A DNA stretch of 64,000 nt from a virus (Duplodnaviria; Caudoviricetes): IMG/VR virus record IMGVR_UViG_3300032092_000001; one strand, given 5' to 3'. The position numbers and the translations under genes are program-made. Numbering within the stretch: position 1 is the first letter of the stretch; every line of letters begins with the position of its first letter. This document shows positions 1 to 64,000 of this stretch, piece after piece. The notes beneath the pieces are model-generated. The model was given only the letters and a program-made list of their open reading frames with translations, searched no databases and was not told the DNA's origin.

Positions 1-130
1 ATTGAGCATTGTTTTTAAATCCAATTACTAATTTGCTAGTCGCAGTATCAAATTCCGCACTGTTAATATTTGACGACTCAACCTCACAAATAATTTTAGT
101 TCCATTGATAGTTTCTTTTTTGATTGCCAT
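1..130 (-). CDS. KTSC-domain protein (partial, runs off the window start)
   Basis: Manual translation MAIKKETINGTKIICEVESSNINSAEFDTATSKLVIGFKNNAQ matches the KTSC pattern (SSNI..xYD...L.V.F.N); not in ORF track. Confidence 0.65.
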   Translation of the reverse strand, partial: MAIKKETINGTKIICEVESSNINSAEFDTATSKLVIGFKNNAQ

Positions 131-213
131 ATTTTTTAATTTTATATCGTTAAACATAAACCAAAAATGTTGAATTTTAAATATTTTAATATTACACTTA
201 AAAAAAAATAGAT

Positions 214-2253
214 ATGATAGAATCCGCAGACGACAGTGCAAAAAATCCAAAAAAGGTTGAGACTTCATCCAATACTCCAGTTTTAGATAACTTTAGCCGA
301 GATTTAATAAAATTGGCTGAAGAAGGTAAATTAGACCCAGTTGTTGGTAGGGAGAATGAAATTCTAAGAATCGCTCAAATCCTTTCAAGAAGAAAGAAAA
401 ATAATCCAATTATTATTGGTGAACCTGGTTGTGGTAAAACCGCAATTGTTGAAGGCTTGGCAATGAAAATCTTTGAGGGTGATTGCCCAAGGAATCTTTT
501 AGATAAAAGAATTCTTTCATTGGAGATTAATTCAATTGTTGCTGGTACAAAATATCGCGGTCAATTTGAAGAGAGATTAAAGGTTATTTTGGAAGAAATA
601 CAATCAAACCCAAATGTAATATTATTCATTGATGAGATTCACACTATTGTAGGTGCAGGAAATGCATCAGGTTCATTAGACGCCTCAAATATTTTAAAAC
701 CAGCGTTATCAAGAGGTGAAATTCAATGTATTGGAGCAACAACTTTAGATGAGTATAAGAAACAAATTGAAAAGGACGGGGCATTAGATAGACGATTCCA
801 AAAAGTAGTAGTTAGTTCCTCAACCAAAGATGAAACCTTACAGATTTTAAAGAATGTTAAAGACAAATACGAAACTTACCATAGAGTTAGTTATCCTGAT
901 ACTATTCTTCAAATTTGTGTTGATTTGGCAGAACGTTATATCACCGACAGAGAATTTCCAGATAAAGCTTTTGATATTTTAGATGAAGTCGGAGCAAGAG
1001 CTCAAGTAGATGTTAAAAACCCTGAGATTATTGAGGACTTAAAAAAACAAGCTCAAGATATCCGTAATCAAAAATTACTTGTAGTTAAGAAGCAAAACTA
1101 CGAGGAAGCTGCGAATTTGAGGGATAAGGAAAAAAAGATTATGACTCAACTTGACACTGAGAAAAAGAAGTTTGAGCAAGAATTATTAAATAATAGAAAA
1201 GAAGTAATGGAAGATTTAGTCTATGAGGTAGTATCAACTATGACAAAAATACCTCTAACTAAATTAAGTTTGGATGATAAGAATGTTTTAATAAATCTTG
1301 AGGATGAATTATCTAAATCAGTTATCGGACAAGTAGAAGCGATTCAGAAAATTTCAAAATCAATTAGAAGAAATCGTTTAGGTATTAAAGACCCAAACAA
1401 ACCAATCGGTTCATTTATTTTCTTGGGGTCAACAGGTGTTGGTAAAACATTGTTGGCTAAGGAATTGGCAAAACAAATATTTGGAAGTGAAGATAATTTA
1501 ATCCGTGTTGACATGAGTGAATTCCAAGAGAAACATTCAGTGTCACGACTAATTGGTTCTCCTCCCGGATACGTTGGGTATGATGAGGGGGGTCAATTGA
1601 CCGAACAGGTTAAAACAAAACCATATTCAGTTGTATTATTTGATGAGGTAGAAAAGGCCCACAAAGATATTTTCTCAGCACTTCTTCAACTTTTAGATGA
1701 AGGGTATATGACCGACAGTTTTGGTAGAAAAATTAACTTCAAAAATTGTTTGATTATCATGACATCTAATTTAGGGGTTAAGAAAATGCAAGAATTTGGT
1801 AGTGGTATTGGATTTAGTAAAACTAATAACGTTTACGCAAATGAGGAGTTTAAGAAAAATATGTTAAATAAAGAACTAAAGACCCACTTCGCACCTGAGT
1901 TCATTAACCGATTAGATGAAGTCATCGTATTCAACACACTTCAAAATGAAGATGTTAAAAAAATTGTAGTGGTTGAGATGTCAAAATTAACTAAAAGATT
2001 AAATGATTTAGGTTATAAGATATTGTTTGATGAAAGTGTAATTGAATTTATCACTAAGGTTGGGTTTGATGATGTTTACGGAGCCCGTCCACTAAAGAGA
2101 GCAATTCAAGAAAAACTTGAGGACTTTATATCAGACGAAGTTCTTAGGGGAACTATCACTGAAGATAAAGAGTATCAAATATCAATTAAAGATGAATTAG
2201 TCCTAATTGATGAGATTAAGAAAAAAGTAACAAGAAAGAAAAAGGGAGAATAA
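214..2253 (+). CDS. clpC: ClpC-type Hsp100 AAA+ ATPase lacking the N-terminal Clp-repeat domain
   Basis: Two Walker A motifs (GEPGCGKT, GSTGVGKT), Walker B IDEIH and FDEVEK, short UVR-like middle coil (KQNYEEAANLRDKE), GARPLKRAIQ; only about 20 aa precede TPVLDNF. Confidence 0.9.
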   Translation: MIESADDSAKNPKKVETSSNTPVLDNFSRDLIKLAEEGKLDPVVGRENEILRIAQILSRRKKNNPIIIGEPGCGKTAIVEGLAMKIFEGDCPRNLLDKRILSLEINSIVAGTKYRGQFEERLKVILEEIQSNPNVILFIDEIHTIVGAGNASGSLDASNILKPALSRGEIQCIGATTLDEYKKQIEKDGALDRRFQKVVVSSSTKDETLQILKNVKDKYETYHRVSYPDTILQICVDLAERYITDREFPDKAFDILDEVGARAQVDVKNPEIIEDLKKQAQDIRNQKLLVVKKQNYEEAANLRDKEKKIMTQLDTEKKKFEQELLNNRKEVMEDLVYEVVSTMTKIPLTKLSLDDKNVLINLEDELSKSVIGQVEAIQKISKSIRRNRLGIKDPNKPIGSFIFLGSTGVGKTLLAKELAKQIFGSEDNLIRVDMSEFQEKHSVSRLIGSPPGYVGYDEGGQLTEQVKTKPYSVVLFDEVEKAHKDIFSALLQLLDEGYMTDSFGRKINFKNCLIIMTSNLGVKKMQEFGSGIGFSKTNNVYANEEFKKNMLNKELKTHFAPEFINRLDEVIVFNTLQNEDVKKIVVVEMSKLTKRLNDLGYKILFDESVIEFITKVGFDDVYGARPLKRAIQEKLEDFISDEVLRGTITEDKEYQISIKDELVLIDEIKKKVTRKKKGE

Positions 2254-2268
2254 ATCTCCCTTTTTTTT
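2239..2268. terminator. Bidirectional intrinsic terminator
   Basis: AAAAAGGGAGA-ATAAA-TCTCCCTTTTT hairpin between convergent genes. Confidence 0.8.
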
Positions 2269-2270
2269 AT

Positions 2271-3089
2271 TTAGAACATTCCTTTCGGATAATCTTGTTT
2301 GAATTTATACTTGGTATTCCCAAGTTCCTCAATCAGTTTCATACCCGACTTTACACCTGCAAATACTTCATCAACCACAACATATTCATTCTTTGTATGA
2401 TAACTGTGGTACCCCACAGAGATATTAATACATGAAAAATCAAATTGTTTCTTTAACTGCCAAACATCAGTAAATGGATGTTGCATAAATTTTGGTTCTG
2501 ATAACATATTTTCATTCAACACTTGTTTTGATGTGTTGTGAAATATAGAATCAGTTTCAAACAATTTAACACCATAACAATACTCTGTAACCATGTAATC
2601 ACCAGGAGCATCAAATTGAATTGCATAACCCACGTTACTAAAGAAATTCGCATCCGCACTTTTAGAACCAATACATCCAACTTCTTCAGATACAAAAAAT
2701 GCCGCTTTAATTACGTCAAACTCTTCCAATAGTTGCAAACATGCAAATACCCCACATTTGTCATCACCACCAATTCCTGTGGGTAGACCTTCGTCATTGT
2801 AAGCTTTTAGTGAAAAAGATTTCTCTCCTTTAGAGTTCGGTAGATATTCCTCACGGATATTAATTGTGTCAAGGTGATGTACCGTATCAGTGTGAGCTAC
2901 AACACATGGATAAGATTCTCCATCATTAATGGTTCCTTTTACTACATAGATATTCCCAAGTTCATCTATCTTATATTCATATCCTTTATCAAACAAATAG
3001 TTGATAAGATATTCAATCATTTCATCTTCTTGAAACGAATGGGTCGGTACAGATAGTACCGATTTAAGGAAATCTATATTTTCAATCAT
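2271..3089 (-). CDS. Zn-dependent exopeptidase, M20/M28/M42-like
   Basis: VAHTDTV, GGDDKCG, SEEVG, FD and GYH metal-ligand motifs; upstream TATATTTG promoter (caaatata at about 3095). Confidence 0.75.
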   Translation of the reverse strand: MIENIDFLKSVLSVPTHSFQEDEMIEYLINYLFDKGYEYKIDELGNIYVVKGTINDGESYPCVVAHTDTVHHLDTINIREEYLPNSKGEKSFSLKAYNDEGLPTGIGGDDKCGVFACLQLLEEFDVIKAAFFVSEEVGCIGSKSADANFFSNVGYAIQFDAPGDYMVTEYCYGVKLFETDSIFHNTSKQVLNENMLSEPKFMQHPFTDVWQLKKQFDFSCINISVGYHSYHTKNEYVVVDEVFAGVKSGMKLIEELGNTKYKFKQDYPKGMF

Positions 3090-3109
3090 AACGACAAATA
3101 TAGTAAAGA

Positions 3110-4180
3110 TTATGATTCAAACAATGTTGGATGGTATAAATAATTTAAAAAATTATCGTATGTAAATGTCCTTTTTTTACTCATATAAGTATTTCTATCC
3201 CTTTCGTGTAGAATAATATGCCCGTTAACTACATCAACCACTTTAAATTCCATATTGGACTCCTTACCAAAATTCTTTCTTGATGGAATTTTAGTCCAAT
3301 TACCTAACTGAATACCTAATTTATCTAATTGTTTATATACTTCAGCATTTTTAGTTAATTCTCCTTCCTCATTCATTTCCTCAACTTTCTCCTCAATCTT
3401 ATCTAATTGTCTACTAACTTCTTTTTGGAAACCTTCGTTATCAAAGTTCATATCATCGTAATAAGCGTAATAATCTTCGTATAAATCTTCATCTAAACCT
3501 AAATCATGGTCTTTAACAAATTTCTTCAATACTTCTAATAAATTATCATCTTCACCAGAGTTTGTTTTTTTCCAAAATGAAATTAATAAATTAACTGTGG
3601 TAAAATATTTGTAAGCACAAGTTTTTTCATAAATCCCATAATCATCAAATTTTTTACAAAATTTATTATCTAAATACTGTCTAAGTCCACTAACTAACGC
3701 ATCGTCAAATTTTGCGGCGTAGTCATAAACTATCTCAGATATTTCTCTATCAAAAGTATCTTGCATGAACTCAAAAACTTTTCTATTGTTTTCATCTTTC
3801 AAATACTCTGAATAAAGAGTTGGATTTACTTGTCTTAATAACTCCTCAAATTTGGTTTTATTTTCTTCACTAAAGTATCTAATTAGATAGCCTTCTTTCC
3901 AATCATCTTGCATTGAATACGAATCTATAAAAACATAATCTCCGCCATAATAATTACTAAACACAACATTAAGTAGATATGAATTATTCGTATCTTCATC
4001 TTTGTTAGTGAATATACTAAGGTAATCGTCTTTGTCAAAAGTTAGAGTAACTAATGACTTACCAAGATTTTCAGAGTTAACTCTACTAACTTTAATGATT
4101 CCATCTTCGTCCAAGTATTCTAATTGTCTTGAATCAATTTTACCTTCGGAAAACTCTTTTAACGCATCTAATAATGACAT
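3110..4180 (-). CDS. Hypothetical acidic protein
   Basis: 356-aa ORF with TATTTAT upstream; no recognised domain. Confidence 0.75.
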   Translation of the reverse strand: MSLLDALKEFSEGKIDSRQLEYLDEDGIIKVSRVNSENLGKSLVTLTFDKDDYLSIFTNKDEDTNNSYLLNVVFSNYYGGDYVFIDSYSMQDDWKEGYLIRYFSEENKTKFEELLRQVNPTLYSEYLKDENNRKVFEFMQDTFDREISEIVYDYAAKFDDALVSGLRQYLDNKFCKKFDDYGIYEKTCAYKYFTTVNLLISFWKKTNSGEDDNLLEVLKKFVKDHDLGLDEDLYEDYYAYYDDMNFDNEGFQKEVSRQLDKIEEKVEEMNEEGELTKNAEVYKQLDKLGIQLGNWTKIPSRKNFGKESNMEFKVVDVVNGHIILHERDRNTYMSKKRTFTYDNFLNYLYHPTLFES

Positions 4181-4201
4181 AAAAACTTTTTATTATAAAT
4201 A

Positions 4202-4233
4202 CTTGTGTATTAGAGAATATATTTATATCTTTG
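4202..4233 (+). promoter_or_regulatory. Bacteroidota sigmaA-type promoter overlapping a TATTTAT motif, upstream of tmRNA
   Basis: TATCTTTG at 4226-4233 (TAnnTTTG consensus); TATTTAT at 4220-4226. Confidence 0.7.
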
Positions 4234-4254
4234 TATCATAGTTCTTTGATTTAT

Positions 4255-4647
4255 GGGGATGTTTTTGGCTTTGACAGGAATGGATTTGTCATAAAACGCA
4301 CGTCGGGGCTAAGCTAACCCTGTAGAACTGGCTTAAATAGTAAACGGCAACGTTATCAACAAACTTTCTTCAATCGGTTTAATCCGTACTGAAGAAGTAT
4401 CTGTAGCTTAATCTAGGATTAACCTACTAGGGGTCGGCAGACATACAACCTTGCAACAGAAGTCGTAGTAGTGGTGTGGTTTCTACCCAAAAAGAAACAA
4501 GTGGAGGATTAGTTCTCAGTAAACCGAACCACTATAAAATAAGGGAATTGTGAAGTTTCGGATTGTTTAGAAAAACAATGACCTAAGCGTGTAGTGTTTT
4601 ATGGTAGACATTTTTGGACCCGGGTTCGACCCCCGGCATCTCCACCA
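4255..4647 (+). ncRNA. ssrA: tmRNA
   Basis: 5' GGGGATG pairs with 3' CATCTCC-ACCA including the G3.U Ala determinant; T-arm CCGGGTTCGACCCCCGG; internal tag frame; followed by terminator. Confidence 0.93.
4346..4411 (+). other. tmRNA tag reading frame (A)GNVINKLSSIGLIRTEEVSVA*
   Basis: Resume codon inferred as GGC after TAAAC; open to TAA at 4409-4411. Confidence 0.7.
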
Positions 4648-4651
4648 AATA

Positions 4652-4676
4652 ATAAAGGGACTTAATGTCCCTTTAT
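4652..4676. terminator. Bidirectional terminator
   Basis: ATAAAGGGAC-TTAAT-GTCCCTTTAT. Confidence 0.8.
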
Positions 4677-5504
4677 TTATTTTATAATTTTTTTCTTTTT
4701 TTGAATGTCTTCAAATAGCGAATCTTTAGCTGTAGATATTAAATCTTTTAATTTAAACCCAGCTATGGATATTTCCCCTGTATTATCTTTACTAACAGAA
4801 TCTCCACCAAATAAATTAGTTACCTCTTGTGTAAATTTTTCTCCGTCGTTATCTAAATCTAAATTTGCAATAAAACCTAACCCAAAAATATTTAAAATTT
4901 TAGATAATTTATCAGTGTTCTGTATTGGGGTTTCTTCAGTATCATCAAATTTGATATTACCTAAAGAACTTTCATCATAATTAGTTTTACAAAAACTATC
5001 AACATGTCTACTTTCATCTTTTGCAACTTCAGAATATGATAAATGAAAATGTCCTCCAGTTGAGTGAGCACTTGGATGTCTATACTCATCAATAAATGTA
5101 AACCCATTCATCTCATTTCTGGCCGAACATAAAATAATTGATATTTCATCTAAGGTTTTATTTTTATCTGAACCCCCACCACTAAATGTCACATCAATTG
5201 CATTTCCTTTTGTATGTCGACTATTGCCGAATTTTCTATGGAAATTATCGTTACCTGAACCAAATGTGAATTTAATATCCGGTAAATTTTCTTTAAAAGA
5301 TTTTGCAACTTTTTTAATTATATCCGCAAATTTGGAAGTCAGGTCTCCATAATCATCCATATTTGATTGTGTTTTATAACCTAATCCCGAAAGATAACTT
5401 TTCAAATTATTCGCATTAACATGGTTTTCCATAGACTCATTAATTTTCTCAATACCTGAGTTTTTTTTAAAGCTGTATATTTCCTCTAATAATTCTTTTT
5501 GCAT
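4677..5504 (-). CDS. Peptidase M15 (LAS/Hedgehog-DD-peptidase fold) putative peptidoglycan hydrolase
   Basis: SRHTKGNAID and HFH motifs; start moved to MQKELLEEIY after the palindromic promoter. Confidence 0.7.
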   Translation of the reverse strand: MQKELLEEIYSFKKNSGIEKINESMENHVNANNLKSYLSGLGYKTQSNMDDYGDLTSKFADIIKKVAKSFKENLPDIKFTFGSGNDNFHRKFGNSRHTKGNAIDVTFSGGGSDKNKTLDEISIILCSARNEMNGFTFIDEYRHPSAHSTGGHFHLSYSEVAKDESRHVDSFCKTNYDESSLGNIKFDDTEETPIQNTDKLSKILNIFGLGFIANLDLDNDGEKFTQEVTNLFGGDSVSKDNTGEISIAGFKLKDLISTAKDSLFEDIQKKKKIIK

Positions 5505-5517
5505 ATTTATAAATATG
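5502..5517. promoter_or_regulatory. Palindromic bidirectional TATTTATAAATA element between head-to-head start codons
   Basis: Perfect 16-bp palindrome CATATTTATAAATATG containing both ATGs. Confidence 0.7.
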
Positions 5518-6285
5518 GATAAAAATAAATTAATCTCACTGTCAAATAGATTAGGGAGAACTATTCTAAAGAAATATTCGGGTAAAATGAAACCTGGAGA
5601 TGCATATAATGAACTAAGAAAGGAAGAACAATATAGTTTTTTATTTAAACAACCAAATGGGCACATTGTTATTATCTGTTTTTTAGTTTCAATACCTGAA
5701 AGTCAAAGAGAGACTCAATTTGATAATATAGTGTCAAATTTATTCACATTTACATATTATACAATTGAATCTGACGAAGTTGATGAGGAGTGTGGTGATT
5801 GTTACGGTAATGGAACGGTCGATTGTAGTAATTGTGATGGTAATGGTAAGGTTGATTGTGATGAATGTGGGGGTGATGGTGAAGATTCAGATGGTGATAC
5901 TTGTAACAGATGTGATGGTGAAGGTGATTTTGAATGTGACTATTGTGGTAGTAGTGGACAAGAGACTTGTGACAGATGTGACGGACAAGGTTATATCAAA
6001 TTAGACGATACTTATGAAATTGAACAGTATTATTGCACATCATACGACCCAAATATACTTGAAGTTTGTGAAATGTATGACGAAGATGAGATTGTGGTAT
6101 CAGGTGATATTAATACTATTGAGAATAGAAAAAAAACAATAGTATTATATACCGATACGAGAAATATTGAGGAAAACAGTGAGTTATATAGGGGTGATAT
6201 CCATTTTTACGAATATAATAGGGACCCTGAATTTTATGGTAACGGTAACTATATTTCCGACACCCACATTAATGATAAAGATTAA
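5515..6285 (+). CDS. DnaJ-type Cys-rich zinc-finger protein without a J domain
   Basis: Six CxxCxGxG-type motifs; no HPD motif. Confidence 0.7.
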   Translation: MDKNKLISLSNRLGRTILKKYSGKMKPGDAYNELRKEEQYSFLFKQPNGHIVIICFLVSIPESQRETQFDNIVSNLFTFTYYTIESDEVDEECGDCYGNGTVDCSNCDGNGKVDCDECGGDGEDSDGDTCNRCDGEGDFECDYCGSSGQETCDRCDGQGYIKLDDTYEIEQYYCTSYDPNILEVCEMYDEDEIVVSGDINTIENRKKTIVLYTDTRNIEENSELYRGDIHFYEYNRDPEFYGNGNYISDTHINDKD

Positions 6286-6312
6286 AAAAAGAGGACTTTT
6301 GTCCTCTTTTTT
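6285..6312. terminator. Bidirectional terminator
   Basis: AAAAAAGAGGAC-TTTT-GTCCTCTTTTTT. Confidence 0.8.
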
Positions 6313-6316
6313 ATTA

Positions 6317-6393
6317 TGGTACCCCCGACAGGATTCAAACCTGTGACCGCAAAATTAGAAATTTTGTGCTCTGTTCTGCTGAGCTACGGAGGC
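6317..6393 (-). tRNA. trnR: tRNA-Arg(UCU), encoded CCA
   Basis: GCCTCCGTAGCTCAG...CAAAA-TT-TCT-AA-TTTTG...GGTTTGAATCC...GGGGGTACCA; T-loop is TTTGAAT rather than TTCGAAT. Confidence 0.85.
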
Positions 6394-6608
6394 ATTTATC
6401 TGTTACAAATATAGACAAAATTTGTTACAAAATCAAATCTTTTTTACGACGTATCTATATCCCGAATCGGAATTCATCTGAAGAATGTTTTTAAAATCTT
6501 CAGCTTTAACTTCAGTGTCAAACTCTAAAACCTCATCTTGTGAATTAAGAATTATAACAGGTAATTCTTTTTTATCTAACTTAATATATTTTATAATACA
6601 ATACATAA

Positions 6609-6836
6609 TTAATAACCGAAATGTGTCCCACTAAAATTATCCCAAGGGTCCTCAACGTGGATTTGTTTTTTATCTTCTTTTATAATTTTACAACCTCTAC
6701 TAATTAAAAAATCAGGAGTATTTTTAAATTCTTTCCAAGTATCAAAGTCCTTTAGTTCTTCAATCAATTCTAATGGAATTAATATACTATCAACTTCTTG
6801 ATTAAATAATACTTTGTTTTTGTCACTTGGGAACAT
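6609..6836 (-). CDS. Hypothetical protein
   Basis: 75-aa ORF with coding-like composition. Confidence 0.55.
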   Translation of the reverse strand: MFPSDKNKVLFNQEVDSILIPLELIEELKDFDTWKEFKNTPDFLISRGCKIIKEDKKQIHVEDPWDNFSGTHFGY

Positions 6837-6951
6837 AATTAAATATGAATATTTTTTTGGTTAATGTCAACTTACAGATATAAATAATTAGAGAATTTTT
6901 TTTGACTAAAAAAGTTTGGTTTTTTGTCAATTAATATTTAATTTTGTTACT

Positions 6952-7443
6952 ATGATACAAGGAGTATTAGTTTTAAATGCGGATTATAACCCAATCAATG
7001 TAACATCCCTACAAAGGGGATTTAATTTGGTATATAAGGGTAAAGCTGAGATTGTTAAATCGGCTGATAATCCTATTGTGTCAAGTTTTGGTAAATTTGT
7101 TCGTCCGTTAATTATCCGTTTATTAAACTATGTATCGGTTAAATCAAGAAAGATAAGAGTTAATCGTAATAGAATAATGAGACGTGATGGTTATACTTGT
7201 GTATATTGTGGAAGTAAGAAAAATTTAACCATTGACCACATTATACCCAAATCAAAAGGGGGTGATAATACTTGGAAGAATTTGGTTACCTGTTGTTCTC
7301 CTTGTAATTTGAAAAAAGGGGATAAGTCACTTGAGGAGATTGGAATGAAGTTAATAAAAAAACCCACAGAACCTAATATATTTTCAGATGCTGTGGGTCA
7401 GGGACTTCAAAAGATTTGGCAAGATTACCAAAACAACTTTTAA
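6952..7443 (+). CDS. HNH endonuclease (McrA-like, VLVLNA..P family)
   Basis: RDGYTCVYCG, TIDHIIPKSKGG, TWKNLVTCCSPCN.KKG. Confidence 0.85.
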   Translation: MIQGVLVLNADYNPINVTSLQRGFNLVYKGKAEIVKSADNPIVSSFGKFVRPLIIRLLNYVSVKSRKIRVNRNRIMRRDGYTCVYCGSKKNLTIDHIIPKSKGGDNTWKNLVTCCSPCNLKKGDKSLEEIGMKLIKKPTEPNIFSDAVGQGLQKIWQDYQNNF

Positions 7444-9206
7444 AATTCTGCTATTTTACTTGATAACTTATCAATAAAAGACTGCTTAACTTCATTTGAA
7501 GTTCTCTCAACATTTTGTCTTGCTGAGTCTAAAACTGAAGTTAATCTATTTGCAATTTTAAATTTAACGTCATCCATTGTAGACCTCATTTTGTTTACGG
7601 TGGATGATTTTAACATACTTTCTAAACTATCATCAGTTACATTATCAGACTCAATACTTTTGTCAATTGCCGAACTAATTTTATCAGCAACAAACGTTGG
7701 GTCGGACAATAATCTTGTAACCTCTGAATCAGGCACACTATTTAATTCATTAGTGATTTCAATTCCAATCTTAGAAGAAGGTTCTACTTTAAGTTCTCTT
7801 AGAATGTGATTGATTGTTTGTTCTTTCATCTTTGACTCATTCCCTAAAAATAAACTGTTAAATGCTTTCTCAAAAGTCGCTTCAATGTTCTCAGTTATAA
7901 TTCCATTAGAATTTTGTAATGATTTTGTATGTTCCATTATTTGAGTTAAGAATTTTCTATAGTTTTGTGAATAGAAGTTCTCAGCGATTTCATTTAATGA
8001 TTTTTTGTGTATTTCAACTTTAAGAGATTTAACCATCTTAGTTTCAACCAATTTAGTTCTTAAAGAATTTTCAATAGATTTCATTTTATTTTCAGTTAAT
8101 TTATTTGCAGTTCTACTTGACAAATTAATTGCCCAATCACGGTCCGCGATTCTTTGGAACTTTCTTATTTTATTGGTTAATCCAGGATGATATTTCACAC
8201 AATAAAAAACTGCGTCTTTGGTTGAGTTCATTTTATTTATGAAATTATTTCTTGTCATTCCATAACTGTCAGTATCATATTTGTTATATGCACTATCATA
8301 CATGTCAAGCAAATCTTTACACGCACTTCTTTCAGGTTGTTTAGCTCCTGTCTTAGACAATAATGACATGATATTAGTACCCTTATCAAACAAATTACTT
8401 AATTCGGCAATTACAGGTGCTCCTGATTCTATTTTTTGATAATCGGAAACAACACTATCTTGTTTACCTTGTTGGTATACATTATTGTACCAAAAATCAA
8501 ATGCTTCTTTATAGACAACTTTTTTATCCTTACCCATAAATGAGTCTCTTTTTGTTGCCATGTATTTAACTAAAGGACTCTGATGAATTGGGTCAGTTGT
8601 AATATATGGTTGAGATTCAATTGAACCGCATAATCCATGTAAAACTCCACCAGGACTAAAATAAAACTTCTTTGAGTTTATCCAATTGATAAATTCAGAA
8701 ACACTACTTTCAATTCCGTATGTCTCAAAATAGTTCCCACTAGTCCATTTATCATCACAATTAATTTGTAATTTTGATGGTGTAGTTGTTGTTTGATTTG
8801 TCCCACCACCTTGCTGAGTTGTGTTTGTTTGATTGGACCCTCCAGTACTTTGTTGAGATGATGGTTTATTAATCTCATCTTGATATATTTTACCGAACTC
8901 TTTCCACGCCTTTCTAATACAACTATTATCAGGTTTACCTGTTACAGATAAAGAAGAACCGTCATCACATTTAAAATCTGAATTATTTTTTTTCATCCAT
9001 CCTCTAAACTCATTACCTTTAGTATCATCTAATCCTGTCGCTGGATATGATGAACCTCCTCCACCACCTCCTGATGTTTTTTTCTTCGCATACCATTTAC
9101 CGTCAGCACCCTTTCTAACAGTATGAGTTCCAGCAGCATCTAATTGAGCTGCTTTATTTTTACTTACTTCTTCTTCACCTGATTTGGCCGGTTCATTTAA
9201 CATCAT
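7440..9206 (-). CDS. Large hypothetical protein, possible virion/ejection protein
   Basis: 588 aa, Gly/Gln/Thr low-complexity linkers, F-R-x-W...L-S-x-TG...N module shared with 10702..13056, LTE/ITE motifs near the C-terminal domain. Confidence 0.7.
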   Translation of the reverse strand: MMLNEPAKSGEEEVSKNKAAQLDAAGTHTVRKGADGKWYAKKKTSGGGGGGSSYPATGLDDTKGNEFRGWMKKNNSDFKCDDGSSLSVTGKPDNSCIRKAWKEFGKIYQDEINKPSSQQSTGGSNQTNTTQQGGGTNQTTTTPSKLQINCDDKWTSGNYFETYGIESSVSEFINWINSKKFYFSPGGVLHGLCGSIESQPYITTDPIHQSPLVKYMATKRDSFMGKDKKVVYKEAFDFWYNNVYQQGKQDSVVSDYQKIESGAPVIAELSNLFDKGTNIMSLLSKTGAKQPERSACKDLLDMYDSAYNKYDTDSYGMTRNNFINKMNSTKDAVFYCVKYHPGLTNKIRKFQRIADRDWAINLSSRTANKLTENKMKSIENSLRTKLVETKMVKSLKVEIHKKSLNEIAENFYSQNYRKFLTQIMEHTKSLQNSNGIITENIEATFEKAFNSLFLGNESKMKEQTINHILRELKVEPSSKIGIEITNELNSVPDSEVTRLLSDPTFVADKISSAIDKSIESDNVTDDSLESMLKSSTVNKMRSTMDDVKFKIANRLTSVLDSARQNVERTSNEVKQSFIDKLSSKIAEF

Positions 9207-10675
9207 TACTTAAATGTTTTAGTTTTTTTATCATATTCATATCCAACAGTTGAATTTTCTGATGCGTAATAAAATCCATCTTCCTTCTTAACTCCATTTT
9301 CACCAACCTTATTACCCGGGGTTAGTTCATAAGATTTCCATTTTGATAAAATTTGGTCTTCAGTCTCCTCACCACTTTGTGATTCTCCTCCAAAATTTAA
9401 TTCACTAGTTGGCAATCCCGCTTCTTCAAAATCTTTAATAGTTGCACCTTGTTTAATTAGTTCATTTGCGAATTTGATGTAGTCAGAATTGTTTTGGTCA
9501 TTATTTAACATTTCTTGTAGTTTCGCTTTAACTTCTTCGTCCTGTGGGGTTAATTGTGAAACAAATTGAGCTCCGTCAAGTAATTCCATAACCCCATTAA
9601 TAGGTAATGTAATACACCCACCTAAATCTTTAATTTGGCTTGATAATTCCCCATACATTGTTTTATATATCTCAAAGTCGGCACCTGATTTAACAGCATA
9701 ATCCCAAAGAACTTTCACTACCTTAACTATTAAACACATTTTAATTATAAAAATAGAATATGCCGCGATAACAAAAACTGATTTTGACGGTTGTCCTTTA
9801 TATAATTTAAGTAAACGTTCATATAGTTTAAATCTGTTAGCACTTTTAGTTACCATAGTCTGAACATTTGGTATCACATCAAAATATGGGTTACTTTCAG
9901 AAATTGAATTTTTAATAGTATTTAATTGATTTGTAATATTCTCAGGGCTCCACAATTTAGGATTAGAAACTGCGGAATCATATAAACCAACTAATTCATC
10001 ATATTTAATATTTTTACCTTTGATTTTTCTTGAAAGTTCAGAAAATGCTGTGTCAATTTCAGGTTGTACCGATTTTTTAGGTATAGAACTTAAATTAAGT
10101 TTATTAGTTATAATTTTTTTTAATTCATCGTCCATAGTTGATGAATTAATTGCATTTCTTAATTCAGTTAAATTATCAATCTGTTGGTTATATAATTTAG
10201 GATTTTTTACACTGTCAATATTTTTAAAACCCTGTACTGATGATAATAATTGAGATACTTCTTTAAACTCACCAGAAGTAATCATATCATCAACTAATTT
10301 TGAATAAAATGAGTCGTTTCGTTTAATAACGTCATCTAATAACGAATACCAATTAACCCCACCACCAATATTTGACAATGACTCACCTGAAATTAATTCA
10401 TCATTAATTGTTCTTAAATAACTATCAATATCTTGTGGAGACGCACTGGATAAATTAAATTCCTTAGTTATCCACGGTCTAACCGCATCATACGCAGCTT
10501 CATCCATGATATCGTCTGAAACTCCATCCATATTTCTAGTTGCACTTTCAATAATGTCTTTCATTAATGATTCAAACCATGGCTGTCCGATACTTTCTAA
10601 AATTACATTTTTAGGAGATACTCCCATTATTTCATGTAATCTTTTTATTTCTTCAAATAATAAATTTGTATTCAT
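9206..10675 (-). CDS. Large hypothetical protein with one hydrophobic segment
   Basis: N-terminus EEIKRLHEIMG..ILES; hydrophobic VFVIAAYSIFIIKMCLIVKVV; TAATG stop/start coupling to next gene. Confidence 0.75.
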   Translation of the reverse strand: MNTNLLFEEIKRLHEIMGVSPKNVILESIGQPWFESLMKDIIESATRNMDGVSDDIMDEAAYDAVRPWITKEFNLSSASPQDIDSYLRTINDELISGESLSNIGGGVNWYSLLDDVIKRNDSFYSKLVDDMITSGEFKEVSQLLSSVQGFKNIDSVKNPKLYNQQIDNLTELRNAINSSTMDDELKKIITNKLNLSSIPKKSVQPEIDTAFSELSRKIKGKNIKYDELVGLYDSAVSNPKLWSPENITNQLNTIKNSISESNPYFDVIPNVQTMVTKSANRFKLYERLLKLYKGQPSKSVFVIAAYSIFIIKMCLIVKVVKVLWDYAVKSGADFEIYKTMYGELSSQIKDLGGCITLPINGVMELLDGAQFVSQLTPQDEEVKAKLQEMLNNDQNNSDYIKFANELIKQGATIKDFEEAGLPTSELNFGGESQSGEETEDQILSKWKSYELTPGNKVGENGVKKEDGFYYASENSTVGYEYDKKTKTFK

Positions 10676-10701
10676 AATATATTAATATTTAGATAAATAT
10701 T

Positions 10702-13056
10702 TTAGTCCACAGGAATATCACTGATTTCATCAAGTAATTTTTCTTGTTCCTCATATTCTTGGTTTAATTTGTCAATTTTTTCTTTTAGTTTAACACAATA
10801 ACTTTGTAAATTTACTTTTTGTCCTGTTTTAGGGTCAATTGTTTCATATTTACCAAATTTTTCTCTTTCTTGTTTTGTTACAGTACCTAAAGCTTCTTGA
10901 TATAAACTTGGGTTATTCATTATTTCATCCGCAACTACATCATAATCAACTCCACTTCTATTCTTTTTTACCCACGAATTCCATCTTTCAAACTCAGTCT
11001 CAGTTATTTCTCTACCGTATATTTTTTTATGTAAATCACTAATTGTTGCAATTAATTTAAACCCATAATACCCTATCATTGGTGATAATGTTAAAATACC
11101 CTTCGTCCCCGCTTCTCTAAGCATTGATTTGATTAAATTAGTTTTTGCGGACCCAATGTCTTTAGCTAAAGCTTGTTGCATTTTACCTCTAGCAAACGTG
11201 CTCAACTGTTGTTGAAACTCACTATTTGACAGTAACTCTTGGAATAGTTTTTGTTCGGTTGTTGTTAAATTTGAATTAAAATTAACTAAATCTTGGTATG
11301 AGCTTAGATTTGCCTCTCTCATTTTCTGAGTAAACGATTTTCTTGTCCAATCATCAATTCCACCAGTTAAGAACTTAGATATTACTGGTAATTCGGCAAA
11401 CACCCCTAAAAACGCAATTGCAACATCTAATTTAGCCTCATCATACTTCCCGGCTTTATAATTTTGATTTGCTGAAACAAGGTTAATTCCAACGTCTGCC
11501 GCGGTTGCCGCTAATGTTACTGATAAGGCACTTCCACCTAAAACCGCCGCCGCACCTCCACTAACAATTGTCGCTAATATTATTCCTCCAATTTGTATTA
11601 AAGCTCCGTATTCATCCCAAAAAGTAGTGTCTTCAGGTATAGTATCATAAACACCTTTTTGAATTTTTACTGACCCGTCTTTATCTCTATATCTACCACC
11701 AAGAGTATGTCCTTTATATCTAATTTTACCATCAGCAACATCAAGCAAGAATTCAATTGCTCTCATACCCTTTTCATTTATTGCTCTGTCAATTTCCTCA
11801 TCAGTAAATGCGTTTGTTACAAAAGAACTCATTTTCAATTCTTTTTTTACCTTTTCAATCCATTTTAAATTTTCAGAAGCCTTTGAAATTGAGTCAAAAT
11901 TAATGTTAGAGTATTTTGTATTAGTAACATCAGGTGACTGAGTGATGTCTATTTTGAATAGGTTATCTGATATTTTTTTACCTTCACCTGACTCTATATC
12001 TTTAGGTTTGAACTGTTCAATCCCATAAAATTCATCAAAACCATTCATTAAGTTCCATTCCCTTATTGACATTTGAACAGATTCGTTATTAATATCCCAT
12101 TTTAAATTTTTAGCGTCTTTATAACTAACAGGTGGGAAGTCTCCACTCGGTTCTTTAATTTTTAATCTTGTAACTTTATCATATTCAGTTGGGGTCCCCT
12201 CAAAAGTGAACTTGTCAACATTTTTTGAAGCCGTACTTAAATTTCCGAATGAGATGTCATAATTCCATCTATTAAATACTATTCCCCACCCGCATTTAGT
12301 ATTGTGATTTACCGCCAATGACATGTTTTGATTCCACATTGGTCCTGTTTGAGATAGGTTATATGTTTTAGCAACTGATGGATAATTAACTCTAAACCAC
12401 TGTCTAAATGAGTCAGACCCATTTTCACCTGTTTTATCTTTAAATGGATTTTTACCAACACTCCCCATTAAATTAAATCCTTTTGATTTTTCACATTTTT
12501 GATTTTTTTCTAAACTTTGTTGTGTGTCTATTTTTTTTGAATTTTCATATCCTTTTATGATACGACTTGCGGGCTCTAAAAATCTGAAATAATTTGCGGA
12601 TACTAAATTTGAGGGGATGTCCTCAGGTTGTTTTAACCTAACGTCAATACCAAACTCATTTTTAGTTGTTGTAATCCCTTTTGATTTTTTATCATTAAAA
12701 TCTTTCAATTCTTTTTGATAAATTGTCTTGTCAAGTATTAATGACGCTGGGGTATATGATTTACTACCCATAAGGGCAACACTTCTGTTTAAAAGTTTGT
12801 CTCTTCTCAATTTATATAATTGAGGTAGGGACATTGTATTAATTAATTGTGCAAACTGATAAATTTTGTCATCAATATTAGGAACCCTTTTAGGGTCTCT
12901 CCAATCATATTTATTAATTTCATCAATTAATGTATTAACATTATATTGTTCTAAAATTAACGTTCCAACATTTTCAGATAAAGTTTTTTTATTGTCATAT
13001 TTCATTAACAATAAAACTCTTTCTAATATTTCCTGTTTGTTTTCTCCCATTACCAA
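10702..13056 (-). CDS. Large protein with Gly/Ala-rich hydrophobic hairpin, candidate membrane-channel ejection protein
   Basis: GALIQIGGIILATIVSGGAAAVLGGSALSVTLAATAADVGINLV; N-terminal LSE/ILE motifs. Confidence 0.7.
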   Translation of the reverse strand: MVMGENKQEILERVLLLMKYDNKKTLSENVGTLILEQYNVNTLIDEINKYDWRDPKRVPNIDDKIYQFAQLINTMSLPQLYKLRRDKLLNRSVALMGSKSYTPASLILDKTIYQKELKDFNDKKSKGITTTKNEFGIDVRLKQPEDIPSNLVSANYFRFLEPASRIIKGYENSKKIDTQQSLEKNQKCEKSKGFNLMGSVGKNPFKDKTGENGSDSFRQWFRVNYPSVAKTYNLSQTGPMWNQNMSLAVNHNTKCGWGIVFNRWNYDISFGNLSTASKNVDKFTFEGTPTEYDKVTRLKIKEPSGDFPPVSYKDAKNLKWDINNESVQMSIREWNLMNGFDEFYGIEQFKPKDIESGEGKKISDNLFKIDITQSPDVTNTKYSNINFDSISKASENLKWIEKVKKELKMSSFVTNAFTDEEIDRAINEKGMRAIEFLLDVADGKIRYKGHTLGGRYRDKDGSVKIQKGVYDTIPEDTTFWDEYGALIQIGGIILATIVSGGAAAVLGGSALSVTLAATAADVGINLVSANQNYKAGKYDEAKLDVAIAFLGVFAELPVISKFLTGGIDDWTRKSFTQKMREANLSSYQDLVNFNSNLTTTEQKLFQELLSNSEFQQQLSTFARGKMQQALAKDIGSAKTNLIKSMLREAGTKGILTLSPMIGYYGFKLIATISDLHKKIYGREITETEFERWNSWVKKNRSGVDYDVVADEIMNNPSLYQEALGTVTKQEREKFGKYETIDPKTGQKVNLQSYCVKLKEKIDKLNQEYEEQEKLLDEISDIPVD

Positions 13057-13295
13057 ATTTGATTTGCAACCCCTCTACCAATACCTGTAGACCACACTTC
13101 ACCTTTTTTACCTAACATATTCGCCTTACCTCTTTTAGTAACATATAAGTCGGACCACTTAGGCATTGCCTTCGCACCCCCTCCTCCACCAGCCGCAGCA
13201 TCCTGTTCGTCAATTTCACCGCTAGACTTTTTGGAATCATTTGTGAAAGTATAAGACTTTAACAAATCAATTATGTCATCAATATCGTTAGTCAT
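13050..13295 (-). CDS. Hypothetical protein
   Basis: 81-aa ORF with TATTTAT upstream. Confidence 0.65.
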   Translation of the reverse strand: MTNDIDDIIDLLKSYTFTNDSKKSSGEIDEQDAAAGGGGGAKAMPKWSDLYVTKRGKANMLGKKGEVWSTGIGRGVANQIW

Positions 13296-13345
13296 TTTTA
13301 ATGATAAATATCTATACTAAATCAAATTTTGTGTATATTAGCAAT

Positions 13346-13807
13346 ATGAAAAATCTATTTGTTGTTTTATTCTCAATTTTATTATTAACTTCTTGTGAAG
13401 TTTATGAAGAACCAACATATCCAACTTTAAGTGGTGAATATGTAATTGATTTAGTCACAGTAGATGATATGTCACTTACTCAATATCTTTCTGGAGATAC
13501 TTTAGAGATTGAGGCTAATGAGTTTCCAATTGACACACTAATTGTTGGGATAACTAAGATTAAATTTTCAAATGATAGGATTTTCTTCAACCCTTATTTA
13601 AATCAATACGGAAACACTCAATGGGAGAATGAATTTTTCTACGTAACAAGAAATTACGAATATCACGGTTCGGGACATTTTTTAGTGGATATGAATGGTA
13701 AGACATTCATATTTGATATAGTTGAGGATGGTTTGACAAATCTTGTTATTAAAAGTAACTCATTTAACAAAACAATTACTTTTAACCTAACGATGGTTGG
13801 CCATTAA
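13346..13807 (+). CDS. Lipoprotein
   Basis: Signal MKNLFVVLFSILLLTSC with lipobox LTSC, followed by acidic residues. Confidence 0.75.
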   Translation: MKNLFVVLFSILLLTSCEVYEEPTYPTLSGEYVIDLVTVDDMSLTQYLSGDTLEIEANEFPIDTLIVGITKIKFSNDRIFFNPYLNQYGNTQWENEFFYVTRNYEYHGSGHFLVDMNGKTFIFDIVEDGLTNLVIKSNSFNKTITFNLTMVGH

Positions 13808-14127
13808 AATAATTCTGACGGTGGGATTTTTTTTGGATTTGTCTCGTAGTACTCTGATAAAAAATTGGATAATTCCGACTCGTCAATACTACAATCATCA
13901 TTAATGTAGTCGTCGTTTAAAATAATGTCGTCAGTATCCTCTTCATAAGTTATGGGGTATTCATCATCGTTTAAACCTTCAATGACATAATACCCCATAC
14001 CTTCAATAATATCAATTTCAAATTCATCTTCTCTGATATAATCATCAGAGTCGTCCTTCATCCTAAAGGAAACCTGTATTGCTTGAGTCTTTTGATTATA
14101 ATATGACTCTACAATTTCTTTAATCAT
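13804..14127 (-). CDS. Acidic hypothetical protein
   Basis: 107-aa D/E-rich ORF. Confidence 0.65.
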   Translation of the reverse strand: MIKEIVESYYNQKTQAIQVSFRMKDDSDDYIREDEFEIDIIEGMGYYVIEGLNDDEYPITYEEDTDDIILNDDYINDDCSIDESELSNFLSEYYETNPKKIPPSELF

Positions 14128-14129
14128 CT

Positions 14130-14594
14130 TTAGATAATCTTCTTAAACCACTTTAGTGACTCTTGTATTTGTTCTGAGACTAATGGAGCCTTTGATTTTA
14201 GGTTAACGTTCTCCTCAATCTCTTCCATTGTATACATTTTGTTTGAGCATTCACATGTTTCACCTTCATACATCTCACCACACTCGTTACACTCTTTTTT
14301 AGATTCACTCATTTTACCTGACATACATTCACAAGTTTCAGCTTCATAAATCTCGCCACACTCATTACAAGTTTTCATTAATTTTTTATTAATGTTTGTA
14401 TGTTTGTATTCCATTACTTCACCTTTATTATTAACCGTAATTCCACCTTCATCTAATGCGTAATTACCGACAGTCAGAGGTGTCTCACTAGGTCCTTTAC
14501 CTTCACGAGTCACATAACCATCATATAGTTTAGTGTGTTTTTCCTTAATGGAATTTTTTTCTTCTTCAGATATGTTTAAAAAATAAGCTCTCAT
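14130..14594 (-). CDS. Hypothetical protein with ISEEEK leader and duplicated Cys motif
   Basis: ISEEEKNSIKEKH N-terminus; CNECGxxYExETCEC twice. Confidence 0.7.
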   Translation of the reverse strand: MRAYFLNISEEEKNSIKEKHTKLYDGYVTREGKGPSETPLTVGNYALDEGGITVNNKGEVMEYKHTNINKKLMKTCNECGEIYEAETCECMSGKMSESKKECNECGEMYEGETCECSNKMYTMEEIEENVNLKSKAPLVSEQIQESLKWFKKII

Positions 14595-14660
14595 AATTTA
14601 ATTTTCTTATAAATATATTGACATTACCATTTGACAAAAAAAGATAATTAATTTAAATTT

Positions 14661-15167
14661 ATGGTTATGACACCTGAATTAAAAAAACAACCGGTATTCA
14701 AGGACCACAGAGGTTCATTCACACCAATCAAATTATCCAATAAATGGGTCCAATCCAACATTAGTATTAACGATGATATTTTTGTTTTTCGTGGATTACA
14801 TTTACAGAAATATCCAAAGTCACAAGCCAAACAAGTGATGGTTATTCAGGGTAAATTGATTGATTTTTGTGTATGTGTTGACAAACTCAACCCAAATTTT
14901 GGAAAAGTTTTTGAATATATGATGAATGAAGGAGATGTTCTATATGTACCTCATGGATATGCTCACGGATTTTTAACTCTACAAAGTGGAACTATTGTCA
15001 ACTATTTGGTTGATGAAATGTATTCTCCCGAACATGAACTATGTGTTAAATGGGATTCGGTTGAAGAGGTTAGAGAAACTATTACAAAATTAACCTCAGG
15101 GTTTACATTCAAACTTAAAATGAGCGATAAAGATAATGAAGGTATTCATTTTACAAATTTGGTATGA
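14661..15167 (+). CDS. rfbC: dTDP-4-dehydrorhamnose 3,5-epimerase
   Basis: FKDHRGSF, QSNIS, RGLHLQ, QAK, VPHGYAHGFLTL. Confidence 0.88.
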   Translation: MVMTPELKKQPVFKDHRGSFTPIKLSNKWVQSNISINDDIFVFRGLHLQKYPKSQAKQVMVIQGKLIDFCVCVDKLNPNFGKVFEYMMNEGDVLYVPHGYAHGFLTLQSGTIVNYLVDEMYSPEHELCVKWDSVEEVRETITKLTSGFTFKLKMSDKDNEGIHFTNLV

Positions 15168-15400
15168 CAAGGGAAGAGGTTGAAGAACTATACGAAGGAG
15201 CAATACTACTTGAGGGATTTGACGATTGTATTGTTGGAGTTACTGAGGAATTTGGTAATGGGATTAGAATACTATACTCAAGAGACAAAATTTTAGAGTC
15301 CCTACAAAAAGATATGTCCGAAGAAGATGCTATTGAGTATTATTACTATAATATAGTAGGTGGTCATTTTGGAGACAGGAATCCAGTATTTCTGGTTTAA
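15164..15400 (+). CDS. Conserved phage hypothetical protein
   Basis: GFDDCIVG...AIEYYYYNIVGG pattern; ATGA overlap with rfbC. Confidence 0.65.
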   Translation: MTREEVEELYEGAILLEGFDDCIVGVTEEFGNGIRILYSRDKILESLQKDMSEEDAIEYYYYNIVGGHFGDRNPVFLV

Positions 15401-15984
15401 TAATGTCTCATCCAAAAATTTAAAACTTTTGGGGCCATTCTTTTAACCATTCCTCCCACTGAACTAGGGGTAACTTCTCTACCTTCTTTTTCTAATATTG
15501 TCATTGCTCCACGAATCATTATGTGTTTAACCTCATCGGCCATTGATGCCGCTTCTTCAAACTCATCACTTTCTTCATTATAATGTTCTTTCCTTAAAAT
15601 ATCTTCACCAATATAAAGATATGGTGACGCTCCAAACATGTTAGCAACACCTGACTCTCTTATCTTATCCAAGTATTTTTTAATTGGTAACATTTTAAAA
15701 TACTTTAGGATTTTGGCATCATCAGATAATTGGTTCACATCACTGGATTCATTAATCTTCCTTTTACTTCCCTTCCAATCTTCCTCATACATCCATTTAT
15801 CAGTATCGGACAATAAAAATAATGAACCACCATCATCCCATTTGATGTCGTATTGGTGTCCTGTCGGTTGTTTTGAAATTCTCCTAACAGTTCCTTTATT
15901 TCCGGTGTATCTAGGCTCACCGTCCATATCAATACAAACTATTCTATCACCAATTTTTAATTCGGGATTAATTTTCTTACTCAT
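15397..15984 (-). CDS. Two-domain protein: SH3-like N-terminus plus DUF5049-like C-terminus
   Basis: LKIGDRIVC..GTV..I...YDIKWD; IRESGVANMF; junction KINES; start moved to MSKKINP. Confidence 0.55.
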   Translation of the reverse strand: MSKKINPELKIGDRIVCIDMDGEPRYTGNKGTVRRISKQPTGHQYDIKWDDGGSLFLLSDTDKWMYEEDWKGSKRKINESSDVNQLSDDAKILKYFKMLPIKKYLDKIRESGVANMFGASPYLYIGEDILRKEHYNEESDEFEEAASMADEVKHIMIRGAMTILEKEGREVTPSSVGGMVKRMAPKVLNFWMRHY

Positions 15985-15999
15985 ATATTTATAAATATG
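15982..15999. promoter_or_regulatory. Palindromic bidirectional TATTTATAAATA element
   Basis: CAT-ATATTTATAAAT-ATG between divergent genes. Confidence 0.7.
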
Positions 16000-16623
16000 A
16001 AGATAATGATTAATGAAACTCAGAAAAGACTTATAACTGAATCTATCAATGATAGAATCAAGAATATTCAAGAAGAGTCAGTTAATATTACAAAACAAGT
16101 AATTGAATCCACCGCAACTCAGACAGGTATTAATTTATCTATGTTGTTAACTTGGGGTACATCAATTGGGGGTTTCATATCTCCTGTTATTCAATGGTTA
16201 CAAGGTAAGAACCCTCAACTAAGTGACATGGATATATCATTAATTATGACGGCAGTTATTGCTGTGATTTTTTATGATAACAAAAAAGTAATTACAGATT
16301 TAGTTAACGAAATTAAAAAAAGAGGTCTTGAAGATTACTTTAAAAATTCATTAAAGAAATCAATTGACTTAAAAAAGACGTTGATAAATTTCCTAAGGAG
16401 TTTAAATATTTCATCATTCAACTTACTTAGTATGTTAAGTTACGCATTTTTGGTGCCTCTACTTCAGATTTTCTATAATATGGCTCACGAAGGTCATTTT
16501 AATTCTCATGATGCTGAAATGATTGCCAAAGCAGTTACGTCGTTTGGTTTAATAACTGTGGGTAGTAATTACCTGAAAGTTTTGATTGAAAAGATTTTAA
16601 ATAGATTTTCTAGCAAAAAGTAA
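15997..16623 (+). CDS. Membrane protein with INE/ITE leader
   Basis: MKIMINETQKRLITES; several hydrophobic segments. Confidence 0.7.
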   Translation: MKIMINETQKRLITESINDRIKNIQEESVNITKQVIESTATQTGINLSMLLTWGTSIGGFISPVIQWLQGKNPQLSDMDISLIMTAVIAVIFYDNKKVITDLVNEIKKRGLEDYFKNSLKKSIDLKKTLINFLRSLNISSFNLLSMLSYAFLVPLLQIFYNMAHEGHFNSHDAEMIAKAVTSFGLITVGSNYLKVLIEKILNRFSSKK

Positions 16624-16876
16624 TTTTAATCTTCAAACTATCTTCTCCTTTTATTGTTCTATGATAAACTCCTTCAGGAATAGTGTACTTACCACCTTTC
16701 TTCATTTCAATGGGTAATTCGTTATCCAATTGTAATTGCCACCCATTACCCTCAATGACCTCAATTAATCTTGTTTCTCGGTCTCTATGCCAATGAAGTT
16801 CTCCTGAATCAACATTTGATTCAAATATTCTAATTTTAGATTTTTCTGTAACTTCTAAATCTTTGTATGGTTTCAT
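16610..16876 (-). CDS. Small cupin-domain protein
   Basis: ELHWHRD...EG.GWQLQ...IPEGVYHR cupin motifs; start MKPYKD. Confidence 0.7.
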   Translation of the reverse strand: MKPYKDLEVTEKSKIRIFESNVDSGELHWHRDRETRLIEVIEGNGWQLQLDNELPIEMKKGGKYTIPEGVYHRTIKGEDSLKIKITFC

Positions 16877-16877
16877 A

Positions 16878-17474
16878 TTACCAATAACCTGGATATGTTT
16901 TTCCACCCCACAAATGTCCAAAACGATTAAGACGACATGCCCAATAACCTGCGGTCATTCTATCTTTCTTGTCTTTACAGTTATGTCTTGATGCAAACGC
17001 CTTACGAGCTTTAGGGTTAGATACTTTAGCGGTTAGACCACCCTTAACATCTCCAAATGATATTTTTTTAACTCTTCCTGTAGATGGGTTTTTAACGTAT
17101 ACTACATATTTTTTTCCACCACCTGTATTTCTTCTTGGTTTACCCAATTCCACTTTTTTACCATTATATTCCGCCTCATTAATAAATTCCTCAGATAATG
17201 GTATGTCTAAATAAACTTCTTTTCCACTTGATAATCTAACCTTTGCACCCAAATCGGTCTCAATTAATTCAACCTCTTCATCACTTAATTCAATATTACC
17301 ATTCTCATATAAATCACGAACTTCGTTAATTAAACTAAAGAAAGAATCGGAATGTGGACGATATATGTTTTCAGTTAATGGTATATTGTTTTTTAAATGG
17401 TAATTCAAACCTTCAGAAACTAATAATTCATTACTTTCCTTTAACACTTTTTTAATCAAATTATCAATTCTCAT
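16878..17474 (-). CDS. Conserved large-phage basic protein
   Basis: C-terminal KKYVVYV...KISFGD...ARKAFASRHNC...AGYWACR motif seen in T4-like and other large viruses; N-terminal VLKES/VSE leader. Confidence 0.65.
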   Translation of the reverse strand: MRIDNLIKKVLKESNELLVSEGLNYHLKNNIPLTENIYRPHSDSFFSLINEVRDLYENGNIELSDEEVELIETDLGAKVRLSSGKEVYLDIPLSEEFINEAEYNGKKVELGKPRRNTGGGKKYVVYVKNPSTGRVKKISFGDVKGGLTAKVSNPKARKAFASRHNCKDKKDRMTAGYWACRLNRFGHLWGGKTYPGYW

Positions 17475-17674
17475 TTTTTCTCACGAAATAAAAAATACAA
17501 CCCAAAGAATGATAGTGCAATACCATAAAAAATTGCGGTGGTAGTCCAATAGGAATTCGTAGCATCTAAAATCATCTTGAAGATTACGTCGAAACCTAAA
17601 GGGTTGAAAAACATTCCAGCCATCAGACAGAAAGTCGCTATGTTTTTGCGAAATAATTGTCTCCAAGTCATCAC
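17471..17674 (-). CDS. Small two-TM membrane protein
   Basis: Two hydrophobic stretches and a basic C-terminus. Confidence 0.6.
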   Translation of the reverse strand: MMTWRQLFRKNIATFCLMAGMFFNPLGFDVIFKMILDATNSYWTTTAIFYGIALSFFGLYFLFREKK

Positions 17675-17794
17675 TATCCATTTATTTGGGGTTAAAGTTT
17701 ATGAATCTGAAAAAAATCAAATTCTTTATCATAAATATTTGTGGGAATCAATATTTGTCGTATATTTGTAGAAATAATTAAATAATCAAGTCCT

Positions 17795-18337
17795 ATGAAA
17801 AACTTATTCCTTTCTTTAGTGTTAGTTTTAACAAGTTTATGTTCATTTGGGCAAGTTAAAAAAGAATTTGTTGCATTGACTGAGGTTGAGCAATTAGTCT
17901 TCAAAAAAATAAATGACTATCGAGTTAAAAACGGATTAAAGTCAATTATTTGGTGTCCTAACTCATACAAATCAGCATACCATCACTCCTACTACTTGTC
18001 AGACCCAAATGTTGAAATTTCACACTTTGAGCCGGAAGATGTTGAAGGTATTGATGAAATTAACACTCATAACGACAGAATTTGTGGGGTTTTAAATTCA
18101 CCTGGGGTTGTTAGTGTTGAAAACGTAATGACAGTCCAAGCGTCCGACCGTTGGCTTAATAGAAAAGATTGTGATGGTAAAAAAACAACATCCGATTTTA
18201 TTTTTAAAGCTTGGTATGAATCTGATAGTCATAACAAGGCAATGTTAAATCCGTCTATGACACATGGGTCAATTGCTATTGTTAGAGAAAAGGATGGTAA
18301 TTATTGCAGACCTGTAATGGTATTCTATAAAAAATAA
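17795..18337 (+). CDS. Secreted CAP (SCP) domain protein
   Basis: Signal peptide ending SFG|Q; INDYR..NGL, ENV, W..S..H..AML; TATATTTG promoter at 17761-17768. Confidence 0.8.
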   Translation: MKNLFLSLVLVLTSLCSFGQVKKEFVALTEVEQLVFKKINDYRVKNGLKSIIWCPNSYKSAYHHSYYLSDPNVEISHFEPEDVEGIDEINTHNDRICGVLNSPGVVSVENVMTVQASDRWLNRKDCDGKKTTSDFIFKAWYESDSHNKAMLNPSMTHGSIAIVREKDGNYCRPVMVFYKK

Positions 18338-18361
18338 AAATGGGGATTACTCCCCATTTTT
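18336..18361. terminator. Bidirectional terminator
   Basis: AAAAATGGGGA-TTAC-TCCCCATTTTT. Confidence 0.8.
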
Positions 18362-18364
18362 ATT

Positions 18365-19495
18365 TTATTGTCCTTTAGTCTTATATGATGACCAATTCTT
18401 CGCAATTTTTTCAGCTGTGGTCCTCGGTACTTCATTTCCAGGGACACTCCAATCACTACCTGAACCTCCGTATCTGTATCGATACGAATAATTTGGCCAT
18501 TTTTTAAAGTAATCTTGACATTTTGGTTCTTTTCCCGCTCCGTGATACTCATATTGGAAACACCAACGTGCGGTCTCATCACTCCACATACCCTTACCAA
18601 GTACAAAATCTGAATTTGAAACACTTTCACCTGCCAAATCACCTTCTTGTACAGGTATCCATCTTACTTTACCTGCAACTTGATTGTCATCACCATTTGA
18701 GTAATATACTGACGCATAATTAGGTTTCTGCACCTTACATCTATAAATCCCTTGAGCATCTGTTGCGAACCCATCCGCACAAAATGTGATAATTCTAGTA
18801 TGAGGCGCATTCCATGCCAATATTCTATACGGCTGAAATGAGTAAGTTTGACTTGATTTTGTTTCAACCTCACCTTTAGCTTGTATTGTTATAGTTACAA
18901 ATTGATATGGCTGATATTGAGGTTCCGTAGATTTATTAACATTAGGAGTATAATCAGGTCCCGCAAATGCTTGTGAGATATCGGTAATATATTTAACCTT
19001 ATCTAATGATATTCCTGGAATTGTAGATAAATAATTTTTAATTGAACTAAACGCAGTATCCGCTCTTTTTTGAGCTAAATCAATATTAAAGGCCTTTCTT
19101 TCTTCTTCGGTTTTTCCTGGTCCTGATTTTGAACTACCTGCGGTAACAATAACTTCGGTTTCAACATTTTTTAACCCCTGATTATTATACCAATTACTAA
19201 TTTTTGTTTTTTCATCATCTGTTAAACTCCATGGTTGTGACTTACCTGGAGCAAATTTAGTTTCGGCTTTTATAATCAAAGGTTTAACTTTAGATGTTTC
19301 ATTCCTAACTAATTTAGTTCCATCAGGAGAAATAAAAGTCCCAGGCGTTGGATTTGGTGGTTGATGTTGCTCATTTACCAACTCTGTATATTTTTTTTCA
19401 AGAACGTTAAAGTAATTAATTTCCGTTTTTTGATTTTCATGAAGAGAACGAATTTTTTCTTTTTCGTTTTCTGATATAATAATTCTTTTTCCCAT
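18365..19495 (-). CDS. OmpA-C-like domain protein with ISENEK leader
   Basis: F..GKS...V.AGSS...NIDLAQKRA...YL pattern; start MGKRIIISENEKEKI. Confidence 0.55.
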   Translation of the reverse strand: MGKRIIISENEKEKIRSLHENQKTEINYFNVLEKKYTELVNEQHQPPNPTPGTFISPDGTKLVRNETSKVKPLIIKAETKFAPGKSQPWSLTDDEKTKISNWYNNQGLKNVETEVIVTAGSSKSGPGKTEEERKAFNIDLAQKRADTAFSSIKNYLSTIPGISLDKVKYITDISQAFAGPDYTPNVNKSTEPQYQPYQFVTITIQAKGEVETKSSQTYSFQPYRILAWNAPHTRIITFCADGFATDAQGIYRCKVQKPNYASVYYSNGDDNQVAGKVRWIPVQEGDLAGESVSNSDFVLGKGMWSDETARWCFQYEYHGAGKEPKCQDYFKKWPNYSYRYRYGGSGSDWSVPGNEVPRTTAEKIAKNWSSYKTKGQ

Positions 19496-19523
19496 ATTAC
19501 ATTTTAGTTTTTTTATAAATATA

Positions 19524-20129
19524 TTAATTAGTCCAAATATTAATTTCAACCCATTGGTCATTTAAATATTTTGGGTCCTGTGGGTTATCAACACCTTGTT
19601 TATAAGGTATTGAACCTTGTTTATATCTCCCACTTACTGATGACATTCCTTTTGGCCAAGATGGTAACTTTTCTAATTGACTTCTAAAGTAATCTCCAAG
19701 TGTCCCCCCTCTTTTTTGAGATAAAGTATTAACATCTGAACCTGTCTTAGGAGTCTGTGACTCTGAAGCCACCCAACTAATTTGAAATGGTTTGTTTGAT
19801 TTCGATAAATATTCTTTAGCCTTTGTTAAAAAGTTTTGAACTTCCTGAAAGTTTCTAATGGAATCTTTATCAAGTCCTGTTTTACCCGTATTAAAATAAA
19901 ATTTATTATTTAACTTTAAAACATCTTTTAGATTTTGTTTACTAGCAGCCGATGACGTGCCGGTCTTAACATCCACACTTGTGTTTGGCGTTACCGGTCC
20001 TCCAGTTGACGGGGGGTCCGTTTCATTAATTTGGGACTCTGAAATCAAATATCCATTTTTTGTTGCGGACAAATGCATTTCAATAATTCGTTGTCTTTCA
20101 CTATCGTCAATTGTAAATAAATTTTTCAT
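19524..20129 (-). CDS. Second OmpA-C-like domain protein
   Basis: FYFNTGKT.L...ASES...LSQKRG...Q.V.I; start MKNLFTIDDSERQRIIEMH. Confidence 0.55.
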   Translation of the reverse strand: MKNLFTIDDSERQRIIEMHLSATKNGYLISESQINETDPPSTGGPVTPNTSVDVKTGTSSAASKQNLKDVLKLNNKFYFNTGKTGLDKDSIRNFQEVQNFLTKAKEYLSKSNKPFQISWVASESQTPKTGSDVNTLSQKRGGTLGDYFRSQLEKLPSWPKGMSSVSGRYKQGSIPYKQGVDNPQDPKYLNDQWVEINIWTN

Positions 20130-20190
20130 ATTAAAACATTTTATAATAAATATATGACAAAAGAGAATACTTATTAGCAAACATAAAAAT

Positions 20191-20331
20191 ATGGCTGCAA
20201 AAACATCAAAATCAACAGGAGCAACAAAGGTTACCTTTGGGACTAAAAAAACTGGAAGATATTCCAAAAAACAATCAACAAATAAGAGGTCTAAAAACTA
20301 TAAGAAATCATATAGAGGACAAGGTAGGTAA
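20191..20331 (+). CDS. Small basic peptide (46 aa)
   Basis: MAAKTSKSTGATKVTFGTKKTGRYSKKQSTNKRSKNYKKSYRGQGR; below ORF-track cutoff. Confidence 0.6.
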   Translation: MAAKTSKSTGATKVTFGTKKTGRYSKKQSTNKRSKNYKKSYRGQGR

Positions 20332-20332
20332 T

Positions 20333-20629
20333 ATGAAACAATTTATTAAAAAACAAATTGCAGATATAAAAAAATTCTCATTTGCTGAAATGACTTCCAA
20401 TAGCAATGGGAAAACATCTAGCAGTGGAACTATGGGGGTTTATGTAATCATTATTGGAGGACTTTGTTTTCTACTTGGTAGTATTGATAAAATGTTTCTA
20501 AATAAAGATATTGATGTGATGACACAATCAATAATCTTTACAGGCATCGGAGCAGCATTACTTGGTTACAGAAAATCAAAAGATAATACTGAAATTATAT
20601 CTGAAGAGGTTAAAAATGAAGAAAACTAA
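20333..20629 (+). CDS. Two-TM protein, holin-like
   Basis: Two hydrophobic helices and a charged C-terminus, directly upstream of a putative muralytic enzyme. Confidence 0.5.
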   Translation: MKQFIKKQIADIKKFSFAEMTSNSNGKTSSSGTMGVYVIIIGGLCFLLGSIDKMFLNKDIDVMTQSIIFTGIGAALLGYRKSKDNTEIISEEVKNEEN

Positions 20630-20652
20630 CATTTAGATATATTTATAATATT

Positions 20653-21414
20653 ATGACACGAAAAGAAAAACAAGTTGACAAAGTTTTAAAAACAATAACT
20701 GAAGGTAAACAACATCTTTTAGTTGAGAATCCATTACTTATGGGTTTATTAAGAATGGGATTAATGAATTACTTATTTGGTGATGCGGTTAAAACACAAG
20801 TAGATAAAGTAATTCAAAAATATCCTGAATTATCTCCAACCGAGTTATTAAAAAAGGCAGGGTTAGATGTTACCGCTTCTGACAAAGATGTTGAGGAGTA
20901 CACAAAAGATAGTTATTTAAGTAAATCTGAAAAAGAAAAATTAGGACTTGGTGATACTTCTTATGGTGTCGGAGCAATGAGTTCAAATAATGATAACAAA
21001 TTTTATGAAAGAGTTTTGAAGGATTTAGGAGCACCTGTCACTGATGGGAACATTACATTCTTAAAGGCAATTAGACAGGCGGAAGGAGCTAAAGCAAGAT
21101 ACAATCCATTTAATACAACTATGAAAAAAATGGGGTCATCTTGTTATAATGTCTTAAAGAGAGATAATTTTGGTGGATGTAAATCAGGAGTTCAAAATTA
21201 TATGAGTGAGGAGGATGGAATTGACGCAACTGTTGAGACTTTAAAATTGGGTTACTATAAAGATATTGTTAACGGATTTAAAAATGACGTAGGTCCTAAG
21301 GAATTATCAAAAAGATGGGCGTCATCACCATGGGGAACAGGAGACTTAGTTAAAAAAGTTGTTGATTCCTACTTAAAGGGTGCTAAACCATCTCCACCAC
21401 CTATTGCTCGTTAA
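20653..21414 (+). CDS. Putative lysozyme-fold peptidoglycan hydrolase
   Basis: C-terminal QAEG...YNPFNTT...GVQNY.S.EDGI.AT..TL pattern; ITE/VEN leader. Confidence 0.5.
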   Translation: MTRKEKQVDKVLKTITEGKQHLLVENPLLMGLLRMGLMNYLFGDAVKTQVDKVIQKYPELSPTELLKKAGLDVTASDKDVEEYTKDSYLSKSEKEKLGLGDTSYGVGAMSSNNDNKFYERVLKDLGAPVTDGNITFLKAIRQAEGAKARYNPFNTTMKKMGSSCYNVLKRDNFGGCKSGVQNYMSEEDGIDATVETLKLGYYKDIVNGFKNDVGPKELSKRWASSPWGTGDLVKKVVDSYLKGAKPSPPPIAR

Positions 21415-21637
21415 TTAACGAATATTTCTTAATTTTTCTATCAAGATGTTGATTTAATTGGTCTACAAAAAAATTAAATCCGTCTTCATTGACTGAATCA
21501 AAATCATCGGACCAATGTTTGTTCTTATACTGTTTAATTAAATTTTCACAACATTCAATTTGAGTATACGATGTTACAGAGTCAATTATTTTTTTAACCC
21601 ATTCAAAATCTTTTTCCATTGGGCTAATATAAGTCAT
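21401..21637 (-). CDS. Hypothetical protein
   Basis: 78-aa ORF coupled to neighbour. Confidence 0.6.
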   Translation of the reverse strand: MTYISPMEKDFEWVKKIIDSVTSYTQIECCENLIKQYKNKHWSDDFDSVNEDGFNFFVDQLNQHLDRKIKKYSLINEQ

Positions 21638-22020
21638 TAGTTATATAACAAAGCAACGTACTGAGGATATTTTTTCTCAAATACTCTTGCCATAATTCCG
21701 GCTTCAGTATTTGCATAATCTTCTTGTGATTGAGTATTATACCCTTGTAACTTTATTTTTCTTTGTCTTGCAAATTCATGAGTCCATTCATGAGCAATTG
21801 TTCTAATAATATCAAGTAACATTCTATTATCCGCCAAAACCTTAATTAAACCCGTTATCTCGCTACCGGTTGACATAGCCCCCATTCTCTCACTCATTAA
21901 AATAATCTCAACGTCTCTTTTAAGTGGTGAGTTTTCTTGGGCGAATTTTAAAAAATCTCTAATAACCTGAATCTTATCTTGCCCTAAATCTTTTACTCTA
22001 TTTACAATTTTAACTTTCAT
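21637..22020 (-). CDS. Small zincin-like (HExxH) protein
   Basis: RTIAHEWTHE...E..AN. Confidence 0.6.
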   Translation of the reverse strand: MKVKIVNRVKDLGQDKIQVIRDFLKFAQENSPLKRDVEIILMSERMGAMSTGSEITGLIKVLADNRMLLDIIRTIAHEWTHEFARQRKIKLQGYNTQSQEDYANTEAGIMARVFEKKYPQYVALLYN

Positions 22021-22082
22021 ACTGATAAATATTTGTCTTAGTTGATTAAATTTACTATATTTAATTGTAAAGAAAACTAATC

Positions 22083-22433
22083 ATGCGGAAAGATTTAAGT
22101 TTAGTTGATATTCTTAATAAAACAATCACATCTGAATTTCCTGTAATAAAAAAAGTGGAAATGACAAATAAAAAAATCTATGACGGATTCATTGATTTTA
22201 AATTTGTTCTTTTTTTAACTAAAGATGATTTATTTAAAATATTAGGAGTCACTGATGATTCATTAATACTTGATTTAATTTTTAAAAATGATGAAGTGAA
22301 TGATTTTTGGTTCAAGTATAAAGTGACCGATAATTTTGATTACAAGACAATAAGACACAGACTAAAAAATATTTGTAAGTTCTATTATAACGAAAAGATA
22401 CAAAATTTTGACGTGGTTATTAAACTTTTATGA
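22083..22433 (+). CDS. Hypothetical protein
   Basis: 116-aa ORF. Confidence 0.6.
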   Translation: MRKDLSLVDILNKTITSEFPVIKKVEMTNKKIYDGFIDFKFVLFLTKDDLFKILGVTDDSLILDLIFKNDEVNDFWFKYKVTDNFDYKTIRHRLKNICKFYYNEKIQNFDVVIKLL

Positions 22434-22702
22434 TGAAAAAATTCTATGAGGCGTATCTGAATAAACTTTATAAAAAGGACATTGACATTTTTTTTGGTGA
22501 GGGTTCAAAAATTGTAATTACTAGTTTAGGATACTCAACAAATTTAAAACAGATTCATATGTCGGCAAAGTTATTTCCAACTAACTCAGAATTTGCAGTT
22601 GAGATTTTTCCTGAAGGTTTGGAAATGTTAATTACGGAATCTTGGAAATTTATGGGAATTGATGAATTTGAAATAATGTTAACTAGCTCAATGGAACACT
22701 AA
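22430..22702 (+). CDS. Hypothetical protein
   Basis: 90-aa ORF, ATGA coupling. Confidence 0.6.
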   Translation: MMKKFYEAYLNKLYKKDIDIFFGEGSKIVITSLGYSTNLKQIHMSAKLFPTNSEFAVEIFPEGLEMLITESWKFMGIDEFEIMLTSSMEH

Positions 22703-22703
22703 T

Positions 22704-23057
22704 ATGGCACATCCAATTTTACATTCCAAATCATCCGCAAAAAAGTTTGGGGGAATATGGGAAGATTATATACACCTACACGAATGGATGGATGAAACTA
22801 AGGGTTGGTACGGGCACTCAACTCATAGAATGTTTAGACATCATTCTGAAGGTATTTTTGAAATGGAGAAAAGGTTCGGACCTGAATTTAAAAATAGTGA
22901 AGGAAAGACTGTGTATACCAGATATGTTGGAGAGCAACATGTTAGAGAAGACTGCAATAACTACATCCCAACGGCAAAGGAGTGGATTGATGCAATTGAA
23001 TCAAAGTCAAGACCGTTATGGATGATGAAAACTATGAAATTAGAATTTGAAGACTAA
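22704..23057 (+). CDS. His-rich conserved protein, DUF6915-like
   Basis: MAHP..H..SSAKKFGG..EDY..LH.W.D...RHHSEGIF...VGEQHV.ED. Confidence 0.6.
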   Translation: MAHPILHSKSSAKKFGGIWEDYIHLHEWMDETKGWYGHSTHRMFRHHSEGIFEMEKRFGPEFKNSEGKTVYTRYVGEQHVREDCNNYIPTAKEWIDAIESKSRPLWMMKTMKLEFED

Positions 23058-23068
23058 TATTTATTAAT

Positions 23069-23779
23069 ATGGGAATATCAGAATTGAGAGATTATTTGGA
23101 AACCGAGGTTTCAAAAAAGATGATAAAATTATTATCTAAAATCATGAAGAGTTATAATAGAGAACGTCTCTATCAAACAATTACAATATATAATGGTGAT
23201 GATGTTAATTATTATTTTTCACCTCATACAGAATCGGGCTCAATTGAACTTCCTCCATCTATAACAAATTATTTAGACAATCTTTATGAAAAAATATCTA
23301 ATATGGATATTGAAAGTAATGAAGATGATGTTAACTATTCAACAATAGAAGTTATTTTTGATTTTGATGACGACGTGTTTAAAGTATGGATGACTGATTA
23401 CGTATACGAAACTCAATCGTTTTCAACTGAAAGTGAGTTAGATGAAAACGATGAAAAAGAAATTATTGAAACTTTAAACCAATGGTTGAGTGAAGGTCAT
23501 AAATTTGTTAAAGTTGATTATAGTGGAGGTGGTGATAGTGGATATATTGAAAGTAATGGATATGGTGAAGGTGGGATTAATGATATTGGAATTCCAGCAG
23601 GTTTTGAGGACTATATCTATCAAATGCTTGAATCAAATTACGGTGGGTGGGAAATAAATGAAGGTTCTCAAGGAACCTTCATAATTAATACTGAAGAAAA
23701 GACTGTTACTTTAGAACACAACATGAACGATGAACGTCCTGTTGATAGTGAGTTACTAAAAGTACATTTAAACTATTAA
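23069..23779 (+). CDS. Acidic protein, C-terminal DUF6878-like domain
   Basis: VDYSGGGDSG...GGWEINEGSQG. Confidence 0.5.
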   Translation: MGISELRDYLETEVSKKMIKLLSKIMKSYNRERLYQTITIYNGDDVNYYFSPHTESGSIELPPSITNYLDNLYEKISNMDIESNEDDVNYSTIEVIFDFDDDVFKVWMTDYVYETQSFSTESELDENDEKEIIETLNQWLSEGHKFVKVDYSGGGDSGYIESNGYGEGGINDIGIPAGFEDYIYQMLESNYGGWEINEGSQGTFIINTEEKTVTLEHNMNDERPVDSELLKVHLNY

Positions 23780-24102
23780 TAAACTTGTATTGTTCTTTGT
23801 GGTCTGTCATCACCAAAATCAGGACAGAAATATACATTTACTCCGTCGTGATAGATTGCACCACCAACACCATTAGGTATCTTGTGTTTCTCATGGAATT
23901 TATCACCTAAGTCAATTTGATAATTTCCATCAGCAACTTTTATACACTTATTTTCCATTTCGTAACCACAATGATATTGTTGGTTTTTATTTTTATGTTT
24001 CATAAATTCATCAAATGACATTACAAATGATGCATTTTCATTCATTACTTTTTTAACAACTTTTCCTAATTGTCTTTCTGTTATCAAAATATTCTTTTTC
24101 AT
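23776..24102 (-). CDS. Hypothetical protein with LITE leader
   Basis: MKKNILITERQL..VVKKVMNE. Confidence 0.7.
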   Translation of the reverse strand: MKKNILITERQLGKVVKKVMNENASFVMSFDEFMKHKNKNQQYHCGYEMENKCIKVADGNYQIDLGDKFHEKHKIPNGVGGAIYHDGVNVYFCPDFGDDRPQRTIQVY

Positions 24103-24115
24103 ATTACTATAAATA

Positions 24116-25834
24116 TTAACTTATATTATAATTACCATTAAGATACATTTCCGCTTCAGAATTTCTTCTGTTAACTAATCCCTGTAATCCTAATGTTTTA
24201 AAATTTCTAATCTGTTCCGCAGCCCTTTTATGGTCTCCTTTCTTAACTGACTGAATGAAGTCAGATTGTCTAACCCCACCACATCCAGCATTAAACGCTA
24301 ATGACACTAATGCGTCAAATTGACCCTGAGTTATCATATAACTTTTAAGTCCTTTTGATTTCCATTCAGATAAAAAATTCCTAACACAGTCCGCAAACTC
24401 TTTAGCATCATTGTATAGTAATTTTAAAGCCCTTGTTTCATCTATAGTCATTCCCATTCTAACATCATCACCAGTGTGACCCCATCCAATAGTTGCAACA
24501 CCAACGCTGTCTTTATATGCTTGTAATGCCGGCTTGCCCTTTAATTTTGCCAATCCCTCGGCGTACTTAATATGGTCCCAAAAATCCTGACTAACTTTCA
24601 TTTTAGTACCATCTTGTAAATTACTTTCCTCAGGTACGTCTACAGGTTTTACAATTGGTTGTGGTTTATCATACTTTGTCATAGTACTATCCGACGCTGC
24701 GGTAATATCAGGCATTTTTATTTTTTGCTCATTAACTTCAGGTTTCAATACCGTCATGGACTCAGGAAATTCTTTACTTAAAAATTCTCTGTTTTTACCC
24801 TTATATGGAATATTTTGTAAAACGTATCTAATTGCATTTAAACCTGATACTCTCTTATCATTGGCATCCAATATTACCCAAGGGTGATTAACCGTTGAGG
24901 TTTTGTCAAATAATTTTTGTTTAAACTCTGAGAATCGGTCCCACATGTCTTGCATTTTCTCGTCATTAGGGGAGTATTTCCAATACTTTAATGGTGACGC
25001 TTGTCTCATCTGAAATCTAGTTGCCTGAGTCTCCTTATCAATTGAGAACCATAATTTAAACAAATAATCTCCATCTTTAACTAAGTCTTTTTCAAAGTCT
25101 TCAACGTTTTCCATAAAGTCTTCATATTCCTCTGGAGAACCGTATCCCATCACTGGTTCAACAAGTCCTCTATTATACCAACTTCTATCAAAGAAATTAA
25201 TCATTCCTTTTCTAATTTGACTTCTATATCTATCCCACCATGCTTTTCTCTCCTCAGGTGTTGGTATTCCCAATGCAATGATGTTGTAATATCTTGGATT
25301 TAAATTCTCAGTGTACTTTTTAATAGTTGAACCCTTACCCGCAGAATCTCTACCCTCAAAAACAATTATGACAGTTTTACCGGTACTTTTAATCCACTCT
25401 TGCATTTTAAGTAACTCAACTTGTAAATGATATAACTCCTCGTTATAAACTTTCTTTTTAATTAATGAAGGTTCTTGTGGTTCAAATGAAAACTCTTCAA
25501 AATCAGGTTCGTTACTTATGAAATCTTCTTTTTTTCTTTTCTTTAATACCTTTATAATATTTTCAAAATACTTGGTAATGTTTTTTTCTTTATTACCTTT
25601 TTTCATTAAAACATTTCTAACATTTCTCTCAAGTAAGTCAAAATTAATGGTTTGATTAAAACCCATATCCATAATATCATACAATAGAATCTCAAGGTTC
25701 TTTGTGTAGATATTATATTGTTTTAGAATATCCGCAATCTCATTCTCATATTGTTCTGTCGGTTTCTCCTCTTCGTTTAATTGAGTTCCGAGTAATTGTT
25801 TGTATCTGCTGATTTCAGAAATTAATTTTTTCAT
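24116..25834 (-). CDS. ppk2: Fusion: leader + polyphosphate kinase 2 + GH24 (phage lysozyme)
   Basis: PPK2: LQVEL.K.Q, FEGRDSAGKG, FDRSWYNR, KLWFSI; GH24: AEG...AYKDSVGVATIGWGHT, QFDALVS.AFN.G, GL.NRR..E; single uninterrupted frame. Confidence 0.85.
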   Translation of the reverse strand: MKKLISEISRYKQLLGTQLNEEEKPTEQYENEIADILKQYNIYTKNLEILLYDIMDMGFNQTINFDLLERNVRNVLMKKGNKEKNITKYFENIIKVLKKRKKEDFISNEPDFEEFSFEPQEPSLIKKKVYNEELYHLQVELLKMQEWIKSTGKTVIIVFEGRDSAGKGSTIKKYTENLNPRYYNIIALGIPTPEERKAWWDRYRSQIRKGMINFFDRSWYNRGLVEPVMGYGSPEEYEDFMENVEDFEKDLVKDGDYLFKLWFSIDKETQATRFQMRQASPLKYWKYSPNDEKMQDMWDRFSEFKQKLFDKTSTVNHPWVILDANDKRVSGLNAIRYVLQNIPYKGKNREFLSKEFPESMTVLKPEVNEQKIKMPDITAASDSTMTKYDKPQPIVKPVDVPEESNLQDGTKMKVSQDFWDHIKYAEGLAKLKGKPALQAYKDSVGVATIGWGHTGDDVRMGMTIDETRALKLLYNDAKEFADCVRNFLSEWKSKGLKSYMITQGQFDALVSLAFNAGCGGVRQSDFIQSVKKGDHKRAAEQIRNFKTLGLQGLVNRRNSEAEMYLNGNYNIS

Positions 25835-25899
25835 ATAATATAAATATTACGAAAAAATAATTGATTGTTTTTTAAATTACACTATATTTAATAAAAAGT

Positions 25900-25967
25900 A
25901 TGAGAAATAAATTGCGAAACATATATAATTTATACAGAATGTCCTGACAATTGTCAGGATTTTTTTT
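25900..25967 (+). promoter_or_regulatory. Leader peptide plus terminator (attenuator-like)
   Basis: MRNKLRNIYNLYRMS* (25900-25947), stop inside the perfect palindrome TCCTGACAATTGTCAGGA followed by a T run, upstream of the AsnRS-like gene. Confidence 0.55.
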
Positions 25968-26004
25968 GCCCATACGTTAACAATAAACAAAAAAATAAAA
26001 AAAA

Positions 26005-26832
26005 ATGAAAGACACAAAAACTTATGACGAGTTAGTTCAAAAAATGAGAACATTCTTCCAAGAAAAAGGATTTAAAGAAGTTCCAACACAATCAAGATTG
26101 TCAATTTTGGCAGCATGTGAGAATCCTCACTCAATAACAACATTCAATTATCAAGGAGAAGTTTGGCCGTTACCACAGACAGGTCAAATGTGGTTAGAAT
26201 ACGAACTTCTTAAAAATCCTGAATGGAATGGTGTATATTGTATCTCAACATCATATAGACAAGAGAAGGACCCAATTCCTGGAAGACATGAATTAATTTT
26301 CCCTATGTTTGAATTTGAATCAAAAGGAGGAATGAAAGAAATGATAAAACTTGAATCTGAACTTTTGGATTACTTAGGGTTTGATAAACCAATTGAGGTT
26401 AACTACGATGATGTTTGTGAAGAATATGGTGGAGTCCCAATTTTAGAAAACGAACATGAAACAAGAATGTGGGAAGAGAAAGGTCCTGTTGTTTCTCTTC
26501 AGAATTTCCCATACAGAACCAATCCATTTTGGAATATGCGAGAAAGTGAAAATAGAATATTCAATAAAGTTGATGTGATTCTCTACGGACAAGAAACAAT
26601 TGGTTCGGCAGAAAGAAGTTCTAATGTAGAAGAAATGAGAAATAACTTCTACACTATTGAAAACGGTGGATATTCTGCCAAACTATTTGAACTATTCGGT
26701 AAAGAAAGAGTTGAGAAAGAATTAGAAGAATTCCTATCGTTTGATTTCTTCCCTCGTTTTGGTGGAGGAATCGGAATGACAAGACTCGCAAGAGCTTATC
26801 AGTTAATGATGGAAGAAGTAGAAACTGTATAA
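26005..26832 (+). CDS. Class II aaRS-like catalytic domain only (AsnRS/AspRS paralogue; asparagine synthetase-like)
   Basis: Motif 2 YRQE...RH..IFPMFEFE, motif 3 GGGIGMTRL, ETIGSAER; no anticodon-binding domain. Confidence 0.75.
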   Translation: MKDTKTYDELVQKMRTFFQEKGFKEVPTQSRLSILAACENPHSITTFNYQGEVWPLPQTGQMWLEYELLKNPEWNGVYCISTSYRQEKDPIPGRHELIFPMFEFESKGGMKEMIKLESELLDYLGFDKPIEVNYDDVCEEYGGVPILENEHETRMWEEKGPVVSLQNFPYRTNPFWNMRESENRIFNKVDVILYGQETIGSAERSSNVEEMRNNFYTIENGGYSAKLFELFGKERVEKELEEFLSFDFFPRFGGGIGMTRLARAYQLMMEEVETV

Positions 26833-26836
26833 AATG

Positions 26837-26867
26837 AAAATCCCCTCTAATTTGAGGGGATTTTTTT
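26837..26867. terminator. Bidirectional terminator
   Basis: AAAATCCCCTC-TAATTT-GAGGGGATTTT. Confidence 0.8.
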
Positions 26868-27030
26868 ATTCTTTAATTTCCGACATTAAACGTCCCCACA
26901 ACAACATCTGAATAATACCCAAAAGAATTCCAATAGTCAAAATTGACTTATTCGGAGCATTAACAATCAAAATCATATCTACCGCCAAAGCCATCATACA
27001 AGCGGTCATTTTAAGTTTTAAGTTTTTCAT
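26866..27030 (-). CDS. Small protein (54 aa) with hydrophobic N-terminus
   Basis: MKNLKLKMTACMMALAVDMILIV...; TATATTTG promoter upstream. Confidence 0.5.
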   Translation of the reverse strand: MKNLKLKMTACMMALAVDMILIVNAPNKSILTIGILLGIIQMLLWGRLMSEIKE

Positions 27031-27072
27031 AGTTGTGTTGTGGTTTTAATTATTTCTACAAATATAGAATAA

Positions 27073-27096
27073 AAAACCCACATTTCTGTGGGTTTT
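27073..27096 (-). terminator. Intrinsic terminator
   Basis: AAAACCCACA-TTTC-TGTGGGTTTT. Confidence 0.7.
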
Positions 27097-27115
27097 AATA
27101 TTTTTTTATAAGAAA

Positions 27116-27592
27116 TTAAAATCTTACAGGTGGTACCACAACAGTTCCTCCACCGCCACAAGGACATCCGCATTTCTTTTGCCAATATGACGGCCATTTA
27201 CATGGATTAGCACAAGTAGACGCACAATTTCCAGGTGCAATATCTTCTTTTACATCTCCATCGCGTTGTAATCTTTTTTTCTTTCTTTGTTCTCCGATTT
27301 CACCACCATTATCGTTAGATTGCATGTCTTTAATTGCTGACATCATTTCTTTCGCCTCTTTTTTCTTACCTGACTTCATTAATTCTTTAGCGTATGCTTT
27401 AAGGATGTCATACCCGGCAATACCTAATAAACCAATTGTAGTTCCAACAATTGTTAAAATTGCATCACCTGTTTCCAACGCTACCGGTAAATACTCCTGC
27501 TCATTTACTGATTTTTTTCTTTTTGTTTCAGTTACCAAATTTTTGATTAAATCTGTTAATTCAGATTCTGTTAGTCTTATTTTCTTTTTCAT
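27116..27592 (-). CDS. RLTESEL-leader protein with TM helix and Cys-rich tail
   Basis: MKKKIRLTESEL; ILTIVGTTIGLLGIAG; CASTCANPC...CGCPC. Confidence 0.7.
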   Translation of the reverse strand: MKKKIRLTESELTDLIKNLVTETKRKKSVNEQEYLPVALETGDAILTIVGTTIGLLGIAGYDILKAYAKELMKSGKKKEAKEMMSAIKDMQSNDNGGEIGEQRKKKRLQRDGDVKEDIAPGNCASTCANPCKWPSYWQKKCGCPCGGGGTVVVPPVRF

Positions 27593-27593
27593 T

Positions 27594-28520
27594 TTATATA
27601 TTATTACAACATTTAGTCTTATTTAATAAATACTTAGATAGTTCACTTTGGTATAAAAAACCTTCATTTGTTTTTCTTTTTTCCTTACTATTTTTTTGGA
27701 AATATTTAAACACCACTCTACCACAATCATATATTACATACGATTTTTCATTACTTTCAACGTCAGTCATTTCCATTTCAACAGTTAAATAATCATCTTC
27801 CTGAATATACGTAGCGTTTACAACTTTAAAAATTTTTGGTTCTTTAATTTTCCTATCTTCAAAAATATAAGTTTTACCAATTAAAAATTCTAATTCTGAC
27901 GGTACCTCTACAATCTTGTCTAATTCTAATGTTAATATTTCCTTATCTTTATTCTCTTTAAATTTATCGTCTATCACATATTGTTTGTCAGTATATCCGT
28001 CTTTAGTTATTATAATATTAAAGTCGTAGGTACTGTCAAATTTAACTTTCCCATCACTGTTAGTTTTTAAAGTCACATCCTCACCTAATTTATTTTTTGT
28101 TTGTATAACACACTCAGGTAGTGGGGACTTAGACACCGAGTCAACAATCAGTAAATCAAATTGGTTTACCCGTATTTCAAGTGTTTTCAATGACAATGAA
28201 TCTTTAAGTGTCACATTAATTTCAGTTTCGTCAATTTTAGGAGTAATTTCTTGAGGCTCCATTCCAACAAATGTTACGTTTACTGAAGGTCCAACAAAAT
28301 TGTTTAAGATTCCAATTCCATTTACATCCGTCACCGCTCCGTTTGTCCTGTCTCCAGAATCAATCACCGTAACAAATTCTAATGGTTTATTACGTTCATC
28401 AAAAACTTTAATTTTTAATGTTCTTTTTTCCTCAAATAAATATTGCTTATTTAACGCATTAATATGCATTTCTAAAATTCTATCTCTTTCTTCAGATGAA
28501 ATCTCAAATAAATTTTTCAT
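27594..28520 (-). CDS. Protein with two CarboxypepD_reg-like (transthyretin-like) domains
   Basis: V.DE.NKPLEFVTVI...TD.NG...VTFVGM and a second D..SKSPL...TNSDG..K.GY repeat; ISSEERDRILEMH leader. Confidence 0.65.
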   Translation of the reverse strand: MKNLFEISSEERDRILEMHINALNKQYLFEEKRTLKIKVFDERNKPLEFVTVIDSGDRTNGAVTDVNGIGILNNFVGPSVNVTFVGMEPQEITPKIDETEINVTLKDSLSLKTLEIRVNQFDLLIVDSVSKSPLPECVIQTKNKLGEDVTLKTNSDGKVKFDSTYDFNIIITKDGYTDKQYVIDDKFKENKDKEILTLELDKIVEVPSELEFLIGKTYIFEDRKIKEPKIFKVVNATYIQEDDYLTVEMEMTDVESNEKSYVIYDCGRVVFKYFQKNSKEKRKTNEGFLYQSELSKYLLNKTKCCNNI

Positions 28521-28581
28521 AATTCTATTAATAAATATAAAGCTTAGTTGATTATATTAAACTAAAGAATTAATATTGGGT

Positions 28582-29007
28582 ATGAGTACAATTAAAAATG
28601 GAGACCGTGTATCCGTTAACTACACTGGAAAATTAGAAGATGGTTCAATTTTTGATTCTTCATTACAAGAAGGACGAACACCATTAGAGGCGACTTTAGG
28701 TCAAGGTATGTTAATTCCTGGTTTTGAAAATGGATTAATTGGCATGTCTATTGGTGAATCTAAAACTGTTGAGATTGAGCCTGAAAATGCTTACGGTACC
28801 TATAATAATGATATGGTACAGGAAGTTCCATTGTCACAGGTTCCTGAAGGAGTTCAAGTCGGTGACATGTTGACCGGTCAGAGTCAGTATGGGCCAATGC
28901 AAGTAACAGTTAAAGAAGTTAGTTCTGAAACTGTTGTATTGGATATGAACCACCCACTAGCGGGAAAGAAACTAATCTTTGATTTGGAAGTAGTTTCAGT
29001 AAACTAA
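28582..29007 (+). CDS. slyD: FKBP-type peptidyl-prolyl isomerase (SlyD-like, no His-rich tail)
   Basis: V.VNYTGKLEDG.IFDSS, LIPGFE..LIGM, AYG, DMNHPLAGK.L.F. Confidence 0.88.
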   Translation: MSTIKNGDRVSVNYTGKLEDGSIFDSSLQEGRTPLEATLGQGMLIPGFENGLIGMSIGESKTVEIEPENAYGTYNNDMVQEVPLSQVPEGVQVGDMLTGQSQYGPMQVTVKEVSSETVVLDMNHPLAGKKLIFDLEVVSVN

Positions 29008-29008
29008 T

Positions 29009-29037
29009 AAAAAGTCCCCTAATTGGGGACTTTTTTT
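29009..29037 (+). terminator. Intrinsic terminator
   Basis: AAAAAGTCCCC-TAATT-GGGGACTTTTT. Confidence 0.8.
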
Positions 29038-29076
29038 ACACTAATTAGTATTTATTAACTATAGATAAAAAGTTTA

Positions 29077-29691
29077 ATGGATTATATGTCACCAGAGATA
29101 ATTGTTGCGTTTATTACAGGGGTTTTGGGTCCAGTTTCTGTAATTCTAATCAAAAGTTTTTTAGATAAAAGAAAGAAAAAACCAGATTTAGTTCATGAAA
29201 CATTAAAAGTTTCAGAATTAGTAACATCAAAGATAGAACACATTAAAGAAGAGTTCGGAGCCGACAGAGTTTGGATTACACAATTTCACAACGGAGGTAA
29301 TTTTTACCCAACAGGAAAATCAATGGCAAAATTCAGTATTATCTATGAATCAGTGAATGTTGGGGTCTCTTCAATACAAAGTAATTTCCACAATATACCT
29401 GTTAATCTTTTTAGTAAATCAATTAATCAGTTATTATTAAATGATGTAATTGAAATCCCTGATTTTAAGGATGATTCAATTTCAACATTCGGTTTAAAAT
29501 ATGTTGCCGAGGAAAACGGATGTAAATCAGGTTATCTATTCGCAATTAAATCAATTGATGAGAGATTTATTGGTACTTTAGGTTTGGATTTTACAAAACG
29601 TAAAACAAAATTAGACATGGAGTCAGTAAATCACCTACAAGTTCATGCGACTTCATTGGGTGGGGTGTTGATGAATCACTTATCTAAGTAA
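29077..29691 (+). CDS. N-terminal TM plus GAF-like domain (architecture of T4 holin T)
   Basis: TM IIVAFITGVLGPVSVILI; ADRV.I.QFHNG...IG.LGLDF GAF-like pattern. Confidence 0.5.
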   Translation: MDYMSPEIIVAFITGVLGPVSVILIKSFLDKRKKKPDLVHETLKVSELVTSKIEHIKEEFGADRVWITQFHNGGNFYPTGKSMAKFSIIYESVNVGVSSIQSNFHNIPVNLFSKSINQLLLNDVIEIPDFKDDSISTFGLKYVAEENGCKSGYLFAIKSIDERFIGTLGLDFTKRKTKLDMESVNHLQVHATSLGGVLMNHLSK

Positions 29692-29877
29692 TTAATTCAT
29701 TAGTCCTGACATTTCGTTAACAATCACACCTTGTTTCATTTGTAATTGTCTAATACGACTATTTTGAGATTCATTCATCTCCAAACTTTCACCTTTAATT
29801 GACGCTATTTGGTTAGATAATTTATCAAATTCTGATAAAAGATATTGGTATCTTTGAGCTTTTTGTTCGTAATTCAT
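29692..29877 (-). CDS. Small coiled-coil protein
   Basis: 61-aa ORF with TATTTAT upstream. Confidence 0.6.
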   Translation of the reverse strand: MNYEQKAQRYQYLLSEFDKLSNQIASIKGESLEMNESQNSRIRQLQMKQGVIVNEMSGLMN

Positions 29878-29912
29878 TCTAAATTATAATCATTTGTTTA
29901 TATAAATAAACA

Positions 29913-30218
29913 TTACTTTTCACATTCCGATGCGTGACTATATACCTCAAATGGAAATGGTATCATAGATTTTAAATATTCTTTAACATTATCTCTAATA
30001 TACCCTGAACGTAATGATGACCAATTATCATTCAATACCCATTCCTTGTTTAATAGGGTATACACATCAAAAATTGAATCTTCCTCGTCAATTCTATCTT
30101 CATTTAGAAACGCTCTAAAACCACAAATTCTATCATCAGATGAAAAATAACTATTAAGTTGTTCTTCCACCTTTCTGATGATTTTTTTACTTTGTTCTTG
30201 TGTGATTTTATATTTCAT
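29913..30218 (-). CDS. Hypothetical protein, MKYKITxEQ leader
   Basis: Leader motif; similar layout to the next ORF. Confidence 0.7.
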   Translation of the reverse strand: MKYKITQEQSKKIIRKVEEQLNSYFSSDDRICGFRAFLNEDRIDEEDSIFDVYTLLNKEWVLNDNWSSLRSGYIRDNVKEYLKSMIPFPFEVYSHASECEK

Positions 30219-30222
30219 TAAA

Positions 30223-30525
30223 TTAACATTTGTCAGAATAAGGTAATATTGTCAAATAAATATCATACTTATCTTGTATAAAATTTATAGAATCTTTAAT
30301 TAAAGATTTTAATTCTTCTTTACCCTCAAAACCTTTTTTACTCATTTTACTATTAACCCATTTCTTATCAATTCTAAGTTTAACAGTTGGGTTAATGTCA
30401 AAATCTTCATCAGGAATTACCTCAAATTTACAAATCTCATATCTGTTATGAAATTCTTTATTTAAATCTGAGACAATACCGATAAGTATTTTATTTTTTT
30501 GAGATTCGGTGATTACAAGTTTCAT
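30223..30525 (-). CDS. Hypothetical protein, ITESQ leader
   Basis: MKLVITESQ. Confidence 0.7.
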   Translation of the reverse strand: MKLVITESQKNKILIGIVSDLNKEFHNRYEICKFEVIPDEDFDINPTVKLRIDKKWVNSKMSKKGFEGKEELKSLIKDSINFIQDKYDIYLTILPYSDKC

Positions 30526-30638
30526 TTTAATTCCTTAATTTCTCTTAGTACTTTAACGTTATTTGAAATCCTTTTAAGATTTTTTGCGAAGTTACGTCTA
30601 TTACGTTTTGGTTTACCTGCTTTTTTTGCCTTTGCCAT
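30522..30638 (-). CDS. Small basic peptide (38 aa)
   Basis: MAKAKKAGKPKRNRRNFAKNLKRISNNVKVLREIKELK; TATTTAT upstream; ATGA overlap. Confidence 0.55.
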   Translation of the reverse strand: MAKAKKAGKPKRNRRNFAKNLKRISNNVKVLREIKELK

Positions 30639-30669
30639 GTGAATATTTTATTATAAATATCCATTAAAT

Positions 30670-30695
30670 AAAAAACCCCAATTAAGGGGTTTTTA
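30670..30695 (-). terminator. Intrinsic terminator
   Basis: AAAAACCCC-AATTAA-GGGGTTTTT. Confidence 0.75.
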
Positions 30696-30696
30696 G

Positions 30697-30897
30697 TTAG
30701 TTAATACCTTCGTTGAATTTAGTTTCAATCTCTTCACGTTCTTCATCCGTTAAATCCTCGTCGGTTTCAATTTCTTCAATCCAAGTGTTATAACCATCAC
30801 TACGAGCAACGATTGAAAATTCTCTACCGTCTTCTGTTGTTCCATCATATTTTTTTAGACAGAACATCAACATTTCATTTTCAAAATCAATATTCAT
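30697..30897 (-). CDS. Small acidic protein
   Basis: 66-aa ORF. Confidence 0.6.
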   Translation of the reverse strand: MNIDFENEMLMFCLKKYDGTTEDGREFSIVARSDGYNTWIEEIETDEDLTDEEREEIETKFNEGIN

Positions 30898-30899
30898 AA

Positions 30900-31178
30900 T
30901 TAGTCAAATCTACATTCTTGTTCTTCACCTGTAATTTTTTCTCTAACTACATCAGACTCACTACATTCTTCTCTTAAACTTTCAAGATACTCGTCATCGG
31001 TTGGCTTCATTTCATTCCAATTTTCTGAGATGTAATCTTGTATTTCTTCTTCGGTCATTCCATTAAGTTCGGGATAGTCCTCAACATTAATTTCAACCGA
31101 TTCTCTTACAACCATTGTGTTGTAATACTCTACCATTCTGACTGAAATGGTCTTTGGCGTTTCGTTTGTATTTTCCAT
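30900..31178 (-). CDS. Small acidic protein
   Basis: 92-aa ORF. Confidence 0.65.
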   Translation of the reverse strand: MENTNETPKTISVRMVEYYNTMVVRESVEINVEDYPELNGMTEEEIQDYISENWNEMKPTDDEYLESLREECSESDVVREKITGEEQECRFD

Positions 31179-31219
31179 AATAATATTTTTAATAAAAATA
31201 CATTAGGGAAATTATATTG

Positions 31220-31699
31220 TCAAACGTCTTTTATTTTTTTGGGTGAATAATAATTCCAATCATATGATTCACTATCATGATTAATAGTATCAATTACTTC
31301 TCCGTCATAAACTGAAGTAAATCCTTCATTTTCCTCAAATCTAAACTTTTCAGTTACGATACTCATATCGTATGAATAGACAATATTTTTATATACTTCT
31401 GTTTGGATAACTCTCATCTCAATTCCAACGTTTTGAGAGTATTTCGCAAGAGTTGGTCTATTTAGAGGAGTTTTAAAATCGTCTCTAATATTTAATTTAA
31501 TCAACGAATACATGTAATCCACGTCAATTGTTTCAACATTAATCCCAAGAGCACTGATATTTGACACATAATTTTCGTAATATTCTGATGACTCATCAAA
31601 CGGATTTTCCCATTCATCACCATCAAAATCTTTTAATATGTTGTCAATGATTTTAATTAATATCTTATCATTAAATCTTTCTAACTTACTTTTTTCCAT
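31220..31699 (-). CDS. Hypothetical protein
   Basis: 159-aa ORF. Confidence 0.65.
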   Translation of the reverse strand: MEKSKLERFNDKILIKIIDNILKDFDGDEWENPFDESSEYYENYVSNISALGINVETIDVDYMYSLIKLNIRDDFKTPLNRPTLAKYSQNVGIEMRVIQTEVYKNIVYSYDMSIVTEKFRFEENEGFTSVYDGEVIDTINHDSESYDWNYYSPKKIKDV

Positions 31700-31700
31700 A

Positions 31701-32207
31701 TTATATTTCGTATTTGTCAGGAATTATTCTTTCAACTTCTTCTCCTGTTGTATTAATCAATCGGTTCATATCTGACCAATTAATACCATTGATTGAAACA
31801 ACGTGTGTCATCGTATCAGAATTAAATTTCCTATCATTAAAGTACGCCCAATCACCGGCATCATCAGGTTCTAAATAATGTAGATAATTGAATAGTATTG
31901 AAATATGAGACTCATCTTTAACTTCAGGTATTATGACATCAACATAAATGTCATACGTCCCTCCAAAGTAGTCGTCATCTTTTTCAATTTCAGTTATTTG
32001 TATTGGGAGTTTGTATCTTTTTTCCGACTCGTCAATATAGAACTCAAGTTCTCCTCCTAACTTAGTATCGAGTAAATCTTTTAAATAAGGGTACTTTGAA
32101 ACTCTTTTTAAAAACTCCCCAAGTCCCCCAAAATACTCCGCAATCTCTAATGGAGACATTCCCTTATCTAATTGAGAAATTATCTTCTGCGAAAAGTTAT
32201 CTGACAT
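31701..32207 (-). CDS. Hypothetical protein
   Basis: 168-aa ORF starting at a palindromic promoter. Confidence 0.7.
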   Translation of the reverse strand: MSDNFSQKIISQLDKGMSPLEIAEYFGGLGEFLKRVSKYPYLKDLLDTKLGGELEFYIDESEKRYKLPIQITEIEKDDDYFGGTYDIYVDVIIPEVKDESHISILFNYLHYLEPDDAGDWAYFNDRKFNSDTMTHVVSINGINWSDMNRLINTTGEEVERIIPDKYEI

Positions 32208-32222
32208 ATTTATAAATATATG
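32205..32222. promoter_or_regulatory. Palindromic bidirectional TATTTATAAATA element
   Basis: CAT-ATTTATAAATAT-ATG between divergent genes. Confidence 0.7.
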
Positions 32223-32579
32223 GATAAAGATATATTAATCACTATTGAATTAATTAAAAAGTTTGTAAAATCTAACGGAGTATTTGAAGATTACTACTAT
32301 ACCCCATATTCTGAAAACGAATTACCAATTGATGTTAGAATCCCATATAAAGTAACTAAGATTTCTTTACATAAAGAAAAAGAAGGTAAATTCAAATACG
32401 AAGGTGTTGTCTATGTTAAACCATTGGAAGTTATTCAGGGTGTTGGAGGTCAATTTGAGACAGGATATTCTTTAGATGATATCCCTGAATACTTGTTAGA
32501 CGATTTCACTGAAAATATTGTGAAAGATATTGATAACTTTCTAAGTCACGTATATTTAGAAGTTGATTTTACTTATTAA
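32220..32579 (+). CDS. Hypothetical protein
   Basis: 119-aa ORF. Confidence 0.7.
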   Translation: MDKDILITIELIKKFVKSNGVFEDYYYTPYSENELPIDVRIPYKVTKISLHKEKEGKFKYEGVVYVKPLEVIQGVGGQFETGYSLDDIPEYLLDDFTENIVKDIDNFLSHVYLEVDFTY

Positions 32580-32893
32580 ATCTGAACAAATTTAATAACC
32601 CTTATGTATGAATTAGGAAGCCAATCTTCGTCAACTCTTGCCGATATCTCCTCAATTAATTCACTATAGTATATTCCATCATCATTGACATAACATATCA
32701 CATCAATTTTAAATGGATTACCTTTTTTCTCAACGTTAATCACCTCCATTCTATCTAACCCCTCAACTTGAACAAGTTCAGACATCTCACCCATACCCCA
32801 ATCTTCTGATTCGGTTTTAATTGTGCGCAGAGTATTATCTACCGCAGTTTGGGCAAGTGTAATTAATTTAGATTGCGCAACTTTAAACTTCAT
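32576..32893 (-). CDS. Hypothetical protein
   Basis: Start moved to MKFKVAQ. Confidence 0.6.
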   Translation of the reverse strand: MKFKVAQSKLITLAQTAVDNTLRTIKTESEDWGMGEMSELVQVEGLDRMEVINVEKKGNPFKIDVICYVNDDGIYYSELIEEISARVDEDWLPNSYIRVIKFVQI

Positions 32894-33041
32894 CGCTTTC
32901 ACCAAGAAATGGTTTTGTATCACCCAACTTGGTATTAACCAATTTATTAAAGTTTTCAATTACGATTTTTTTTCCTCCTGTGTGTTGTTCACGGATTCTG
33001 TTTTTTTCTTCTTCAGAAAGGTCGTTTAAAAGATGTTTCAT
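32883..33041 (-). CDS. Small protein (52 aa) with SEEEKNRIREQH leader
   Basis: MKHLLNDLSEEEKNRIREQHTGGKKIVIENFNKLVNTKLGDTKPFLGESDEV; below ORF-track cutoff. Confidence 0.65.
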   Translation of the reverse strand: MKHLLNDLSEEEKNRIREQHTGGKKIVIENFNKLVNTKLGDTKPFLGESDEV

Positions 33042-33063
33042 TTTAGTATTTTATTTATGTTAT

Positions 33064-33819
33064 TTATCGTCCAAGTAATCTATTGATTATATTATTTGTT
33101 TTTTTAGTTTCTGCAAATTTTATCCTTGGGATTTTTATATTATTCTCCTTTTCGTATTTGGCGATTAAATCCATAAGAATATTTTTTGGCGCGTAATTGG
33201 TAAGTTTGTTCAGTAAGTGTTGATAATTATATGGTGTTTTATTTTCACGAGCGTCTGTTCTATAATCAGAGATAAATTTAAAAATTACTTTTTCCAGTTT
33301 AGGATTGTGTTCCTTATAATCAACTTCAATATTTTTATTTTGGACTAAATCAGGAACTTTTAAGGCCGCAATTCCCGTAATTGCCCCAACAATCAATGGG
33401 ATAATACTGGTATCATCGGGTTGATGACGTATATATGACGTGGTCATGTCAAGTAACCCGTATACACCTGAAGTTACCGAAATATTGATTAAATTTGATA
33501 AACTAAGTTTATCAAGTATGTTTTGAAGTCGTTCTCTTTCTTCTTCATTTGCAACTTTAAAATTACCTTTAGAATAAGATATGGTTTCATTAACCTCTTC
33601 ACTAAACTGAGATTCAATTTCATCTTCAACAGTTTCTTCAAATCCCTCTTTACCTAACTTATTGTATAACTTACCAAGAAACAATAAGTCGTCATTAGAC
33701 AATGTTTGAATAATCTCCTGTTTAATTTCACTTGCAACTTTTTGTTCTTCGTTCTCACGAATAACACGTTTAACAATGTTTGTCAAATCCGACTCGGTTA
33801 ATCTAATAACTTTACTCAT
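33064..33819 (-). CDS. RLTESDL-leader membrane protein (paralogue of 34612)
   Basis: MSKVIRLTESDL..IVKRVIRENEEQ; two hydrophobic segments. Confidence 0.75.
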   Translation of the reverse strand: MSKVIRLTESDLTNIVKRVIRENEEQKVASEIKQEIIQTLSNDDLLFLGKLYNKLGKEGFEETVEDEIESQFSEEVNETISYSKGNFKVANEEERERLQNILDKLSLSNLINISVTSGVYGLLDMTTSYIRHQPDDTSIIPLIVGAITGIAALKVPDLVQNKNIEVDYKEHNPKLEKVIFKFISDYRTDARENKTPYNYQHLLNKLTNYAPKNILMDLIAKYEKENNIKIPRIKFAETKKTNNIINRLLGR

Positions 33820-33821
33820 AA

Positions 33822-34364
33822 TTATTTTTTACCTAAATCTCTCATCATTTTTGAGATGTTATATGGGTTGTCAAGAGATGATACTCTACCTCTATTACTT
33901 TCATCACTATAACGAATTTTTGGAGCCCTCTCCGCAACCAAATTGGCAATTTTCTTGATAAATCCTTTAGAAAAAATCTTAATTGGATTTTTACCATTTT
34001 TACCAGTGTGATTAATAATTATGAGTGGTCTTAACCCTGTATGCTTAAGAACAGATGCCGGATAATATATATCAATATCTAAAAACTCACCAAAAGGGCT
34101 AACTCTAATAACAAAATGTTTGTTGTCATCTGTATCAGGATTATTTGATATTGTTCTAAGTATTTCATAATCACCGCTCTTAACTTTCTCAAGTATCCCA
34201 TTGGCAAGGTATTCCATTGTTGATGATTCATTCTCAACACCAAACAATGAATGGAAAGAACCACTTAATTTATCTCCAAATGTGAACGCGCTATCTTCTT
34301 GGATTACTCGTTTAACGATATTAACTAAATCTGACTCGGTTAATCTGATTATTTTTTCACTCAT
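33822..34364 (-). CDS. RLTESDL-leader protein
   Basis: MSEKIIRLTESDLVNIVKRVIQE. Confidence 0.75.
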   Translation of the reverse strand: MSEKIIRLTESDLVNIVKRVIQEDSAFTFGDKLSGSFHSLFGVENESSTMEYLANGILEKVKSGDYEILRTISNNPDTDDNKHFVIRVSPFGEFLDIDIYYPASVLKHTGLRPLIIINHTGKNGKNPIKIFSKGFIKKIANLVAERAPKIRYSDESNRGRVSSLDNPYNISKMMRDLGKK

Positions 34365-34397
34365 AATAATGTTTTAATATAAATATATCAAAAAACA

Positions 34398-34586
34398 CTA
34401 TTTTTTGTATTCAATCCACTCAAGATAGAATCCAATACCGACAATTAAATTCATACCGATAGAAGATAATATTTCAACAACATCATCATAGACATTAATA
34501 CTAAGATGTATGTGTCCAACAACCCAAAATGGAATTGATAGATTGGACGAGACCCACAATAAAAAAAATTTGATAAATTTAACCAT
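34398..34586 (-). CDS. Small two-TM protein
   Basis: Hydrophobic 62-aa ORF. Confidence 0.55.
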   Translation of the reverse strand: MVKFIKFFLLWVSSNLSIPFWVVGHIHLSINVYDDVVEILSSIGMNLIVGIGFYLEWIEYKK

Positions 34587-34611
34587 TAGACCTTCTCATC
34601 GGAATAACATT

Positions 34612-35328
34612 TTATTTAGCTCTTACAAGTCTTTCTTTAGGAGGTCTTCTAAAATTGATATTATTTGTTTTTTCCCAATTCTCAACAAATTGTCTTACAA
34701 CTTTTTCAGGGATTCCAATTTCCACCAAATGTTCAATAACATCACTTAATAGTGTGTTTGTTGGTTCAGGGAATTTCTTCAGTTCCTTATCCACCAATTT
34801 CGCCATTCTTGAGTCCTTTAATTTTTCTGGTAGTGGTTTAGATGCAATATTATGTGGGATTCTTGTTAACAAATTTGCCCCAACCATTGCGGCTGTTACT
34901 ATTCCCATAACAATACCGGCATCAATGTTTTCTTGGGTTTGTTGTTGCGAATGTAAAAAACTATAGCTAGCTCCTCCAGTTATTAATGAGAATAAGGTAG
35001 ACACAAGTCTCGTCATTATTTTTATAGACTCAATTTTATCTTCTTCAGATTCGGTATCAACTGTTATACCTCTTTTTGATAACCCTATTGATTCATTAAC
35101 ATTTTCATCATCAATAACATTATCCACAATATCTTCAGTGAAGTTCTTAAACTCATCTTCACCAATAGAGTTGTATAATTTACCGAGTGTTAATAAATCT
35201 TCTTTTGAAATATTATTAAGAATTGTATTGGTAACCTCGTCAGCAATTTGTTGTTCCTCGTTCTCACGAATAACACGTCTGACAATTTTTTCTAAATCTG
35301 ATTCTGTTAATCTAATTACTTTACCCAT
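34612..35328 (-). CDS. RLTESDL-leader membrane protein (paralogue of 33064)
   Basis: MGKVIRLTESDL..IVRRVIRENEEQ; shared LL.LGKLYN.IG...F block. Confidence 0.75.
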   Translation of the reverse strand: MGKVIRLTESDLEKIVRRVIRENEEQQIADEVTNTILNNISKEDLLTLGKLYNSIGEDEFKNFTEDIVDNVIDDENVNESIGLSKRGITVDTESEEDKIESIKIMTRLVSTLFSLITGGASYSFLHSQQQTQENIDAGIVMGIVTAAMVGANLLTRIPHNIASKPLPEKLKDSRMAKLVDKELKKFPEPTNTLLSDVIEHLVEIGIPEKVVRQFVENWEKTNNINFRRPPKERLVRAK

Positions 35329-35357
35329 ATAAGATAAATACATTAGACAATTAAAAG

Positions 35358-35855
35358 TTACTCTTCCTCAAAATGTCTCTCAATGGTAACAGGTTCCACA
35401 AATGTTCCTTTAAGCTCAGACATCTCTTCTTTAAACTGTTCAATCATTTCAGTAGAATAGATTGGAGCAAATAATGGACGATGACTAAACGGAACATTAT
35501 CTCGGTTTTCCCAATCCACCAATTCTTTTTCCCATCCAGGAATATGGGTTTCTATAAACCTATAATTTTTCCATTTCTCCAAATCTTCTTTGGTGGGGAC
35601 AAATTTAACATCTCCATAGTTTTCAATATTCAAATCAGGATTGTTTGTATACACATCAACAATACCTTCGTCACCAAAATACTGGTAACATAGTTCCTGA
35701 ACTGTATGGGGGTTTATATGATTTTCTTTCCAATTCCTACCATAAGAACGGACATCACAGATATAGAAATACCCATCCTCAAAAGAATTGATTCGGAAAT
35801 TAACTTCATTCTTTAATTCAATAAGTTCGTCAAAAGTGTAGTTATCTAAATTCAT
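35358..35855 (-). CDS. Hypothetical protein (host-type promoter)
   Basis: Start MNLDNY, TATATTTG immediately upstream. Confidence 0.7.
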   Translation of the reverse strand: MNLDNYTFDELIELKNEVNFRINSFEDGYFYICDVRSYGRNWKENHINPHTVQELCYQYFGDEGIVDVYTNNPDLNIENYGDVKFVPTKEDLEKWKNYRFIETHIPGWEKELVDWENRDNVPFSHRPLFAPIYSTEMIEQFKEEMSELKGTFVEPVTIERHFEEE

Positions 35856-35926
35856 AGAGCAAATATAAAACAAAAAACCCCATCAAACAAATGAATGGGG
35901 TTTTAAATATTCTTGTAATTTTAAAT

Positions 35927-36574
35927 TTATGAATCAAGTTCGGTATATTTACGAAACTTATTTAAAAGTTCCTCATACGTCGATTCAATATCATAACGAT
36001 TTTCACAATCATTTTCTTCAGCCATATCAAGAAGTCCACCAAGTTCTGATTCTAAGTCATGGTACATATCTGAAGCACCTAAGATAGATTGTGTATCAGG
36101 GGATGAACGTTTAAAATCTCTCATAAAATCTTTAAAAATATATTTCATTTGTGAAATAATTTCATCACAATCAGAACCCATGTCCATGTCAAATTCATCA
36201 TCTTCAAATTCTTGTTCTTTTTGTATTTTTGTTTTTACTTTAAAAGGTCTTCCTGATTTCTCTCTGTAGGTATCAAATATTTTTCTACCTGTTTCACCTT
36301 TACCGAACCATCTTGGTGTGTTTTCATCTTCATCAGGATATTTTTCTCTATAAGAGTCATAATCGTCAAATTCTTCTGTATCAAATTCTTCGGGGTCTGC
36401 AAGTCCATAAAGTTCTTCACTTTTTCTAACGTATCTGTCTTTATCATCAATCCATTCGTCACCTTTGAAATCTTTTTTTCTAGGATTTCCGAATGAACTA
36501 TATTTTTGTTCTTCTATAACTTTTTTAACCAATCTTACCAAATCGGTTTCTGTTAATCTTACAACTTTTTTCAT
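35927..36574 (-). CDS. RLTETDL-leader acidic protein
   Basis: MKKVVRLTETDLVRLVKKVIEEQ. Confidence 0.75.
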   Translation of the reverse strand: MKKVVRLTETDLVRLVKKVIEEQKYSSFGNPRKKDFKGDEWIDDKDRYVRKSEELYGLADPEEFDTEEFDDYDSYREKYPDEDENTPRWFGKGETGRKIFDTYREKSGRPFKVKTKIQKEQEFEDDEFDMDMGSDCDEIISQMKYIFKDFMRDFKRSSPDTQSILGASDMYHDLESELGGLLDMAEENDCENRYDIESTYEELLNKFRKYTELDS

Positions 36575-36651
36575 AATTTTTTAATTTATATATAAATATA
36601 TCGTAAAATAAAAAAGGGGGTAGGGGGATTGGAACAACGGGAAAAAAATTT

Positions 36652-36933
36652 TTATAAAATATCAGAATACTTAACCTCAACTTTAATGATGTTTTCAATA
36701 CCGAGAAATTTAATTGTATCGGTAACCAATTCTTTTATCTCATCCCACCTCTCCCAATATTCCATAAGGAATGTTTTAAAATCAATAATCAGGGTAATAT
36801 AATAATTTATACCACTTTCCCCATATTTGTGATAACGAAACACATTCTTCTCTGACCTCACATGAATATCCCCAAACAATGGATATTTCTTTTCCACAAT
36901 ATGACTAACGATTTTTTCAATGGGTTTTTGCAT
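36652..36933 (-). CDS. Hypothetical protein (host-type promoter)
   Basis: Start MQKPIEK, TATCTTTG upstream. Confidence 0.65.
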   Translation of the reverse strand: MQKPIEKIVSHIVEKKYPLFGDIHVRSEKNVFRYHKYGESGINYYITLIIDFKTFLMEYWERWDEIKELVTDTIKFLGIENIIKVEVKYSDIL

Positions 36934-36992
36934 ATGAAATACAAAGATACAAAAAAAAAGGGGTAGGGGATTGAGCAATAAAGAAAAAAATA

Positions 36993-37300
36993 TTACCAAA
37001 TATTACTAAACTCAAACCCATATGTTTTTTTAATGTAACGACCTATTGCATCAGTAAATTCTTTTGAGTCAATACTAAATAATTCCCACATATTATTAAA
37101 ATATCTTCCGTCAGTATAATAAGTGGAAGTATCAGATTCTGGATGACCGACCAACATCTCACCATTTTGATTAAATAAACCGAACCACGTTTCGCCGTAT
37201 CCACCAATATATTTTTCACTCCACTTGGTATCTTTAAACACCTTATCAAAATAAGGTTTCATAATTTTGTCCAACTGTTCAGGTGTGATAACGTATTTCA
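36993..37300 (-). CDS. MKYVITPEQ-leader protein, distant relative of the 42-47 kb family
   Basis: MKYVITPEQLDK...YFD...LFS.......IG.Y. Confidence 0.7.
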
Positions 37301-37365
37301 TATAAGAATAAATATAATCAAAACAAAAAAGGGGGTAGGGGGATTGGCAACAACGGAAAAAAATT

Positions 37366-37830
37366 TTATAGATTCCCAACAAGTTCGTCCATTCCCTCAA
37401 TAATGATTCCACATTCAGAATAAAACTCATAATTACATTTACCAGTATTTTTGGCTCTAATTGTAATTAATGAATGTTCTTCTTCAGACAAACAAACGGT
37501 GGATGCATATTTTTTACATAACGAAACAAAATCAGTTAAACTCATTTCAGGATTATTACTTAACTCTTCCATGATAAATCCCATTGCAATCTTTCGTGGG
37601 ACATAGTGGTCCTTAACAACTTTCACCCCATTAACCTTTGCTCCGTTTGAGGATAAACCTGTTTCCCAAAACTTGGTATTGGTTAAATCAAACAATGGGT
37701 TTCGGTTTCTAGACAAGAACATATCATACAACTCATCATTGTCCTTAACTTCCAAATATCGTGGGATAAGACATACAAAATCTTTTAATGTCTCATTACA
37801 TTTAACCAATTGTTTATTTGTTAATTTCAT
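37366..37830 (-). CDS. Hypothetical protein, weak His-Me/HNH-like motif
   Basis: KDHYVPRK...VCLSEEEH; TATATTTG promoter. Confidence 0.55.
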   Translation of the reverse strand: MKLTNKQLVKCNETLKDFVCLIPRYLEVKDNDELYDMFLSRNRNPLFDLTNTKFWETGLSSNGAKVNGVKVVKDHYVPRKIAMGFIMEELSNNPEMSLTDFVSLCKKYASTVCLSEEEHSLITIRAKNTGKCNYEFYSECGIIIEGMDELVGNL

Positions 37831-37891
37831 ATTGCAAATATAATAAAAAAGGGGGTAGGGGGATTGGAAACAACGGAAAAAAATTTTAGAA

Positions 37892-38167
37892 TTAATCTAA
37901 TTTCAAAGTATGTTTAACAAATTCAACAAGAGGTTTTTCATATTTAAGGTATGAATCCCAATAATCTTGTTCAAACCCAAATTCATCTATATCAGAAAAT
38001 TTTCCTTCCTTTATAAATTCTCTAACCGCATCATAAACCGAAGATTCAATATCCCCATTATATTCAATTAGCTCTGTAACATCTTCAATTAATTTATTTA
38101 AGTCTTCAATAGAAAATCTTCTACGAATAAAGGACGCCAGTTGTGAGTGATTTATAACGTATTTCAT
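37892..38167 (-). CDS. Hypothetical protein, paralogue of 41754
   Basis: MKYVINHSQLASFIRRRFSIEDL versus MKYIITESQLDTFLLRRFTMDEL. Confidence 0.7.
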   Translation of the reverse strand: MKYVINHSQLASFIRRRFSIEDLNKLIEDVTELIEYNGDIESSVYDAVREFIKEGKFSDIDEFGFEQDYWDSYLKYEKPLVEFVKHTLKLD

Positions 38168-38244
38168 ATTACAATAAATATAAAAAATTCCCAAAAATTT
38201 TTTTCCACACATGACCCTTCATTTACAGATAGGGGGTCATGTTT

Positions 38245-38505
38245 TCAAAAACTAATATTACCATATATCCTTCTATATTCATCCAAATCCTTTTTCACAT
38301 TGATAACATACTCCTTGAAGTTAATCTTCTCATCAAACCTAAACCTTTCATTCTCCTTATCTCTTTGAAGTAGATTAATAATGGAATCATCAATCTCAGA
38401 TAATATCTCCCTATATATTCTTTCCCTATCAATACACTCCTTTAACTCTGATTTTAAACCAAAGATTTCACCCTCAAGTTCCTGTATTCTTTCCTTGTCT
38501 TCCAT
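38245..38505 (-). CDS. Coiled-coil protein (host-type promoter)
   Basis: Start MEDKERI; TATCTTTG at 38512-38519 and TTTG 20 nt further upstream. Confidence 0.65.
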   Translation of the reverse strand: MEDKERIQELEGEIFGLKSELKECIDRERIYREILSEIDDSIINLLQRDKENERFRFDEKINFKEYVINVKKDLDEYRRIYGNISF

Positions 38506-38660
38506 AATATACAAAGATAGTAAAATTCCCAAAATTTTCCAAAAATTTATTTTTACTTTTACCACGCTTTTATATATGAAGGGGTCGTGTTCCATAAAAA
38601 AGAAACCCCCTGAATAAATCCAAGGGGTCAGTCCAACAATACTATCATTGGAGAGGAATA

Positions 38661-38951
38661 TTATATATAATTAACGTCGTGTGGACCCAAACCTTTACCC
38701 CATCCTTGTGGAGCAACAATGAAAATAATCTGTTTACCATCAGAGATTAATGAAACATTCCCCTTTGTATAATATTGGTAACCTGTATATTTTTCTATTA
38801 ATTTATTCACCACATCTCTTTGTTTCCCTGTTAATTTATTAACATCACCCAAAACATATCCTTTCTTAATAAGAATATCATTTTGTTCCGAAATAACCCT
38901 TTTAACTATTTTAACTAAATCCGATTCCGTTAATCTTACAACTTTTTTCAT
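38661..38951 (-). CDS. RLTESDL-leader protein
   Basis: MKKVVRLTESDLVKIVKRVISEQ. Confidence 0.75.
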   Translation of the reverse strand: MKKVVRLTESDLVKIVKRVISEQNDILIKKGYVLGDVNKLTGKQRDVVNKLIEKYTGYQYYTKGNVSLISDGKQIIFIVAPQGWGKGLGPHDVNYI

Positions 38952-39064
38952 AATATATAATGTTTACTATAAATACAAAAAATTTCCAAAAATTTATTTT
39001 TCATATATAGTAAACATTTTAAAACAAGGGGTCCCTTTTTTATAAATTTTTTTCCAGGATTTTT

Positions 39065-39212
39065 TAGAGGGGATTAACCCCCCTTTCTACCCCAAAAAAC
39101 CCCTATAAAAGGGGGGATACGGGAGGGGGGACCCCCTATGTGGGGATATAAGGGGAGGGGTACCCATATATAGGGGGGAGTGTTAATAACTTTTCATAAC
39201 TCCTCCCCCCAC
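39065..39212. other. G/C-tract palindrome cluster (non-coding)
   Basis: GGGGATTAACCCC, CCCCTATAAAAGGGG, GGGGGACCCCC, GGGTACCC and several G5-G7 runs in an AT-rich genome. Confidence 0.7.
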
Positions 39213-39219
39213 GTGTTAA

Positions 39220-39495
39220 TTACTTTTTAGATAGTTCAAATAGTAGGAAGTCAATCTCATCCTTCTCCACATAACCTTTCACATCATCGTGGTCAGATAG
39301 TTTAATCCACTCACTTGAGTCGGTATACCATGCAGCCACTTCAAAGGTATCTATACCATCACCATATAATGTTGAACCACCGACAATAGATACAGTAATG
39401 TTGTTGGGGAGATTAAGTAATCCCTGAACACCACCCTTCACAACTCTGTGGGGTTTGAATTCTATATCCTTAAATGTTAGGGGTCTTACTTTCAT
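39220..39495 (-). CDS. Hypothetical protein (host-type promoter)
   Basis: 91-aa ORF, TATATTTG at 39501-39508. Confidence 0.7.
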   Translation of the reverse strand: MKVRPLTFKDIEFKPHRVVKGGVQGLLNLPNNITVSIVGGSTLYGDGIDTFEVAAWYTDSSEWIKLSDHDDVKGYVEKDEIDFLLFELSKK

Positions 39496-39500
39496 GGATA

Positions 39501-39584
39501 CAAATATACAACAATATTATTCCCCCACCAAAAAAATACATACAAAAATAAATTTGTTTATATAGATTATTCTTCATATCTTTG
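39501..39584. promoter_or_regulatory. Back-to-back divergent Bacteroidota sigmaA promoters
   Basis: Minus: TATATTTG 39501-39508 with TTTG at 39529-39532. Plus: TTTG 39553-39556 with TATCTTTG 39577-39584. Both have 20-nt spacers. Confidence 0.75.
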
Positions 39585-39906
39585 TGATGGTGCTTTATAT
39601 TTTCCCTTTGTCTTGGGGGACAACTTTATAGTATAAGGCAGGTTGGAGTATACTCGGTCCCGATGTTATCGTTACAATAGTACAAAGGTACGGTGAACTT
39701 TTTTAATATCCTATTTTTTTGTTTCATATTTTTGTTGTACCTTAGCTCTAACGTACTTCATAATGATGAGGGGATAAAGGGCTGCTGTCTGTAAGATAGT
39801 TGGAGTGTGTACTCCACCCTGCTTAATTAAAAAATAAATAAGATTTTTCTTGTGTATAAGGAATCCCCGCCGTATATTTGTAAAACAATCAAACACCACT
39901 ACTACC

Positions 39907-40326
39907 ATGAAAATCACCCAAGATAAGAAGTCAACCAAGTTAGTTAAGAAGTTCTTACAGAAGACCAACTCCTTAATCATCAAAGATACATGGCATGGTT
40001 TCGGTGATGTATCAATCCGTGTTGTATCAGTTGGGGAAACCGACAAATACAGTTGGAAGGACCAACAGTATGGTCGTGTGTTGAACATTGAGATAACCAT
40101 GAAGAAGACGGGTTACCACTTCAGTGAAAACAGAATCCCATCCAAGTATGCTTGGGGAGAAACTCAAATAGCTTTCTACAAAAAGAGAAAGTCCAATGTT
40201 GAGTATAACTTCACCAAGACAATTCAGAAAACCAAAATCCCCGTGTTCTTCACAATGGCAGGAATTCCTACCCCAAGATATGGTGAGGACTTCATGGGTA
40301 AAGTATCATTCAAATATATTGACTAA
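39907..40326 (+). CDS. Basic hypothetical protein (host-type promoter)
   Basis: Start MKITQDKK, TATATTTG at 39873-39880. Confidence 0.7.
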   Translation: MKITQDKKSTKLVKKFLQKTNSLIIKDTWHGFGDVSIRVVSVGETDKYSWKDQQYGRVLNIEITMKKTGYHFSENRIPSKYAWGETQIAFYKKRKSNVEYNFTKTIQKTKIPVFFTMAGIPTPRYGEDFMGKVSFKYID

Positions 40327-40327
40327 T

Positions 40328-40720
40328 ATGAAACTAAAAGATAAGTGCAACAAATACACAACCCCTGAGCTTAGAAAGATGGGGATTAAAGTTCTATCTC
40401 TTGTTAGAAAGAAACTTGGTCATGGAAACAAACCTGTCCCCAAGTTTAAAATTAACAATGGGTTATCCCATTCATATGGTTGTTATGATTATGACTATAC
40501 CATTACAATCAACCCCTCAAATTGTGGTACCATGGAAATGTTCGTGAGAACAATCATTCATGAATATACTCACCACATACAGAAGGGGTTAAAAAGAAAC
40601 TACACCTCATCCGTTAATCGTGATGGATATTATGATTCCCCCTTTGAAGTGGAAGCTAGAGGAAATGAAAAAAAGTATAAGAGTGTTATTTGGAAAGAAT
40701 TTAAACAATCAGTGTCTTAA
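40328..40720 (+). CDS. Zincin-like (HExxH) protein
   Basis: RTIIHEYTHHIQ...PFEVEAR. Confidence 0.65.
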   Translation: MKLKDKCNKYTTPELRKMGIKVLSLVRKKLGHGNKPVPKFKINNGLSHSYGCYDYDYTITINPSNCGTMEMFVRTIIHEYTHHIQKGLKRNYTSSVNRDGYYDSPFEVEARGNEKKYKSVIWKEFKQSVS

Positions 40721-40958
40721 CATAAGTGGTGATTGTAACAAGTGGACTCTCTTCCCCCTTGAATAATTCTGAATAATCAGGGGATAATTTATAACTCCTT
40801 AGTATATACTGACTACCTTGAAGAGGGGTTTTCATCTGTATAAACTCCATTGTCCCCACCTTCTTACCCTCATAGTATAGATGTACCACCTTAAAGTCCC
40901 TTAAAGTGTCAGTCATTATCCTTGTGTTTTTTAATACAATGTCCACTGTTGGTATCAT
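40701..40958 (-). CDS. Hypothetical protein
   Basis: 85-aa ORF; moderate support. Confidence 0.45.
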   Translation of the reverse strand: MIPTVDIVLKNTRIMTDTLRDFKVVHLYYEGKKVGTMEFIQMKTPLQGSQYILRSYKLSPDYSELFKGEESPLVTITTYVKTLIV

Positions 40959-41753
40959 AAGGGGTAATTGTTAATAACTTTATTTGTTAAAAAACTTGAT
41001 TTTGTCAAAATGTCAGGGGAGCGTCAGATGGGGGATGGTCCCTTTCACCACTTTTAGACATATTAACTATAATAAATATCCCCCATATTGTCTATAATAT
41101 AGGTGTATTAAATTTACCACTTTTTCCCACTGACGTATATGTGAGAGGGGTTTTTGATTATATAAAAAGTGAAAAAAGTGGTCCTGTAGATAGCGTCAGA
41201 GGGGTTTTTTTTACTATATAGATATTCCAGATAAAAAAAGAGTATGTTAATAAATGAGCGTGGACAGACTTTAGTCGTTACAATCTTCAACGAAAAAAGG
41301 GATTTTATTGTGTCTTCAAGGGGGTTTTTCATATTACCCCTTTCAAATATAGACACATTATATGGACAATTATAGTGGTGGTAAAAAGTGGGACATAATG
41401 AGTCATATAACGGATAAACCTGTAGGTTTATGTTCCCTATAAGTCACATTGTCCCTTACGTATTCCACCATTTATATATGGGGAATGAATAACATCACCT
41501 ATCATATACTCATTCATTTATACCTGTAGGTATAATACCTTTTAGTATATAGAATGATTATTCACATATGGAACTATAATGTCCCCTTATACTATGTGTC
41601 TTTCATTAGGGGTTCTTATATATGGGGGAAATTAGGAAGTAAATAAACGAATGTACCCATTAGTGTAATGGACCGAAGGGGAATGGAACGACACGATAGT
41701 GGAATGGGGGAGTGAGTTTATTTAGTTCGTAATTTCATTATATTTATTATCAT

Positions 41754-42032
41754 ATGAAATACATTATCACAGAATCACAGTTAGATACATTTTTACTTAG
41801 GAGGTTTACAATGGATGAATTGGAATCACTTAGGGATGATTATAACTATATTATGGATGACGAAGATTTTGAAGACTCTGCCGATAGAGATGACTACGCT
41901 TATGAACTACTTGAAAAGTTCATTGATAGACATAGAAGTGAGGAGTTTTTACAATATGATAATGACACTGAATTCTATGAAAACCGTGCCGATTATATTA
42001 GGGCGTTACTTAAATTCTTACATTCTAATTAA
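41754..42032 (+). CDS. ITESQ-leader acidic protein
   Basis: MKYIITESQ; TATTTAT at 41741. Confidence 0.75.
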   Translation: MKYIITESQLDTFLLRRFTMDELESLRDDYNYIMDDEDFEDSADRDDYAYELLEKFIDRHRSEEFLQYDNDTEFYENRADYIRALLKFLHSN

Positions 42033-42048
42033 TTAATATTTATATATA

Positions 42049-42402
42049 ATGAAATACCTTATCACCGAATCACAAATTGATAGAGTAGTGTCCATATACT
42101 TGAATAATCAGGACTTTGTGATATATGACAACAAGAAGAAATTCAATAATTATATATATTTCTTAAACAGTGAGTCAGATAGGGAATCGCAGATTAGTGT
42201 TTATACTAACAACGCTTTTGGTGAAGTTAGGAATTGGGTGTTTGTAAATTCTGATTTGATTGAGGAATTATCTACCTTCTTCTCCATAGATAGATTGGAT
42301 TGTTTGAATATAATCAAAATGTGGGTTAATAATACTTTGGGTATTAGTGATAGTACGATTTGGGATGGTCCATATGATTACAGATTAATGGTTAACGAAT
42401 AA
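42049..42402 (+). CDS. ITESQ-YLDNQDF family paralogue 1
   Basis: MKYLITESQID...YLNNQDF...WVNNTL. Confidence 0.8.
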   Translation: MKYLITESQIDRVVSIYLNNQDFVIYDNKKKFNNYIYFLNSESDRESQISVYTNNAFGEVRNWVFVNSDLIEELSTFFSIDRLDCLNIIKMWVNNTLGISDSTIWDGPYDYRLMVNE

Positions 42403-42812
42403 TGAAAGTAATAATCACTGAAAGTCAAGGTAAGAAAACTCTTAAACCATTATTGGCGAAATTTGGTATGCGTACTCTGTGTAAAATGACAGGTAAGTCA
42501 GTTAAAGATGTTATTAATGAAGCAGGTATTAAGGGAACTAAAGAAGATATTATCTTTCTAACAAAAACTATAATTGAGAATGACCTCTCATCCGTCTTAA
42601 CATATTGTAATTATAATATCATACCCACTCAGTACTCTATGGATTTGGTTGTCTATATACCTAAGCCGGCTCCTGAAAATGTGGGAAGGTATATGTTTGA
42701 CCAAGGTACAAGGAATGTGTATAGAGATGCTATCTCCGAGGCTTTATATAAATTAGGTGGCGGTTTAATTAAAGGTCATAATATTGAGGTTCATAATACA
42801 GGTAACTGTTAA
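42402..42812 (+). CDS. ITESQ-leader protein
   Basis: MKVIITESQ. Confidence 0.75.
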   Translation: MKVIITESQGKKTLKPLLAKFGMRTLCKMTGKSVKDVINEAGIKGTKEDIIFLTKTIIENDLSSVLTYCNYNIIPTQYSMDLVVYIPKPAPENVGRYMFDQGTRNVYRDAISEALYKLGGGLIKGHNIEVHNTGNC

Positions 42813-42828
42813 CTAATATTTATATATA

Positions 42829-43161
42829 GTGAAATATCTTATAACCGAATCACAGATAGACAAAGTAATCTTTAGGTACTTGGACAATCAGGACTTTATT
42901 CCAATAGAAAAGGGTGATAATATATACTTTGTAAATTCAGAAGGAGATGAATATGCTCAAATCAGATATGATAAAGATGATGGTTGGTGTTATATATCTT
43001 GGAAGTTAGTTAATGAAATTTATTCTTTCTTTTCTTTGGAAGAATATGATTCCGAACAAGTTATTGGTAGGTGGGTTGAGAATACCCTACAGATGAGGGT
43101 CACTGACACCGTGCCCATTTTTAATCCGGATAATCCTTCGTTGATAATACCCTCTAACTAA
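42829..43161 (+). CDS. ITESQ-YLDNQDF family paralogue 2 (GTG start)
   Basis: MKYLITESQIDKVIFRYLDNQDF...WVENTL...IPSN. Confidence 0.8.
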   Translation: MKYLITESQIDKVIFRYLDNQDFIPIEKGDNIYFVNSEGDEYAQIRYDKDDGWCYISWKLVNEIYSFFSLEEYDSEQVIGRWVENTLQMRVTDTVPIFNPDNPSLIIPSN

Positions 43162-43873
43162 TAGTAATAATCTTCCACTCCCCATTGTAATCTTCCACAA
43201 GACAAGTGGAGTTCTCACAAAAATCACCTGAATTCATATAGTCATTCTCTAACTTCGGATGATGAATATGTCCACACACCGCAACATCATATCCCTTCTG
43301 TTTCGTTAACCCTTTTGCGTTTTCCTCAAAATCAGATACAAAGTTAATTGCCCCTTTAACAGATTGCTTTATTGTGTTTGCCAGTGAATGATATGGTAAG
43401 TTAAACCACTTTCTTATTTTGTTGTATAGGGTATTAAACTTAATGACAATATCATATGACCATCCACCAATTACTGCTAACCATCTTGCTTCCATTATAA
43501 CGAAATCCAACACATCCCCGTGAAAACAAAAGTATGTTCTCCCATCTATTCCTTCGTGCACATATTTCCTCACAATCCTTATATTGTTTAACTTAAACGG
43601 AATGAAATCTTTTAGGAAGTCATCGTGGTTTCCCCTTATATAAATCACCTTTGTGTCCTTCTCTGACATCTTCATAAACTTCCTGAATATCTTGGTGCAA
43701 TCCTTTGTCCATTTACCATTCCCCTTTAATGCCCAACCATCTATTATATCTCCGTTTAATATTAACTTATCCGCTTGGTTTTCCTCTATGAACTTTATTA
43801 TCTTATCCGTTTGTGATTGTCTTGCACCCAAATGTAAATCACTCATTATGATTGTTCTGTATCTCATTTCCAA
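43154..43873 (-). CDS. Calcineurin-like metallophosphoesterase, UDP-2,3-diacylglucosamine hydrolase (LpxH)-like
   Basis: SDLHLG, GDIIDG, GNHD, HGD, GHIH, NSGDF. Confidence 0.8.
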   Translation of the reverse strand: MEMRYRTIIMSDLHLGARQSQTDKIIKFIEENQADKLILNGDIIDGWALKGNGKWTKDCTKIFRKFMKMSEKDTKVIYIRGNHDDFLKDFIPFKLNNIRIVRKYVHEGIDGRTYFCFHGDVLDFVIMEARWLAVIGGWSYDIVIKFNTLYNKIRKWFNLPYHSLANTIKQSVKGAINFVSDFEENAKGLTKQKGYDVAVCGHIHHPKLENDYMNSGDFCENSTCLVEDYNGEWKIITIS

Positions 43874-44568
43874 TATGAATTATGGTTGGAAAAATATCCC
43901 TTGTTATTTCTGTTGAAGAATGACTGTATCATTAACTTTGTCATATACCATAATCCCTTATTCTCAAATCTTCTTGGTAATGTGAATATGGTTTTCCTAT
44001 ATACCTTGAACTTATTTGTCTTTATCTGCTTTGATAGTAAGTAATCCTCCGCAACCTTTGCTTCTTCATCAAATCCATTTAGTGAATTGAATGTAGATTT
44101 CCTTATTAACATAAATCCACCGAGACAGAATGGTGTAATATATCTTGTTATTCCCTGAATTAAATCAAATGTCCTAAATACATAATTGTATTTTCCATTT
44201 GTTGTTCTTACCTTTGTTGTCAGTAAATCCAACCTTTCTTTTGTCATCATATACATGCACTCTTGTAACAAGTTTGTGTCAAGTATCATCATGTCCGCAT
44301 CCATAAACAATACAAACGGAGTTTCAGCTCGTTCTGCCCCGTTATTTCTTGCTTTGCTAGGTAATCCACCCTGAATGATGTCAAGATTGAAATAATCCCT
44401 GTTTCTGTTCTCCAAATGGTATGTTGTTCCATCATCCGATGAGTCGGAAACAATAACCTTAACTCCGTCAATACCATTTTGGAAATTTAATAGTGTTATA
44501 GTTTGATTGATAGTTATCCCCTCGTTCTTACAAGGTATAACAATGGTTAATAACTTTGATAGTTCCAT
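43864..44568 (-). CDS. Glycosyltransferase family 2
   Basis: IVIPCKNE, VSDSSDDGT, ARN.GA, FMDAD, GGFMLI..GFDE...EDY. Confidence 0.85.
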   Translation of the reverse strand: MELSKLLTIVIPCKNEGITINQTITLLNFQNGIDGVKVIVSDSSDDGTTYHLENRNRDYFNLDIIQGGLPSKARNNGAERAETPFVLFMDADMMILDTNLLQECMYMMTKERLDLLTTKVRTTNGKYNYVFRTFDLIQGITRYITPFCLGGFMLIRKSTFNSLNGFDEEAKVAEDYLLSKQIKTNKFKVYRKTIFTLPRRFENKGLWYMTKLMIQSFFNRNNKGYFSNHNSYWK

Positions 44569-44677
44569 TTATATAAGTATTGGAAGTAAAGACCAAACCA
44601 TATTATCATATTCTTATGAAATTATTAACTCAATATGTATAGTTCAATTTTATACTTATCTTTGTATTTATTATCAT

Positions 44678-44995
44678 ATGAAGATTGAGAATAAAGTTAA
44701 TGCAATTGTAAAACTAATTAATACATTATACTCACCTGACGAGATTAAAGTTAGAAAGAGTGAATATGATGATGAGATATTAATTGATGTTTACTTTTCT
44801 CATATTGATGATTCATATATAACCAACTCTGACTATTATGACCTTAAAAAATTAAAACAACAAAATTTTGAGGGTGAGATTAGAAGGACGATACAGGACT
44901 TCTTGAGTATTAAAACAAGCGGATTAAACCCACATACAGGTTTCTCCCCATACGAGGTTCACGGTATAACAATAGACGTAAGATTAACTAAATGA
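44678..44995 (+). CDS. Hypothetical protein
   Basis: Start MKIENKV after TATCTTTG and TATTTAT. Confidence 0.7.
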   Translation: MKIENKVNAIVKLINTLYSPDEIKVRKSEYDDEILIDVYFSHIDDSYITNSDYYDLKKLKQQNFEGEIRRTIQDFLSIKTSGLNPHTGFSPYEVHGITIDVRLTK

Positions 44996-45321
44996 AATAC
45001 CTTATAACAGAATCACAAATAGATAGAATAATCTTTAGGTATCTTGACAATCAGGACTTTATTCTTGTTGGTAATGGTCTCAGTTTATTTTTTATTAATT
45101 CTGAGGGTGATGAATCAGCTCAAATTAGATATAATAAAGATGATGGTTGGTGTTATATAAACCACGATTTAATTAGGGAGATTACCTCCTTCTTTTCTAT
45201 CAAATCATATGAAGCTGAAAAGATTATCAGTAAATGGGTTGAATATGTTTTGGAGATGGAAGTTACTAACATCGGTAAACCTGGATATGTGACCTCAAAC
45301 ACACTATACTATTCTATATGA
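44992..45321 (+). CDS. ITESQ-YLDNQDF family paralogue 3
   Basis: MKYLITESQIDRIIFRYLDNQDF. Confidence 0.8.
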   Translation: MKYLITESQIDRIIFRYLDNQDFILVGNGLSLFFINSEGDESAQIRYNKDDGWCYINHDLIREITSFFSIKSYEAEKIISKWVEYVLEMEVTNIGKPGYVTSNTLYYSI

Positions 45322-45629
45322 AATACCTTATAACAGAATCACAATTTGACAAAGTAATATTTAGATACTTAGACAATCAAGATTTTATTCAGATAGAAAA
45401 AGGAAATAAAATATACTTTGTAAATTCAGAAGGGGATGAATATGCTCAAATCAGATATGATAAAGAATATGGTTGGTGTTATATACATTACAAGTTAGTT
45501 GATGAAATTTCTACCTTCTTTTCTTTGGTACGAGATGATTCTAAAGAAGTTATTGGTAGATGGGTTGAGAATACCATCCAGATGAGGGTCACTCACACCA
45601 TAATATGGGTATATATCCAGGTGGAATAG
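45318..45629 (+). CDS. ITESQ-YLDNQDF family paralogue 4
   Basis: Near-copy of 42829; TAG stop lies at the end of a 30-nt spacer-like insert. Confidence 0.8.
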   Translation: MKYLITESQFDKVIFRYLDNQDFIQIEKGNKIYFVNSEGDEYAQIRYDKEYGWCYIHYKLVDEISTFFSLVRDDSKEVIGRWVENTIQMRVTHTIIWVYIQVE

Positions 45630-45663
45630 GTTGAGAATACCCTCTAACTAATATTTATATATA

Positions 45664-45996
45664 ATGAAATACCTTATAACAGAATCACAATTAGATAAAG
45701 TAATCTTTAAATACTTAGATAATCAGGACTTCATTCAGATTGAGAAGGGTGATGGTGTATACTTTGTAAATTCAGAAGGTGATGAATATGCTCAGATTAG
45801 ATATTTTAAAAAGGATAACAAATGTGTCATATATACAGGATTAATTGATGAGGTATCTTCTTTCTTTTCTATGCAAGGTTATGATGCTAGAGAAACTATA
45901 GGTAGATGGGTTGAGGAGACCTTAAAGGTAGATATTGATTATTGTTTGTGGGCATATAACATTAAATCTGAGTGGATGCAGATTCCGTCTAATTAA
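45664..45996 (+). CDS. ITESQ-YLDNQDF family paralogue 5
   Basis: MKYLITESQLDKVIFKYLDNQDF...IPSN. Confidence 0.8.
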   Translation: MKYLITESQLDKVIFKYLDNQDFIQIEKGDGVYFVNSEGDEYAQIRYFKKDNKCVIYTGLIDEVSSFFSMQGYDARETIGRWVEETLKVDIDYCLWAYNIKSEWMQIPSN

Positions 45997-46009
45997 TATT
46001 TATAATAAC

Positions 46010-46366
46010 ATGAAAGTATTAGTCACCGAATCTAAATTAAAAACATTTATTAAGAACAAATTAAATATTGACTTCACAGGCCGTGTGGAGCTTGACCCGA
46101 GCATATATAAAATACTGAATGATTTTGATTTCTATTTTACTTACGATGGTTTACGAAGAAGACAATTAGGTGATAACTATGGTCCGATGTATCTGATAGA
46201 ATTGGATGATAATCATAAGGTATTATATCAAATGAATTATAGTTCAAACCACCCATTGATTCTTGATAATAGAGGTGATGGATATGAAGAGTCCGACTTT
46301 ATGAATTTACTTGGTATCTCCGCTCTTGGGATAACATTAGAACAATTCCTTGACCTATACATATGA
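46010..46366 (+). CDS. VTES-leader protein
   Basis: Start MKVLVTESKL after TATTTAT. Confidence 0.7.
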   Translation: MKVLVTESKLKTFIKNKLNIDFTGRVELDPSIYKILNDFDFYFTYDGLRRRQLGDNYGPMYLIELDDNHKVLYQMNYSSNHPLILDNRGDGYEESDFMNLLGISALGITLEQFLDLYI

Positions 46367-46662
46367 AATACATTATAACAGAATCACGATTTGATAAAGC
46401 AGTATTTAAGTATTTGGATAATCAGGACTTTATTAAGGTTAACAAAAAAGAAAACATATTCTTTCTTAATTCTTCAGATGATAAATTATCGGATGCTCAA
46501 ATCGCATATGTTAAAACTGATGGTGAGTGTTACATAAAATATGAATTAATGGTAGAGATTTCTGATTTTTTTTCTATTGATGTATATGAGGTCAATAAAA
46601 TCATTGGTAGATGGTTTGAAGATACTCAACAAAGAAGAGTATCATCAATCCATTGGGTGTAA
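46363..46662 (+). CDS. ITESQ-YLDNQDF family paralogue 6
   Basis: MKYIITESRFDKAVFKYLDNQDF. Confidence 0.8.
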   Translation: MKYIITESRFDKAVFKYLDNQDFIKVNKKENIFFLNSSDDKLSDAQIAYVKTDGECYIKYELMVEISDFFSIDVYEVNKIIGRWFEDTQQRRVSSIHWV

Positions 46663-46674
46663 TATTTATTCTAT

Positions 46675-47046
46675 ATGAAATATATTATCACAGAATCACA
46701 ACATAAGTTAATCACCGAGCTTGAAAGAACTTGGAGAAATGTTGAGTATACTGAACAATATGAGAAACTTAAACATAAACTTGTTCCTTATTTTGAGAAG
46801 TTGGTTGACTCATATGATGAAAGTGAATTTAGAATTGGTTTATTTGATTCTGAAGGAAAACTAATGATGTTGTATATAAAACAAAGTGGTGAATTATATT
46901 ATAGTAGACACCTTGATAATATGTATGGTGACGCTTTTCCTCATCCCATTTGGCAAGTCCACGGCGATTTCATTCTATCAGATGTATTTAACATATACTT
47001 CCCCGACTATGAAGTTAAATCAGTTAAAAGTGTAACATTCTCATGA
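46675..47046 (+). CDS. ITESQ-leader protein, distant family member
   Basis: MKYIITESQHKLITE. Confidence 0.75.
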   Translation: MKYIITESQHKLITELERTWRNVEYTEQYEKLKHKLVPYFEKLVDSYDESEFRIGLFDSEGKLMMLYIKQSGELYYSRHLDNMYGDAFPHPIWQVHGDFILSDVFNIYFPDYEVKSVKSVTFS

Positions 47047-47384
47047 AATACCTAATCACCGAATCACAACGAGATAAAGCCGTATTCAAATACTTGGATA
47101 ATCAAGATTTTGAAATATCTAAAATTGGTGCCAGTACATACTTTAAACACCCTGATGATGACGGGTTTGCTCAAATTAAATATGGTGGTAATCACGCTAA
47201 TAATGAATTGTGTTTTATCTATATAGATTTAATTAAAGAAATTTCTTCCTTCTTTTCTCTTAACGATTATCAATCTACCAGAGCTGTTGGACAATGGGTT
47301 AAGAAAACCCTGAACTTGGAGGGTCAAATGTCCAACAAGATAATGCAACTCAAATCGTCATTAAAAATACCAACTGAATATTAA
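47043..47384 (+). CDS. ITESQ-YLDNQDF family paralogue 7
   Basis: MKYLITESQRDKAVFKYLDNQDF...WVKKTL...IPTE. Confidence 0.8.
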   Translation: MKYLITESQRDKAVFKYLDNQDFEISKIGASTYFKHPDDDGFAQIKYGGNHANNELCFIYIDLIKEISSFFSLNDYQSTRAVGQWVKKTLNLEGQMSNKIMQLKSSLKIPTEY

Positions 47385-47420
47385 TTTGTAGTTCCACAAT
47401 TTTTGTCGTATCTTTGGCTT

Positions 47421-48020
47421 ATGGTAACAGATAAGATAAAACAATACATATTCAAACGTCTATACAAAGAGTTAGGTAATGCGGAAATAATTCCATACAA
47501 TAATTCCATATGGTTTATTGATAGAAATGAAAGGTATTGGTATTTTGAACTTGAAAATAACGGAAATCTTTATTGGAGATATAATTATTTTACAAATTTT
47601 TTCTCTTGGTTCTCTTTGGAACCTAATCAGTTTGAACCAATTATATCTGAATGGGTGGAAGAGGTATTAAATCATAAGGTATCCACAACAGGAAACCAAG
47701 GCCATGATAGCGGATTCTGGGTGGAAGATGTATTAAATCATAAGGTATCTACAACCGTCCCCTACTTGACCATTGACAATGTCCAGGTGGAAAAGGTATT
47801 AAATCATAAGGTATCTACAACATGGTCAGGTCACTCAACCCAACCAAATATGGTGGAACAGGTCTTAAATCATAAGGTATCAACAACTATTCCTGTGAAT
47901 TTGGGAATGGGTCAGCGGGTGAAATATGTCTTAAATCGTAAGGTAGAAACAACAAAAAGCTTTGGAGCTCCCAAGCACTTTCAGGTGGATAAGGTATTAA
48001 ATGAAAACCCCACTGAGTAG
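47421..48020 (+). CDS. Divergent family member without the ITESQ leader, carrying an in-frame 22-aa repeat array
   Basis: Start MVTDKIK after TATCTTTG; VE.VLNHKVSTT five times plus a partial copy, separated by unrelated 10-mers. Confidence 0.75.
   Translation: MVTDKIKQYIFKRLYKELGNAEIIPYNNSIWFIDRNERYWYFELENNGNLYWRYNYFTNFFSWFSLEPNQFEPIISEWVEEVLNHKVSTTGNQGHDSGFWVEDVLNHKVSTTVPYLTIDNVQVEKVLNHKVSTTWSGHSTQPNMVEQVLNHKVSTTIPVNLGMGQRVKYVLNRKVETTKSFGAPKHFQVDKVLNENPTE
47654..48002. CRISPR. CRISPR-like array inside a CDS: 5 full 36-nt repeats, 1 partial repeat, 5 unique 30-nt spacers
   Basis: Consensus GGTGGAANAGGTATTAAATCATAAGGTATCNACAAC at 47654, 47720, 47786, 47852, 47918 and partial at 47984; exact 66-nt period; no cas genes in window; repeats degenerate. 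Confidence 0.5.
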
Positions 48021-48069
48021 CGAATTCAATGGGGTTAATGTAGCCTAAACTACAGCGGTCCTAAGCCCG
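48006..48069 (+). ncRNA. Twister-ribozyme-like core (incomplete match)
   Basis: TAATGTAGC (48036) and CGGTCCTAAGCCCG (48056-48069) match twister conserved blocks; hairpin AACCCCA/TGGGGTT; the P2-GA-T1 strand was not found. Confidence 0.3.
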
Positions 48070-48096
48070 TTTCTTTAATGTTTTTATAGGTCCATA

Positions 48097-48510
48097 TTAA
48101 TTACTCTTCCCTGTTCCTTTATGTATTAATCTTAAACAATCAGGTGATATGTTATCAAATGTAACTATATGGTGTTTGTAGTCACCACCCTCAAAATGTC
48201 TATCTTTATACCAAGTAACACCCGCACATTCTGTATTAATTACCCATATATCATCGTCGTAAGTTGAATCAAACATTTGTTTCTTATCAAATGAATCTGT
48301 CGCAAATATAGATGGTTTACATTCCACATCACCTCCCACATGTTGTTGGTAACAATCCCCCACATACGTTTGTAAACCTGTAAGTTCTATGTTCTCTCTC
48401 CATATAGGGTTTGATTTGTGAACTACAAATTTACCAGGTGTATATTCATCTCCTGATGGAGAATATATTTCTTCCCTTAATATTCTTCTTATTGTTTCTT
48501 GTAGGTTCAT
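48097..48510 (-). CDS. LQE-leader protein with ADP-ribosyltransferase-like fold
   Basis: HKS...NI..TGL...IFAT...IWVI...I.P..L pattern of H-x-S/T ART (Tpt1/DarT-like) families. Confidence 0.45.
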   Translation of the reverse strand: MNLQETIRRILREEIYSPSGDEYTPGKFVVHKSNPIWRENIELTGLQTYVGDCYQQHVGGDVECKPSIFATDSFDKKQMFDSTYDDDIWVINTECAGVTWYKDRHFEGGDYKHHIVTFDNISPDCLRLIHKGTGKSN

Positions 48511-48511
48511 A

Positions 48512-49039
48512 TTACATACTTTTTTTAATCCTGTCTCCAACTTTTTGAAAGAACTCTAATAAATTTTCTTCAAGTTCTTCATTAAATTCTACATAGTCAT
48601 CACCATCGTGTAAGTCAAATGAATGAACGTTATAGTCCTCATCAGTATACATTGTTACATAATATTCTTCACCATCAATAAAGAATTCACCAATATGTTT
48701 ATATTCAACTGGGTCTTCGTCCCACTCTTGGGTTTCGTTATAAATGAATTTTACATCATAATCATCAACAATATCATTAAATTCGTAACCTGAATCAATA
48801 CTCACAATATCTTCCAATTCGTTGTCAGTAATATCTTGTGATTTATTATGTAAATATTTTTTTTCGGCCTTGGTTAATGACTCCATTCCGAATTGATTAA
48901 TTTTATCTAAAATACGATTGGTTAATTCATCATTTTCATTGATGACCCCCATCATTGATTTTATTCTTGATATTTGTTCTTGTAGTTTCATATTAGTCTC
49001 CTCTTTAAGTATTCTTCTTATGTGTTCTTGTAGGTCCAT
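48512..49039 (-). CDS. Protein with double leader and DUF6576-like helix pair
   Basis: MDLQEHIRRILKEE then MKLQEQISRIKSMMGVINE; RILDKINQFGMESLTKAEKKYL. Confidence 0.65.
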   Translation of the reverse strand: MDLQEHIRRILKEETNMKLQEQISRIKSMMGVINENDELTNRILDKINQFGMESLTKAEKKYLHNKSQDITDNELEDIVSIDSGYEFNDIVDDYDVKFIYNETQEWDEDPVEYKHIGEFFIDGEEYYVTMYTDEDYNVHSFDLHDGDDYVEFNEELEENLLEFFQKVGDRIKKSM

Positions 49040-49040
49040 A

Positions 49041-49913
49041 TTATTCGGAATATAAATAAAAAAAGAATTTAAATGGGAAATAACTTGTGATAGTTGAACC
49101 AATTTCTTTAATAAAGTTTTGTTTTACCTTATTAAAATTTTTGGGGTTATCTATTGCGAATTGTCTATCATAAAATATATGAACGTTATAACCTCCAATC
49201 CTTTCATCATATTCAAACTCAACACGTTTAACTGCCGGTATTTCAAGTGTGTTAATTAAACGTGCAGCTTTCTTTTCAAAATATTCTCTTTTACTTTCAG
49301 TTTCTTCCCTTAATACTCTAACAATACTTTCTCTCATAGGACTGTAACCCATATTGTCATCTAACCTATCATCCATATCTTGTCGTAGTTTAGGTAAAAA
49401 ATTATCCATTATAATTTCATATACACTTGGTAAATAAACTTTTTCATACCAACTAAGTAAATCATCCACATTACTAAAACCCTCAACTTCGTCAAGTTGT
49501 TCGTAGTAATCTCCACCTCCTTCAATCTCAGCAATAAGGGTATCATTAGAGGTATCAACCAACGAATACCAATCAGTTTCAACAGGAGTCCACGTCATAC
49601 CATCCCAAAAAGGAGTCGCCATTACCCATACTGTTTCAACCATATTAGGTAAGAAGTGTTCCCCATAAAATTTACCTTCCCAATAAACAACACCATCAGA
49701 ACTTGTTGAAATCTTAAATTCTTTATATTCTGTCGGTAAATTTCCGTTATTAATATTTTCAATTATTATTTCATTAGCCAACCCAATATTAGATTCAATT
49801 CTCATCCCAACCATTTTCACAAGTTTGGTTAATGGAATACCCAAAGCTTCTTTGGTTTTCCAAAGACCTAACTCATCAATTAACTTTAATATTTTATCTC
49901 TTCCTTTAGTCAT
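49041..49913 (-). CDS. Two-domain hypothetical protein
   Basis: Internal MRESIVRVLREE leader-like junction. Confidence 0.7.
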   Translation of the reverse strand: MTKGRDKILKLIDELGLWKTKEALGIPLTKLVKMVGMRIESNIGLANEIIIENINNGNLPTEYKEFKISTSSDGVVYWEGKFYGEHFLPNMVETVWVMATPFWDGMTWTPVETDWYSLVDTSNDTLIAEIEGGGDYYEQLDEVEGFSNVDDLLSWYEKVYLPSVYEIIMDNFLPKLRQDMDDRLDDNMGYSPMRESIVRVLREETESKREYFEKKAARLINTLEIPAVKRVEFEYDERIGGYNVHIFYDRQFAIDNPKNFNKVKQNFIKEIGSTITSYFPFKFFFYLYSE

Positions 49914-50967
49914 TATTACTTAATCTTTTTATTTCAGCATTACGAAGTTTCTTTAAATACATATCTTCAATATACCCAGGTTCATTACCTTCATATCTTA
50001 ATAAATCATTTCTTTTAAACAAAGTTCCTTTCATAATAAACTCAATCATCTCATCTTGAGTAACTCCTTCAGGTATTTCAGTAACTGGTGGGACACATAC
50101 ATCAACTCTGTCTGTAAATGATAATTCATCAATAGATATATCATCCCTACCCATTTCATTTATTACATTATCAAAAAAATTATCTTCAAACCATTCTTCA
50201 ATTAAGTAAATAAGATAATTTTTTCTAATAGGTATATAGTTTAATATATCATTAACAAACTCTTTGGGTATAGATAAAAATGACTCCATGAATTTTCTTT
50301 CAGATGTTGGTCTTCGGTCATCAGTTTCTTCAAAAAACAATGCTAAATTCATCATTTTTTTACCATTTTTACAAAACTCAATATCGTGTCTTGTTTTATA
50401 ACTTTCAGTGTGATACATATTCATATCTGAAAAAATCTTATTCAACCTATCTAATATAAGTTTTTCAGTTTTCTCATTTGGTTTCAAGAATTTCCTACTT
50501 ACTTCTTCTTGTAATACTTGTCTAATATGTTCTTTCAAAAAATTATTCTCATTCATATCTTCTTTCTTTTTTGTTTCAACTGGTTTGACTTTGAACCAAC
50601 TAAATGATAAATATTTTGGGTATTTACCTCCGTGTATTGAATTGAATACCGATAATAGTATTTCTTTAAGTGTGTCAAGCCAACCGTCATTTATACCAAC
50701 CAAATCTCCAAAAGTGTATTCATCATAATCAGTTCCAAATTCAGGTACTGGTGAGTAATCATTGTATTTTCTCCATTGTTCACCTATCCAATCAGCATCA
50801 ACATAAATGTCACCATCCATATACAAATAATTCATGTTGTCATTTAATCCAGCACGAAATATTTCAATACCTTCAAACCACCAAGGGAAATTTTGGGATA
50901 GTTTCTTATTCAATACTTTATTGAATATTTTTAATTGTGGTTCGGTTAAATTAAGTGACTCTTTCAT
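49906..50967 (-). CDS. Two-domain hypothetical protein
   Basis: LNLTEPQL N-terminus; internal LKEHIRQVLQEE junction. Confidence 0.7.
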   Translation of the reverse strand: MKESLNLTEPQLKIFNKVLNKKLSQNFPWWFEGIEIFRAGLNDNMNYLYMDGDIYVDADWIGEQWRKYNDYSPVPEFGTDYDEYTFGDLVGINDGWLDTLKEILLSVFNSIHGGKYPKYLSFSWFKVKPVETKKKEDMNENNFLKEHIRQVLQEEVSRKFLKPNEKTEKLILDRLNKIFSDMNMYHTESYKTRHDIEFCKNGKKMMNLALFFEETDDRRPTSERKFMESFLSIPKEFVNDILNYIPIRKNYLIYLIEEWFEDNFFDNVINEMGRDDISIDELSFTDRVDVCVPPVTEIPEGVTQDEMIEFIMKGTLFKRNDLLRYEGNEPGYIEDMYLKKLRNAEIKRLSNND

Positions 50968-50978
50968 TGTATAATTCT

Positions 50979-52196
50979 TCAATCTTCTTTATGTATACCT
51001 TTATAATATACATCATATAATACTATTTCATATAAATTATTAAATATGTATTCAGGTAATTCCGAGTAGGCCAAGTTTATAAGTCCGAGATATTTTCTAT
51101 CATTATCAAATCTTTCTCCTGTTATACCACCCTCACCAAAATACTGAATTTCGTAATTCCTATTCCCATTGTTAGTCTTAACGCTATACATTAAAGACAA
51201 CATCTTATCACCACTAACATAATCACTTAACCATTGTGATACCACATGTTCGGCAGTATCATCTAAGAATTGGTATTTAACACCTTTAGGTAGTGCGTCT
51301 AAATCAAACTTCCTTCCTAATTGATATGGACTTAAATTAGACATATCTAAGAAATTAAATAGTCCTTGTTTTTCAATAAGTTTTAATGCCTTACTCTCAC
51401 TTTCTTGAAGAGGTTTCTTTTTCTCTTCATACCACCATTTACTTTTGTTATACGACTCAAGTGTTTCAGTATTGAAACTAATTCCAGCTTTGAATTCAGG
51501 AAAGAATTCACGAATAACAGACCTAACATTACTCAAAGTATTATGAAATCTATCTGACTCTTCACCTGAAAACGAACCTTTCATTAAAACGGTAACATGA
51601 CATTGTGTTCCATAATCAGTATTGTAGATATTAACCTCAACGTCGTGGAAATTATCAGTAAGAATACTTTTATCAAATCTTGCTTTAACAAATGATGCGA
51701 CTATTTTTTCTAATTTACTATTACTATCCATAGAGCGAATTGACTCATCATTACTTTCACTAATAGTCGTGTCTTTAGGAGTAATTGCAAAATAAACGTT
51801 GAAGCCGGCTATTTTAGTATTCAATCCAAGTTTTGTCTCAAGTATATCTTCTAACCTGTGTTCAAATGTATAGATATCCGCAGTTTCAAATAATTCCTTT
51901 GGTAATTTGTGATAAACTTGTATACCATAATATATATAGAAATTATTAACCTCATCATAATCACTACGACTTTCCCTGAAATACTTATTTAGTTCAGGTT
52001 TTAACTTAATGATAACTCTACCTTCCAATGCATCACCAACTACCTCAATACCATTAACTCCGTAGACCGAATCTAAATAGGGATAATCTTTAATCAGTTT
52101 TTGAGCGTCTTTTACAATAACTTTTTCAAGTCCTGTAAAGTCACCAGTCTTCACCTCTCGTGATTCGGTCAAAACTTTCCTGATTAATTCTTTCAT
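50979..52196 (-). CDS. Three-domain hypothetical protein
   Basis: MKELIRKVLTES; internal TISES and PLQES junctions. Confidence 0.7.
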   Translation of the reverse strand: MKELIRKVLTESREVKTGDFTGLEKVIVKDAQKLIKDYPYLDSVYGVNGIEVVGDALEGRVIIKLKPELNKYFRESRSDYDEVNNFYIYYGIQVYHKLPKELFETADIYTFEHRLEDILETKLGLNTKIAGFNVYFAITPKDTTISESNDESIRSMDSNSKLEKIVASFVKARFDKSILTDNFHDVEVNIYNTDYGTQCHVTVLMKGSFSGEESDRFHNTLSNVRSVIREFFPEFKAGISFNTETLESYNKSKWWYEEKKKPLQESESKALKLIEKQGLFNFLDMSNLSPYQLGRKFDLDALPKGVKYQFLDDTAEHVVSQWLSDYVSGDKMLSLMYSVKTNNGNRNYEIQYFGEGGITGERFDNDRKYLGLINLAYSELPEYIFNNLYEIVLYDVYYKGIHKED

Positions 52197-52282
52197 ACTT
52201 AATAAATATATCATTTTTCATTTGATTTGGAAGTTTAAATTGTATACATTTGTAATGTAAAATCTAAATAACAATATAAACT

Positions 52283-52531
52283 ATGGCAAAAAGTTCAGCA
52301 AAAGGTCGTTACGTCTGTAAGGTAGGTTTCTATGATGTCTATGCAAAAGACAATCTAAAACCAGCAAAAGAAAGTAAAAAGAAATGGATTATTGGTGAGG
52401 TTATCTCAACCGATTACATCATTTATCACTCCAAGAAATTGGTAGAAAAAGGACTCCACACAAAAGAACAAGCAGTTAATAAAGCTAAAGAGCTTTTGGG
52501 AGTTAAGTACCGAGACGTGTACGGCCTGTAA
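52283..52531 (+). CDS. Basic hypothetical protein (host-type promoter)
   Basis: TACATTTG at about 52245. Confidence 0.65.
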   Translation: MAKSSAKGRYVCKVGFYDVYAKDNLKPAKESKKKWIIGEVISTDYIIYHSKKLVEKGLHTKEQAVNKAKELLGVKYRDVYGL

Positions 52532-52543
52532 GAATAACAAAAG

Positions 52544-52570
52544 AAAACCCTCATTTAAGAGGGTTTTTTT
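52544..52570. terminator. Bidirectional terminator
   Basis: AAAACCCTC-ATTTAA-GAGGGTTTT. Confidence 0.8.
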
Positions 52571-52937
52571 ATTTAAAGTAATAATTAAATATCTTACAAT
52601 CGGGACTTAAATTCATTAAGTCAGGAAACATAATATCCCCGATATCATTATTATCAATATGTGAGATATGTAATTCAGTGAAGTATTTCGCATACTTCTC
52701 ATATGTTTTCTTACCTCCAATACACCAATCCACATCTGTAATCTCTTTGTCTCTCTCATCAACAATTACCTCTCTATTATTTAGTTTTGGTAGGTTTGTT
52801 GACGTATTATAACCAACAAGTAATCTTTGGTTTAGTGTTTGTTTCACAAAATGTGACATATCTTGTTGGGATTTCCATAACAACTCATTGTTCACTCCGA
52901 TGTATCCCAAATTATTAACCGCAATAATTGATTTCAT
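52569..52937 (-). CDS. folA: Dihydrofolate reductase (short form)
   Basis: IIAV...IG.NN.L.W..D..HF, VG..T..LP.L.NR, IGG...Y, GD..FP. Confidence 0.85.
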   Translation of the reverse strand: MKSIIAVNNLGYIGVNNELLWKSQQDMSHFVKQTLNQRLLVGYNTSTNLPKLNNREVIVDERDKEITDVDWCIGGKKTYEKYAKYFTELHISHIDNNDIGDIMFPDLMNLSPDCKIFNYYFK

Positions 52938-53944
52938 TATATTGTCTCCGCACTTTCTGAAAAGATTATTTCCCTAACCAAAGGACAATTCTGTTTAATA
53001 TTGTTTTCAAAGAATATCTTGAAGAACTCTTTATCCACAAAACTTATCATCTGTTTTTTATACTGTAACTTAAAGTCTCCAACTTTTTCAAGAACATCAA
53101 CTTTATTTACAACCAAATGAGTCACTCCATTAATGTTTGCAGCTTTAATTAAATCATCCAGGTTAGTCCAACCAATCTGTCTTGGTCTTCCTGTGGTTGA
53201 CCCATATTCATTACCAACTTCTCTAATCATCTCAAATGTTCTACTTGGTTCCTCAAATTGCTTGGCTCCAACATACGTGTTATATGCTTTACATACACCA
53301 TAAACCTTTCTAATCTTTTGAGGTGGAACTCCATTAAGAACAGCACTTCCAATCGTACAATGTGATGATGTAACATATGGGTAATCCCCCCAATCAATAT
53401 CAAGTTCAAACCCTTGAGCACCTTCAAACAAAATCTTTACATCATTTTTACCATGGAATTCCTCATAGATATCACAGACATATTGCTCAAGTAATTCGGC
53501 GTTCTCAACTCTCACACCTTTACGATAATACTTATCACGATAAGCCGGTCCATTACCTGTTTTAGTCGTTCCAATCTCTTGGTCTTTGGAGTCCTCGGTT
53601 GTGTGTTCAGGTCGGATAATGTGAGCTCGTTTATCAATAAACAAATTACCCATAACTTCAATTCCATTTGCCTCAAGTTGTTGTATTTCATGGAATAAAC
53701 TAATCGGATTAACCACACAACCTGGTCCAATAATTGACTTAACACCGTTTACAATTCCCGATGGAATAAAATGTGTCACCATCTTTTTACCTTTCTTGTA
53801 TATGGTGTGACCAGCATTACCACCACCATTATATCTCACAACATGTGTGTATTCATTTGGGATTTGACTTAAAGTATTACATACCTTACCTTTCCCTGTG
53901 TCCCCCGCTTGGAGGTCCACAATTACATCCGCATAATTAATCAT
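52937..53944 (-). CDS. purA: Adenylosuccinate synthetase (short form)
   Basis: QAGDTGKGK, GGGNAGHT, EGAQG..LD.D.G.YPYVTSS, GSTTGRPR, NKVD. Confidence 0.88.
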   Translation of the reverse strand: MINYADVIVDLQAGDTGKGKVCNTLSQIPNEYTHVVRYNGGGNAGHTIYKKGKKMVTHFIPSGIVNGVKSIIGPGCVVNPISLFHEIQQLEANGIEVMGNLFIDKRAHIIRPEHTTEDSKDQEIGTTKTGNGPAYRDKYYRKGVRVENAELLEQYVCDIYEEFHGKNDVKILFEGAQGFELDIDWGDYPYVTSSHCTIGSAVLNGVPPQKIRKVYGVCKAYNTYVGAKQFEEPSRTFEMIREVGNEYGSTTGRPRQIGWTNLDDLIKAANINGVTHLVVNKVDVLEKVGDFKLQYKKQMISFVDKEFFKIFFENNIKQNCPLVREIIFSESAETI

Positions 53945-53994
53945 ACCCAATATTAACAATAAATTAATTAACTTTAAAGTATATTTATCATATT

Positions 53995-54672
53995 ATGGCG
54001 GATAATAAATTAGTTCAAAAACTCTATAACACACTTATTAAAAACAACAAAGTTAATATTGGTGGGTTAACCTACAAATCAGAATATGATGAGTCAAAAA
54101 ACTTAATTAATATATACATTTCAAATCCAAATAACTTATCATACAATCCACATGTAGTTATTGAATTTTTTAATGACGTAATATCTTTTTTTACTGAATT
54201 TATACCACCACAATCCACTTCAGGTCCTTCAAATTTTTACTACTTAAAACAATTTTTTAAATTCTACTTTGATGAGGTTAGCATAAATGAGGTGTATTTA
54301 AATAGAGTTGATACAAGAATAATGATGAGTTTAGTTTCAGACATAACTAACATTAGGTATGGTGATTTTGATTCTGAGGTAATATCTGAATTTATTGACT
54401 TAACATCTGAGGGTGATGGAAACAGAATACAAATTAAAATTCAGATAACTGACTCTCACTATGACGGTGAGCCGGCGGAAACTAACAAAAGATTATTTGA
54501 TATTTTGGATGTCTTATTCAATGAAAAATCATTCTCTGATTACCTTGATAACAAATACGACGCAGCAATGGACTATATTTGGGCTAATACTTTACTAACT
54601 AATAAAGAATATATGTATCTTGATTTAGATGTAATGTTTTACGACCCTAGCGGAAAAAGAATAAGGTATTAA
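53995..54672 (+). CDS. Hypothetical protein
   Basis: 225-aa ORF, TATTTAT at 53982. Confidence 0.7.
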   Translation: MADNKLVQKLYNTLIKNNKVNIGGLTYKSEYDESKNLINIYISNPNNLSYNPHVVIEFFNDVISFFTEFIPPQSTSGPSNFYYLKQFFKFYFDEVSINEVYLNRVDTRIMMSLVSDITNIRYGDFDSEVISEFIDLTSEGDGNRIQIKIQITDSHYDGEPAETNKRLFDILDVLFNEKSFSDYLDNKYDAAMDYIWANTLLTNKEYMYLDLDVMFYDPSGKRIRY

Positions 54673-54974
54673 ATTAATAATAATAAGTTCTTATTCTTAG
54701 GACGGTAATCAACATAAACTTTCATAAAATGAAGTTTCTTAGTTGAGAACACTTCGGTTAATGATTTAATTTCTTCGTATAACTCATCAATTATCTCGTA
54801 TCTATAAAGATATACCTGAATTGGGAACTCCTTCATTGGGAATATTAATTTGAAGTAATCGTCATTCATGAATTCTAACGATACACAACTAACAGGTAAA
54901 TTATGTTTATCAACCACATAATCTTTAATGTATTTTAAAAAGGCAATATCCTGTTTCTTTAACTCATTAATCAT
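54669..54974 (-). CDS. Hypothetical protein
   Basis: 101-aa ORF in operon. Confidence 0.6.
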   Translation of the reverse strand: MINELKKQDIAFLKYIKDYVVDKHNLPVSCVSLEFMNDDYFKLIFPMKEFPIQVYLYRYEIIDELYEEIKSLTEVFSTKKLHFMKVYVDYRPKNKNLLLLI

Positions 54975-54977
54975 TTG

Positions 54978-55409
54978 TTATTTTTCTTCCAACGAAAGAA
55001 GTCCTTTACCAAATTTATTTAGTCTATCATAATATCTTTCTTTAACATGTTGGTGAATTGGTATCGCCTTACCATCCCCGTCTATTCTAACAAATGTTAT
55101 AAATGTTTGTGTTACCGCATCTTGTTTACCAGTGTGGACGTTGTGTTTACGAACTTCAATATATAATTTAATTGACGTTGTTCCGAACTTCTCAACTCTA
55201 CCGTAGATTTTAAGTAAACTTCCAACTTTAACAGGACTCTTAAATAACAACTCGTCAATCTTGATTGTAACCATTCTTGGAGTGTCACATATCTGAGCGG
55301 CATATGAAGCAGCTGAATCATCAATCAATGACATTAAAGTCCCTCCAAAGATGTTTCCATGAACACCCTCGTCAGATTTTTTCATGATTGTTGTTGTTAT
55401 AAGTTCCAT
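54978..55409 (-). CDS. Hotdog-fold acyl-CoA thioesterase (YciA-like)
   Basis: HGNIFGG.LMS.ID..A...VT..ID...F..PV.VG...G.TS. Confidence 0.85.
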   Translation of the reverse strand: MELITTTIMKKSDEGVHGNIFGGTLMSLIDDSAASYAAQICDTPRMVTIKIDELLFKSPVKVGSLLKIYGRVEKFGTTSIKLYIEVRKHNVHTGKQDAVTQTFITFVRIDGDGKAIPIHQHVKERYYDRLNKFGKGLLSLEEK

Positions 55410-56428
55410 TACACCGTAGTCATTTTAAAATTAGTTTCCACCATGTTTACAGTACTAGATATTACTGACATGATTAAGTATGGATTACCATTTGATGCTG
55501 GTCTTCTATCTTCAATATAACCTTTCCACCCTGAGTTAGCCGTAGTTTGTGGGACTCTGATTGATGCCCCTCTATCTGACACACCAAAACTAAACTTATC
55601 AATTGATTGTGTCTCGTGTTGACCTGTTAATCTCATTTTATTGTCAGAACCATAGTTCTCAATATGTTTTGAATGGTTTTGCTCCATAGCAAAGAACAAC
55701 ATATCAAAGTATGGTTTTCCTCCAACCTCTCTCATATATTTTGTTGAGAAATTTGTGTGTAACCCTGAACCGTTCCAATCACCTTGAAGCGGTTTTGGAT
55801 GGTATTCAATTCTAACCTCATATGTCTCAGCAATTCTTTCTAAAAGATATCTACATAAAATCAATTGGTCGCAAGCATCCAATGTTCCTTTACCCATTAC
55901 TTGGAACTCCCATTGCCCAAGAGCAACTTCAGCATTAATACCAGTAACATTAAGTCCCGCAGCCAAACAAACATCCAAATGGTGTTCAACGATGTTACGA
56001 CCTGAAACATTCTCAAATCCAATTCCACAATAATACTCACCTTGTCCCTTCATCAAACCTTTTTTATGTCCGAGAGGTAATTCACCATTGTAAATAAAAT
56101 ACTCTTGCTCAAATCCAACCCACATATCTGAATCATCTTTAATCAATGAACGATGGTTTGTTGGGTGAGGTGTTGAATCGGGATTTAGAACTTCACATAG
56201 GACCAAATAACCATTCTTCCTTTGTGGGTCTTTAATCATCTTAACAGGTTTCAAAAGACAATCAGAAAACTTCCCTTCAGCTTGCTTTGTTGATGACCCA
56301 TCAAAATTCCAAATTGGTAATGAATCAATTGTTAGTTCAGTTTCCGTGTTTAATACTTTGGTCTTACTTCGTAAATTCGGCTCGCTACCATATCCGTCAA
56401 GCCAAATGTATTCTAATTTGTGTATCAT
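55409..56428 (-). CDS. glnII: Glutamine synthetase type II
   Basis: EYIWLDG, LRSKT, WNFDGSST, EQEY, NAEV..GQWEFQ, WNGSG.H.N, RGASIR.P, EDRRPASN. Confidence 0.92.
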   Translation of the reverse strand: MIHKLEYIWLDGYGSEPNLRSKTKVLNTETELTIDSLPIWNFDGSSTKQAEGKFSDCLLKPVKMIKDPQRKNGYLVLCEVLNPDSTPHPTNHRSLIKDDSDMWVGFEQEYFIYNGELPLGHKKGLMKGQGEYYCGIGFENVSGRNIVEHHLDVCLAAGLNVTGINAEVALGQWEFQVMGKGTLDACDQLILCRYLLERIAETYEVRIEYHPKPLQGDWNGSGLHTNFSTKYMREVGGKPYFDMLFFAMEQNHSKHIENYGSDNKMRLTGQHETQSIDKFSFGVSDRGASIRVPQTTANSGWKGYIEDRRPASNGNPYLIMSVISSTVNMVETNFKMTTV

Positions 56429-56431
56429 AGT

Positions 56432-56605
56432 TTAATCAATTTCATAGTTATCAACATCCAACTCGTGGTATGCCTTTTGAATGCAATCAACCCATTCTAA
56501 TTTTAAATTAGTCTGAATTTCTTTAGCCTTATCAAGAACATCATGTCCGATACCTCGTTTATGAGCTTCCCATAATAATTCTTCAACCAGTTCTTCGTTG
56601 TTCAT
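56432..56605 (-). CDS. Small hypothetical protein (57 aa)
   Basis: MNNEELVEELLWEAHKRG...; below ORF-track cutoff; fills operon gap. Confidence 0.55.
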   Translation of the reverse strand: MNNEELVEELLWEAHKRGIGHDVLDKAKEIQTNLKLEWVDCIQKAYHELDVDNYEID

Positions 56606-56607
56606 AA

Positions 56608-56928
56608 TCAATCGTTATAAAAGTCAAAGTCAGATTTATAGTTTTTCTTTTTTTTATGTTTCGGTGTTTCAGTTTCATAACGATATTCGGTAGCAATGTT
56701 AAACGCTATCCAGTAACGAACCCATAATAAATCAACACCAAAACTATATGTGGTGGATTTAAATTTCTTTCCGTCTTTTTCCTTACTTTTAAAAATACTA
56801 CTCAAATGACGTGAGGTGAAGAACCCCAAATTACGGTAGCTGTTCGCTTGCATGGACTCGTCCGTCCATACAGATTTAACATAAGAGTTTACCTCGTGAT
56901 TACCAATATCAAAACCAAAAATTTTCAT
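56608..56928 (-). CDS. Hypothetical protein
   Basis: Start MKIFGFD. Confidence 0.55.
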   Translation of the reverse strand: MKIFGFDIGNHEVNSYVKSVWTDESMQANSYRNLGFFTSRHLSSIFKSKEKDGKKFKSTTYSFGVDLLWVRYWIAFNIATEYRYETETPKHKKKKNYKSDFDFYND

Positions 56929-56955
56929 AGTTAAATGATAACACAAGTAGTGACT

Positions 56956-57840
56956 TTATTCAATGATTGTTGAAAGTTTTTTTAAATATTTCCCGTATGA
57001 ATTCTTTGAGTATTTCTCGGCGTGTTTCTCTAACTGACTAACGTCAATCCACTCATTATTATACGCTATTTCTTCAATACAACCGACCATAAGACCTTGT
57101 CTCTCTTGAATGGTCTCAACATATTGTCCTGCTTGGTTTAATGACTCAAATGTTCCCGTATCAAGCCAAGCTACACCTCTTGGTAACTTATATACACTCA
57201 ACAACTCCCAATCTAAATAATGTTGAATAACATCTGTGATTTCAAGTTCACCTCTCTCGGATGGTTTAACATTATGTACAACTTTAACTACTGAATTGTC
57301 AAAGAAATATAAACCTGGAACTGCATAGTTTGATTTTGGTTTCTTTGGTTTCTCCTGAATACCTGTGACATTCCCTTTCTTATCAAAAGACAACACACCA
57401 TATCTTTCAGGGTCATTAACCTGATAACCAAATATTAATGCACCAACAACTATTTCTTTACTCAATTTCTTAATCCGTTCTTTTACCTTATCGGTATCAA
57501 TACCATAGAATATATTGTCACCAAGAATTAAACAAACCGAATCATCACCAATGAATTTCTCACCGATTATAAATGCTTCAGCAAGTCCATTTGGTTTCTC
57601 CTGAATCTCATAACTTAAACTAATCCCCCACTGACTTCCATCACCCAATAGATTTTGGAACAATGGTTTATCTTGTGGCGTGGATATAATAAGAATATCA
57701 TTTATCTCCATTGACATCAATGTTGCTAATGGATAATAAATCATCGGTTTATCATACACAGGTAACAATTGTTTGGTTACCGATAATGTAAGTGGATGTA
57801 ATCTTGTCCCTGAACCTCCTGCAAGTATTATTCCTTTCAT
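56956..57840 (-). CDS. rfbA: Glucose-1-phosphate thymidylyltransferase
   Basis: [14 protein letters not shown]...[35 protein letters not shown]. Confidence 0.93.
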
Positions 57841-58040
57841 TCTTCCGTGACTGTAATCTTTATTCTCTTACCGTTTAAATAGATAGGAGTGATTGTTGTT
57901 CTTTCATCCATTGAAATTGTTTTACCACCAATCTCAACTTTATACAATGACATACTCTCGTTCTCTTGTCTTGACCAGTAATCAAGTCCTCGGGCAATTT
58001 CGTTTGTTACCCATTTTACTTCCCAATTATTGTTTTCCAT
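57837..58040 (-). CDS. Hypothetical protein
   Basis: Start MENNNWE; ATGA coupling to rfbA. Confidence 0.55.
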
Positions 58041-58506
58041 ATTCAATTTTTTTCCATTTATTATCAGAGTCCAACTCAAATTCTCCGATGAACTCTTGTT
58101 TCCACTGCGTTGGTTTTATTAATGATAAGAAAGTTTCCCCATTATTTCTACGATACAAGTAATATTTTTCACCAATGATGGGTTGGAAATTATAATTTGC
58201 AGAATAAACCATCTGATTCCATTCAAATTCCTCAACCAATTTGTTATACTGTTCTTTTATTTCCTCATACTTCTTGTTGAAGTAATGGTTTGTCTTCAGT
58301 ATCTTCTCGTTCTTCCAAGTTGATATGTTATCAGGAATAATCACAGGAGCCCCGACATTGGTTGCGTATGGAAGAAGGTGAGCATAATACCCACGCTCTT
58401 CACTCCAAACAACATTGTCAGGATATCTCTTTTTTTTTGGTGTGTCGTATGCCATCACGCTTGGTAAATCAGAATACTGACACCATAAATCATCATTTTG
58501 TTCCAT
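58027..58506 (-). CDS. DUF2452-like protein
   Basis: F.P..G..Y.LY.R..G..FLS.I.P..W....G.F.L..D..W. Confidence 0.65.
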   Translation of the reverse strand: MEQNDDLWCQYSDLPSVMAYDTPKKKRYPDNVVWSEERGYYAHLLPYATNVGAPVIIPDNISTWKNEKILKTNHYFNKKYEEIKEQYNKLVEEFEWNQMVYSANYNFQPIIGEKYYLYRRNNGETFLSLIKPTQWKQEFIGEFELDSDNKWKKIEYGKQ

Positions 58507-59381
58507 TATAGAATACTTAAATATCTTTCACCTCTATCACATAAAAATGTAACAACAATACCCTCAGGTTTAGTTTCTTCAACATATCTCTCAGCAGCTA
58601 ATATATTTGCACCTGCGGATATACCAACAAAAATACCCATCTCTTTGGATAATTGTCTTGCTCTTTCTTTCGCGTCCTCAGTTTTTATTCTAATAATGTT
58701 ATCAACAAATTTTAAATCAACCAAGAATTTACTACCGTCACCAATTCCTTGAATTCCGTGAATCCCTGGTTGTCCTCCGCTCATCACAGGTGATTCATCA
58801 GGCTCAACCGCAATAACTTCCATAGTTGGAAAGTCCTTCTTTAAAGTTAATCCCGCACCCATCAATGTCCCTCCTGTTCCAGTTCCTGTAATAAACCCTG
58901 AAACCGATTCATCCATCACTCTAACTTGATTAATGATTTCCTTTGCGGTTGTTTCAATATGTGATTGAATGTTTAACTGACTATCAAACTGATTGCAGTT
59001 AAACCATCCGTTATTTTCTGATAGTTCGTTTCGTAATCTGATTGCCCCGTCAAAATCACCAGCGTCAACCTCAATAAGTTCAGCCCCGAACAAACGTAAC
59101 ATTTGTTTTCTTTCCTCACTCATATTGGATGGCATAACAATCTTGCAATTATAACCTCTTTCAGATGCCAACCAAGCAAATGATATTCCCATATTACCTG
59201 ATGTTGCCTCAATAATGGTATCACCTTTTTTAAGTAATCCATTCATTTCAGCATCATTGATAATGTAAGAAGCGGGTCTGTCTTTAATTGAACCTGTCGG
59301 ATTTAGTAATTCGGCTTTCGCGTAAATCTTGTCAGTAATTTTAATAAGTGGTGTGTTTCCTATATAATCTGATAATTTCAT
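58506..59381 (-). CDS. cysK: Cysteine synthase (PLP-dependent, CysK/CysM)
   Basis: IGNTPL, K.E..NPTGSIKDR, EATSGN.GI, GTGTGGT, HGIQGIG, GIS.GAN. Confidence 0.88.
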   Translation of the reverse strand: MKLSDYIGNTPLIKITDKIYAKAELLNPTGSIKDRPASYIINDAEMNGLLKKGDTIIEATSGNMGISFAWLASERGYNCKIVMPSNMSEERKQMLRLFGAELIEVDAGDFDGAIRLRNELSENNGWFNCNQFDSQLNIQSHIETTAKEIINQVRVMDESVSGFITGTGTGGTLMGAGLTLKKDFPTMEVIAVEPDESPVMSGGQPGIHGIQGIGDGSKFLVDLKFVDNIIRIKTEDAKERARQLSKEMGIFVGISAGANILAAERYVEETKPEGIVVTFLCDRGERYLSIL

Positions 59382-59382
59382 A

Positions 59383-59577
59383 TTAGTGTGTTCCATTTGT
59401 TAATGATATTCCGTGTTTTAAACCTGTAATAAAATCATTTAATTCTTCATCAGTTGATAGATATTGTCCAAGAGCAATTCCTATTTCATTACCAACATCA
59501 GATATGTCTCCATTAGGGTAATTAATATTCTCCAATTGAGTTTTGATACGATTTAAAATGTGTTTAAAGTCATCCAT
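59383..59577 (-). CDS. Hypothetical protein
   Basis: Start MDDFKHI. Confidence 0.55.
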   Translation of the reverse strand: MDDFKHILNRIKTQLENINYPNGDISDVGNEIGIALGQYLSTDEELNDFITGLKHGISLTNGTH

Positions 59578-59578
59578 A

Positions 59579-59836
59579 TTATCCCATATAATAATTGTAA
59601 GGTTTATAAACATAAACATTTCCGTATACTCTACATTCTCCGTGACCTGTATAAGTTTTCAACAGGTATAATTCAGCATCTTCATAAGAGTTGTGGACTA
59701 TACCTCTATATTTAGGACCTTCATTACATCCGATTTCTCTCCATCCAAACCATTTCTTTTGTTCCACAATCCAATAACCTTTTCTGTCTTCGTTTCCTGA
59801 ATTCTCAATGATTTCTACTATTCTAAATTTTGTCAT
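59579..59836 (-). CDS. Hypothetical protein
   Basis: Start MTKFRIVE. Confidence 0.6.
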   Translation of the reverse strand: MTKFRIVEIIENSGNEDRKGYWIVEQKKWFGWREIGCNEGPKYRGIVHNSYEDAELYLLKTYTGHGECRVYGNVYVYKPYNYYMG

Positions 59837-59997
59837 AATTAATCTTTTATTACTACTCTTAAACAATTCTTCTTAATATACTCAACATCATAACAAGGAG
59901 CACCTTCTGGATAAATGCATAAATGTTTCATTTTTGTATCATATAACACATCTGATGTGTCAATATGAGTTACAGGTTCTAAAGTTGCGGTCATAGG

Positions 59998-61065
59998 TTA
60001 ATTACTTAATGGTGCTTTAATTGATGGGTGTGATTGGTAGTTCTCCAAAATAACATCATTAATAGATGAACAATGGATACCACCTCTAACACTAACCTTT
60101 GGTAAGTCGTATGGTTCTCTACCAATCTGTTCTTTTGCTTGTTCAATATGATTTAGGTAAATGTGAGTATCACCCAAGTTACCAATCAACTCATCAGGAA
60201 CCATATTTACTTCATCAGCAATCATAGTCAATAACAATCCATAACTTGCAATGTTGAATGGTAAACCTAAGAATGTATCTACTGAACGTTGATTCCACAT
60301 TAAAGAGATTGCTCTGGTTGGAATATTTTTATCATCTAAATAATCTAGTGTGTTAATCATTCCAAGTCCATTACCATCGTATGGTTTATCTGAATAAAGA
60401 GCCCATCTTTCGTCAAAACTTAAAACTCTCGTATACATTTGAAATCCATAGTGACAAGGTGGAAGTACCATTTGGTCTAATTCACCTGGATTCCAAGCAT
60501 TAACCATCATTCGTCTTGAGTCTGGATTTGTTTTAAGGTCACGGATTAGGTTTGCAATTTGGTCTATACCGTTCCAACTTGTCTTTGCACCTACTATGTC
60601 TCCTTTACCGTTATCTACATACTTAAATACGTTCTTATACGAACCCCAACCCCTCCATTGCTTACCATAAATCGGACCTAATTCGCCCCACTTATAAGCA
60701 AACTCATCATCTGTTTTGATTTTGTTTATGAATTCTTCTTGTGTTAATGTCTCAACTTGGGTTGATACTCCAGCAATAACCGAATACCTCTTATAAGCAT
60801 CACCATCCCAAATATGACAATTGTTATCAACAAGGTATTTGATATTGGTATCACCTTTTAAAAACCATAGTAATTCAGTTACCATAGTTTTCCAAGCCAT
60901 CTTCTTGGTTGTAAGAAGTGGAAAACCATCTTTCATATTATGACGAATGGCATAACCAAAAATTGATTTGGTTCCTGTACCAGTTCGGTCTTTCTTCTCC
61001 ACCCCAAAATCTAAAATGGTTTGGAGTAATGTTTGATATTGTTTATCTAACTTATTCATTTTCAT
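59998..61065 (-). CDS. thyA: Thymidylate synthase with insertions
   Basis: DRTGTGT, FPLLTTKK, ELLWFL.G.TN, GPIYG.QWR, SRR..V.AWN, LPPCH, QRS.D.FLG.PFNIASY, HIY.NH. Confidence 0.93.
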   Translation of the reverse strand: MKMNKLDKQYQTLLQTILDFGVEKKDRTGTGTKSIFGYAIRHNMKDGFPLLTTKKMAWKTMVTELLWFLKGDTNIKYLVDNNCHIWDGDAYKRYSVIAGVSTQVETLTQEEFINKIKTDDEFAYKWGELGPIYGKQWRGWGSYKNVFKYVDNGKGDIVGAKTSWNGIDQIANLIRDLKTNPDSRRMMVNAWNPGELDQMVLPPCHYGFQMYTRVLSFDERWALYSDKPYDGNGLGMINTLDYLDDKNIPTRAISLMWNQRSVDTFLGLPFNIASYGLLLTMIADEVNMVPDELIGNLGDTHIYLNHIEQAKEQIGREPYDLPKVSVRGGIHCSSINDVILENYQSHPSIKAPLSN

Positions 61066-61160
61066 TATTTAATATTTCTTGTCCTCTTTTACTTACAATA
61101 CGATGAGCGTCGTTATCAAAGAAACTCCACACCATTTGAAATGGATGTAGTATCGCAATT

Positions 61161-61412
61161 TTAAATGATGTCTTCCAATCCATCAATTTCATCTCTCAAT
61201 CCGTTAATCTTTGAATGAACATACTCTTCAATCTCGTGAGATATCTCCAAATACTTTCTCCTCAATTCGTGGAACTTCTCATCCTCAACTTCTTTGAATG
61301 ATGAATAGTTTTTGAAACAATAATGGAAACCCTCATTCTCCATTCTATAACGAACCATTTCAAACTTTTCAAGTTCTTCGTGTAGTTTATCAATTTTTTC
61401 CATATACTTCAT
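61161..61412 (-). CDS. Hypothetical coiled-coil protein
   Basis: 83-aa ORF. Confidence 0.6.
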   Translation of the reverse strand: MKYMEKIDKLHEELEKFEMVRYRMENEGFHYCFKNYSSFKEVEDEKFHELRRKYLEISHEIEEYVHSKINGLRDEIDGLEDII

Positions 61413-62245
61413 CTAAAATATTCATCGTAAAAAATATCTACCATTTCATCCATTTCTTTTATTTTATTATCAAAATGAGTAATAATTTTATCAGAAAACA
61501 CATCTAATTTTGATTCTAAATTTTTAATTTCTTCAACTTTCTTATAATATTGATTAATTATTTTGTCAATTTTTTTGTCTTTAAATCCTGCAAAGTTGTT
61601 TTCTTCAGATAATATAATTTTGAAATTACCATTTTTGATTTTTTCTTTATAGTATCCATAAATTTCTTTTCTATCTCTATAATCAGAAAGTTCTCTTTCT
61701 AATTGTTTGGATTCAACTCTGAATATTATTTCTCTCCCTGAATTTAATAGGCTTTCAATAATATCTTCTAAAAGTTCTGTTGTATTTAATCTACGAGATG
61801 ATGAAAAAACAAAATGAATATTAAAGTTTTCATCTTCTTTGTTTTTTTCTAACCAAAAAATAAATTTAAAATTACTTTTACCGTATGTTTTAATGAAAAA
61901 ATTATTAATTTCATTTATAATATTTAAATTATCTTCTTTTGATATTTTAGTTTCTAAACTTCCTCTGAAATCATAATAAATAGCTTTAATATAAGACCTA
62001 TATTTTTTCTCATCTGTTATATCGTTTGGTTTTTTTCTCTCAAAGAAAAAATGTTTAAGAATTTTCCCATTAATAACCATTTCAGTTTGTTCTTGTTTGT
62101 CCTGATTTAGGGATTCTATTTTTTTTAATTTTGTGAGGGAAGAAAACTCTTCCATGCTTAAAATTCTCTTTAAATCTTTGTTAAAAGATTTTTCACTAAT
62201 ACCTGTAATGTCAAGTATTTCTTTTTTTGTTAAGTATTTTTCCAT
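61409..62245 (-). CDS. Very AT-rich hypothetical protein with N-terminal HTH-like segment
   Basis: LTKKEILDITGISEKSFNKDLK; K/E/N-rich; overlaps both neighbours. Confidence 0.6.
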   Translation of the reverse strand: MEKYLTKKEILDITGISEKSFNKDLKRILSMEEFSSLTKLKKIESLNQDKQEQTEMVINGKILKHFFFERKKPNDITDEKKYRSYIKAIYYDFRGSLETKISKEDNLNIINEINNFFIKTYGKSNFKFIFWLEKNKEDENFNIHFVFSSSRRLNTTELLEDIIESLLNSGREIIFRVESKQLERELSDYRDRKEIYGYYKEKIKNGNFKIILSEENNFAGFKDKKIDKIINQYYKKVEEIKNLESKLDVFSDKIITHFDNKIKEMDEMVDIFYDEYFR

Positions 62246-62727
62246 ATTTTATCTATTATTTGTTCGTAAGCTTCATCGTATTGTTTTCGTTGTTCTTCGG
62301 TCAATGACTCATATAAATTCAACATAAACCACTCGTCCATCTTATACGCAATCTTCAAATCTTTTAGGTAAGATTCACAATAACTCCCATCAGGACTCAT
62401 TTTACACATTGTCGCATTACAACAACCATCTTCACCACATCCCGAACATACAGGACAATATACAGAATCAACATCTCCATACTTCTCCCTGAACTCTTCA
62501 TTGTGTTCCAGTTCGTGTTTAAACCATTCAAAACTTGGGATGTCTTCGTGACCTATGAAATTATCTGTGTATCTCTGATACAAGTTCCATTCAATCGGGG
62601 GGTTGTTTAATTTTTCAAATATGGGTCCCATATCATCGGCCCATTTTTGTTTCCACTCCTCAAATGTAAGAGTAGATGATGGATTCTTTTCTAAAAAATT
62701 CCAATATTGTGTCTCTAATGTTGCCAT
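62230..62727 (-). CDS. Hypothetical protein with Cys cluster
   Basis: CPVCSGCGEDGCC..MC...C. Confidence 0.65.
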   Translation of the reverse strand: MATLETQYWNFLEKNPSSTLTFEEWKQKWADDMGPIFEKLNNPPIEWNLYQRYTDNFIGHEDIPSFEWFKHELEHNEEFREKYGDVDSVYCPVCSGCGEDGCCNATMCKMSPDGSYCESYLKDLKIAYKMDEWFMLNLYESLTEEQRKQYDEAYEQIIDKIWKNT

Positions 62728-62728
62728 A

Positions 62729-63091
62729 TCATTCAAAAACTTGTATTTTAGTTTCAATTTCTTTTAGTTCCGTCCAATTACCCAAATAAGTAACCGCTCT
62801 TACCTTACGATTGTCAATCCAAATATATTCCTGACCATCTTTGATTCTTGGTTTATCCATAACCAACCCGTGATATTTAAATCCATTATCACCCAACCAA
62901 GTTTCAGTAACATCCCTATCTTTACTCTCACGTGCGGTAAAAAATGTTATAACATTTCCTTCATCATACCACTTATTAATTATCCGTAATGCATCTGGAT
63001 AACACTTTGCCGTTGGGTATAAATGTGACTCCTCATTTTTTATGTCATCACATATTGTCCCGTCAATATCAATTAAAAAAACTCTATTCAT
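62729..63091 (-). CDS. HAD-superfamily phosphatase (cap-less)
   Basis: LIDIDGTI, FFTAR, T..WL...GF.Y..L.M.KP, IDN. Confidence 0.8.
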   Translation of the reverse strand: MNRVFLIDIDGTICDDIKNEESHLYPTAKCYPDALRIINKWYDEGNVITFFTARESKDRDVTETWLGDNGFKYHGLVMDKPRIKDGQEYIWIDNRKVRAVTYLGNWTELKEIETKIQVFE

Positions 63092-63315
63092 CTTATAATA
63101 TTAATCTCTGATTCAGTTTCAATTATCACACGTGCCCCACAGGACAACAATGTCTTTTCATTACCACCATACACAACACGACTAGGTCCCAAGATTTCAA
63201 CCTCGGAACAATAGGTGTTCTTTCTACCTTCTTTAATGGTAATGACAGGGTCTAACGTGTTGTTCTTTTTGTTAGCCCTTATTTTGTGTTGATTTACGTG
63301 GATATACTTCTTCAC
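63088..63315 (-). CDS. Conserved phage hypothetical protein
   Basis: IHVNQH.I..N.K...PVIT.K...L.CGA.V.IET; TATCTTTG promoter. Confidence 0.7.
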   Translation of the reverse strand: MKKYIHVNQHKIRANKKNNTLDPVITIKEGRKNTYCSEVEILGPSRVVYGGNEKTLLSCGARVIIETESEINIIR

Positions 63316-63335
63316 TCCACAAAGATAATGCGGAA

Positions 63336-63776
63336 TTAGTGAAGAATCAAATATAATAGACCTAAATTAATAGCAACTGAACCAATTGCAATACCTCTCC
63401 ATTTTTTCTTTTTGTCAGATTGTTTCTCTAACTTGTCTTTGGTTTTGGCATGTTCAATTACCTCGTTGTTATACTTTTCTCGTATTCTATTCGCCTCACT
63501 TTCCATATCAGTGAATAACTTATTCATATCAGCATTAGCCTTCTGTTCAGCCTTCAACTGATTATCACAATTATCTTTATAGATGTACAACTGCTCAATC
63601 TCTTTCTTCTGAGCCTTTTCAGTTTTGATAATTGTTAATAACAATAACTCTTGTGATTTACTGAAGAACACTCCTGTGTCACCTTCATATACTATTCTAT
63701 GGGGCTTCAAAACTTGACCAAACGCTGTCACGTTGAGCAAGATTAAGCTTACCAAGATTACTAATTTCTTTAGCAT
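63336..63776 (-). CDS. Signal peptide, coiled coil and C-terminal TM
   Basis: Signal ending AFG|Q; heptad region; WRGIAIGSVAINLGLLYLIL. Confidence 0.65.
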   Translation of the reverse strand: MLKKLVILVSLILLNVTAFGQVLKPHRIVYEGDTGVFFSKSQELLLLTIIKTEKAQKKEIEQLYIYKDNCDNQLKAEQKANADMNKLFTDMESEANRIREKYNNEVIEHAKTKDKLEKQSDKKKKWRGIAIGSVAINLGLLYLILH

Positions 63777-64000
63777 TTTCTTCCTTGATGTATTTGATTT
63801 TAGTGATTACCTCACCTTGTTTATTATCGTATGCAATTCTTAAATCGGTCATTTGTTTGTTTAAACTATCAACCTGTGAACGAAGAGCATTTATTTTTGT
63901 CCCATCTTCCAATGTTACAGTAATTGGTTCACGATTTAATAAGATACCTACATAGATACCCATAGAAATAACAATAACACCTAATAGAATTTGAGACCAG
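63697..64000 (-). CDS. N-terminal TM plus coiled coil (partial, starts beyond window end)
   Basis: Frame stays open past 63963 (WSQILLGVIVISMGIYVGILL); overlaps the next gene by 80 nt. Confidence 0.6.
   Translation of the reverse strand, partial: WSQILLGVIVISMGIYVGILLNREPITVTLEDGTKINALRSQVDSLNKQMTDLRIAYDNKQGEVITKIKYIKEENAKEISNLGKLNLAQRDSVWSSFEAP

Follow-up and report, generated by a model that had tools for sequence, protein, structure and literature searches.

In an uncultured freshwater jumbo phage we describe a small gene whose 3′ half appears to be real, translated coding sequence built up stepwise in the manner of a CRISPR array, and for the family to which this gene belongs we show that the array turns over as whole cassettes and is polarised toward its 5′ end. 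The best-supported mechanism, and one that we consider fairly probable, is an integrase-type stepwise insertion of host DNA combined with selection for an open frame and with recombination. A full-text literature search found no published description of a translated CRISPR-like phage array, and the gene points to a so far undescribed route by which foreign DNA becomes part of a protein. Throughout, the window denotes the whole 64,000-nt stretch of DNA that was analysed (IMG/VR record IMGVR_UViG_3300032092_000001).

Results

Layout of the gene and its array

The makeup of the window is phage-like, with about 31% GC (31.7%), a ClpB-like ATPase, a PPK2-lysozyme fusion, a thymidylate synthase and one tRNA, and scans against Pfam and PHROGs left most of its genes without a known family. 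Metagenomes of lakes and fresh water, contributed by at least 16 studies, contain DNA nearly identical to the window. The array gene is an open frame running from the ATG at 47421 through 48017, with its stop codon at 48018-48020 (Table 1), and the TAnnTTTG motif before it, seen as TATCTTTG at 47409-47416, is one that we take to be the Bacteroidota -7 element, with a putative promoter role.

Table 1. Features of the array gene and its surroundings, numbered from the first letter of the window.
Feature	Position	Strand	Basis
Tandem cluster of seven array-less N-domain paralogues, ~100-120 aa each	42037..47381	+	hmmsearch with N-domain profile
TATCTTTG, promoter-like motif (TAnnTTTG), 5 nt before ATG	47409..47416	+	read from sequence only
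CDS, 199 aa + stop, N-domain then array	47421..48020	+	ORF list; P0001 is the called protein (100% identity)
Predicted folded N-domain, residues 1-90	47421..47690	+	AlphaFold2 model
Repeat 1, encodes VEEVLNHKVSTT, the domain's native C-terminal motif	47654..47689	+	repeat parse; array-less paralogues with the same motif
Spacer 1, GNQGHDSGFW, 50% GC	47690..47719	+	30/30 common to L064
Repeat 2	47720..47755	+	repeat parse
Spacer 2, VPYLTIDNVQ, 50% GC	47756..47785	+	29/30 with L064
Repeat 3	47786..47821	+	repeat parse
Spacer 3, WSGHSTQPNM, 43% GC	47822..47851	+	repeat parse
Repeat 4, 3 mismatches to consensus	47852..47887	+	repeat parse
Spacer 4, IPVNLGMGQR, 47% GC, old cassette	47888..47917	+	common to many homologues
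Repeat 5, degenerate, 8 mismatches, encodes VKYVLNRKVETT	47918..47953	+	repeat parse
Spacer 5, KSFGAPKHFQ, 43% GC, old cassette	47954..47983	+	common to many homologues
Terminal partial repeat (19 nt) and conserved tail ...VLNENPTE with stop	47984..48020	+	sequence
Terminator-like hairpin and T-run 3′ of the gene	48054..48081	+	consensus scan only

A sequence-only reading of this DNA had reported 36-nt repeats, five of them full and a sixth truncated, with an exact period of 66 nt, spacers of 43-50% GC in a window of roughly 30%, repeats that decay towards the 3′ end, and units that all stay in frame with no stop. Each of these observations was borne out: the repeats start at the expected 66-nt steps, the five spacers compare with 27% GC in the N-domain of the same gene, and mismatches to the family consensus repeat, GGTGGAAGAGGTATTAAATCATAAGGTATCYACAAC, number 1, 1, 1, 3 and 8 in repeats 1 to 5, read 5′ to 3′. 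A CRISPR array is recognised by near-identical direct repeats, 23-50 nt long, with unique spacers of similar length between them, and this arrangement is present here and in 37 related arrays. Tandem Repeats Finder did not return the array in its output, because just 36 nt of each 66 repeat. In two related loci, L064 and L070, the tail ending in VLNENPTE and the DNA downstream of it are identical to those of the window.

A phage protein family with a native repeat motif

A word-based protein search returned 714 homologues, all of them unnamed and metagenomic, whose lengths fall in 22-aa steps. All share one layout: a conserved N-domain, about 90 aa long, and after it a number (n) of units, each made of 12 constant residues (VEEVLNHKVSTT or the variant of that lineage) and exactly 10 variable ones; a conserved tail usually closes the protein. 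A profile search of 1.8 billion representatives gave 521 clusters, among them decayed arrays, which evolve like ordinary protein sequence, and members without an array, about 100-115 aa long. Hundreds of lineages were distinguished, each with its own repeat variant and always with the 22-aa period, and related jumbo-phage contigs (up to 241 kb) carry three to four array genes each.

In the window itself, an hmmsearch with the N-domain profile detected the seven array-less paralogues of the tandem cluster, five of them at E 6e-11 to 2e-6 and two weakly at E 0.006 and 0.015, and all seven end in WVExxLxxxVTxT, which is the same motif as that of repeat 1. The AlphaFold2 model of the N-domain (residues 1-90; pLDDT 93.5, pTM 0.82) predicts a helix, four strands and two helices, and the last of these helices (residues 68-83) continues into repeat 1; the repeat is therefore native coding sequence of the domain and not an imported element. 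A CRISPR array is non-coding and has an AT-rich non-coding leader, whereas the flank upstream of the present array is a conserved protein domain that folds in the model.

The full-length protein was modelled poorly (pLDDT 47.6). No solved structural relative of the N-domain fold was found, its matches in BFVD were uncharacterised proteins of uncultured phages only, and neither Pfam nor PHROGs gave a match for the array protein or its neighbours. We presume that the product is a carrier of variable C-terminal peptides.

Reading frame of the arrays

Since protein databases are biased towards open frames, arrays were sampled as DNA, by collecting IMG/VR matches to a 20-nt piece of the repeat and parsing them regardless of ORFs. 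In this sample all repeat-to-repeat spacings (250/250) were 66 or 72 nt and hence multiples of three; the 72-nt units result from a 6-nt in-frame insertion within the repeat. An in-frame stop occurred in one of 87 independent spacer clusters, against the 35.7% expected for random 30-mers drawn from donor-like bacterial contigs (binomial P ~1e-15), and in the other five frames stops were present in 21-53 of the 86 unique spacers of the first set. The sole in-frame stop, a TGA, lies in spacer 3 of L070 (L070:3402-3431), a close relative of the window gene, and is followed by six perfect units. Such a fresh stop means that insertion is not intrinsically stop-free and that it is selection which restores the open frame. 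One homologue, P0153, ends in a repeat that is read in the +1 frame.

For the window alone, five stop-free spacers would arise by chance with an estimated probability of about 0.1; the open frame across the 37 related arrays, unlike that of these five spacers, cannot be explained by chance. The stop and spacing counts show the arrays to be apparently translated, or at least kept open. The amino-acid make-up of the cassettes resembles that of translated random DNA.

Turnover, polarity and recombination

The 329 distinct cassettes of 120 homologues fell into 272 unrelated clusters. Pairwise identity between cassettes was bimodal, being either random or 8-9 of 10 residues with no mass of intermediates, and some cassettes differ by single substitutions. 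Cassettes common to different genes occur in a conserved order, with gaps of whole units.

The sequence-only reading had also proposed a test for polarised gain at the 5′ end across homologues, and this was evident in two measures: singletons make up 0.49 of the cassettes at the domain-proximal 5′ position and 0.19 at the distal 3′ end, and spacer GC falls along the array from 0.46 to 0.33 in the 5′ to 3′ direction (rho -0.30, p 0.002). Repeat mismatches rise in the same direction (rho 0.47, p 4e-7). The fall in GC and the rise in mismatches both agree with units that enter at the 5′ end and grow older along the array.

In base composition the cassettes are foreign. Mean spacer GC was 0.42 (0.420) compared with 0.31 for the phage, and stop-free 30-mers from donor contigs had 0.424; at third codon positions, spacer GC was 0.39 in a genome of 31% GC. 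Within the same gene pairs, codons for the same residue were identical in 85% of cases in the repeats versus 66% in the N-domain.

Between the window and L064, spacer 1 is identical (30/30), spacer 2 nearly so (29/30) and the tail is common to both, and the N-domain DNA is only 81% identical. This comparison shows that recombination is also at work, and recombination could alone explain much of the sharing of cassettes.

Origin of the spacers

Searches with the window's own spacers gave no source. A 24-mer of spacer 1 had no match in 185,579 species genomes, a 26-mer of spacer 3 had none in JGI metagenomes, and none of the five spacers had a match in IMG/VR. BLAST of the window array returned nothing in cultured phages and chance matches only in plasmids, and in 400 Flavobacteriales and 400 Flavobacterium genomes it gave no spacer match.

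The arrays of relatives, searched against bacterial genomes, gave one good match in about 1,100 genome searches. For three arrays of locus L009, a search of 400 Flavobacterium genomes yielded one match, of 27/30, that begins at spacer base 1; the spacer is the 5′-most of its array (L009:370-399, minus strand), the target is an MFS transporter gene in antisense, and an array with this 5′-most spacer is found in L009, L014, L056 and L058. A metagenome scan with the shared 22-nt core recovered two phage arrays together with seven non-array contigs carrying the homologous gene. One of these non-array matches, L061:252-281, is identical to the spacer at 30/30 positions, ends exactly at both spacer borders and has flanks unlike the repeat. 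The L061 contig (11.7 kb, GC 0.38) holds typical bacterial genes, and its MFS transporter gene is homologous in several bacteria. Two further non-array contigs match the spacer at 28/30, and we estimate a chance origin of the match at the order of 1 in 100 or less.

A second source came from contig L071, in which a window-type N-domain and repeat 1 are followed by a 30-mer (L071:577-606) and then by bacterial moaE. Two bacterial contigs, L072 and L073 (xseB, tauE, moaD, moaE; GC 0.42-0.43), carry this 30-mer at 29/30; they are about 95% identical to L071 from exactly spacer base 1 onwards, against 27% upstream. The simplest reading is that the assembly of L071 would have crossed from a phage array to a bacterial chromosome at a 30-mer present in both. 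These two protospacers are the only ones found, both belong to sister arrays, and the moaE one rests on this assembly-switch reading of L071. By the matches described, the two sister-array spacers are shown to be, to all appearance, of bacterial origin (MFS transporter and moaE).

No other match was found when spacers were compared with the loci at hand and with five related phage records, and on this ground self-derived spacers were rejected.

Resemblance to CRISPR repeats

The sequence-only reading had likened the repeat to those of Bacteroidota type VI-B and of some type II arrays. The first likeness held: compared with the F. columnare type VI-B repeat (PMC5395568), the phage repeat has 24/36 identities in the same orientation, which are dense at the 3′ end (12/12) and the 5′ end (7/10) and sparse in the middle (5/14), and none of 200,000 shuffles reached 24/36. 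The second was weak, with 15/36 at best to a type II-C repeat, and Rfam matched neither CRISPR-DR nor any other family. Over the homologous 36 nt, the array-bearing gene matches the VI-B repeat at 23-24/36 compared with 12-20/36 in the seven array-less paralogues. A degenerate repeat-pattern scan of 185,579 species genomes returned only the F. columnare and F. covae arrays, with nothing closer than 24/36. Repeat-like matches in Flavobacteriales were rejected as arrays, being a single-copy stretch of gpmI.

The direct repeats of type VI-B have paired GUUG...CAAC ends and a stable inner hairpin. The phage repeat RNA has GGUG...CAAC ends and is predicted to form a 5-bp outer stem only (-5.4 kcal/mol, z -1.3), as opposed to the strong inner hairpin of the F. 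columnare repeat (-10.9 kcal/mol, z -2.5). Contigs from RNA libraries hold repeat-spacer units of relatives, and one of them spans the end of the N-domain and repeat 1; contigs of this kind can show neither transcription nor processing.

Five related phage records (45-82% complete) contained no Cas1 and no reverse transcriptase (RVT_1), and no Cas family was found among the large window ORFs that were scanned. In F. columnare, the VI-B array lacks a cas1 of its own and obtains its spacers through type II-C Cas1-Cas2 acting in trans; host-derived spacers also occur in this array, and acquisition is marked by TTTANNNNN upstream or NNNNNTAAA downstream (Hoikkala et al., 2021, PMC8092290). The sequence-only reading had proposed looking for a shared PAM; the F. 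columnare motif is absent beside both protospacers. In two real VI-B arrays (L019 and L020), spacings are 65-67 nt and spacers 29-31 nt, and a uniform 30 nt in the phage arrays therefore needs strong purifying selection.

Discussion

The events that could have produced such a gene may be pictured as follows. An ancestral gene would have encoded a domain of about 100 aa ending in the motif WVEEVLNHKVSTT, and the 36 bp encoding this motif would act as the repeat. A new 30-bp piece of foreign DNA, mostly from the bacterial (host) chromosome, would be inserted next to the domain-proximal copy, with duplication of the 36 bp at each insertion, so that the gene would lengthen by 66 bp (22 codons) per event. 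Selection would remove any unit that carries a stop or disrupts the frame, and old units would drift to phage composition while their repeats decay. Recombination within the repeats could then delete cassettes and swap them between phages. Of the readings first offered for this array, Cas1-Cas2-like integration fits best, upheld by selection for translation, by CRISPR-like turnover and by the two bacterial spacers of sister arrays; against it, neither Cas1 nor reverse transcriptase was found in the five related records, and no source was found for the window's spacers.

As to the inserting enzyme, we infer that it could be the CRISPR adaptation integrase of the host, a type II-C-like Cas1-Cas2 that measures by a 36/30 ruler and would act in trans on a site resembling a repeat, and we regard the case for this as evenly balanced. 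A wider proposal is more doubtful and is advanced only tentatively: Bacteroidota freshwater jumbo phages might diversify their proteins by CRISPR-type acquisition, building 30-bp fragments picked at random from host DNA into small multi-copy proteins, in frame, and so forming heritable, recombining libraries of 10-residue peptides that are selected, for example, for host takeover or counter-defence.

It is also conceivable that the insertions are real and are made by an unrecognised enzyme of the phage, as a dedicated diversification system in which host Cas1-Cas2 is uninvolved. The systematic character of the arrays would suit such an enzyme, with three to four genes per phage and hundreds of lineages that keep their own repeat variants and the 22-aa period, as would the strict maintenance of frame, the absence of the F. 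columnare PAM at the two protospacers and the fact that most genes of these phages lack a known family. However, no candidate gene was found, the five related records yielded neither Cas1 nor reverse transcriptase (even allowing for their completeness of 45-82%), and the exact 36/30 geometry together with the end-weighted similarity to a Bacteroidota repeat is what the ruler of a host integrase would be expected to leave; we therefore think a phage enzyme unlikely. The array might instead serve mainly as RNA, that is, as a cas-less phage CRISPR array or decoy whose transcript is processed or bound by host Cas13b or Cas9, whether to aim these nucleases at host genes or to soak them up, with translation secondary. 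Such a hidden crRNA or decoy array had been among the initial suggestions, and it accords with the 24/36 identity to the type VI-B repeat in the crRNA sense orientation, with host-chromosome spacers of which one is antisense to a host mRNA, with the conservation of synonymous sites in the repeats and with the precedents that are said to exist for phage-borne arrays and repeat decoys. We nevertheless find it quite improbable, because the purge of stops and frameshifts (P ~1e-15) is unneeded for a function in RNA only and is left unexplained by it. The repeat is moreover the native C-terminal protein motif of the family, its fold is weak (-5.4 kcal/mol, z -1.3) and without the VI-B inner hairpin (-10.9 kcal/mol), and Rfam found no CRISPR-DR match in it.

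The most conventional explanation is an ordinary tandem protein repeat, in which a 22-aa unit was duplicated, diversifying selection drove its loops apart and gene conversion kept the constant part uniform; the bacterial matches would then be coincidence or assembly artefacts. A period that is a multiple of three with an open frame, the evident recombination between repeats, the single-substitution differences between some cassettes and the ordinary protein evolution of decayed arrays can all be accommodated in this way. An ordinary repeat would nonetheless show graded divergence and genome-like composition, and what we observed is bimodal similarity, without a mass of intermediates among 329 cassettes, and cassettes of 42% GC. 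Their third-position GC (0.39 in a 31% GC genome) is graded by position, and their amino-acid make-up is like that of translated random DNA. Furthermore, the stretch shared at 30/30 with a conserved bacterial gene coincides exactly with a spacer, border to border, and the junction in L071 again lies exactly at a spacer border. The plain solenoid repeat diverged by point mutation, which the sequence-only reading had kept in play, finds no support in cassettes that are either near-identical or unrelated and are foreign in composition, and we judge an ordinary repeat to be very improbable.

If integrase-type insertion is correct, the chemistry of CRISPR immune memory also writes coding sequence, and a protein can be extended with captured foreign DNA in units of a length set by the ruler, each of which selection then tests. 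It would be a new way of making proteins hypervariable, alongside diversity-generating retroelements and cassette conversion, would imply natural integrase activity on the phage genome during infection, and would be a natural counterpart of Cas1-Cas2 "molecular recording" directed into an expressed gene. In practice, array finders will call such genes CRISPR arrays, and attempts to assign a host could be misled by the host-derived spacers. With 714 homologues and at least 16 lake-metagenome studies the family is abundant, and it is therefore open to experiment once the host is cultured.

Among known systems, the VI-B array of F. columnare and F. covae is similar in its 36-nt repeat and 30-nt spacer, in a repeat that shares 24/36 positions with identity at both ends, in the lack of adjoining adaptation genes, in the addition of new units at the upstream end and in spacers from the host chromosome. 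The phage array differs from it in that a protein domain stands in the place of the "leader" and the repeat encodes protein in an open frame, that spacers are always 30 nt (compared with the 65-67 nt spacings in L019 and L020), that the repeat lacks the inner hairpin and neither of the two protospacers has the F. columnare PAM, and that the array is carried by a phage.

Hypervariable coding cassettes in conserved frames are known from cyanobactin patE-type precursors and from diversity-generating retroelements, which likewise have flanks conserved at the nucleotide level around short hypervariable cassettes and achieve targeted diversification of a protein. Unlike in diversity-generating retroelements, no reverse transcriptase (RVT_1, five related records) or template repeat was found here, and the cassettes are whole foreign 30-mers that match nothing else in the phage genomes, not mutated copies. 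Unlike in cyanobactin patE, modification enzymes are not evident and the cassettes have no conserved residues, and on these grounds a RiPP precursor was set aside.

Virus-borne cas-less or mini CRISPR arrays and repeat decoys have reportedly been described by Medvedeva et al. 2019, Al-Shayeb et al. 2020 and Camara-Wilpert et al. 2023. These arrays resemble the present one in having no cas genes, a host-like repeat and some spacers that target host genes. They are non-coding RNAs, and to our knowledge none has been reported as an in-frame part of a protein.

Finally, off-target integration by Cas1-Cas2 was found to spawn arrays, termed neo-CRISPR, in E. coli (Nivala, Shipman and Church, 2018, cited in PMC6698737 and bioRxiv 10.1101/148544). 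Neo-CRISPR is reportedly alike in that an array grows at a non-CRISPR site resembling the repeat and in that the target stretch is duplicated with each integration. It differs in that it was reported in E. coli with over-expressed Cas1-Cas2 and outside any phage, with no reading frame and no selection, and is not a widespread family, whereas the phage arrays form one of hundreds of lineages.

Array diversity and contig structure

Comparison of runs X3, X4 and X6, all from lake samples, with window 47200-48200 revealed many further arrays that carry the same repeat and different spacers, among them the spacer that matches a bacterial MFS transporter gene. The presence of many same-repeat arrays with other spacers in the same lake samples indicates that several related phage lineages co-occur. 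The family is also represented in BFVD by A0A6J5L9L5 (329 aa), A0A6J5L9N2 (263 aa) and A0A6J5L6U7 (176 aa), whose N-domains are 64-69% identical to that of the window's array gene. UniProt lists these three proteins under 'uncultured Caudovirales phage' and describes them as uncharacterised.

In the related phage array of L070, spacer 3 (L070:3402-3431) contains an in-frame TGA followed immediately by ATG (TGAATG), at which the gene caller opens a second in-frame ORF. Translation may restart at this site, with the remaining array units still readable.

Two contigs encoding homologous proteins, L074 (P0134) and L075 (P0132), comprise the N-domain, repeat 1 and 30 nt before passing into unrelated sequence with a GC content of 0.41 and 0.35, respectively; in L075, a metallophosphoesterase-like ORF on the minus strand extends into the 30-mer. 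Both may be additional assembly switches, in which the contig path changes at a 30-mer common to a spacer and its source.

Sequence flanking the array gene

The DNA that covers the 3' end of the array gene and the sequence just beyond it (window 48006-48081) is present as an identical copy downstream of the arrays in L070 and in L064, a second phage relative. A twister ribozyme had been suggested at this site, and an Rfam E-value search of window 47000-48600 returned no match to one. Beyond it, the minus-strand genes that share a motif look like a second multi-copy family adjoining the array gene; the motif lies near the N-terminus or deeper in the protein, and one of the four genes matches DUF6576.

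Features of the window outside the array gene
Feature	Window position	Strand
Terminator-like hairpin and T-run	48054-48081	
Four consecutive genes with LQE(H/T)IRR(I/V)L(K/R)EE-type motif	48097-50982	minus
Polyphosphate kinase 2 (PPK2) and phage lysozyme domain fused in a single ORF	24116-25834	minus

Comparison with a bacterial gene

Three Flavobacteriales gpmI genes (L029, L030 and L036) contain, at approximately position 1497 of each locus, a single 36-nt stretch with 25-28/36 identity to the phage repeat, and no array was found around it in any of these three loci. This stretch codes for IEDLLNHMKSTT within phosphoglycerate mutase, and its resemblance to the phage repeat is probably due to chance, although it extends to the protein level.
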